The notes under the pieces: generated by a model | Told to the model about the DNA's origin: nothing | Database searches by the model: none | What the model saw: only the letters and a program-made list of their open reading frames with translations | DNA from: the human T2T-CHM13v2.0 reference genome, Homo sapiens | Direction: 5' to 3' (one strand) | Length of the DNA stretch: 64,000 bases | Assembly (NCBI RefSeq): GCF_009914755.1 | Contig: NC_060927.1 | Shown: positions 1 to 64,000 of the stretch, piece after piece | How the letters are laid out: each line of letters begins with the position of its first letter | Numbering within the stretch: position 1 is the stretch's first letter | Position numbers and translations under genes: made by a program

Positions 1-865
1 AGAAATTTGGAAACCAGAGACAGTGGGAAGCCTATTAGAAAACAGTTCATTGGGCCAGAGATTTAGCTACAATAAGAGACAAGAGCAGAGGGGCCCAATT
101 AACTCAGTATTTTAATTTGCCTTGTGGAGTGGTTAAAAAAAAAAAAAAAAAAGAGCTCAGGACTTTTGCTTTTGTTTTAGTTTGCTTACAGAACAAAAAT
201 AACTTCAATGTTTAAAAATTGGAGGGTATAAAATCATGTAGAAAATGAGAGCAATATTAAAAGACACTAGGAGAAATTATAAATTATTCCAAAGCCACTA
301 AGAAATAAGTATTCTTTCCTATTCTGTGCTTTCTTTTAGACCTCTTCTCTCTCCCTGCACATACGTTTCTAAAATTTCATATAAAAGCGACATATTATGC
401 ACATTGTTGGGATACATTTAATAACTCCCTATGCCCCTCTCAATAATGTTCAGGCCAGACCCCTTCATGCTGATATGGCCCTTCCAGATCAACCTTGTCC
501 AGTTTTCTGGAATAATCTCTCGTCTACATACTCATAACCCACTAGGTTCCTACCTCTCTTATCTTGAATTCCTGGAAACAACATCCTTCTAACCCGCCAC
601 TCCACCCCACTGCAATCCTTTGAAGAGCTTCAAGCTGAGATGGGAGTGTGTGATCAACTTTGTATTTCTGAAAGCTAACTGGCAGCAGCATTCAGAATGA
701 ATTGTCAAGAGTGGGGGGAAAATTAGATATAAGTAGTCCGGGTATTTATTGCACTAATTCCAGGTGAACAAAAGCTAGAGGCATAGACCAGAGTTGTGGC
801 AGTGGAGACAGAAAGTAGGTGAATTTGAGAGATGCTTGGGAGATGCAATCAGGCATATGTTAGAT

Positions 866-905
866 GCTATCTATCTATCTATCTCCCTATCTGTCTGTCT
901 ATCAT
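866..905. repeat. (TATC)n/(TGTC)n microsatellite
   Basis: ctatctatctatctatct...ctgtctgtctatc read directly. Confidence 0.85.
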
Positions 906-1654
906 TATCATCATTTTTGTAGTTATTGTGCTCTGGCCCTTAAATTTAATGATTATGAAGCTCATGATTAAAATACATGGAGTCAGAGGCTTTGTAAAAC
1001 CAGCTTAATTATTCTAGCCAGCAACATAGTTTCACTGTCAAGTTGAACCTGATCTAGCCAAAAATAGGTTTGATTTAAACTGTATCACAGAATAAATGGT
1101 CTCAAATCTTTTATATTGGTTGTCAGAAAAGAATGGAGTTAATTTTATTTGAAGACATCCTTTAATGAAGGCTTTATATCAAAAACTATAACCACTTATC
1201 ACCTTGCAAGAAAATGACTGAGCTCCTGTTAATGTCATTTATTACATTTCTTGTGTAATTTTTGACCTGAGAGTTGTAATCAGCTGGAACCTCTGCCCTT
1301 CTAGCACCTTCTACATCTCCACACATGTGTGGACCTGTTTCTTGAAAAACCTAGGTAATGTCTGAGCTTTTTATTCAGGAGATTAGGGTGTGGCATGCTG
1401 TACCTGGAATTCACCAAAAGAGATGTCTTTTAAAGGTGGGTGAACACAACTAAATATTATTTTCCAAGCCACTCGGATACCATCCCATGGAGTCTAAAAG
1501 ACCAACAAAAAATGGCATAAAGGATTAATGCCTGGTTTTCAAAATGAAATGAAGTACATTGTTTTTAAGACTCAATGTAATAAAATGCCCTCTGGGACCC
1601 TTTAGTGTTGCATAAATTCAGCACACTTTAAAATAATGAAAATGATAACTTTTA

Positions 1655-1885
1655 GCTAACAACAGTTATTAAGGATTTACTATGTGCCAGGTATCATGCT
1701 AAGCATTTTTCATGCCTTCTTTGATTACTCTTCACAGCAACACTCTGAAGTAGATACATTACAATTCATATTTTACAGATGAAAGAAATGAAATTCAGAG
1801 AGGGTAATAAACTCATCTGTGGTCACACCTTCTTCAAGTGGTAGAGCAGGGGATTGCAGTTCAAGCATTCTGACTCTATAGGTCA
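1655..1885 (-). mobile_element. MIR SINE
   Basis: tactatgtgccagg...attttacagatgaaagaaatgaaattcagagagggt...ctgactct matches the reverse MIR core. Confidence 0.8.
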
Positions 1886-2907
1886 CATCACCAAACCACA
1901 GCTGTGCAACGCTGCCCCATGCCAGGATAATACACGTCTACATGTTTTTCATCATCATGATAATTAACACTTGGGTTAATTAAGCTTGAGAACTTACACT
2001 ATGTACCATTATAATCTTCCATGCCCCCAAACTTTTAGTGTCTTACCAGCCTTTCAAAGTTAGTAAGGTAGAATGGGGACCATAACCTCAGTCTTCTGAC
2101 ACTCAGTGCTGATGAGTGTGATGTATCAGCATCATATAATCTATTTCCAAGTCTGTACTGGCAGTCCTGAATTTACCTACTTCCTGTCCTGAATTTACCT
2201 ACTCTTCTGCTCATGCAGAAAAGTAGCTGAGCATTTTACAAATTAAGGAACATTAGATTTGTTAAAGGTAATTATTTGTATGTTTTAACCATCTACCATG
2301 ATGTGATAAAAACTCTTGTTCATCATAAGTAATAGACTTGACAATTTAATATTAATAACTACATTCACGTTCGATTCTCACCTATATTACAGTACACTGC
2401 CAGTAACAAGAATCTACTAACCATTTTAAGATAAAAAGATCTTACTTAAGACAATAAATTAAAATGCATCACATTCTGGGCACATGCTTTAATCCAATTC
2501 ATGAATGCGTACATTTCTCTTCTCTATGGAAAATTGGGTGATTTAGCTATAACATACAGACTTTTCTGTATGCAATAAATTTAGTTTCTGGTTCTTCCTA
2601 AACAGTGGAGATATCTCCAAAACACAACTTTTTTATTCATCCTGAAAGAAAAATATAAAACATAAGAAAAATATCAGCTTTGGGGGTGAAGTAATCTTGG
2701 TGTAATTTTAATCTTTTTTGAGGGTTTAGCTTTGCCTAAATTAAATATACTCTAACGTGGCTCTTCATATAGCTATTTGCTGTGATTTTATATATAGACA
2801 TAGATATCAATATAGATTTAGATATATAGAAAGAGGAATCAGGAGGCAAAATTTAAAGAGCCAAAAGCAGGAAAACAAATGTCCCTGTACCAGTACGTTG
2901 GGTGCCC

Positions 2908-3282
2908 TGTGGCAGATTAGATCATAGCCCTATCACTTCTTACCCAGTGCCAAGGGATTTGCAGTACCTCCCACTGGTCAAAAGTAGCAGTGTGTCCTTT
3001 CAGAGCCAGGGTGTCAAATGTTTCCACATACCCTCCTACACTTCTGCTATTCATTATTAGAAGAACATATACCAGGTAGCCACTGATCTAACAAGGCTGG
3101 CAGACTCATGAAACTGACTCCTTGAGTCCCCTGAAGTGGACCACCTAGCAGCTTGAAGCAGAGTCATCCTTGCTGACTTGCAGAACAACGATCAAGAGAA
3201 ATAACTGTTCCCTCTTTTAAGCCACTGAGACATTTAGGTTGTTTCTTATGCAGTATTATGGCAGCAATAGCTAACTGCTAAA
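2908..3282 (+). mobile_element. MaLR solo LTR (MLT1 family)
   Basis: Starts tgtggcaga; ends ttttaagccactgaga...ggttgtttcttatgcag...gcaatagctaactg, a typical MLT1 3' end. Confidence 0.7.
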
Positions 3283-3984
3283 ACCCATAAGATATACCTA
3301 AAATAAAGGGATGAGAAAAAGAGTGATCTAAAATTTTCTGTCTGCTGCTGTAAGTGAATGCTCCTCTCCATCAACAGTGGAGAAATTGATCAGTGCCACT
3401 GCATTCGGAGCCTGGAGGGGACAACCACTTTATTTTAAGAGAAAATACACCATCTGTGTGATATGTATAGAAACAACCTATGCTCTTCTTTTGTAAAATT
3501 CTTTGGGAAAACCATTCATCAATAGCAAATGCCCTTGTGTATTCAGTCTGATTCTGACATAAAAGATGAATAATGGTAGGCATTAGTATCAGTTAATATT
3601 TAGCTCGCTTCTGAAAATAGCCATAGATGACTTTAATTGAACCATTCCAAGTCACATGTCCCATTTTAATCTAAAATGTCTCCCTGAGATTGGCATGATA
3701 ACTTCAAAAATCTTAAGGGAAACATAATCTATGGGAAATAGAAGCTGTTAAGGTTTTGTGAGATATTAGCACTTTGCATAAGAACCAAGGTACTCACTGT
3801 ACCCAAGGGTTTTCCATCAGTTGAGCTGCAGTTCATTGAGAAGAGTAGGCATCAGGAGCATCACAAATCTACACCTCACTTTCTCATCTACATTCTAGTG
3901 TCAACATGCATTGTGAGTTGGAAGCATGGCCTGGTATGATTCACAAGGAATGCTTTACAATCTGTGTCACTATACATGTCACAA

Positions 3985-4215
3985 CTATAGAGAGATAGAG
4001 ATCCAGGTTTGAATCTTGGATTTTCCATTTATTAGAAAATTACATGGGGTGGTTTAAATTCTATGAACTTTAGTTTCTTCAACTGTAAAATAAGAGATAA
4101 AAATAACTCTCTAGTAGAGTTATTAAGAAGGTTAAATGAGATAATATATAGAAAGTACATAGTAAGGAGAACTCACCTTCTTGGTACTATAAAGCGTGCC
4201 AACCATAGCCATTAG
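3985..4215 (+). mobile_element. MIR SINE
   Basis: ggtttgaatc...tagtttcttcaactgtaaaataagagataa...gttaaatgagataat, MIR core. Confidence 0.75.
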
Positions 4216-5009
4216 TTGTTTGTGCTGTTCCTGAATACAGCCCCTGTGTAACCTTATATGGTGTGTGGTATTCTTCTCCCTGGGGATGTGAGTATATGTG
4301 ACTAATAAATGGCTATCAATGTCATCTGCCCAGTATGTATAAGGTGTTGTATGTTTAGTCATCCCTATAACTCTTGGGCAAGAACCCGTCTCTTAACAAT
4401 GTGTTGAACAGGGTATGATCAAAAGAAATAAGCACCACATTAAAAATAATGAATGGTAATTGATGTTATAATTTTCAAGGAAAATAAACCCTAATATTGC
4501 TTTCCAGCCGCCCAGAAACACCTTTACAGTTGCTTCTCTCCAAAGCAGAGGGGTTGCCAGCTTCTGTACTGTCCAGAAGCTGACATTTGGAGCTAGGGAT
4601 AGGGAAGAGGAGTGAGAGCCATAACTGCAGCAAAAAGGGGCGTTTGGCCTATGTGATTCCTGATCACTGTGGCCCACAATATAAAGAAAACAGAAATGAA
4701 AGTCCAGTTCCATAGTCACTATCACTATCTCAACATCTCTAGGATCTCTTATGCCACCGTGATCTTATGCGATCACCTCAGGGACATGTCAGTGTTATTG
4801 ACAGTGTATTCCTGGAAACTTCCTGGAAGCTTCTTGGCCTGTGAGCCCAGATATAAACCCAAAAGTAGATGAGGGGAAGCTTGAGCTCAAAAAGGACCTC
4901 TGAGGGTTCTTAGAAAGCTAGAGACGGAGATAGTATATCCTCAGTTGTTGGTTCCTGCTGCTTCCTGAGGAACACTTCTTCATGAATCTTCAGTCATTAC
5001 ACTAAATAA

Positions 5010-5120
5010 GAAGCAGGGGTGTATTGTTCACTGTAGCCTTCACAGTACTTAGTATGATGCCTCACATTTAAAGGACTTTCAACAAACTTGTGTTTAATGA
5101 AATATTATTTGAATGAATGC
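5010..5120 (+). mobile_element. L2 3' end fragment
   Basis: tattgttcactgtagcc...cagtacttagtatgatgcct...tttgaatgaatg tail. Confidence 0.6.
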
Positions 5121-7787
5121 GAAAGTGAAATGAATTTACTGTACACTTAATACAATAAAAGTATAAGAATTATAAAATATGGTCCCTAAAATTAAGGAAA
5201 CTGCAGTATTTTTGAGAAGACAAAACCCCAGAACTATATGAAGGAAGGGGAAACTCAGTGTGCACAAGGAGAATTGTTGGTGACTCCTTGAAGAAGGTAA
5301 TAATTGAGTCTGAAAAGAGAAGAAATTTGGTCAGCCAGGTGTGAGAACAGGGTGAGCAAATACCTGTGCTTTCGCATTTAAGAATACTCTACATGTTTCT
5401 TGCCCCTTATTTCAAGAAGGAAAGAAACATGTAGATAAATAGGCACATGTTGTCCTGCAAGAAATGCCTGTGAGCCTTTCAAATAAATTGTCTTTTATGC
5501 ATCGTACTGAAAGTATGCAAATTAAATCAAAGGATTTCTCATAATAAAAGATAGCAATTTTGTCCCAGTTACCTTTTGAACAACATTATCAATGTTTGAA
5601 TTTCCGATCTATGAAATGCAGTGTACCCAGTGTGACACTAAAATACAGTAGATACAATGTAAATGAATTCCCATCTCAGAAATAAACTCATGAAAAGTGT
5701 CAGTTTTCCCTTGATGCTCTTGTTCATTATTTGCAGAATAAAAAGAGAGTCATGGTATAAAAAAGACTTGACAAAGCAATGTTGAAGCGACAAATATCTG
5801 AGGCATAGAGTTGAAATGTGGCATAAAATATGATCACTAAAGGAAAATAATGATACCTTTCAAATAAAAAAAAAAATCCTCACTATAGAAATAGAAAAAT
5901 GGTATTCATGCTGTTAGGAAGACATGAAGTCAAATTCATTCCTACTGTTAAGGTGTGGTTCTATGTCAAAATATTAGAACTAGAAATTGAAATATAGGTT
6001 TAAGAGCCTGGATTAATGGACGAAAATCACGTTAGTAAGCTAAAAGAAGTTCCTAACCTTCAGGATAAAATAAATTGTGTTTGGAGACAGCATTCCAACT
6101 CCATTGTGAACAGGAGAGATACAGAACATTCACTGATAATTTAGAAGTGTTTTATGACTGAGGTAAATAGCTTCTAGGTATCATTTTTTAACATACACAC
6201 ATGTGCATTCATGCACACACACACAAACACATGCACTGTTCCTTAGTTACTATTTTGAAATAGAGACTTCATTTTTAAACCAAATGAAAAATATTATCTT
6301 TATGTCTGATTAATTTACCTCAATAGCTCACCCTCACCAAAAATTCTGAAGGATACAATGCTTTCCTTTAGTTAGAAACTTGAGATAACTAACATTGTGT
6401 TGTATTGATTAGTCTCTTCCAGGGATTAGGAATTTGTGATTTGGGCTTAGAGAGTCTCTGTCATGGTAATACAAATGCTTTTTGAATTAACTCGGGGAAA
6501 GGGGTGAATGCTTTTGTAGTCATTGTAAGGCCATGCTATTAGTTTATGAAAGAAAACCAAAATTAAATTAACATGAGGAATAGTTGTTTCTCAAGACTTT
6601 CAGACTTGAGACTTAGGAAAGAAATTAAACCTTATGGTATTGTGATGTGTTTGAATTTAAATATCCCTAAAGGGAACAATTTACTGCTTGGAATAGAACC
6701 CCTCTCTCATTCTTCCCCTTTCTGAGTGAATGGGAACCAAGCTCATCCCCCACACAATGTCCAAGCTTTTGGACACTGAGATCAGAGCAATATCAACAAA
6801 GCAAAGGATAAAAACGTTGCCAACTGATGCCCACGAGTATCAAATTTATAGGGCATAAAAAGGGGAAAATAAGAGACTAAGAGTTGATCATATTCTTGGT
6901 AAATCTGGTGGTTCCCCAAATTAAAAAAAATGAACAGTGGGGACCTGAGTAAAAAAGAACTAAAGGGGAAAAAGTTTCAGAAGTAGGATGGGAAACAAGC
7001 AACAGAATGTCCTGGTGAAAGCTCCTTCTAGGAAGGACGCCTTCCAGAGTATTACTTGTTTCATGGGCGTTACCTAAAACTGGGTATAGGACCTGGTGCC
7101 AAACACCCTATTCCCCTCCTCAGCTCTCTACTCCTTTGGAGTAATCTCTCAAACCCCTTTAGGTAAGGACATTGAAATTCTTCTTTGAATTCCACTTAAT
7201 ATAGAAGTGGATTTCCTTTATTCCTGATTATCAGTAAGCAGAGGTAGCACCCTCACAACAAACCACCGGTCAGGAAGGAGCTTCTCTCTGAGGCCAGACA
7301 CACAGTGGGAAGCACAGAATGATTCCCTCCAACCTGCCAACTTTTCCTCAGAGAGCAAACCTGTGAGCAGAGAAAAACTAGTAGTGCAGGGCAGTTCCTT
7401 CTTTGGTTGCTATGCTTCAGTTATGTTTTCCAGTTACAGAACTATTTCAACATGAAAAAATAAATCAAGAAAATCAGTTTGGGCCCGATCTGTGGGATAG
7501 CCAACAAGTCAAATATCGAGTAGAAAACCTTGCCCAAGCAGTCAATGCCTTGCATCAGGCACCCTGAGCAGAAGGTCCACAAAACTGTACCAGCCATCAG
7601 GTGGAGGCCCAAAATACAGATGTTCAGTTCACTCCAAATGGAGTCAAAGCCTCCACAGCAGTTTCTCATGTAGGTCATTACCCAAGGAAATTTAGCAGGA
7701 AATGGAGATGGAGAAGAGGGAGTAAGAGTAAGGGAGAAAAGGCTAGGGCAAAAATGGTGTGAATTCTGTGGCCTTTAGAATTTAGTC

Positions 7788-7956
7788 CAGTGGGTCTCAA
7801 TCTTGACCACGCATTAGAATCACCTTGGGGAACTTTAAAAGTCCCAGTGCCCATGCCACACCTTGGACCAATTAACTCAGCATTTTGAAGGGTGGGACTC
7901 AAGTTAATTTAGGCTCCTCAAGTGACTTCAACGTGCAAGAAGATTGTGAACCATGA
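7788..7956. mobile_element. MER5A-type hAT-Charlie MITE
   Basis: cagtgggtctcaatctt...cattagaatcacct...ttgtgaaccatg. Confidence 0.75.
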
Positions 7957-7990
7957 CACTGGTCCATTTTTATGTCAGAAAGCGATGGGA

Positions 7991-8270
7991 GGCTGTGCAC
8001 GGTGGCTCATGTCTGTAATCCCAGCACTTTGGGAGGACCAGGTGGGAGGATCACTTGAGGTCAGGAATTCGAGAACAGCCTAGCCAACACAGTGAAACCC
8101 CGTCTCTACTAAAAATACAAAAATTAGCCAGGCATGGTGGCGGGCACCTGTAATCCCAGCTACTCAGGAGGCTGAGGCATGAAAATTGCTTGAACCAGGG
8201 AGGCAGAGGATACAGTGAGCCAGAATTGTGTCACTGCACTCCAGCCTGGGCAACAGGGTAAGATTTCATT
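7991..8270 (+). mobile_element. AluS, full length, decayed tail
   Basis: Dimeric Alu with taaaaatacaaaaattag linker; S-type cacttgaggtcagga. Confidence 0.95.
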
Positions 8271-8765
8271 TTTTAAAGTTGAAATAAAAAATGAGACCTG
8301 AAAAATCAGATACAAGAGGCAAAATTAAGCCTTAGAAATATGATCAGTCTCCATAGGGTCAGTAGAGTGGAAGGTGAGTGTACAGGGAGGTGAATTTGGG
8401 TAAATAACTTTGGATCAGACTGTAGTAAAGTTTCAGGTTCCAGAGGCATCTTTATATAGTATCAGGTATGTAATTAAAGAGATCTATTGGTTCTGAGAAA
8501 TCAGATGCACTGCCTTAATCCCAGTCCTTGGGATTTCCAGGTAGGCCATATATCGATGAGTAGGTGACTTAGGTGAAATGGCCTTTCCTGCTTTTCCTCT
8601 AGCTGAATGGTGAGAACATAGATTGTGTCCAGCTGGGACAATTCTTCCTTTAGTTAATCATACCCCTAATGAATTTCAACCATATGTCTAGGGATAAAAT
8701 TCCCCCACCCAGCATGTTCTGCAGGGGACAACAATTGGTGCTGACCTGGTGAGCAGAAAGAATCA

Positions 8766-12069
<3,304 letters not shown>

Positions 12070-15049
12070 ACAATGAGGACACATGGACACAGGAAGGGGA
12101 ACATCACACTCTGGGTACTGTTGTGGGGTGGGGGGAGTGGGGAGGGATAGCATTGGGAGATATACCTAATGCTAGATGATGAGTTAGCGGGTGCAGCGCA
12201 CCAGCATGGCACATGTATACATATGTAACTAACCTGCACATTGTGCACATGTACCCTAAAACTTAAAGTATAGCAATAATAAAAAAAAGAAATGCCTTGT
12301 CTTATAAATGACATCTTTATTTACCCAAAAAAGAAATAATTTAAAACATTGACATCATTTCCATCATTTTCATACTGTACTCATTCCATACAGGTAAATC
12401 TGGTTTTCAGTTTCCCACTGAAGCTCTATTCCAATTTATTTCTATTATTGCATGTGGGTCTCTAGAGACACTAAGAATCATTTCTTTAAAAGTTATATTC
12501 CTTGAAACCATTGTGAAACAATTCCAGAAACAGTCCCATCCTCACTAGAATTAATAACAAACCTCTCACTCATCCCACCATTCTTAGTAGAGTCCAATTT
12601 TGAGTCCCAGCCATTGAAGCCTTCTCCTTAAATCAGCAGTCAGCAAATTTTACTTGGATATCTAGGCTTTGGGTTTAAGCATTAGGTTTAATTGAAAAAA
12701 ACACACAAAGAAACAAACAAAAAAAAAACAGAAAGGAAAAGAAGAAACTAGTCCTCGGCTCAGCAAATTAATCTGGATAATCCAAATACAAATCCTTTTG
12801 TTAGGGACAGATTTGAAAAGCCTCAATCAACACAAATGGAACCTTTCATAAAAGCTTCTCTCTGCCACATAATATTTCGCTCTCTTATTCTTAAAAAGCA
12901 GGCCTTTCCAATGAGATGCCTAACACTCTGCATTATTTAGTCTTTTTAATCCTTTCTAAAGTTTTACTACATTAAAAAATAAGATCAAGGAATTGCAGGT
13001 GTCACAATAATAACATGTTTCTACAATTTGCAAAATTATTCCTGAAATTGCATACTTTAGCCTATTACTTCCTTTATTTATGCTTATAGTTATCCTTTTC
13101 TATTTTCAATTGTCATTCTTTCCTCTCCCTTTCAACCCTTTCTTCCTTCTCCCCTTTTGCTGCCAAGTACAAAGCCACCTTAGAATATATTCTAGAGAAA
13201 TACATCTTTCCTGATTTTTCAGAGACAGATTCTTTTCATGAAATCCTATCTCCTTTTCAATGGAATGTCGCATTTGGTTTATAGGATGCTTCAAGACTTC
13301 TCAGTTTCTTTGGAGCTGGAGATGAAGGGAAGAATGGAAACTCATAACTTGGAGGAAGTTTCCTATTTTTATCTGTAATGTTCAAGTTGACAGTTCTCCT
13401 TATAGGTGACTTTTATCACTTTAAAAATTGGAGGAGGACAAAGATTTGTCTATTTCCCTTCTAAAGAAAAAAAAAAGCACAGCAATTTTGAAAACTCTGT
13501 CGAAATAATGCTTTCTCAAGGACAGATTGCTTCTTTTATTTCAGAGGTTTCTGGAATTCCACAGCACTCTTCCAGGAGAACCGCCTAGTGTCCAAAGATT
13601 GGAAACGTTATAATTCAGTTGGAGGCCATACACTCAGGAAAATAAGTGGTTAGGCCCAGGAACAACTATCATGATGAAATTTAGCATTTGTAATCAACTT
13701 CGCCAAGAGCTATAGCTCAGCTTCAGGTCAAGATACAGCCAATCTTCATTTTATACAAATGATCTCAGAAGAAATTATTCTGGTCAATTGAATATGTAAA
13801 CTAGGTTATTCTAAATGTGGTTCATTAATTGTATACAAGCACATACCACACTGTATAGTGAGTATCATCCTGTGCTTTTCTGTCTCCATCAAATAGCTGT
13901 TTAATATTAAAGTCAAGAACTATGTTATATTTATCTTTGTTGGCACATACTCAATGTGTAGGAGACACAAGCACAAGTTAGGCATTGTTTTAATGTGGCA
14001 AGCAATGAAAAATGCAACTCAAATTGGCTTAAATAGTAATCTGAGCAATCTAGAAGTAATGTTAAACTGCAGATAAAGCTTGATCCAGAAGCAATGAAGA
14101 TGTCTTCAGGTACCTTACACACTTAGTATGTAAGCAAAAGTTTAAAAGTATTTAAAATTATTTGAGAGTTTATAAGCATTTCTTCCCCAGGGTATCTGTG
14201 GTACCAAAGGAAAGATGATCAGTCCCTTTAAGTCAAAGTCATGTGATTGGAAGAAGATTTAAAAGGGTCTCACACAGCACCCTGCCACAAGTACTTTCAA
14301 ACATGTGCCTAATGGTTGAAAATTATTTAACAGTGGACTAAGGTGTTCTAAAGAGACCAGACTTATAAGGCAAGCATCTTTGAATGAAAAGAAAAACCGG
14401 AACAGATCTTCCCTCCAGAATGAGTGATTGAGAGAATCTTTGCAAGAGAGAAGAGTTGAGTTATGGACCAAGTGGAAGCAATGCATGTAAAGGATGAAAC
14501 CACTGTTCCTGCCACTTGGAGATGTTGTTCCTCTGCTTTTCTCCTCACGAACACCTACTGATCCTAAAAAACCTTGCTCTTATTCATTCTTATATCCCCA
14601 GTTGCTGAATTAGGGCCTGGTTCAAAATAGGCTCTGAATAAATATTTGTTGAGGAAAAGCTTATTGAGACCCATTCTATTGTAAAGGAATAAAGGAGATG
14701 TTGGTCATATAAATCCAAACTCCAGTAGCCCTCATGGCAGAGACATCAGTCATGTTGTGTCTAAGGCCTATCTCAAGAGCAACCCTGAAAAGGCAGCCAA
14801 AGCTTGTGTGAGGAGGACCCCTGGCACCTTGTAAGATCTTATTCTCTGACACAGACTGCACAGATGGGGAACAGTCTCTATACAAAAATACACAGCAGTC
14901 ACTTTCTGATGTTTTTAAAAATAGAAACTTATTTAAAATTTGAATTGTATAAAGTACTTCAAGGGTTTAAGATATCATCAAAAACTTTTTGTTTGCAGAA
15001 TTGTGGGTAAAATGTCAGTTTTGAAAAGGGCAAATTTCTCAAATGCTAT

Positions 15050-15103
15050 TGACAGAAAAAAATTCAATAACAAACATGACAGAAAAGAATTCAACAACAA
15101 ACA
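15050..15103. repeat. 27-bp tandem duplication
   Basis: tgacagaaaaaaattcaataacaaaca / tgacagaaaagaattcaacaacaaaca (25/27). Confidence 0.9.
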
Positions 15104-16768
15104 ACAAACAAACAAAAAGTACCAGCTAAGATTCCTGTTGGGAGTAACTTTTCTTTATTGAGCTTCTTGATGTTTATCATGCATGTCAGGGTGCTTTACG
15201 AGGTGGAAAAGAAAAAAAAGACAGTAGGAATAAAAATATATGTTACATTGACCTCACTCTAAAAATATTTTGGATATTAAATTACAAATTCATGTGGAAG
15301 CTAAAGGAGGAGGAATGAAGTACTTATTTTTAGCTTTATATCATTTATTCATTCTTTTATTCATCCATATCATCCTTCATTTCAAAAATGATTTTCATGC
15401 AACTTAAAAACATTTAAACACTATAGAGTGGTATATGGGTAGCTGTTTAATACTTTACTTTGAGGGTCAATCACTGCAGAGAAAGGACTGAGTGAGGGCA
15501 CTAACTGTCACCCAAGAGTAATTTTTCTGACAATAAGCAAGAGGAAAGACAGTGCAAGAGTTATACATTAAATAAAATGAAGTTTTTATTTAAAAGGCAG
15601 TCCATTTGGTTTTCTACCTGGTATGCCATCCTATCACTTACAGCCAGGCACATTCTGCCACCATAAATATAGACTCTCTTGTCTCTTGGGAAGAGAAGCT
15701 TCAAATTGGTGAGATGGTAGGTAGGATGAATTGGGACTGGATGGGTCAAGCACTCAGCAGAGAGTTGTGAGTTGGGTAGAATGAAATGAGCTCTCTTCCT
15801 CTGTGATCCCACAGAACTCAAATATAAGCTTATTTTCTCTAAGAAACCATGAGGTTGGGAAGAGGGCAGGGTTGAGTAACAAGCTAGATTTGAGCAATGC
15901 CTACATTGAACATGTCACAAACACAGGATCAGAGTGGAAGATGCCATAAGGAATTGCAAATAGTAATTCATGGACATGTCAAGGAGAGCCATGTTTTTAC
16001 AACTCTCCAGTGAAGGAAAGGTCCCAAGTGATATCTAGATTCCATATAGCTGCAGAGCCAACAGCAAGTCACTTTCTGCTTTCCTTCCCTCTACTCCATA
16101 TTTGCCCCACTCATGTCAAGCTTTTCATCACCACTCCTGTGTCTTCTGGCCCCAAATAGGAGGTATTCTGAAAGATCACTACATGAACCTTTCCATTTGG
16201 ACTTCATTCATGGCCTTTCTACACTTGACACACTGAAGCTAACACCTACTTAGGTCTTAGTTTACACATCAGAATTCGTGTCCCTGCTTTAAAGAATCAT
16301 TGACTTTCCCATGGAGAAATTTTTAAAATTGCCTTAAAAAGTGTTAACTAGATGCCTGCATCTCATTACTGTTTCTAATTTCTGTCTGAATACCTCAGAT
16401 TCGGATTTTAGGAAGTTTCATTTTTAGTTTATTCTCATTGAAGAATATACTGAATGAGGTGATCTATGGGACCACCTCTCAAGGGGGAAAAGAAGAGTCA
16501 ACATTATGCAGGCTACAAAAGTCTTACTTCAGACTAAAAAAGTAATTGTAGCCCTGCAAATTGCCTTTATTACCAAAAATATAGCACCTGTCTGCTGAGG
16601 AGTAGCCTCACTTATTTCATATGAAGCAGCTTCTTGATACTAATTACAAACATCATCAAGCATGCTATACCCAGCTGAATTCCTTAAAGTCCAGGCCCAG
16701 CTCACTGCCAACCAAATAGTTCTCTGAAGCAAATGGAAGATACAAGTTTGAGGTGGCACTGTGTGGTG

Positions 16769-17700
16769 ATGACTTCCCCGGAAAGTAGAGTTATAAGAGT
16801 ACTGGAAGGCCCCTATCCTTCATAAATGTAATTGCTAGCTACTGGTACTTGAAAAATAAACAATTCTAACCTCTGTGTATCTCCATTTAATAAACAAATG
16901 GCCCTTGGGAAACTCACTTGCTTGTTAATATATTGCTGTTTGTATTCCTCATTTAATCTGATGGAACAAAGAAAGCAAATAAACAGGCATGATGATGAAG
17001 AACCAAGGTGCAGTCATGTCCAGGACACCTTGTCCCTTATAGTAATTCTAGCTCCAATCCATGTGGACATTTGGGAAGTAATGTGGAGCATGTGGTACAA
17101 GCAAAAAGCGGTGTGACCCCAGACAAATGATCACTTTCTCTGTTAATGATTCCCTCAATGAAAATAAGAGACAAGAGCTAGATAATTATGGAGGGCCCCT
17201 CCCTTAACAACACAGGTGGTGGAGACTGTCTTTTCGTAAGTCCAATCTTCTTTCTGTTGTTTATGAAATAAAGTTCAAATTTATCATGTCAGCTTTACAT
17301 GCCCTTAACAATCTGACCCCAATTTATATTGCACTTCTCTTCCCTCCCCCCGTGCAGACAGCCACAATTTATTCTCAAGAAGGCAGGAGATAAGTACACT
17401 TATTCTGAGCTTCAGAAAATGGGTGACACCTGTGGGCCTTCCCCCATTTGTCCCTAGCCCGAGCTTTTTGCTTCTTTGGATGCCTCGGCTGACCCAGATC
17501 CTGGCACATTGTAAGTATTCAATAAGTAATTGTAATGAAGAAACACAATAACTTACTTCTTCCAGGGCCCTTTATTTATTAAATGAAGATGGACAAAGGT
17601 TAAAGTTGTTTATTTTTCAAGTACCAGTAGCTAGCAATTACATTTATGAAGTATAGGGATCTTCCAGTACACTTGTAGCTCTACCTCCTGGGGATATCAT
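16769..17700. repeat. 137-bp ungapped inverted repeat (arms 16769-16905 and 17564-17700)
   Basis: Hand alignment 118/137 identical; perfect 46-bp core 16818-16863 vs 17606-17651. Confidence 0.95.
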
Positions 17701-18289
17701 TACACTCCCAAGGCTGTGGTCATTTTTATCTTCCATCCTTTTTTCATGCACTTTCTGGGGCCTGGTAAGGCTCCCTGTCTGCCTCCAATTTTTCCAAGTT
17801 CCATATTATCCAGAAGGTCTTCTCAATATGACAGCCTATATTTGTCTTTGCTCTTCTAAAGTTCTATATCAGTTAGCACATCGTCTAACATTAACTCACT
17901 GCTTATTCATTAGTATTTAACATTCCATAGGCAAAAATTTCATAGGTAAAAAAACTCCACGTCCTGCATGTAGTAGCTGCTTTATAACGATGTTTTGAAT
18001 AAATACTTAAACTAGACAAATTTTGAAAGTAGCCATTGAAATTAAATCAAAATACATTGAAAGAAATATATAGATTTCTTTTTTCAATGCATATTCTTTC
18101 AAGAGTTTATTTTTACCTCACTACTCTGAGATTTTAAAATGTGGGTTTCTCTGGAAAGAATTCCATATATCCAATGTAAGAATGAAAATATTTTAAATGC
18201 TACTAAAGGGTTATAGTCATATTCTTGATGAATTCCATATGATTAGGTAATTGAAATATTTCCTTTTTTCTCTTTTTTTTTGCATGCAG

Positions 18290-18885
18290 CATTTATTTTT
18301 AGCTTTATTGAGAACCATTTGCTTACCATAAAGTTAATCCTTTTAAAGTATAGAAGTCAGTAGTTTTTAATATATTAGAGGAGTGTACCCGTCACCACTA
18401 ATTCCAAATTTTTAAAAATTATCTCCCAAATAAACCCTGTATCTGTTTGCAGTTATTCCTCATTCTTCCCTTTCACTGGCCTCTGGTAACTATTAAACTA
18501 CTTTTTGTCTCTATGGGTTTGCCTATTTTGGACATTTTCTATAAATAGAATCACACGACATGTGGTCTTTTGTATCTAGCTTCTTCCACTTTGCATAATA
18601 TTTTTAAGGTTCATTTATTTTTAGCATGTATCAGTGTTTCATTTCTTTTTATGAATGAATAATATTCCATTGTATGGCTATACCACAATTTCTTCATTAA
18701 CTCATCAATTCATAGACACTTGGTGCTTTTCTACTTTTTGGCTCTTATGAATAATGTTCTTATGAACACATGCAGGTTTTTGTGCAGGCGTTTGTTTTCC
18801 ATTCTCTTGGGTACATATGTAAGAGGGGAATTGTTGGGTCAAATGTCAGCTCTGTTTTTAACTTTTTAAATAACTCTTGAAACAG
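18290..18885 (-). mobile_element. L1MB-type 3' end
   Basis: tttagctttattgag...gcctattttggacattttctataaatagaatc...aatattccattgtatgg. Confidence 0.8.
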
Positions 18886-20310
18886 AAATACTGGGGGATA
18901 TACAGGCATAAGATTAATCACACATATTTTATTTGTATTATTGCTAAATGATAAGTCCCAACTTACCCCTCCACTTCTGTAATCAAGGAATTTAGTGACA
19001 CACTTGATTAGCAGCAGGGACACTGAGGAGGGAATTGGGCTTCAGTCATGAGTAGCATGAACTAGTACAGATAGGGAAAGCCTCATCGTTACTAACTCTG
19101 TCCCCACACACTTTGTGAAGATAATGCCAGTTTTCAGAAATCAGTGGGGCAGGAAATGTCAGCAGAGAGAGCAGTTATCTGTGAGATTGCTTCAAGGGAA
19201 TGAGTCCTGAGTCTGATAGGCACAGCACAGGCAGCTACCAATCTTTGGACAATTTGTCAGAAATACTTCCTCCTTTTCTTTATTCTAATTATTTTCTGGG
19301 AACATCTGCTTTTCCTTTTCCACCCCACAGATTATTTTTGTTAACAATCTGGGAGCTAATTTCTTAGTGAAGATCAAAACATTTGAAAGACAACTGATCC
19401 TGAAGCTGATTCTGGAATGTACCTGAACCTGTGTTCCCATCTACAATGATACCTATTTCAGGGGATTGTTTTGAGAAAATATGACATAATCAATGAAAAC
19501 TGCCTGAGGTGGTGTGATCACACAGAAGAATTCTAAATGGACCTTTCAAGTGCTTTCCCTTCTCTCCAATATAATGCAAATTTGGATGGTCCAAAGAATA
19601 GTAGACTTATAGTCAGAAGACATAGATTTGGGTTTCAATTTAGTTTCTACTTACGTTTGTTTTTCTAGTTCTATGAACTTGGACAATTCAATCTAGCCTG
19701 TTTTGGTGTCTAAGATGGAGATAATCATGCCTCCTTTGCAGCTGCCTACCTCTCAAGACTTTCAAGAGAGTATAAAGAAGTGCTTTGTAAATGTATGGGT
19801 ATGTTTACTCTGACTCACATTCTACGAACGTGTATTAATAGGATTTCTTTTTTCCTCCATTCCCTTGACTGGTTCCATTCTTTATTCATGCTCTCATTGG
19901 CAACAAGGGATTTGAGGAAAATAAAACACACCTCGACTCCAAAAATTTGGATTGCCATGGCTGCTATCCTCACTTACCCTATGACACATACATTCCACAA
20001 TATTGGGAATCAAAATTTCCCTTTTCCTGATTTCTGAAACTCAGTACTGAGATAAACATTATGCTGCACTAAAATGAAGGTAAATCTTCCAACATGGAGC
20101 AGTAGCAAGTCCCCAGGTTTCAGAGATGGCACAGAATTATTGTAGGTCTGGCAGAGGTCCGTGTGCCCAGGTAAGTGAGCCCAAGTGTGTAATTTTTATT
20201 ACTAACCCTCCATCATGCTAAAAGCACACAATATCAGATAGACGTCCCTACAAGAACAATGAATGCTTTATTTTCTAGGGGAGGGGGATTCCAAAGAGGA
20301 AAGCCTAATA

Positions 20311-20626
20311 CAGTTATCCCTTGGTATCCACAAGGAATTGATTCCAGGACTCCCTCCGATAACAAGATTGGCAGATGCTCAAATCCCTTATGTAAAATGA
20401 TATAGTACTTGCATATAATCTATGCACATTTGTATACTTTAAATCATCTTTTGAGTATTTATAATAGTTAATAAAATGTAAATGCTATTGAGATTGCAGT
20501 AATATTCTGTTGTTTTTATTTTTGTTGCTTTTTATTGTTGTATTTTTATTTATTTATTTAAATATTTTTAACGTGCAGTTGGTTAAATGGGCAGATGCAG
20601 AGCCCACAAATATGGAGAGGCGACTG
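20311..20626. mobile_element. MER2 (Tigger-derived MITE)
   Basis: ta-cagttatcccttggtatcca...gattccaggac...gatgctcaaatcccttat...atatggagaggcgactg termini. Confidence 0.8.
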
Positions 20627-21838
20627 CCCTTACAGCATCTAGTGTAGATCACCTGACTTAGCACAGATTCTAGCTTGCCCTCCTGAACTACTAAGTCTGT
20701 AAAACTACAAGTTACCTTTTAAAACTCTTGAGAAGCTAGAAGTCCACAGGTAAACTAAGTTTTACCACACAGACAATCCCACATTTCTTAGAGGGAGAGA
20801 GAGAAAATTGAAGCAGTGCTCCACACGAGAAGTTCCACTTTTTGGAAAACAGGTGTCTGGTTACTCTGGACCATAGGGAACACTGTAAGATCCAGGCCTT
20901 CGTATTATATTGCTGAGTGGTAGATGGTAGCAGCAGTGATATTTCTAGGAGACAGCTTCATGATATGGTTTGTTTTATTTCACTGCATTGTTCTTCACTG
21001 AGTAGCATCTAAGCCTGAATCCCTGTGAAATACTTAATATCATTTCATAGCTCTTTCTGATCAATAGCTATAGTGGATTCTGTGTCAGTGACTAAGAACC
21101 TTGAGCAAAAGTACTCCATCAAGGTATTCTTACCAGAATGAAAAAGAACCACTGAATTAGAATTTAACCAAATATTTGTAAAGCTTCAAAAAGAGGTATT
21201 ATTTTTATAAAATTAGTTCCATGTAATATTTCTAATATTATGATGTTGAGAGATAGAGTTCTTATTCCAATGATTGTTGTAAATTTAGTCTTATATGTAT
21301 GCAAGTTTGATGTAGTCATAAAGTTGGTATTTTTTCTGTAAAGTCTATTTTTCCTTTTCAATATTTTCAAACTTTTCTTCTAGCTCTGTTTTTCTCAAAT
21401 TAAGAACAGCAGCTCCCTGCCAAAAGTTAATAAGGATATTTTCATTGGTGTTAGGAAAGCTACTTAATTTGCAAGTAAAGATATTTTAAAATTATGATTT
21501 GTAAAAATAGCACAGAATTAAACATATTTTGCCCTTCTGGGAATGTTCTGCTATAGAACTCTTGGTTTTTCTGGCCCAAGACCTGGAGCCACTATGTAGA
21601 AAACATGGGTTGTGCCTTGGAATAAATTTTGAGGCAGAAACACCTGTATTTATTTTAGACAAGACAGCCAGATGAAAGTCATAGCAACTGGCTACTGCCC
21701 CATTCTTGTTAAAAATGTTCACATTAGTCTTTTGTTCCAAAACCTGGAGACTTTCACTATTTCTTCCAAGTTGAAGTCCCCATTCTATTCTTATTTGAAT
21801 TTCCCAAACTGTAGTCCTTCCGTCCTTCTTTAAATCCT

Positions 21839-22176
<338 letters not shown>

Positions 22177-22272
22177 TAATTGGTTGAAGAATGTCAAAGA
22201 TGACCTCCCTGTCTGCTCAGAGCAATGCTTGTTATCTTCTCATAATTAATTAATTCCTTTGGTGGATTACTT

Positions 22273-22308
22273 TCCATGTAATGGACATTGGAAAGTCCAT
22301 TACATGGA
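22273..22308. repeat. Perfect hairpin, 14-bp stem and 8-nt loop
   Basis: tccatgtaatggac-attggaaa-gtccattacatgga. Confidence 0.95.
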
Positions 22309-22344
22309 CATTGCTATAAATTTACCACAACCTCTTTCTTCCTT

Positions 22345-22833
22345 GTGGTTGATAGAATAAGGCCTCCCAAAGATGTCCAAGATGATCACATTCTAATTCC
22401 TAGGCCCTATGAATAGGTGACCTTACATGGTCAAAGGATATTTGCAGAGGTGATTAAGTTAATGATCTTGAGATGGGAAGATTATCAGAGATTATCTGGT
22501 GGGCTGAATGTAATCACTAGGGTCTTTGGAAAGCAGGAGGCTCAAAGTAAGAACAGATGTGATGACAGAGGTCACAGAAAGAGAAGAGATTGAAGGTGCT
22601 ACACTGCTGGCTTTAAAGATGAAGTAATGAGTCATGAGCCAATAAATGTAGGCAGCCTCTTGAAGCTGGGTAAGGAAAGAAAATGGATTGTCAGCTAGAG
22701 CCTCCAGAAGTAATTCAGCCCAGCCAACACTTTGGTTGTAAGACTTCTGAGCTGCAGAACCCAAAGATAATAGCATTGTGCTAGCTGCTAAATTTGTGGT
22801 AATTTATTATAGCAACACTGGTATACTAATACA
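22345..22833 (+). mobile_element. MaLR solo LTR (MLT1D-like)
   Basis: tgtggttgatagaataaggcctcccaaagatgtcc...ccttacatgg...aaatttgtggtaattt...actaataca. Confidence 0.8.
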
Positions 22834-22864
22834 TTCTTCTTCCTACTAATACATTCTTCTAATG

Positions 22865-23230
22865 TAGTTAGACTACATTTTCCAACTTGCTTTGCAGCTA
22901 GATGTGACCATATGACTGAGTTGTGGTCAATGGAACTTGGAAGAAGTGAAATGCACGATTTCCAGGCCAAGCCAATATAAAATCTTTTCTCATGATCCTG
23001 CGTGATCTTTCCCCTTTAGCTAGCTGTATGAAAATGATACAGCAGAGGACTCTAAGACTCTGTGAAAGGCTAGAGCCAGAATATGGAAGGATATTGCTAC
23101 CCTGAATGTCCATATGGAAAGTAATCCACCAAAGAACCACAGTGAACTGATATATAAGTAAAAAATAAAGTTCTAAGGTATTAAGTCACTGAGATTATAG
23201 GTATGTTTGTTATGTAGCAGTAATGTATCA
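22865..23230 (+). mobile_element. Older MLT1 LTR fragment
   Basis: ctacattttccaacttgctttgcagctagatgtgaccatatgactgag...ttaagtcactgagatt. Confidence 0.6.
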
Positions 23231-24617
23231 CTTGATCAATAAATATTTATTAAGCATCTACACTATATTAAGCACTAACAAAATGTGAAAAAGAGACATA
23301 ATTTTTACCCCCTTAAAGTTTATAATTGTCTTAGACAATTTTCTGTCTACTTACTGAAAAACCTCAACACTAAATGATGTTGTTAATGCCAATTATCTCT
23401 GTGGTGGTGGTTTTGTGTGAAGAGAAATGTGAAATGATGTTAGTGATGAGGTTAATAATACATTAGTGACTCACCTGTAGAAATAAAAATAACTACACCT
23501 GTTCATCAGACAATACTAACTTTATAATAAATAACCTTAAAATCTCAGTGTTTTAACACAATAAAAATTTGTTCCCCTTTCTTTCTTGATCCTGAAAATC
23601 CACTGTGAGGTGAGGTTCTTTTGGATAATTTATGTGAGAGTTGACTGAGAGACACTTTCATTTCCATCTTATAGCTCCAAGATTCCTTGGGTATCCTCTA
23701 GTCAAAAACTGGACAGAAGAAAGAGTGAGGAAGGCACACAGATACATTCAGCCAGCTAGGATCAAAGGTGTCACACATCACTTCCACTGACATATCATTA
23801 GCCAGAGCCAGCCACATGACCCCCCTAGGTGCAAGAGAGCTGGGAAACGGAGGTCCCAGATGGATCATCATTTCCCATTAGTCATTCTGGAAGAGGAGCA
23901 TACACTGTGAATGGTCTACAAAGCCATCTCTGCCAGGGATCAGTGGGCCACGGATTTAATTATTTACTCTCAAAGAAACTCTTTGAGATGGTTATTATTT
24001 TCCATAATTTACAGATGAGATAAATATGGCTCAGAAAGAAGAACTGACAAGGTTGTGTAGACACTGTAGGGGCAAAGCCAGAATTCAAAGGAGTTTTTAA
24101 GCTTGTATCCTGAGAACATACAGAGTTCTCAGGATAGCAACCAACATAGCATAACCTAAAAAAAAAGAAAGAAAGAAAGAAAGAAATTGATAACAAAATT
24201 GAAGCAGAAATGGAACTGGCTCCTAACATTCTTCTGGTGAGATAGATTGCACCTCACCTTCAGAAAGGAGTGCTTATAGAGGCTTAGGGAATGGGAATGA
24301 CTGAAACAAGACTGCCTGACATTTTGTTTACTGTGGTAAGAGAATGCTTCTTCCTTCACCTCCATTCCCCCAGGGAACTTGTCCCTTCTTAACAAAAGAA
24401 TTGTTCAACGTTGGGGAAGTTCTGTGCGGAATTTAACCTACCACTACAGCCTCTACATTATCTACATTATCCTTGGGAATTTAAAACATGAGAAAGTTTT
24501 AATGCTGAAAGATACAAATCAGTCCAGGTGTGAGCAATTCCTTAGCATTTTTCTTCCACTTCTTCACAGTAGGATTGAAAATTCATGTAGCTTCTCACAG
24601 GAATTCCCCTTTGCTAC

Positions 24618-24799
24618 TGCCCTGGAGGAGAAGCCAAAAGAATCAAAGAATATATACTGTATAGTCAACAACATAAGGAAAAAATGTATTAGAGAGGTAA
24701 AATGTATTAGAGAGGCAAATTAGATAAAATGATGATAATAATATGCTTTTCTGGATTGGGCTATATTTATTGTTGCCCTGGAGGAGAAGCCAAAAGAAT
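24618..24799. other. Inverted templated insertion (24641-24775 copies 30313-30444) flanked by a 26-bp direct duplication
   Basis: About 92% identity to the reverse complement of 30313-30444; tgccctggaggagaagccaaaagaat at 24618-24643 and 24774-24799. Confidence 0.93.
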
Positions 24800-24927
24800 G
24801 CCAAGCTTTTCTTCTGTATGCCACAAAGCATGATTAGCTTGACTCTTACCTTTAGACAAATAAAACTGAATGCAGATCTATATAGACAAAAAATACTAGC
24901 ATAAATGTTATTGTTAGGAAGCTTGAT

Positions 24928-25249
24928 TGTATTAGTCTGTTTTCACATTGCTGTAAAGAAATACCCAAGACTGGGTCATTTATAAAGGAAGAAGGATTAA
25001 TTGACTCATAGTTCTGAATCATAGTAGAAGGAGAAGCAGACACCTTCTTCACAAGTCAGCAGGAAAGAGAAGAGTGAAGGAGGACTTTCAAACACCTATA
25101 AACCATCAGATCTCCTGAGAACTCTCTCACTATGTCAAGAACAGCATGGGAGAAATCACCCCCACAATCCAATCTCCTCCCTCCCTTGACATGTGGGGAT
25201 TATAATTCAAGATGAGATTTGGGTGGGGACACAGAGCCAAATCATATCA
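24928..25249 (-). mobile_element. THE1 solo LTR (MaLR)
   Basis: tgtattagtctgttttcac...gagatttgggtggggacacagagccaaatcatatca; 5-bp TSD ttgat/tcgat. Confidence 0.9.
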
Positions 25250-25879
25250 TCGATGATGATGAGGATGATGATGATGATAATGACGCTAACAATAAATAAG
25301 AGAAGCCTCAGGAAAAGGTTTTCATTAGTATTGCAAACAAACTGTAGCCTAACAGCTCCACTGATTTCACAGATCACAGCTGCAAGATCATCTAGCTCAG
25401 TGTCAAGGCAAAAGCAGCAAAAGTCCAGTTCTGTGAATGGATAAGGCTAGGAGTTGGGCAGGTGGTGAACGCTGGGATGCCTAGTGCCCAACTGCAAAGA
25501 AAAAGAAGGCTTTTCCCTGCCCAGAATCACCTTCTCAGGAAAGCCTTCAGTAGCTCTTAAAGGCAGAACTCACTTTAGCTTTTTATCTATTTGCACTGGG
25601 GCACTGTGTTCTCCTGTATCCCTAGCTCCAATGTTAGGCAGGGTCAGGGTAGTAAGTGGCAATTTTGTGTCTGGACCTAATGTATATGGTGGCTCTTGCT
25701 ACATAGTGAAAATAGTAATTCCTACTTTCCTTTCTTTAACAGCAGTCTATATTGAGCACACTGTATGGCCTCCTCGCTGTAGTGAGAAGAAAACAATGGC
25801 CAGCTTAAAAGCAATAAAGAAGGGACCGGAGCAGGAAGTAAAAAGGGAGAGTCTGTTCTGTTTAGAAAAGCACATAAAT

Positions 25880-28283
<2,404 letters not shown>

Positions 28284-28550
28284 AAAAGCACTTGAATGTG
28301 CCCAAGGCAAGGAGAGGAAACCTTCTCCATGTTATCAAACAAAAGAGCTTCCTCTGTAGGGAAGAAAAGTTGTTTTTAGGTATAATAAGTTTTGCTTTCT
28401 AAGAGTGTTTAAAACATTAACAGAAGAACTTTATTTTTACTGGGTTGGGTAGTAACTTAGGAGAGAAAGGAAATTGGAAAGAAGTCTGTTCTGAATGCTG
28501 GTAGCCCTTTAGGATCCCAGATGAGAGGTGAGGGTTCTCCAGAGAAACAA

Positions 28551-28553
<3 letters not shown>

Positions 28554-28610
<57 letters not shown>
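28554..28610. repeat. (TG)28 microsatellite
   Basis: Uninterrupted TG run. Confidence 0.98.
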
Positions 28611-28614
<4 letters not shown>

Positions 28615-28860
28615 AGAAAAATTTTAAGAAGTTGCTCATCTGATTGTTGTGAAAGCTGACAAATCCAAAATTTCAAAAGCTTCAGGGTAGGACAGCAAGC
28701 TGGAGACCCAGGGAACAGTTTATGCTGCAATTCAAGTCTGAAGGTGGTCTGCTAGCAGAATTCACTCAAGGGAGATTGGTCTTTTTTCTATCAAGGCCTT
28801 TAACCAATTAGTTGAGACTCACTCACATTATGGAAGGTAATGTACTTTACTCAAGTCTTC

Positions 28861-29268
28861 TGTATTAGTCTATTTTGCATTGCTATGAAGGGATATATGA
28901 GGCTTATAAAGAAAAGAGGTTTATTTGGCTCAAGATTTTGCAGGCTGTACAAGAAGCACAGTGCCAGCATCTACTTCTGGTGAGGCCTCCAAAAGTTTCC
29001 AATCATGGTGAAAGGTGAAGTGGGAGCAGGTGTGTCACTCACAGAAAGGGAGTAAAAGAGAGGGGAGGAGGTGCCAGCATCTTTTAAACAATCAGCTCTT
29101 GTATGAACTAATCGAGTGAGCACTCACTCATACCCATGAGGCAGGCAGCAAGCCATTCATGAGGATCCACCCTCATGACCTAAACACCTCCCACTAGTCC
29201 CCACCTCCAACACTGGGGACCACATTCCAACATGAGATTCGGAGGAGACAAATATCCAAACCATTACA
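28861..29268 (-). mobile_element. MST solo LTR (MaLR)
   Basis: tgtattagtctattttgcattgctat...caacatgagattcggaggagacaaatatccaaaccattaca; TSD tcttc/tctac. Confidence 0.85.
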
Positions 29269-29512
29269 TCTACTGATTTAAGTAGAACTCTCATATAAAA
29301 ATACCTTCACAGATATATCTAGAACAATATTTGAGCAAATATCTGGGTACCATGGCCTAGCCAAATTGATACATAAAGTTAACCATCTCCAAGTGCTTCT
29401 GAGAGATTCACCCAGAAGACTGCTGGTATTTAGGGGCCTCTGAACCCCTTCCTTTTTTTTTTCTCTCCATAGCATAGGGGTCTGGAGTCTTGCATCTGAC
29501 TCTACCACCTTA

Positions 29513-31114
29513 ACAGAAGAGCCCAAGTTTTGTGGAGTTTGATGCTTATGTAATTTGAGTGGCCATCTTTGAGAAATAATTAAAAGACATAAAGTCCATT
29601 TTTCATTTCAGACATTACTGATAGGAGCAGAAAAAGAAACGAACATTTTGAAGATCAGCTAATCAGTTTCTTATGAAGGTAACAATTTCCTCTACCCAAT
29701 GACAAAGCAATTCCCCTCCAAAATGAAAACATTTGTCTATAAAAATACTGCACAAGAGTTTCATAGCTGCTTTATTCATAATAGATCCAAACTGATAACT
29801 CAAATGTCCATTAAAAAATAAATGGGTTAAAAATATTGATATATTCACACAATGAAATATGACCCAGAAATGAAAAAAAGGAATTACCAATATACACAAA
29901 ACATGCCTAAATATAGAAAACATTATGCTGCACTAAATAAGCCAAATATAAGAGTACATGGTGTAGTATTTCATGTATATGAAGCTCTAAAACAGGTAAA
30001 ACTATTCTATAATGTAAGCAGAAAAGTAGTTTCCCAGGGCTGGGGATGGAAAGTGACTTACTTCAAAGGACACAAGGAAACTTTCTGGGGTAATGGAAAT
30101 GTTCCAAATCTTGACTTGCAAGGTGCTAACATTTGTAAAGTTTGTGAAACTCATTCAACAGTACACTTAAAATACATCCATTTTATGTTATGTAAATTGT
30201 TCCTGAATGAAGGTGATGTAAAACAAAATTACAAAACAAAGTAAGTATAAAAGCAAATATTTATTTAGAATTAATTGAGAAAACTCAGGAGATCAATCAT
30301 TTTTAAGGTTGTCAAAAATAAATATAGCCCAATCCAGAAAAGCATATTATTTTCATTTTACCTAATTTACGTCTATAATACATTTTATCTCTCTAATACA
30401 TTTTTTCCTTATGTTGTTGACTATACAGTATATATCCTTTGATTGTCTCCTCATATAACAAAAGTCTTGTAATTTATCTCTAGAGAAACTAAAAAGCTAT
30501 TTCAGGGTTTCCTCTGGCATGGATGCATGAAATTCTCTTTTTCATTTCTGATAATTTAGAAGGCTTTCCTTCAGTTTCTCGACACACTCTGGGTGATGAC
30601 ATATCTATAAGTTCTTATGGTTTTTTATGAAGGGAGTGCTTCTTGCCCAGGAGCAGCCCTGTGTATCTCCAGACATTTGATGTTTCTTGGTGTGGCCCCT
30701 GATGACCACTCAGCAGCTGGCCCACCTCAGCCAGATCCTCACTGGTCCCTGCCCTCCAGCTCCCCATTTCTGCAGGGATGATCCTGGGGGGGTGAGGTGG
30801 CCGTGAAGCCTGAGACACAGGTCCTTAGTGGAGTAGCATCTCCCTCAGATCCTTCTCTTCTGAGTGAAGATACAGCCCTGATGCTTGATGCTTGTATCAG
30901 ACATAAGATGTCAGTGTGGCTGAGAGAATGTACAGTTAAAATTGGCAGTCCCAGGATCACTTCCAGAGCACAAAAGTGACCATCAGGGCACATGGCTAGA
31001 GGTACTGCTTTCTACTTTCATCCTCAGAGAGAAACACGCTAATCCTTGTAATGCCTCCATGCAAGAGCAGGGCCCTAAAGCTTAAGCGTCATGAGCATGT
31101 GCCTAATAGCTCTG
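29513..31114. mobile_element. Probable ancient hAT-Tip100-type element (MER115-like) split by an L1ME fragment
   Basis: Left end cccaagttttgtggagtttgatgcttatgtaattt; right end gggccctaaagcttaagc...ctctg. Recalled consensus only. Confidence 0.45.
29640..30235 (+). mobile_element. L1ME-type 3' end
   Basis: ttcatagctgctttattcataatag...aactttctggggtaatggaaatgtt...ttttatgttatgtaaatt. Confidence 0.7.
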
Positions 31115-31536
31115 GAAATTTGTTTACACTAACCTCAGTTTCCTCATTTGAAAAACAGGGATGATGATAGTAATAATATTACAGGACTCAGGATTATTAA
31201 GAAAATTCTTTACATAAATTAAATTCACACTTTACAATGTATGTAAAGTACTGAGTATGATACCTGGTCCGTGGTAAATACTGAATATTGGTGCTTGGAT
31301 CAACACACCCACATCCATTTCAAATCTACTGTCTCCAGCCAATCTCCATCCTGAGCCCCCAACCAATATATTTAACATACCAACACAGTAGATAGCTCCA
31401 CATGGAAGTCTACTAGACACTTATTCATCCTTCTAGAACATTCCTCCTTCTGTCATTTCTACTTTGTTGAATGACAACACAATCACAAAGTTACTCAAGA
31501 TAAAAAAAAAGTTATTTAGGTAATAATTTTAGGTCA

Positions 31537-31870
31537 CTGCCATTCATTAAAAATATAACATGAACCACAAATGTGAGCAACACAGGTAATTTAAAATTTT
31601 CTGGTAGCCACAGTAAAACACTACAAAGCAACGGGTGGAATTAATTTTGATGATATATTTTATTTAATCTAATATATCCAAAATAGTATCATTTCAAGGT
31701 GATCAAGATACGAAATCATTAATGAGATATTGTACATTCCATTTTAATACTTTGTCTTCAAAATTAGGTGTGTACGTCACACTTAACAGCATGTCTCATA
31801 TTGAATTAGCCATGTCTAAAGTGCTCATTAGCTACACATGACTAATGGCTACTATGCTGGACATCATGGC
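31537..31870. mobile_element. MER33 (hAT-Charlie MITE)
   Basis: aattttctggtagccac...aattaattttgatgatatattttatttaa...gtgctcattagctacacatgactaatggctact. Confidence 0.75.
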
Positions 31871-33641
31871 TCTAGACTCTCCCAACTTGGCCCTCCCCAC
31901 TACACATCCAATTGATCATCCATTTTCATAACTGCTGTTTTTTGTTGCCTTCACAGTCTCTTACCCTCTACTTTCACTTGTCAGTGAAGAGGCTTTTTTA
32001 TCCTAAACTGATGACTCTGTCTTCTAATTATTTTCCCTTTCTTCAAGCTCACTCCCTTCCAGTCTCTCCCTCAGGCTTCTACCAGTGGATCTCTTTGTGA
32101 GAGCACATTCAATATGAAATGCTAAGGCCTTAGCTCATCACACAGGGTCCATGATACATGGCCCTAGGATATCCCCACAGTTATATCTCCTACTCTAACA
32201 TATTCTTCTCATTAATCTTGAGGAACATTTGACATTCTTTCAACAAATATTTATTGACCAAAACAAAATCCTTGACCTTAGTGAGTTATATTCCATCTAC
32301 ATAGATATGAACATGCAGTTTCATCTCTTTGACATGACTGAGGGCTCTTTTCCCTTTTCCTTCAATGGTCAACTTCTGCAACAATTCCCTCTGGCAGAGT
32401 TCATTACCGCCACCTCATTTATCAGGATACTTAGCCCTGTGTTCTTATAGCTCTCTCTTAATGGAACCATTAAAATGATCATTATATACTGTTCCATGCT
32501 TGCTGGTTTTCTCATCTGTCTCCAGCACCTTACTCTATGTGTGTATGGAGAGTAGAGAAAATATTTTACTTAAGTCGCTGCCCCATCACTTGGCATAGGG
32601 ACTGAAACATCATGGGTCCTCGATAAATACTTTTTGAGCCCACGAATGAAATAAGACCAGAAACAGCAATCCTGAGTTTTGTTTAGTTCATGTTTCATCA
32701 ATAAAACCTAATTTCATATTTTAAAAGGCGAAGTAAGTCATTTCCTCCCACTGTTTGGCAAAAATGACATTTCCCAGGCCCATTTGAGAAGGTTACTGAA
32801 AAAGCGTAGGAGAGGTTTTAAAATGTTTTTAAAAACCATATTCCACACAAAAGGCATCTCTAAAGAAGATTAAATAAGCATCTACCTAAGAACATCTGAC
32901 AATGGTATATTTATGTGGGAGTATCCAGGGTTCCCAAGGATTCCAGCCAAGAAAAATAACAGCTTATGTCCTTGTCTCAATTTTGTCATTTTAATAAAAA
33001 GTTTTGCTTTTAAATTCATTCTGTAGCATGTTGCATAAACAGCAGAGTGAGCAGATGTGCTCTTCTTTTAGCCAACTGATTTATACAGAGTCTGATTCAT
33101 TGAAAAAATTCATACGGGGCTTTCTTCACTTTATGGAAAGGCTTACCTACCATGTAGGTAGAGCTGCACAGCTGGTACATGTACCTAATCTAGGCTTCTG
33201 AGATGCTGAAGGAGATCCATCAGGATCTGGAGGAGCTGCAGGCCTGGCTCTGCTGCCATATGCCAACCGACAAGATGAGATAGCAGATCAGTAACAGCAT
33301 GCATGACCTGCAACAACATCCAGTACCTTGCATTGATCTCGAGAGCGTGATGACTACTGATTTGCTTCTATCTTCCAGATTGCATGCAAATATCTTTGTG
33401 GCCATCCCTAACATGGAACTTTATAGGAAGAGACTTCTGGATGTTTCCAGCTTTGCTATGTTGACACAGTAAATAGGTGCCAAAGTCTACACTCTTGTTT
33501 TACTCAAGATTCTTCAGCTTGACAATGGTAGAAATCCATCTAAAACTGGTTTAATTTGGCTAAAGGGATTGAAAAGTCTATGGCATCAGTCTTCAGGCAT
33601 GATTAGTTCCAGATGTTCAGACAGTGTTGCCAGAAATCTGT

Positions 33642-34737
33642 ACATCTTCTTGACACAGCAAAGAAAACAATCAACAAAGTGAAAAGGCAACTTAAGAAGT
33701 GGGAGAAAATATTTTAAAGCCATGTATTTGATTAAGGGCTAATCTCCATAATAGATAAGGAACTTCTACAGCTCACTAGTAAAAATACTAATGACCCATT
33801 TTAAAAATGGACTAAGGACTTGAACAGATATTTCTATTTGTATGCCAAAAAAGACATACAAATGGCCAACAGATGTATGAAAAAAAAATGTTCAACATCA
33901 CTAATCATCAGGGAAATGAAACCAAATCCACAATGAGATATTACCTCATACCTGACATGATGGCAATTATCAAAAAATAAGACCACAAGCATTGGCAAGG
34001 ATGTGAAGAAACTTGAATCCTTGCACAGTGTTGGTGAGAATGTAAAATGATGCAGCTGCTGTGGAAAACAGTATGGAGATTCCTCAAAAAATTAAAAATA
34101 AAACTACTATATGATCCATCAATCACATATATGTCTATCAAAATAATTGAAATCATGATCTCAAAGAGACATTAGCACTTGTATGTTCATTACAGCACTA
34201 TTCACAATAGCAAGATGTGGAAATAACCTAAATGTTCATTGACAGTGGGATGGATAAAGAAAATATGGTATTAGGTTGGTACAAAAGCAATTTGCAGCTT
34301 TTGCCATCACTTTTAATGGCAAAATCCGCAGTTACTTTTGCACCAAATGAGTGTATTCATACCATGGGATACTATTCAGCCTTTCAAAAAAAGGACATTT
34401 TGCAACATGTGACAACATGGGTGAAACTTCAGGACATTATGCTAACCGAAATAAGTCACTCATGGAAAGACACATACTGCATGATTCTACCTATATGAGG
34501 TATCTAAACTAGTCAAGGTTGCAGAATCAAAGAGTAGAATGGTGATTGCTGGGGGCTGAGCAGAAGGGGAAATGGGGCATTACTAATCAACTGACATAAA
34601 ATTTCAGTCAAGCAAGATAAATGAGCACTAGAGATCTGCTATGTGACATTGTACCTTTAGGCAACAATAATGTATTGTACACTTAAGAATGTGTTAAGAG
34701 GATAGATCTCATTTTAAATGTTCTTAACACAATGAAA
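33642..34737 (+). mobile_element. L1MA/MB-type 3' portion
   Basis: ORF2 3' end and 3' UTR; TSD agaaatctgt at 33632-33641 and 34738-34747. Confidence 0.85.
34271..34351. mobile_element. MADE1 (Hsmar1 mariner MITE) inserted in the L1
   Basis: ta-ttaggttggtacaaaagcaatttgcagcttttgccatcacttttaatggcaaaatccgcagttacttttgcaccaa, palindromic 80-mer. Confidence 0.9.
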
Positions 34738-34940
34738 AGAAATCTGTGTTTACTTATCTAAGTGTCCTGTTTTTCTCGTGGTTGATTTTATTCACAGATG
34801 GGTTTTCCTAATGTGGTGGCAAGAATTACCATCAGGAGCTCCCAGCTTGCATTCTACTGGCTTGGGGACCCTTATGGAATAAGAGTACTTCTGTCCTCTG
34901 GGGTTCTTTATGATTCTAGAAAGAGTTTTAAATAAGGCCT

Positions 34941-35709
34941 TGTATTGGTTTCCCAATGCTGCTGTAACAAATTACCACAAACTTAATGGCTTAAAATAGA
35001 CTAAGTTTATTATAACTCTGGAAGTCAGAAAAATTCAAAATGGGTCAGCAGAGCTACATTTCTTTTAAAGGCTCTAGGGGAAAATGTATTTCCTTGATTT
35101 TTTCAGCTTCTAAAGGCTGCCTGCATTTCTTCACTCATGGCTTATTTTTCCATGCTCAAAGCCAACAATATGGCACCTTCAAATCTCGCTTTTCTCTCTC
35201 TTCTCTCTCTCTGTCTCCCTGACACACCTCTATTTCTGTCATTACATCTAATTGTCTGTGTGATGGTTAATTTATAATACATGTCAACTTGACTAGGATT
35301 AGCCTATTAACATTTCAATCAGTAGACTGAATAAATCAGATTACCTTACCTAATGTGGGTGAACCTCACTCGATCAGTTGAAAGCTGAATAGAAAAAAAC
35401 GCTGACCCTCCCTCAAGTTTGAGGAAACTTTTCCTGCCTAACCACTTTGAGCTGGAACATTGGTGTTTTGTTTTGCTTTGTTTCATTTTGTTTTGTTTTG
35501 TTTTCCTTCAAAAACATTAGCTCTTCTTGAGTCTCTAGCCTGTGGCTTCTGGTCTGAAACTTACACCACAGACTGTCTTGGTTCTCAGGCTTTCAGACTT
35601 GGACTGAAACAACACCATTGGCTTTCCTGGGTCTCCGAATAACTAACTGCAGATCTTAGGACTCCTTAGCCTTTATAACCATGTAAGCCAATTCCTTATA
35701 ACAATTCTC

Positions 35710-35750
<41 letters not shown>

Positions 35751-35995
35751 ACACTTTACATTGGCTTTGTTTCTCTGGAAAGCTCTGAGTAATACACTCT
35801 GACTCTAATTCTCTTGCCTCCCTCTTATAAAGACCCTCATGATTATATTGGTCCCACTCAGATAATCCAAGATAATCTCCCTGTATCAGGACCTAATCAT
35901 ACCTGCAAATTCCCTTTTGCCATGAAAGAAAACATATAGGTTTGGGGAATTAGGATGAGGTGGGCATCTTTGTGGCCATGATTCTGTCTACCACA
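34941..35995 (-). mobile_element. MLT1 LTR interrupted by an MLT2 LTR
   Basis: tgtattggtttcccaatgctgctgtaacaaattaccacaaacttaatggcttaaaa...attctgtctaccaca. Confidence 0.8.
35258..35795 (+). mobile_element. MLT2 (ERVL) LTR with (TG)n
   Basis: tgtgatggttaattt...tgtcaacttgactagg...tgtttctctggaaagctctgagtaataca. Confidence 0.8.
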
Positions 35996-38542
35996 GGTTC
36001 TCATTGGCCCAGAGGGGACTATTTCTTCATCTCTGAATTAATCTCTTTAGCTTGGGGGATCTGTTGCTCTGATCGACTATTTCTGAGACATTTTATCATA
36101 TCTTTATCTAAGCAGAGGAAGTAAGTAGCACCAGCAACAATATGTGTACTGAAAGCAGTTGGGTCTTCACATGCTATTTCAATATTAAAGGGATTTGGAT
36201 GCTGGAAAGACAAAAATGAAAGGTATTCTCTACAACCCCCAATCCAAAAGCACCTAGGACTGTTTTACAACAAAGTGCTCTGGAGTTGGAGTCAACCCAA
36301 TTCTGCTTTAAATTGTAGTTTAACACTTCAGAGCTGTTTGACTTTGGATGAGTTACCAAATTTCTCCTAGCCTCAGATACTTTGTTTTTAAAAACAGGGA
36401 TAAAAATATCTATAAAGCATGGCTATCATGTTGACTACAAAAAATCAAGTATATAAAATTTCTAGAAAATGAGTGGCCCTTAGCTGCTATGCAATAAATG
36501 AAAGGTTCTTTCTCCTTTCCATTTCTTTTCTGTGATAATCTGTATTTAAAACCCCACAAGGTGAACTTATCAAATCCAATTCTCAAGAGCTCTGTTAAAC
36601 TGAGATCAGGATGATTTTCCATCTGGCATGTAACATGACCATTTGGAGATGCTCACTTCTAATGGACAGATTTGAGAAACCACAATTAAAATGAGAGAAG
36701 CTCATTCTTCATATATCTACCTGGCGAGAAGGGATCAAAGGCAATGACTGGCACCAGTCGCTGCTAGAGAATTTAGGAGAAGAGAGAGTGAGAGGCAAAT
36801 GACCTTAGGAAGCTGGGAGAAAGACTCCACGGTACTCTCCATGCAGGCTTCTCTGGGAGCAGATAACATACTTCTATGATCTTTTTAAAGTCCCTTCCAA
36901 TCCTACCAGGTCATTATTATCAATGTCTATTAGTTAAGGCCTGGAAATAAATAAACTGGCACTCTTCTAGGAGGACTGGTGAAGAAGTTAGTAAGCATGA
37001 GGAGGTTAATAAGCAAGTGTTCCTCAAACATATAATATGCTGCAAGGTTTAAATAATAACATTAAATAACTGTCTTGAAATCTTTGCTATTTTTCATCAA
37101 TACTTATGCATAAATTAAAATATCAGAGAGGGGAAACAGTCCGTCCACAGTACAAAGTTTGTTGGGTATGTTGGTAGAAAATGTGGGGAAAGAAAGAAAT
37201 GTGTAGTAAACATATGGAGGTTGGGACTGAACATTATTTATTTTTGGACTTTTAAAGAGCTGGCAGAGCGAATTACTGAGCTGTGATTGACCAATTCTGG
37301 CAAGTCATCAAGGACAGGGTGTACATATATTTAAACAAAATTCAAGTATACACAGGACTCATTTCCCTGATCCCATCTGATTCAAAAAGCTGATCAAGGT
37401 CAGGATGGTCGGTATGTGGTTAAGAGATGGGCTTGGAATTTGGAGGTGTGGCAACCTCTGGGGACCACATGGTATAAGAAAAGGAACCCCGACCTATGAG
37501 TCAGGACCCTAGTAAGTCTCCACTCAAACATTGTTTGACATTGAAAGACAAACTTCTCTCTCTGATTTTATCTTCTCATCTGACAATCCAGGTAGTGCAG
37601 ATTAAATGATCCCTTTGAACACAAGCATCCTGTAATTCTGAGAAGAAAATGGTCTGTAAGGGACTATCTCCTCATCCTTTGTCACCCAAATTAAATGTTC
37701 TCTCCTTAGTACTTGGAATGCTTCTGCCAAACTCCCATAGAAATTGTGCCTTCTACAAGGGTATCAATCATATTTCACCTTGTGTTACAGCAATTTTGCA
37801 TTTCTCCAACAAAACTAGCTTTTCCTTCAGGACAGGGGTCCTGGTTGATACACATTTGAACTCCAACCCCTAATATAAGGCCCAGCCTATAACAGAGGTT
37901 TAGTAAGCATTGCAGAAAACTGAGTGGAACTTTTCCTGTTGTCCTAGAACTGGCAACAAGGCCCCAAAGCTGGAGACAAAGAGAATAAGTACTAAACATT
38001 CTGTTATCCTTTATCAAAAATGGGTACCAATTCTCCTTCAGACAGTATGAGTAGAAGGCTGTGAAAAACAAAGGAAAAGATGGTGAAAAGCAATCATTAA
38101 AGTCAGGAATTGGCCTACTGGGGAGTTGGGTGGATGCTCCTTTTGCCTTGAAACGAAGTGACAGGGGACAGCAGAGGCAAAGGAGAGTGACGTGTGGAGA
38201 ATGGAGAACTTTGAGTGATTAAGCACAGGAACTTGAGAGTCAGACTCTCCGCATTAGAATTTCATTTCCAGCAGTTACCCTCTCTGCAATGTAGTTCTCT
38301 GTGTAACAGAGATAGTAATAATGTCTACCTCATAAGATGTTGTGAAATTGAATTAATTATTATATATTAAGTGTTTAGAATAAGGCCTGGAATATTGTAA
38401 ACAAACATACAATAGAAAACATTTCTATTATATATAAAAATGTATATTTTAAATAAAATAAATAGTTCTATTATTTCATTATTAAATAAAATTTTATTAT
38501 AAAAATAAAAAGAATAAAATAAAATTATTCAGTACCTTCTGA

Positions 38543-41235
<2,693 letters not shown>

Positions 41236-42582
41236 TTCACTACTATATTAGGAAGTAATGGAAAAGAGATGAGAGTAGAAAACAAACTTTGGATCAAGGA
41301 AGAGTGCCAGTTAGGAGAAAATTGAGCAATAAGCTTCCATTAGGTTTTCTGCAGCACTGGACTGATGGTTTAGTTCTGTATCTGACACAAACATAGAGAG
41401 CTGTGCAATAGAACAGTCTTTTGTGGCCAGGTGGGAGTAAATGGCAAAGCCCCTTTAGAAGAGGACAGAATTTAGCACAAGAATGAAAATGGTGGGAGCA
41501 GCTGAGAATGAGAGAGAGAAGGCACATTTGAACACTCTGCAGACAAAATCCCAAACTCATTCCTGTGAGACTGTGCTGCAAGCATCTCCAAAAAATTGTC
41601 AGAGTTCGTTTTCCTGTCCTCTTTCTCTGTGTTGCTACAAATGTGAGGTTTGAAATTTTTAAAAAAGATACTCATTACCCTTTGCAAGAGAGCCTTGGGA
41701 GGCATAAAGACACCAATAATGAAAACCACAACAACAGCATAAGCTGGATGCCATAAAAAGTGCTCCACAGCCTAGCAAACATAGCTGGCAGGATGCTGGG
41801 CTGCATCTTCTTAAGGTCGGCTCCGGCTGGGCTCTGTGGTGATGAGCAGCCCAGAAAAAAAGTCATGACATTGTTGGCCTCCACAGTCAGTGAGGAAACA
41901 CCAGCTAGGAGCTCCTGGGATTCTGATGCCCCTGCAAGCTCTTAGGCACGACCCTGCTCCAAATGGTCCTAACTTCCCTTCAGTGCCCTACCATTCACTG
42001 AGTGCTCACAGTAGCCCATAGTGCCCCCAGTTTTCATATATATTGAACAACCCTTCCACTTTGTGGATAAAGCTCCACAGCTATGAACTTGCCCAATGAC
42101 ACATATTATCTAAATATGGATCTAAGACTGCAGTCCAGACCTCTGATCCAAATTCAGTTCTGTTCTCTGGCTGTAAATGAGTGGAGGATGCTATAGGGAG
42201 GAGTCGGGGATGGGGACAGGGAAGCAGGAGAAGGCCTGGGCTGGCCTGAGGCTCAGGTCTTTTATGGTGGAATGACCTGTGAAGACCTTCATTTCTTCCC
42301 ATTTAAAAGGACCCCCTCAGTTTTATTCTGGAAAGACCTGCTCATTGACTTTAAGGATTCTTCAAGTCAATTTCCTTTGCTTGTTTTTAACTCAGTTTTA
42401 TCTTCCGGAAAATATTGTATAATCTCACTGGAAGAACAGAGAAGGAATCAGAAAATGCCAGGAAAGCCATTAGAAAACTTTATGCTATTAAAATGGTGGT
42501 ATGTATGAAAATGCTCTCATAAACAGCAACTTCTTACATATGGTTTTCCCCTCTCAATTAATTATTATTATCAGCTTAGCAC

Positions 42583-42752
42583 ATGGAGTTCTCAAATTCT
42601 AGCATGCATTAGAATTACCTGGAAGACTTTTCAGCCCATAGATATAGACTGCTGAGGCTTGCCCCAGAAATCTATGTGATTCAGGTGATGATTTGCATTT
42701 TTCCAATTAGGATTTCATATTGCTATTAGGCCACACTTTGAGAGGCCACTGT
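42583..42752. mobile_element. MER5A-type MITE
   Basis: gttctcaaattctagcatgcattagaattacctgga...ccacactttgagaggccactg. Confidence 0.7.
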
Positions 42753-43928
42753 CCTAGCAGAAAGGTGTGCCTTGCTCATGTGTGAATCACAATCTCTCCC
42801 TTCTCTTGAGCCCTCACCTTTAAATCTATTTAACCCATGGGTTGGATGTTATAGGAGAAAACACTTTGGGTAATTTTTTGGCATAGAAATCTCTCATCAC
42901 CAGGAATGGTTCCAAATTATGCAGTGCTGAGTTCCTACTGGAAATTTTCTGTGCTGTGTAATGTGATTTGTGGTTATAGTTGATTGACCTATAGGTAAAT
43001 TACTCATCCATGCAGGGAAGATAAAACTGGGACCAGGATCTCTTCCACTGAAAATACTCCAAAGCTTTCTCACAACTCTCAGGCTAAAGGGCAAAATCTT
43101 TAGTGGCCATATTAGTCAGGGTAAGCTAAGGCTGAAACAGCCCCAACATATCAGTGGTTTAATCTAATAAAGATTTATTTCTTGTTTCATTTCCAATCCA
43201 AACAAGTTGGCAGAAAATGGGTCTGTTTTGTGCAGTCATTTCAGGGATTAGGTACCTTCTAATTTGAGGCTCCACCACTCTTTAGAGTTTTGTTAATGAC
43301 TAGCAGATAAAATAAGAAAGAGTGGGGTTTTAGTAGGAGGTTTAAGGCCTGGAGGTGATCCTTATTAATTTCCACCCATATTTCATTAGCCAGAACCTAC
43401 TCAGATGGCTGCACCTAATTGCAAATCTGGCTGTAGGCCCAGGAGGAGAAGGTAGGGTTTGGTGAACAGAAATGTTTCTCTTACATGTGGCTTTTAAGGC
43501 CTTTTGTGATCTAGTCACTACCTATTACTACACAAATCCATTCTGTTCCAACCTCAGGGCATATGCTTCTCATTCATGTAAAATATTCTTTATCCCATTG
43601 TTGCCTTGTAAACTTCTAATTAGCCTTCCAATTGTAACACTCAATTGCAACTTCCATTTATAACTAGGAAGGTAACTAGGGACAGGTTGTCCTAATATGC
43701 ATATTTTAATAAAATAATTTGCCTCTCCTTGAAATTCAAATAATTTTAATTATGCTGATATTTGTGTGATTACTTCATTAATTCTACATTCTCTATTCAT
43801 TCTACATTCCTCATGGGGCTGTAAATCCCATGAGAGTAGAGGCTATTTAGTTATGTTCATTGGATCCCTATTGCCTATCACTGTGTTGAGCAAATAGTAG
43901 GCATTCAATGAATATTTGCTTAATGAAT

Positions 43929-44348
43929 GGAAGGAAGGAAGGAAGGAAGGGAGGGAAGGAAGGAAGGAGGGAAGGAAGGAAAGAAGGAAGGAAGAAGGGA
44001 AGGGAGGAAAGAAGGAAGGAAGAAGGGAAGGGAGGAAGAAAGGAAGGAAGTGAGGAAGGGAGGGAGGAAGGAAAGAAAGAAGGAAGGGGGGGAGGAAGAA
44101 AGGAAGGAAGGAAGTGAGGAAGGAAGGAAAGAAGGAAGGAAAGAAGGAGGGAGGGAGGGAAGGAAGGAAAGAGGGAGGGAGAGAAGGAAGGGAAGGAGAG
44201 GGAAAGGAAAGGAAGGGAAGGGGAGGGGAGGGAAGGCAAGGGAGAGGAGTAAGGGAAGGAAGGGAAGGGAAGGAAAGGAGGAAAAGAAGGAAGGAAGGAA
44301 AAAAGGAAGAAGGAAGAAAGGAAGGAATGAAGAAGGGAGGAAGGAAGA
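43929..44348. repeat. About 420-bp GGAA/GGGA/GAAA polypurine tract at the end of an L2
   Basis: Only five pyrimidines counted on the + strand; follows the L2 tail ...gcattcaatgaatatttgcttaatgaatgg. Confidence 0.97.
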
Positions 44349-44552
44349 TAAGTAGAGCTGTTTTTTGTTATGGTTACATTCTGGAAAGAAGTTTCTGTTT
44401 TCCATGTTGTTGAGATTCCTTTTTTTTCATTACTCTTGTATGGTCAACCCCTCCTTCAATTCTTTGAGACCCCAAAAGTTTTTCTGATAAATCCCCCCTT
44501 GAAGCTTAAACAGAGCCAGTTTATATTGCTTCCTAACAAAATAATTCCAAGT

Positions 44553-44722
44553 CAGTGTTTTTTAAACTTGAGAACATATGAATACCTGGAGATCTGGTTA
44601 AGATGTGGATTCTGATTCAGGAAGTCTTGGAATTGGCATGGGGTCTGAGGCTATGTATTTTTAACAAGAGCTCAGGTGATTTTGATTTTGATGCTGCTTC
44701 TTCATGGACCACATTTTGAGGG
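44553..44722. mobile_element. MER5-type MITE
   Basis: cagtgttttttaaacttgag...gattctgattcag...caggtgatttt...ggaccacattttgag. Confidence 0.7.
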
Positions 44723-47700
44723 GTGAGATCTGGCTTGAATACCATAACCCAACTGGATGATCACTCAAAGAATTTGTTCTGGAGTGCCATTGCCCTTCGG
44801 CTCATGGAGGAAGGAGTGAATTCTCTTTACCTACCATGCTTCTACACTAACAGCTGATTCACTCCACTTGATTTCAAGTGTCTTTATCCTCTAGCTGCCC
44901 TCATGGCACCCATAGCACCTATACTGATTGTTGAGTTTGACTTCCTGCCTCCTGACCTAATGGTAATTTTAAATCTCACATCACTTGGCCAGTTCACTGG
45001 AATGTCTGAATATTTACTACAAGCATTTAATTGCCCCAAACAATGAATTAACTATCAAAATGCCGAGTCTGGCAGACACAGCCTATTTTTTGTAAATGAC
45101 ATTTTCACCACCATTGCTTTAAAAGGCTCAGCAGCTGACATCCCTTGGGCGCAAGCTGGCCTGTTGTTTTGAAAACTATCAGCTCCTCTCAAGATTCTAC
45201 ATAATCTACAGCTCATTCATACTTCCCTCTAAAGAAATAGTTACTTTAGTTTTTGATAGTTCTTCCTATCTTACAAAACCTATTGATGTATGTCATTTCA
45301 TTCTATCATCACATCCTTTAAAATTAGTTCTGCATCATCATCTATGGAGATGGCACCTCCAAGGACTGTGTATTGTATCACAAGTATGCATCATTGCTCT
45401 GCAACACCAGGAACCACAGATTTACATGGAGTCTTGTGTTGAGATGGCAATTTTCTGAAAAGCTCTATGAACCAAGCAACACCATGTGAGCCTCCGTCTA
45501 ACAGTGTGTAACATAAAAGAACAAACATGTCTTTACCCGCTACAATAGAAGTGCAGACAGCAGGTGATTTTAAAGAGAGGCAATGTCCACCTCCCCACAG
45601 GGAGGCGTATCAGATGAAAAAAGAAGTATGTTAGTGTGTAAAACTATTTTTCAAAAGGATTTGACTACTTGATTATTTTTCAGCCATTTAAGTAACTTTG
45701 ATAAAAGGTGAGATATTATGTTTATCCATTTATTAAAGAAAGCTTAAACTTTGTCAGGTTGTCAGCCACATCATTATGAGTGCTCTTGGGCCTAGTGTGG
45801 CAATCACAGATTTCAAATAAAGTGACTGGCAATGCAGACTTATTCAGGAGCACACGGGAGCCCTCCCCAGAAGGGTTTGAGCAAAAGGAGCAAGAACCAG
45901 GGGAACTGAATGTCACTGCTATTTTCCCCTTTGGCAGCCACAGGCTGGGAAGTTCTGGGTAAGTAGAAAATGTGGTCCATATTTTTAAGACATGTCAGTG
46001 AAAGTTACATAGTTTTAACATAAGCTAATTATTAGTTTTAGGAAAAATGTAGACATTGAAACTTTGTGACAGTTGTTCATGTTTGATGGTGACATGTCAA
46101 GGTCTGCACTGATATACTGTACATAATTTCTCATAAGAACCCCTTCAAATTGAATACTGTTAGCTGCAACTTAAAGATGGAAAAACAAAGGCTTAGAAAG
46201 ATAAGCAATTTTCCCAGGGTTACACAGAGTACATCCAAACTCAAGCCTGGCCGACTTGACTCTAAAGCCTGCTAATACCTATTCACCAAAGCGAATTCCT
46301 ACTTTGGTGATTTTTTTGGATCTGCTGTGTAAACCATAGTGACCATGGTGTTGACACCACAAACTCGGTTAAAGAGAGAAGAGAACTCATTGCACCAGTA
46401 TTATCTTCACTGCTTGTCCATGTTGAAATTATCCAGAACCTCCACAGCCTTCCAGTTCACTGCATATATGCACAGTGTTTCCATAATATGCTGTTAAGAA
46501 GTTCAGAATTGAATATTCCACTAAGTTTCTTTTGCTCTGTGGAGAAATCTGAGTCATTACTGGTCTGCTGAAGTAACCCCAAAGGGCTCTGGTATCAGCC
46601 ATCTACCTCTCCATCAGGTGACCAAGTTTTTGCATCTGAATCAGATTTTGAGATTATTATAAGTAGAAAGAAAACTCCTGCCCTGACCTTCCAAATAAGA
46701 ACATAGATTCCACTCATATAAATATGCACCTTTGCTGGGAGCCTTCTACCCTTCACACCGAAGAGAGACAGAAATATGTTGTAGCTTCTTAATTGAAAAG
46801 AAAAATTATGTTTCCTTTTAAACCCTCTGTCCCTCCTTTGCCTCCTTCTTTACAGATTCTGGGTTACCACGGCCCTTATAGGGCACTTTTTGGCTCGAGC
46901 TTACTCAGGGTATACCCTCAGGGTCTACCATAGAGTTAAGAAACTCTTTGTTCAGAAAGCAATTCCACAGGAATTGTTTACTATTCCCCATGCATATTTA
47001 ATCCCTGCAAAGAGATGAAAGTCATATGCAAAATAATCATAGAAGTTAAATATTTAAAAGTGCATTATCAAGTTCTTACTGTAGGCAAGGGAAAAATAGG
47101 TTTGGCTATAAAATGTTCCCAGTCAGGAAAAATTATGTGAGAGAAACAAAAAGCGTGGGGATAGGCTTGAAAGTCTTATAGGGACCCTCTGGACTATATC
47201 ATCAAAAGAACAAGAAGCAAGAGGGAAGAGGTGTAAATGTGATTACTCTAGTATCTCTTTTAGTTCTGGTCAACTCGTCAATACAGTGCAGGAGAGCATG
47301 TTTCAAGATCAAGTTCTCTGAATACAGTTATAGTGTCCTAAAGGGCTAGATAACTGTGAAATATTCAACCTCATGGTGGTTGTGTGTATCTAATTACAGA
47401 AAGAGATTTTTTTTTTTTTACCTCTTCACTTGGCAGCTTAAAATCTTCTAGGACTCAAACCCTTAGCCACACTCCACTTGAGTGTCAATTTCTAGTGTTT
47501 TAAAAATGAATATTTCAATGAATACTAATGTTCTTCTAAGAAACCACCCAGAAGCCAGCAAAACCCTGACGAGAAAAATTTGCTTTGAAATGTGCCAAAC
47601 ATTCAGAATATTATTTACCATGGGATTTGCTGAGACTGTTGACAAATCCCAGAAGATACTGTGTGGAAAGTTTTCAAGAAAATGGTTACATTTCACCATC

Positions 47701-48227
47701 TAGAGTTTTCCAGAGGGATCCAGATGCAGAGCCTAACACAAATGAGCTCACATTATCCCTGAAGGAGGAGAAAAACTGTTGGGCTGCGGATTAAGTTACT
47801 GAATGCTTTGTCCACTCCAGCCTTTGGTGAAATCTTGTCCATACAGTAAGCAGAAACAGCACTCCCCACCCCTGAAAGTCACAAAAGAAAAGCATGTCAG
47901 GAAGGTGGTGATGATGGGGAACTGCTTCCTGGATATTAGATCTCACAAAAATAAGAGACTCTGGTGTTTTATCGATACCAGTGGGATTCTAGAACTGTGT
48001 TCATGGCTTTGGGATTGTAAGAAAGGGAAAGCACTAGTATGGAAGAGGGTATTTCCAATCACTAATCCCAACTGTGCAGTGTATCTACTATATGACTTTG
48101 AACAACTCACTCTTCCTCTCTTGGGGTCTTAGCTTTATTATTTATAAACTAAGTGAAAAAATTCCAAATTGACTAATGTAATAACCCCTAGCTATATGTG
48201 AATGAAATTAAAATTTACTTTATCAGT

Positions 48228-48333
48228 CACACTACTCAAATTTCAATGCCATGTGTAGCTAGTGGCTACCATATTGATAGCACAGATTATAAACCATTTC
48301 TGTCATCACAGAAAGTTCTGTTGAATAATGTTG
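48228..48333. mobile_element. MER3 fragment
   Basis: gctagtggctaccatattgatagcacag...catcacagaaagttctgttg. Confidence 0.7.
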
Positions 48334-49229
48334 GTAGAGAAGATATATGTGGTCTTTTCTAACTCCAAAATTCTGAATCCATGCCCACACACCATCTGTG
48401 CTAGCCAGGATTATACAGCATGGACTCCTAGCCCTAGAACAGCAGCCTTTGTCTGCTAAACAGATAATGAGTGTGTCATTTGTAACAGAGTGAGGAGATT
48501 TTGGCTGGGATTGGCATTCAACCACCAAGCAGATGCAACAAGGAACACAATGGAAAACCCCACTAAAGAGGAATGAGGGAGAAAGCTGACTGGCCAGATG
48601 GCAGGCCTGGGTTCCCATTCCCAAACCTCACACTTGGTCAAACCTCTGAAAGAGACAGAAATACCAGACCCAGTCCTCCGAGAATAAGGCCTTTTATTGT
48701 TTATTCATTCACAATCAGCTGACTCAGGATAATTTACTATTTAGAACTTGGTTAATGCCATAAGAGCTGAACTCCAAAAATAATCCGCCTCTAGAAAAGT
48801 TGGTATCATGGGCTCACCTTTCCAGCAAGCCAATGGGGAAAATGTAACTCAATTACTCCCTGTGTCTGAAAACATGGAACTCACAGAACCAAACCAAGAT
48901 ACCTTGTTTGCTTAGCTCCTATTCTATCCTTTGATACAGCTGACTTTTGGTTGCTATTGTGGTTGTTCCGTTTTAATTTTTTAGTCAAAGAGAGCTCTGA
49001 TCATGGAAGAGGGACACTGTTGGAAGGATATGAGGATCCAGGCCAAATGGAAATAAATCCTGCACATTATTTATTCTAATCAGTTATAACTAAATCTACA
49101 GCTGATTCATTTAATCATGGGTTCAGGGTCTAGAGAGCTGAGGCAATGGAAAACCCAGTGCAGAACTCTCCCTCTAAAGGTTATATCCTATACTCAAACT
49201 ATGTCAGCCCTTTCTCTAATAAAATAAGA

Positions 49230-49460
49230 CTGATAACAAACATTTATCTAGCACTAGGTATGCAACTGACATGCTTCCAAAGGCTTTAGATGTATTTAGT
49301 AATTTAACCCTCCCAGTAAACTTATGAAGTAGAGACAAAACTTTTCCTACTTTAGAGTGTGAAACTGAGGCACAAATAGTTTCAGTGCTTTGCACAAGAT
49401 CACGCAGCTGGGACATGATAGAAACAGATTCTGCACTTAAGAATTCTACTTTTAGAATGT
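49230..49460 (-). mobile_element. MIR SINE
   Basis: aacatttat...gaaactgaggcaca...cttgcacaagatcacgcagct. Confidence 0.7.
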
Positions 49461-50142
49461 CCATGATGCACCATGTTTCTACAGAGCCATTCTAAATCAA
49501 TTAGACTGTTATTTGAAAGCCAGCGTGTGAATAGCAGAGTCTATGTAAAACGTACAGTTTCAAGGTTGTCACATAATAGAAAAGATGACAGAAAAAGTGG
49601 AGTGGCTGTGACAGGAGCTGGAGTGAGTTTGGCTGGCCTTGTTGAAAACAAATTAGGGACCACATCGGTCAGGCAAATCAAAACCCAAAAGACATTCTTA
49701 CAACAGAGGCTCTTAGCCAAGACAGCCTTAACTAACTGAACTTTTTCTTTTCTTTCCTTACTCGGAAAGGGCAACAAACAGTGAAATAGTCAAAAGAAAG
49801 AACATATACAGACTATGGGTGCATAAAAATAGAGGTCTAGATAAGCAAGAAGTTGTTAATATGAATATGAAGCATGAGAGGAGCTCACTTTAGAATGGGT
49901 TTAAAATTAGGGTGTCTGTCATCATTTTGGGTGGTTTACTCTATAAAGAAGTGCAGTGAGGAAAAAGTCACTTCTTCCTAGGTGTGATGCCTGTAATTCA
50001 GGGAGCTGCCATTGCATGGTTAGAAAATTTGCAAAGATAGTAGTCAGTGTTAAAGTGCTCCCAAACACAGATAACAAAGAAAGCCAAAAGGTTAGTGCAG
50101 TCATGGTGCAACTACAATTTCTCAATAAAATAACCCTCTCCT

Positions 50143-50753
<611 letters not shown>

Positions 50754-50979
50754 TCATAGAAGATAATTTAATGTTTTTGTGAAGACAATGGATATGATAA
50801 GCGCAAACTTAAAATCTTAGTTTATCTGAGGGCTATGTGGCAGCCTCTCTCATACTCACTTTGTATTGATTGATTGCCACTTTATCTTTGGGGGTAAACG
50901 TTCTTGTATTTGTTTCCTAGAAACAGAGATTCCAGGAAGGTTTTACTGACATGGCTAGTTCTTTCATCTGCAACATTTA

Positions 50980-50983
<4 letters not shown>

Positions 50984-51018
<35 letters not shown>
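50984..51018. repeat. (CA)n microsatellite
   Basis: Read directly. Confidence 0.95.
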
Positions 51019-51020
<2 letters not shown>

Positions 51021-52422
51021 CAAGCTGAGTTCCAGTAGCAAGGTCATAAGCATTAGGCTTTCTACTTTTCAGGTCTCTGCTATTTCTGTTCTTGTCCTTT
51101 TGCACCTTTACTGACAACTTCCATTCCCTAAATGATGAGCTCCTCTCTGGAGGCAGAGGATATACATTTTAGATCCAGCTATCACTAAGTTCCTATCTGG
51201 TTTTGGTCACTAGATAGCTTTGTTAATATAGAAAATGGAAAATTTTCTTATCCCCTGTGGGCCTTATTTTCTTCATTTGTAAAACAAAACTGGTGGCTCC
51301 TACTTCATGGCATTAATAGATGCAGATAAAATTTCTGGTCTATAATAAATGTTTAAATGATCAGTTTATTTTAACTATTTCTTCCTTTCTTAGTTCCAGA
51401 AGCCGGACAATGATGGATATTAATAAGTATTGATTAAATGTATGTATGAATGAAAAAAAAAAATGAGAAAGTGTTTTCTGTGGGTAACAATGGTTCTGAG
51501 CTTAACACAATAAAAACCCCCTCTGAGTACACTAGCTAAATAAATTCTGGTCTTTTACTTTCTTAAGTACTATTCTCTGTCTTTTTACAAAGTATACACC
51601 TCAATCTTTTGTTCATGTAATTAAAATAACACGTCTGGCTCTAGAGATACATGGAATCAAACAATTTCATAAGCTGTGTAGCACTAATAGCTAGAGGAAT
51701 GATAAAAAAAATTCAGAATGGAGTCACACAGTTGAATCTAACCAAATGGTAAGACAGAGTGAGTTGTAAACTTCCTTGAAGAGACAGAAGAATAAGATAC
51801 TAATAGAACTCATGCTCAGGATGGTGGGCAGTCTGCCCTGTTTAAGTTTTAGAGTCCCTGTCACAGTGACCATAAAAAGCATGAAAATAAATTTTAAACA
51901 AGGTCATATCTCTATTTCATATGTAACTTTCACTAGTTGAGAAGATAACCTCAAAATCATCCAGGTAATATAATTGTCTCAGCAAATAAGACTCTCTTAT
52001 CCTTGAGAACATTTGGAAATAAATGTAGATATGTTTAAGAAAATTATGGTACTAACATTTTGTACTAAGTACATGCTTGATATTTTAAGAATTTGTAACG
52101 TCTAAAAGAATTTTGCCTTTGAGAGTAACATATCAGCTTTATGATTCCAATGTGAAATGTGTAACTGAGTAATTGATTTGGACATGTGATTTGAGGTTGA
52201 AATCTTTATATATTTATACATATATATTCATTGTGGAACTGCTTAATACAAATTTAAAATTTAAATAAGTTTCATAAGTTTATAGATTTGAAAGAGTAAT
52301 TTAGGTGCTCTAAAAGATTTTTTTTGCTTGTTACTTGAAATTCTTAAAAAGAAAATTTTATGTTTTAATGTAATAAATGTATAAGGTGAGCTTAAAATAT
52401 ATAAGTTTAATACTTCAAGCTG

Positions 52423-53192
<770 letters not shown>

Positions 53193-54729
53193 ACTTAAAG
53201 CTTTAAATTGGACAGCATATTAGTTGAAGTTTCTTTAAAACTGAGGGACATTTTTGTTAATTTTATAAGTACAAGAAGAGATTTGTAAGTATAACTTAAA
53301 ATAAGAAAAAATAGATTATTGTACTGACTTCAATAAATCAAATATTCATATTTAAAATTAAACATGTGAATAATATTTTCTGTTAATTAATATTTTACTA
53401 GGAAACCCCAAATCTTATCTTCATAGTTCACCATACCTGATATATATATTTTGGTGAATCTTTTAGACTAGACTAAGAATTTGGATGGCAGCTACTAGAG
53501 GGGCCAGACTATGGGGTTCTCAACTATCACAGAAATAAATTAGAAAAATGATTCCAGGTAACACAGGTTTCCACAAGGACCTCTATCCATAATGGACAAA
53601 AAGTGTAAGTGTAGTTTCCTCCCTCAGAACCATGTGATGCCTATCAGAGAGGGACTAAAGGAAGATAAGGAAGGAGAAAAGAACAAAGGGGGAAGAAAAG
53701 GAAAAGAACAACACAAAGCAACAACAACAGAAAAAGAAAACAAACAGAAACAAAACAAAACCCACCAACCCTGAATTGAAATTCGCAAGTTGGGTAAGTT
53801 GAGCAGAGACTAAAGCATGAATAGGAATGCCATTCCAGCAAGACTGAAGGTTGATCCTAAGAGCTAAATGTTGAGCCATTTCATATACATTGCAAAAAAA
53901 AAAGAGAACAGTAATTACAGAAAAGCAGCAAGCGTGTAATCTACATAAAAGTATTTGGAAGATATTTTATTTCTTTATGCATGCCAGTTGCTTCTGTCTA
54001 TCGTGAGTGAAAATGACCGCCTGTAATCTGTTGTGACTGCCAAAATGTGGTCACATAAAGGTAATTCCAAATAAATTACAGCATTGTATTATATTAATAC
54101 ATTTAATACATGTCTTATTTTGAATATGTAGAATGGAGTATACACTTTATGAATAGATGCTTAGCTTCTCTCTAACAAATGTTAAACCAAAAAATAAATA
54201 ACATTGGTTTGAATGGTGTGCTGATTTATGGCCTACTGGGTTGCACACATTGGTTGGGAGACTGAGGGTAGCTGTAATTCTACAGACTTAACCTATACTT
54301 GGGTCAAATTTCCATAGCCTTATGGAGCACTAGCAATTTTCAATACACATACTTACTTAAATGGTATGCTTTGATTTATAAATCCAGTGGAAAGAAACTG
54401 AAATGTATGTTAAAAAATGTGAAAATAGGAAGCCAAGAGTCAGAGAATAGAATAAACATTCTGATATTAGCAGGTCATGTCAAGCTACTTCCACCAAAAT
54501 AGATTGCTCTAGAGAGGAACAATTTTAAAAATCAGGCAAAGTCAGGCCATACATTGATGCCAACAGATTATGATTCTCCAAAAACTGGGGTTAAAAATGG
54601 TGAAGATTCCCAGATATCTGAAAGATAGACCAGGTTTAGATTTGGTGGGCCTGGCCTTCCTCCCTTAAAAAGTATCCTTCAATAATCTCCAGCAATAAGA
54701 AAAAAACAAATTACAAACATACCAACAAC

Positions 54730-55740
54730 TCGAGGGATCATACTGTGTTGAGCCAAAGAAGCTAGATCCAAGAATATACTATGTTTCCATTTGTAAGAGG
54801 TTTGAGAACAGGCAAAACTAATTGATGCTATAAGAAATTATAAAAATGCCTCAGGAGAGGGTGAATGACTGAAATGGGGTATGAAGGAACTTTTGGTAGC
54901 CATGGAAAGAAATATTATATATCATTATCTGAGTGACAGTTACATGTATCCATTTGTCAAAATGAATTAAGGTTGAGAGTCTTGCAATTTCATTACATTT
55001 AAATTATATTTCAATGAAGTATTTTAGCATAAACACACACACAGACACACACACACATACACCTTACAATGAGCCTAAGTGTATAGCTTATTCACTGCTG
55101 TAGAAAATATAAACTTACAGAGTAACCTTGAGGAAAATGTTTGGCAGTTTCTACAAATAGTAAGCATACAACTATTTTATGGCCCAGCAAATCCATTCCT
55201 AAGTATATTTATCCAACAGAAATGTTCACATAAGTGCACCAAAGATATGTGCACAATTTTTTGCATACTTTTGTAATGACCCTTAACTGGAAACTGCCCA
55301 ATAATCCATCAAAAGTATAATTAGTAAAGAAAGAGAAATTATGGAACACCACCACAATGGAAAACTACACAGAAATGAGAATTATCATAAAATGATAATT
55401 TTAAGCAAAAACATGGGTGAATCATACTAATACAAAGTTGAGCAAAAGGAGCTAGACACAGAAGAGTACATACTGGATGTTCCCATTAATTTAAAATAAC
55501 TAGTAAGCAAAATTAATCTATGGTGTTAAAAAGCAAGATAGTTGTTACCACTGGAAGGATTATAAGGAGAAAGAAACAGGGCAGGATTTGTAGGGTGCTG
55601 GTCATATTATCTTTCTTCATCTGGGTTCTGATTACACAAATGGACTCAGTTTGTGAAAATTCATAGAGCTATACAATTATTATGGGTTTACCTTCCTGTA
55701 TGTGGTACATACATAAACCTTTGATTTATATTAAAAGTAA
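54730..55740 (+). mobile_element. Two tandem L1ME/MD-type 3' fragments
   Basis: Two copies of the ancient L1 3' motif (aacaggcaaaactaatt / agcaaaattaatctatggtgtt). Confidence 0.6.
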
Positions 55741-56883
55741 AAACAGAAACAAAGTATCCAATTGTACCCCTCATCATCATTTGCTCTGTTAACCTGCCTT
55801 GGACTTCAGACCCACGATCACCCTTCTCTCTTTCCTTAGCAGGCGCATATTAGGTACCTTTTCATTTTTGCTTCTTCTCTCCAGGTGTCTTGGTGATTGT
55901 GGCATTATACATCTTACATTCTCCAGTGTTTCAACTCATTTTCAACTAAGAAATTTCCTCAATCAGCTCTCTCACATCCTAATGCCTAACCCAGTCTGTA
56001 GCTCCTAGAAGGCACTCAACATTTATTTAATAAACAGATATTAAAAGAAAAAAATCATCAGATGCTCCCAACAGCTGCTCTCCACTGCCCTTACCTGGCT
56101 ACCTCTACCTTGATTCTAACAAGCATGGTCTTAGTAGTAGGAAGAATGCATTGAGAATGCTTCACTGATTGAGTGCCATCAGAGACGAAGAATTGCACAA
56201 GCGTTTCCAATCCCAGAGTCTGTTGTCTAAATCGTAGGAGGAGAGCCAACAGGCATACTGAGAAGCCCATGGGACCTGCTACCATGGCATCCCCAGGGTC
56301 ATGGTTAGTGGCATTCCTGTGTTACAACTGAATAATTTAATGGTATGATTTCTGGAGGTATATCAAAATGAATCTTATGGCTTATTAAAACTGAATCATT
56401 AAGGAATAAGTACAGTTGCAAATAACAGAAAATATAATCCCAATGCTTTAAAACAGAAGACATTATTTGTCTTTACAATATAAAACTGGAGTTAGGTAGT
56501 ACAAGGCCAGTACAACATCTCAATAATTCAAGCTCTGTCTGTCATCCTGCTTTGCCATCCTTAGCATGCTCGCAGCATCCTCATAATTGTAGTCCTGTTG
56601 TTGCAAGACGGATACTTCCGCTCCATCTTTGTATTCCATGGGGCAGAAATGTAGAGAACACAAGGAAAAAAAGTCACACAATTACCTATAATCCAAGCTT
56701 CAAAGCATCCAAAAAATTGTCTCTGTAGCAGGCACATGTAAAAAGACAGTAAGTGAAAATGGAAGTTGAGTACACACCACCCAAAGATATTTTACCAATG
56801 TTAGGACAACACAGAACACTACTACCACAAATGACTATGTAGTCATCTAGAGCATTCTTAAGCTGCCATTTAAAATGATGCCA

Positions 56884-57833
56884 CAGCAAAAGACATGATC
56901 AACAAAATAAACAGATGATCTACAGGATGGGAAAAAAATATTTTCATTATGCACCCGACAAAAGGCTAATATCCAGAATCTACAAGGAAGTCAAACAGCT
57001 CAAGAAGAAAACAACAAACAACTCCGTTAAAAAGTGGGCAAAGTATATGAACAGACATTTTTCAAGAAACCATACAAGCAGCCAACAAACATATGAAAAG
57101 ATGCTCAATGTCACTAATCAGAAATGCAAATTAAGAGTACAGACAGATACCATTTTATACCTGTCAGAATGGCTATTATTAAAAAGTCAAAAAATGACAG
57201 ATGTTGATAATGCAGAGAAAAGGGAACGTTTATATGCTGTTGGTGAGAATGTAAATTATTACAACCTTTATGAAAAACGGTGTGAAGATTTCTCAAAGAA
57301 CTAAAAATGGAACCACCATTCTATCCAGCAATTCCACTACTGTATATATATCCAAAGGGGGAAAATCATTCTATCAAAAAGATAACTGCACTAGTATGTT
57401 TATTGCAGCACCATTCTCAATAGCAAAAATATGGAATCAACCTAAGTGTCCATCAATGGAGGATTGGATAAAGAAAATATGGTGTATACATACTATGGAA
57501 TACTACTCGGCCATAAGAAAGAATAAAATCATGTATTTTGCAGCAATATGGTTGGAACTGGAGGCAATTATCCTAACTGAAAAATCTCAGAAAAAGAAAG
57601 TCAAATACCTCACGATCTCACTTAAGTGGGAGATAGACAATAGGTACACATATACATACAGGGTAGAATAGACATCAGATACTTCAGAAGGTGGGAGGAT
57701 AGTGAAGGTTAAAAAATTACCTGTTGAGTACACTCTTCACTATTTGGGTGATGGGTACATTAAAAGCCCAGAACTCACCACTACACAATATATGCATGTA
57801 AGAAATCTGTACTTCTACCCACTAATATTAAAA
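56884..57833 (+). mobile_element. L1PB/L1MA-type 3' portion
   Basis: ORF2 C-terminal peptides ([20 protein letters not shown]) and 3' UTR; degenerate TSD aaaatgatgcca/aaagtggtgcca. Confidence 0.85.
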
Positions 57834-59844
57834 AGTGGTGCCAGTAAAGACTGTATAATGGGAAAGTCCCACGACTGAAGGTAAGAAAGCTTGCTTGTAC
57901 ACAAATATTGCAACTTCTAAAATATATATATAGACATGGAGACCCAGGTTGGAAAAGAATGATTAAAAATGAAATTATTACTATGTTCAGCTAGTGATAT
58001 TATAGATAATATTTATTTTTAAAACAAATTATTCTAGTCATAATATTGTTTTACAAACACAAAGAGATTTTAAAATGTTTTTACTTAAGAAAACCCATCT
58101 TTATAGACAACAAGGCACTCCTGCTTTGTTTTTATTTAGATTCATTAATCCTTTGTTTTTATTTAATTTTTTGTGGGTACATCATAAGTGTATATATTTA
58201 AGGGGTACATGAAATGTTTTGATATAGGCATTGAATATGAAACAAGCACATAATGGAGAATGGGGTAACTATCTCCTCAAACATTTATCCTTTGAGTTGC
58301 AAACATTTCAAATATAATCTTTATTTCAAAATGTACAATTAAGTTATTATTGACTATAGTCACTCTATTGTGCTACCAAATAGTGCGTCTTATTCATTCT
58401 TCCCAACTATTTACTTTTGTACCCATTAATCATCCCCACCTTTCCCACCCCAAGCTCCCTACTACCCTTCCCAGCCTTTGGCAACCATCTTTTCCTCTTT
58501 ATGCCTGAGTTTAATTGTTTAATTTTAACATTTGTAGATCCCACAAGTGAGTAAGAACATGTGATATTTGTCTTTCTGTGCTGGGTTTATTTCACATAAT
58601 ACAATCATCTCCAGTTTCATGCATGTTTTTTCAAATGACTGGATCTCATTCTTTTTTTATGGCTGAATAGTACTCCACTGTATATATGTGCCACATTTTT
58701 TTTATCCATTCATCTGTTGGTGGGCACATAGGTTCCTTCCAAATCATAGCTATTGTAAACAGTGCTGCAACAACATAGGAGTACAAGATATCTCTCTAAT
58801 ATACTGATTTCCTTTCTTTTGGGTATACACCTAGCACTGAGATTACTGGGTTCTACGGTAGCTAAATTTTTAGTCTTTTGAGGAACCTCCAAAGTATTCT
58901 CCATAGTGGCTGTACTAATTTACATTCCCACCAACAGTGTATAAGGATTCCCCTTTCTTCACACCCTCTCCGGCATTTGTCTTTTGGATATAAGCCACTT
59001 TAATTGGGGTGAGATGATATCTCATTGTAGCTTTGGTCTGCATTTCTCTGATGATCAATGATGTTGATCATCTTTTCATATGTTGTTTCTCATTTGTACG
59101 TCTTCTTTTGAGAAATATCTATTCAAATATTTTGCCCATTTTTATCAGATTATTAGGTTTCATTTATTTGAGCTCCTTACGTATTTTCGTTATTAATCAC
59201 TTGTTAGATGAGTAGTTTGCAAATATTTTCTGTGGGTTGTCTCCTTATTTTGTTGACTGTATATCCTTTGTTGTGCAGAAGCTTTTTAGCTTGATGTGAT
59301 CCCATTTATTCATTTTTGCTTTGGTTGCCTGTGTTTCTGGGGTATTGCTTGCTTAAGAAGTCTTTGCCCAGATCAATGTCCTGGAGATTTTCCCCAGTGC
59401 TTTCTTGTAATAGTTTCATAGATTGAGATGTTAAATTTATGACTTTAATCAATTTTGATTTGATTTTTGTATACGGCAAGAGATAGGGGTTTAGTTTCAT
59501 TCTTCTGAATATGGATATCCAGTTTTCCCAGCACAATTTATTGAAGACACTATCTTTTCTCCAGTGTATATTCTTGGAACCTTTGACAAAAATGAGTTCA
59601 AAGTAGGTGTGCGGATTTATTTCTAGGATCTCTATTCTTTTCTGTTGGTCTATGTGTCTGTTTTTATGCCAGTACCACACTGTTTTGGTTACTATAGCTC
59701 TGGAGTATAATTTGAAGATAGGTAATGTGATTTCACCAGCTTTTTGATTTCACCAGCTTTTTTGGTTTTCGTTTTGTTTTGTTTTGCTTAGGATAGCTTT
59801 GGCTATTCTGGGTCTTTTATGGCTCCATAAAAATGTTAGGATTG

Positions 59845-60140
59845 GGCCGGGCACAGTGGCTTAAACCTGTAATCCCAGCACTTTGGGAGGCCAAGGCGGG
59901 CAGATGACCTGGAGTCAGGAGTTCGAGGTGAAACCCCATCTCTATTGAAAATACAAAAATTAGCTGGGCATGGTGGCAGATACCTATAAACCCAGCTACT
60001 CAGGAGGCTGAAGCAGGAGAATCACTTGAACCCAGGAGGCGGAGATTGCAGTGAGCCAAGATTGTGCCACTGCATTCCAGCCTGGGTGACACAGGGATAC
60101 TCTGTCTACAAAAAAAAAAAAAAAAAAAAACAAGAAAAAA
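59845..60140 (+). mobile_element. AluS with small left-arm deletion
   Basis: ggccgggcacagtggc...gagttcgaggtgaaacccc...long A tail. Confidence 0.95.
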
Positions 60141-61179
60141 GAAAATTTTTTTTGTATTTCTGTGAAGAATGTCATTGGTATTTCGATAGAGATTGCATTG
60201 AATGTATAGATTGCTTTGGGTAGCATGGACATTTTAACAATATAGAGATCTTTTACTTATTTGGTTAAGTTATTTCTAGGTATTTAATTTTATTTCTGGT
60301 GATTGTAAATGTAGGTATTTAATTTTATTTCTTTTTCACATTGTTCACTGTTGACATATAGAAATGCTGCTGATTTTTGTATGTTGATTTTGTATCCTGC
60401 AACTTTACTGAATTTGTTTATCAGATATAATAGTTTTCTTGTGGAGTCTTGCGGTTTTTCCAAATGTAAGATCATATCATCTGCAAACAAGGATAATTTG
60501 ACTTCTTCCTTTCCAATTTGAATGCTTTTTATATCTTGCTCCTGTCTGATTGCTCTAGCTAGAACTTCTAGTACTATGTTGAATAATTCTGTTGATATAA
60601 TATATCACAATGATTAATTTGCATGTGTTGAATCATCCTTGCATTCTAGACATAAATCCCACTTGGTTATGATGGATGATCTTTCTAATGTGTTGTTGAA
60701 TTTGGATTGCTAGTATTTTGTTGAGGATTTTTACATCAATATTTATCAGAGATAGTGGCCTATAGTTTTTTGTTTTTCTTTCTTTCTTTTGATGTGTTTT
60801 TGTCTGGTTTTGGTATCAGCGTAATACTGGCCTCATAGAATGAGTTTGGAAGTATTCCCCTCTCCTCTTTTCTTCACAAGAGTTTGAGTAGAATTGGTAT
60901 TATTTCTTCTTTAAATGTTTGGTACAATTCAGCCATCAGGTCCCAGGCTTTTCCTTAAAGGGAGACTTTTTATTATGACTTTGAACTCATAACTTGTTAT
61001 TGGTCTATTCAGGTTTTGGATTTCTTCCTGGTTCAATCTTGGTAGGTTGCATGTATCTAGGAATTTGTTCATTTCTTCCATATTTTCAAATTTATTGGCA
61101 TATCATTGCTTATTATAGCCACTAATGATCCTTTGAATTTCTATGGTATCAGTTGTAATATCTCGTTTTTAATTTCTGA

Positions 61180-61840
<661 letters not shown>

Positions 61841-63354
61841 ACTTGCTTTTTAAAAAAATCAACTTTGGTTTCATTGAATCCTTTTATTCATATTTTTTAA
61901 TTTCAAATTTATTTATTTCTGCTCTGATATTTATTATCTCTTTTCTTCTAATTTTGCATTTAGTTTGCTCTTGCTTTTCTAGTTCTTAAAGATGCATCAT
62001 TAGATTGTTTATTTGAATTTTTTTAATATTTTTTGATGTAGGCATTTATAGCTATAAATTTCCCTTTTAGTACTGCTTTTCCTGTATCCCATAGGTTTTG
62101 GTATGTTGTATTTCCATCATCATTTGTTTCAAAGAAATTTTCAAGTTCTTTCCCAATTTCTTTATTGATCCATGATTAATTTGGGGGAATATTGTTTAAT
62201 TTCCATGTATTTGTATAGTTTACAAAATTCCTCGTTTTTAATTTCTGTTCTATTCCATTATGGTTAGAGAAGATGACTGATATTATTTCAATTGTTTTGA
62301 ATGTTTTAAGACTTGTTTTGTAAACTAAAATATAATTTATCCTAGAGAATAATTCATGTGCTGAGGAGAAGAATGTGTATTCTGCAGCCATTGAATAAAA
62401 TCTTCTATAAATATTTATTAGATATATTTAGTCTATAGTGCAGATTAAGTCTGATGCTTCTTTGTTGATTTTCTATCTGGAAGATCACTCCAATGCTGAA
62501 AGTGGAGTGTTGAAGTTTCCAGCTATTATTGTATCAGGGCCTATCTCTCTCTTTACCTCTGATAAGGTTTGCTTTATATATCTGGGTGCTCCACCTTTGG
62601 GCTTATATATATTTAAAATTATTATATTATCTTGCTGAATTGACCCCTTTATCATTATAGATTACTTTCTCTGTTTTTTCTTATAGATTTGGTCTTGAAA
62701 TCTATTTTTTCTGATATAAATAGAGCAACTTCTGCTCTATTTTGACTTCCATTGGCATGGAATATCTTTTTTGATATCTTTATTTTCAGCCTATGTGTGT
62801 CTTTATAGGTTTTGTGTGTTTCTTGGCAACAGATCAATGAGTCTTGTTTTTTTCATCCATTCAGCCAGTCTATGTCTTTTAATTAAACAGATTAGTCCAT
62901 TTACATGTCATGTTATTAGTGATGAGTAAGGACATACTCCTGCCATTTTGGTATTTGGTTTTTGGTTGTTTTGTGGACTTCTCTTCCTTCTTTCCTACCA
63001 GTCTTCCTCTAACGAAAGTGATTGTCTTTAATGACATGATTTAGTTTCTTGTTTTTTTATTTTTTGTGTCTCCCTAGTAAGTTTTTTTGGTTTAAGGTTA
63101 CCACGAGACTTGCAAATACTATTTTATATCCCATTATTTTAACCTTTCAACAACTTAACACTGTTTGCATAAACACATTAACAAGCAAAAAGCAAATTCA
63201 TAAAACCTACATGGCTTAACTTTGTCCTCTAGCTTTTAAACTTCTTGTTTACTGACTTTTTCAATATTCAGGTGGTCTTGAAATGTTGTAGTTATTATTT
63301 TTGATTGATTCATCATTTAGTCTTTCTACTTAGCATAATAATTTACACACCACA

Positions 63355-63950
63355 GGAGGAGGAGCCAAGATGGCCGAATAGGAACAGCTCTGGTCTACAG
63401 CTCCCAGCCTGAGCGACGCAGAAGATGGGTGATTTCTGCATTTCCATCTGAGGTACCAGGTTCATCTCACTAGGGAGTGCCAGACAGTGGGCGCAGGTCA
63501 GTGGGTGCGCGCACCGTGAGCGAGCCGAAGCAGGGCGAGGCATTGCCTCACTCGGGAAGCACAAGGGGTCAGGGAGTTCCCTTTCCTAATCAAAGAGAGG
63601 GGTGAAGGAGGGCACCTGGAAAATCGGGTCACTCCCACCCTAATACTGAGCTTTTACGATGGGCTTAAAAAACAGCGCACCATGAGATTATATCCCGCAC
63701 ATGGCTCGGAGGGTCCTACCCCACGGAGTCTCGCTGATTGCTAGCACAGCAGTCTCAGATCAAACTGCAAGGCGGCAGCCAGGCTGGGGGAGGGGCGCCC
63801 GCCATTGCCCAGGCTTGATTAGGTAAACAAAGCAGCTGGGAAGCTCGAACTGGGTGGAGCCCACCACAGCTCAAGGAGGCCTGCCTGCCTCTGTAGGCTC
63901 CACCTCTGGGGGCAGGGCACAGAAAAACAAAAAGACAGCAGTAACCTCTG
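63355..63950. promoter_or_regulatory. L1 internal sense promoter (YY1 site) and antisense promoter region
   Basis: YY1 motif caagatggcc at 63366-63375 intact; bidirectional activity is established for L1PA 5' UTRs. Confidence 0.75.
63589..63805 (-). pseudogene. L1 ORF0, disrupted
   Basis: ATG at 63805 reads MAGAPPPAWLPPCSLI then TGA at 63757-63755 (Ser in intact ORF0). Confidence 0.85.
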
Positions 63951-64000
63951 CAGACTTAAATGTCCCTGTCTGACAGCTTTGAAAAGAGCAGTGGTTCTCC

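What the first reader, a model, noticed from the sequence alone, without database searches (positions are those of the whole stretch)
16769..17700. 137-bp gap-free inverted repeat with a perfect 46-bp core
Seen: arms 16769-16905 and 17564-17700 align without gaps (19 mismatches) around a 658-bp spacer. All mismatches lie in the flanks (11/49 and 8/42), while the centre cttcataaatgtaattgctagctactggtacttgaaaaataaacaa is identical. The arms are not a recognisable young repeat; at most they have a faint MIR-like flavour. Inference: an old inverted duplication whose core is kept identical either by arm-to-arm conversion or recurrent micro-inversion, or by selection on an RNA duplex. Mismatches show no clear strand bias for G-U wobble (6 on plus, 8 on minus), so RNA selection is not evident from sequence alone.
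Basis: partly seen in the sequence, partly recalled or inferred. Interest (0 to 1): 0.7.

Follow-up and report, generated by a model that had tools for sequence, protein, structure and literature searches.

The report
Old inverted duplication, recopied core
Between genes on human chromosome 3, a roughly 170-letter stretch sits as two mirror-image copies about 660 letters apart whose middle 46 letters are identical, likely because one copy was later recopied from the other during DNA replication or repair; no function is evident.

Summary
The repeat is real: 137 gap-free columns, 19 mismatches, a 46-bp perfect core. It reaches further than reported: a 13/15 block at 16733-16747 lies on the same diagonal (P about 1e-4 per end), giving 173-bp arms. 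Identity changes in steps: core 46/46, flanks 72/91, plus an 18-nt stretch at 3/18. The core is unlikely under uniform decay (P 0.004-0.005; 1 of 151 matched repeat windows), but the locus was picked from a genome scan, so chance remains. Arms and spacer matched only this locus, while old repeats nearby gave many hits. No target-site duplication, Rfam match, significant MIR match or G-U strand bias was found. No inversion here is listed in a 65-genome table or, by my estimated coordinates, in a human-chimpanzee table. Best reading (0.5): an old local inverted duplication whose core was later overwritten once by template switching or short gene conversion. Rivals: chance 0.2, selection 0.18, recurrent flipping 0.07, transposon ends 0.05. 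No other mammal could be examined. Known kind, modest interest.

The parts
16733..16905 (+). Left arm of the inverted repeat, extended (173 nt, gap-free against the right arm, 136/173 matches)
16733..16747 (+). Outer remnant block, 13/15 matches on the same diagonal (partner 17722-17736)
16748..16765 (+). Length-preserving scrambled stretch, 3/18 matches to partner 17704-17721; no clean microinversion or local template found
16769..16817 (+). Outer flank, 11/49 mismatches, K2P 0.28
16818..16863 (+). Perfect 46-bp core of the left arm, 28% GC, no CpG
16864..16905 (+). Inner flank, 8/42 mismatches, K2P 0.23
16906..17563 (.). 658-nt spacer; only this locus in the genome search, no self-complementarity above background
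17500..17521 (+). Possible MIR/L2 3'-tail remnant inside the spacer (weak, E=0.28; family name recalled)
17606..17651 (-). Perfect 46-bp core of the right arm
17564..17736 (-). Right arm of the inverted repeat, extended

Best explanation
This is an inverted repeat found at one locus only, with 173-bp arms about 660 bp apart, that likely arose as a local opposite-strand duplication tens of millions of years ago, and whose central 46 bp were likely overwritten later by one arm-to-arm copying event (template switch or short gene conversion). Shown: the arms, the step-wise identity (core 46/46, flanks 72/91) and the lack of other matches in the genome searches. Inferred step 1: a templated duplication put a reversed copy under 1 kb away. 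Inferred step 2: the arms decayed neutrally to about 0.25 substitutions per site, roughly 55-80 Myr by recalled primate rates. Inferred step 3: pairing of the two arms in single-stranded DNA during replication or repair let a tract of up to 46 nt be copied across. The core differs by at most 0.063 (95% bound), roughly within the last 25 Myr by the same recalled rates. No function is needed.
For: The core is longer than uniform decay predicts: P 0.0037-0.005, 1 of 300 permutations and 1 of 151 empirical windows. Mismatch density is flat in both flanks (11/49, 8/42) and drops to zero abruptly, as a single tract would give. The mismatch spectrum looks neutral: 14 transitions of 19 against 59% in local repeats (P=0.25), with no strand bias of G-U (6 vs 8, P=0.79). 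Arm, spacer and core hit only this locus. The same tool gave 101 matches for an old palindromic repeat nearby and 39 other listed places for an old repeat at about 18284-18878. Both component processes are described in humans: 21 of 166 local rearrangements in one cell line were opposite-strand non-tandem duplications (PMC5829575 Table 2), and near-perfect inverted repeats are converted to perfect ones (PMC5453318, PMC7954356). Template-switch regions are AT-richer than background (PMC7954356 section 10); this core is 28% GC.
Against: No orthologue could be examined, so no step is directly dated or polarised. The locus was chosen from a genome-wide scan, so P of about 0.004 per repeat may be met by chance somewhere. 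Runs of 43-52 nt occur in 4 of the 24 local direct-repeat pairs listed (82-90% identity; one is a 178-nt pair at 90% with a run of 49). The cores are 742 nt apart, far beyond the +/-100 nt searched in apes and the <=70-nt spacers in yeast, where shorter spacers are favoured. Arms about 21% diverged are poor substrates for homologous conversion (established knowledge). The 18-nt scrambled stretch is not explained.
Confidence: 0.5

Rival explanations
1. One old inverted duplication that has decayed uniformly to about 86%; the 46-bp run is a lucky gap among 19 mismatches, picked out by a genome-wide scan.
For: The per-repeat probability is only 0.004-0.007. No other single-copy local inverted pair was found in 264 kb. 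That bounds their number only to under about 35,000 genome-wide (my extrapolation), enough for chance cores. Comparable runs occur in some direct repeat pairs. The mismatch spectrum is neutral.
Against: The heterogeneity test is significant (1 of 300; 0 of 300 for the 173-nt span). G/C weighting does not remove it. The outer block plus scrambled stretch show that the arms did not decay uniformly.
Confidence: 0.2
2. Both cores are held by purifying selection, either as two copies of a DNA regulatory motif cluster or as the stem of a long-range RNA duplex in an unannotated or read-through transcript (LRRC3B ends about 25 kb upstream on +).
For: Both strands are predicted to fold the arms into one long stem (-370 and -402 kcal/mol), which any such repeat would do. 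The core holds short forkhead-like and homeobox-like words (motif names recalled, untested). A sharp conserved core in decayed flanks is also what constraint looks like.
Against: No gene, lncRNA or RefSeq functional element is annotated here (hub annotation). Rfam gives nothing at the repeat. G-U shows no strand bias. The core contains no wobble pair at all, which suits DNA copying better than RNA selection (inference). The motifs are common in AT-rich DNA.
Confidence: 0.18
3. The spacer flips repeatedly by recombination within the core, and each flip re-homogenises the core (a small version of the FLNA-EMD type of recurrent inversion).
For: Recurrent inversions between inverted repeats are common in humans and apes, with breakpoints in the high-identity part of the repeats (PMC3961182 passages). 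A peak of identity at the crossover site is expected.
Against: None of the 6 chr3 rows in the CHM13-based inversion table of 65 genomes lies here (PMC12350169 Table 37). No coordinate beginning 2675 occurs among the 1,576 human-chimpanzee candidates (PMC1270012; the hg17 position is my recalled estimate). The known recurrent inversions seen were 5.1-226 kb. An AT-rich core does not suggest long-term GC-biased conversion (bias seen only in abstracts of PMC8981503 and PMC3723533).
Confidence: 0.07
4. The arms are the long terminal inverted repeats of one old, low-copy DNA transposon.
For: The geometry (about 1 kb, long inverted ends) resembles Mutator- or Merlin-type elements (recalled). Very old low-copy families would escape the search used.
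Against: No target-site duplication was found: the only hit among ends 16690-16789 (+/-3) was one 4-mer. The ends fade rather than stop sharply. Neither arm nor spacer has another match, while old repeats nearby do. The region is not masked in NCBI's file (hub annotation). It would not explain the perfect core.
Confidence: 0.05

Closest known systems
Quasipalindrome-to-palindrome template switching / four-point model (Loytynoja & Goldman 2017, PMC5453318; Walker et al. 2021, PMC7954356; Abraham & Hazkani-Covo 2021, PMC8604942)
   Same: An imperfect inverted repeat with one perfect tract. The tract length (up to 46) is within the reported range (median 12, maximum 128). AT-rich context.
   Different: Template and target are 742 nt apart, against +/-100 nt searched in apes and <=70-nt spacers in yeast. 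The before and after states are not seen here.
Local opposite-strand non-tandem duplication (Frith & Khan 2018, PMC5829575)
   Same: A short segment copied nearby in reverse orientation, with no repeat family involved.
   Different: Those are recent polymorphic events seen in reads; this one is old and diverged, with a second layer of identity.
Inverted-repeat-mediated recurrent inversions (Aguado et al. 2014, PMC3961182; InvFEST catalogue, PMC13629690)
   Same: An inverted pair with a zone of highest identity, where exchange could occur.
   Different: The catalogue required >90% identity for repeats found by BLAST; these arms are 86% or less and only 0.17 kb. No inverted allele is listed in the tables I could read.
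Human-chimpanzee microinversions flanked by inverted repeats (Potapova et al. 2022, PMC8755829)
   Same: Inverted repeats flanking a segment that could invert; 'bubbles' of clustered mismatches such as the 18-nt stretch.
   Different: Those are 17-33 nt long; this spacer is 658 nt, and the bubble is not a clean inversion.

Membership tests
Template-switch / conversion-homogenised inverted repeat | Perfect tract inside an imperfect inverted repeat, longer than uniform decay predicts | tested here: met
   P 0.0037-0.005; 1 of 300; 1 of 151; not corrected for genome-wide picking
Template-switch / conversion-homogenised inverted repeat | Cluster of differences from the ancestral state in one arm, explained by the other arm | not testable with these tools
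   No other mammal genome is held
Template-switch / conversion-homogenised inverted repeat | Short range as described (template within about 100 nt) | tested here: not met
Recurrent IR-mediated inversion | Both spacer orientations among humans or apes | tested here: inconclusive
   Absent from 6 chr3 rows and, by estimated coordinates, from 1,576 human-chimp candidates; two other catalogues could not be read
Recurrent IR-mediated inversion | Repeats of >90% identity | tested here: not met
   86% over 137-140 nt; criterion
DNA transposon with long TIRs | Target-site duplication at symmetric ends | tested here: not met
   an old TSD could have decayed
DNA transposon with long TIRs | Other copies in the genome | tested here: not met
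   with control 54; the tool warns that no match does not prove rarity
DNA transposon with long TIRs | Match to a Dfam/Repbase family | not testable with these tools
   No such library is held
MIR SINE | Match of the arms to a MIR profile | tested here: not met
   Profile of 13 local copies: E=6.4 or worse in the arms; a small profile, so faint remnants can be missed
Selected long-range RNA duplex | Known RNA family | tested here: not met
   Rfam, E<=5, 14000-20500: one chance-level hit at 19847-19925, none at the repeat
Selected long-range RNA duplex | Excess of G-U on one strand | tested here: not met
   6 vs 8, P=0.79
Selected long-range RNA duplex | Transcription across both arms, editing or duplex reads, covariation across species | not testable with these tools
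   No expression data or mammal alignments; no annotated transcript

The most novel reading that the evidence does not exclude
The repeat is shared across placental mammals, and its 46-bp core has been kept identical within each lineage by repeated arm-to-arm copying over 0.75 kb, or by selection on a long-range duplex of an LRRC3B read-through RNA. That would be concerted evolution of a sub-200-bp, non-repetitive, intergenic inverted pair, well beyond the range at which template switching has been surveyed in apes.
Probability: 0.2. Interest if true: 0.65.

Novelty: new member of a known kind. Interest (0 to 1): 0.3.

Why it matters
If the best reading holds, this is a compact natural record of arm-to-arm copying between short arms about 21% diverged and 0.75 kb apart. 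The ape template-switch survey searched only +/-100 nt and the inversion catalogue asked for >90% identity, so such a case falls between them. It also warns that perfect long-range complementarity in non-coding DNA can arise without RNA function. As a single locus with no annotation it changes little; one look at mammal alignments would settle it.

Tried and rejected
Repeat origin. DNA searches of the own genome with the left arm, spacer, right arm and a 3.5-kb span, and a pattern search with the core (up to 3 mismatches), found only this locus for the repeat. A two-arm profile over 264 kb gave no other hit better than E=0.1. Two profiles grown from weak hits were unrelated interspersed repeats and did not match the locus. 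A MIR-type profile missed the arms. The L2-tail profile was mostly AT-rich noise and is uninformative. A profile search of the whole genome was not available, so very old low-copy families stay open.

Other features. Target-site duplication: none. Rfam: none. Coding: one 72-aa ATG frame at 16898-17116, not pursued. Tandem repeats: none in the arms. Homology did not extend significantly inward (P=0.37, 0.85) or far outward (P=0.48). A microinversion for the 18-nt bubble gave at best 12/25 inverted against 8/25 direct, and the best local template was 11/18; rejected. AT-richness as the cause of the core was rejected.

Baseline. It is limited to 264 kb around the locus, so the genome-wide number of such repeats is unknown.

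Literature. Nine searches showed no paper on this locus in their listings. The inversion table of PMC13629690 was not among the held files (no 'chr3' hits). The PMC12350158 file was cut and showed no inversion rows. The PMC8755829 supplement is an image. Three papers were not held. These unseen tables may list the locus.

Full report
Observation. The repeat is as described. Arms 16769-16905 and 17564-17700 align without gaps, with 19 mismatches in 137 columns, a 658-nt spacer and a perfect core at 16818-16863 / 17606-17651. Of the mismatches 14 are transitions and 5 transversions; G-U is possible at 6 on + and 8 on -. The window is human chr3 (hub annotation), so the element lies at T2T chr3:26,738,733-26,739,736, about 25 kb past the end of LRRC3B, with no annotated gene or functional element.

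On the same diagonal, matches per 20-nt bin from 16720 to 16919 run 10, 8, 12, 14, 17, 20, 20, 15, 17, 13, then fall to 4. A block at 16733-16747 matches 13/15 with 10 in a row; random diagonals give this in 0.7-1.1e-4 of 50-nt stretches. The duplicated tract was therefore at least 173 nt. Between that block and the main arm, 18 nt match at 3/18 with no length change. This is not a clean microinversion (best 12/25 inverted against 8/25 direct) and has no local template (best 11/18); it stays unexplained. K2P distances are 0.28 (outer flank), 0 (core; 95% upper bound 0.063) and 0.23 (inner flank). Gapped searches inward and far outward were not significant.

Is the core more than chance? With 19 mismatches placed at random, a run of 46 or more arises with P=0.0037, and 0.004-0.005 if G/C sites are made up to three times as mutable. 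A best-core likelihood test was reached in 1 of 300 permutations for the 137-nt span and 0 of 300 for the 173-nt span. Among 151 gap-free 137-nt windows with 17-21 mismatches from dispersed repeat pairs in the surrounding 264 kb, 1 had such a run (median 23); these windows are not independent. Of 38 local repeat pairs (gap <=3 kb, >=60 nt) this was the only single-copy one, and the longest run among the other 13 inverted pairs was 37. Against my reading, 4 of the 24 direct pairs had runs of 43-52 at 82-90% identity. Among 11 single-copy exact inverted matches of >=16 nt (75 in all), this is the longest; the next is 21. Being gap-free is common (67 of 319). So the core is unusual per repeat, but the locus was picked from a genome-wide scan and the number of comparable repeats is unknown. 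Chance keeps 0.2.

Is it a transposon? The left arm, right arm, spacer and core matched only this locus. As controls, an old palindromic repeat nearby gave 101 matches at 67-100% identity. A 3.5-kb query gave 39 other listed places, all for an old repeat at about 18284-18878 at 69-79%, and none for arms or spacer (40 of 5,745 candidates were scored). The tool warns that no match does not prove rarity. There is no target-site duplication. A profile of 13 local MIR-like copies hit only 22 nt in the spacer at E=0.28, so the MIR flavour of the arms is unsupported. No Dfam library was available.

Is it an RNA structure? Both strands are predicted to pair the arms (-370 and -402 kcal/mol), as is the DNA strand; this follows from the repeat and shows no function. 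Rfam has nothing at the repeat. G-U has no strand bias (P=0.79) and the transition share does not differ from local repeats (P=0.25). Expression, editing and conservation could not be examined.

Does the spacer flip? Table 37 of PMC12350169 (CHM13-based inversions, 65 samples; I read the part holding all 6 chr3 rows) has none here, though it lists events as small as 114 and 520 bp. The supplements of PMC1270012 (1,576 human-chimpanzee candidates on hg17; passages and supplement search seen) have no coordinate starting 2675, my recalled estimate of the position. The tables of PMC13629690 (abstract, one methods section and supplement searches seen) and PMC12350158 (supplement search only) could not be reached.

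Mechanism. I commit to a two-step neutral history (0.5). [quoted passage not shown] Step 2, inferred: decay to about 0.25 substitutions per site, some 55-80 Myr by recalled rates. Step 3, inferred: one later arm-to-arm copy of up to 46 nt. Conversion of near-perfect to perfect inverted repeats is described in humans and apes (PMC5453318, passages; PMC7954356, passages and section 10; copied tracts median 12, maximum 128; AT-rich surroundings) and in yeast (PMC8604942, passages). It can maintain stems without selection (PMC8794818, passages, whose authors allow for longer distances). The step-like edges, the absence of wobble pairs and the AT-rich core fit one copying event better than long GC-biased conversion (PMC8981503, PMC3723533: listing and abstract start only). 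Against it: the cores are 742 nt apart, beyond the ranges surveyed, the arms were about 21% diverged, and no orthologue was seen.

Comparison and novelty. It works like quasipalindrome correction but fails the short-range criterion. It resembles inverted-repeat-mediated recurrent inversions (PMC3961182, passages) but fails their identity criterion and lacks a listed inverted allele. It differs from the 17-33-nt microinversions of PMC8755829 (first fifth of the text seen). Nine literature searches showed no paper on this locus in their listings; the library lacks most subscription papers. Verdict: a real feature and a new member of a known kind, interest 0.3. The novel case, mammal-wide concerted evolution or a selected duplex, has probability 0.2 and would deserve 0.65.

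Noticed in passing
window 18284-18878: Old interspersed repeat not among the longest masked stretches the hub lists; 39 other listed places at 69-79% identity. Family not determined.
   Followed up: partly
window 25879-27157 vs 38976-40255; 10796-11404 vs 25884-26493: Long inverted pairs at 94-97% identity, 12-15 kb apart, inside masked repeats; probably young L1 copies (inference) and possible substrates for inversion.
   Followed up: no
window 15050-15103: Two-copy 27-nt tandem repeat, 92% matches.
   Followed up: no
window 43922-44357: Low-copy local direct repeat array, units about 110-140 nt apart at 77-81% identity.
   Followed up: no
L007:6134-6247 and L008:1630-1748: Old palindromic repeats of about 115 nt; the first has many genome-wide matches, probably a MITE-type DNA transposon (recalled).
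   Followed up: partly
window 16855, 16889 (+) and 17614, 17580 (-): Each arm holds two AATAAA words; 6 on + and 8 on - occur in 2.5 kb, so this is not unusual.
   Followed up: partly
window 16898-17116 (+): 72-aa ATG frame starting at the inner end of the left arm; no evidence that it is a gene.
   Followed up: no
264-kb stretch, window-relative 147175-147352 vs 148984-149160: Direct repeat pair of 178 nt at 90% with a 49-nt perfect run, 1.6 kb apart, in multi-copy DNA; a comparator for local conversion.
   Followed up: no
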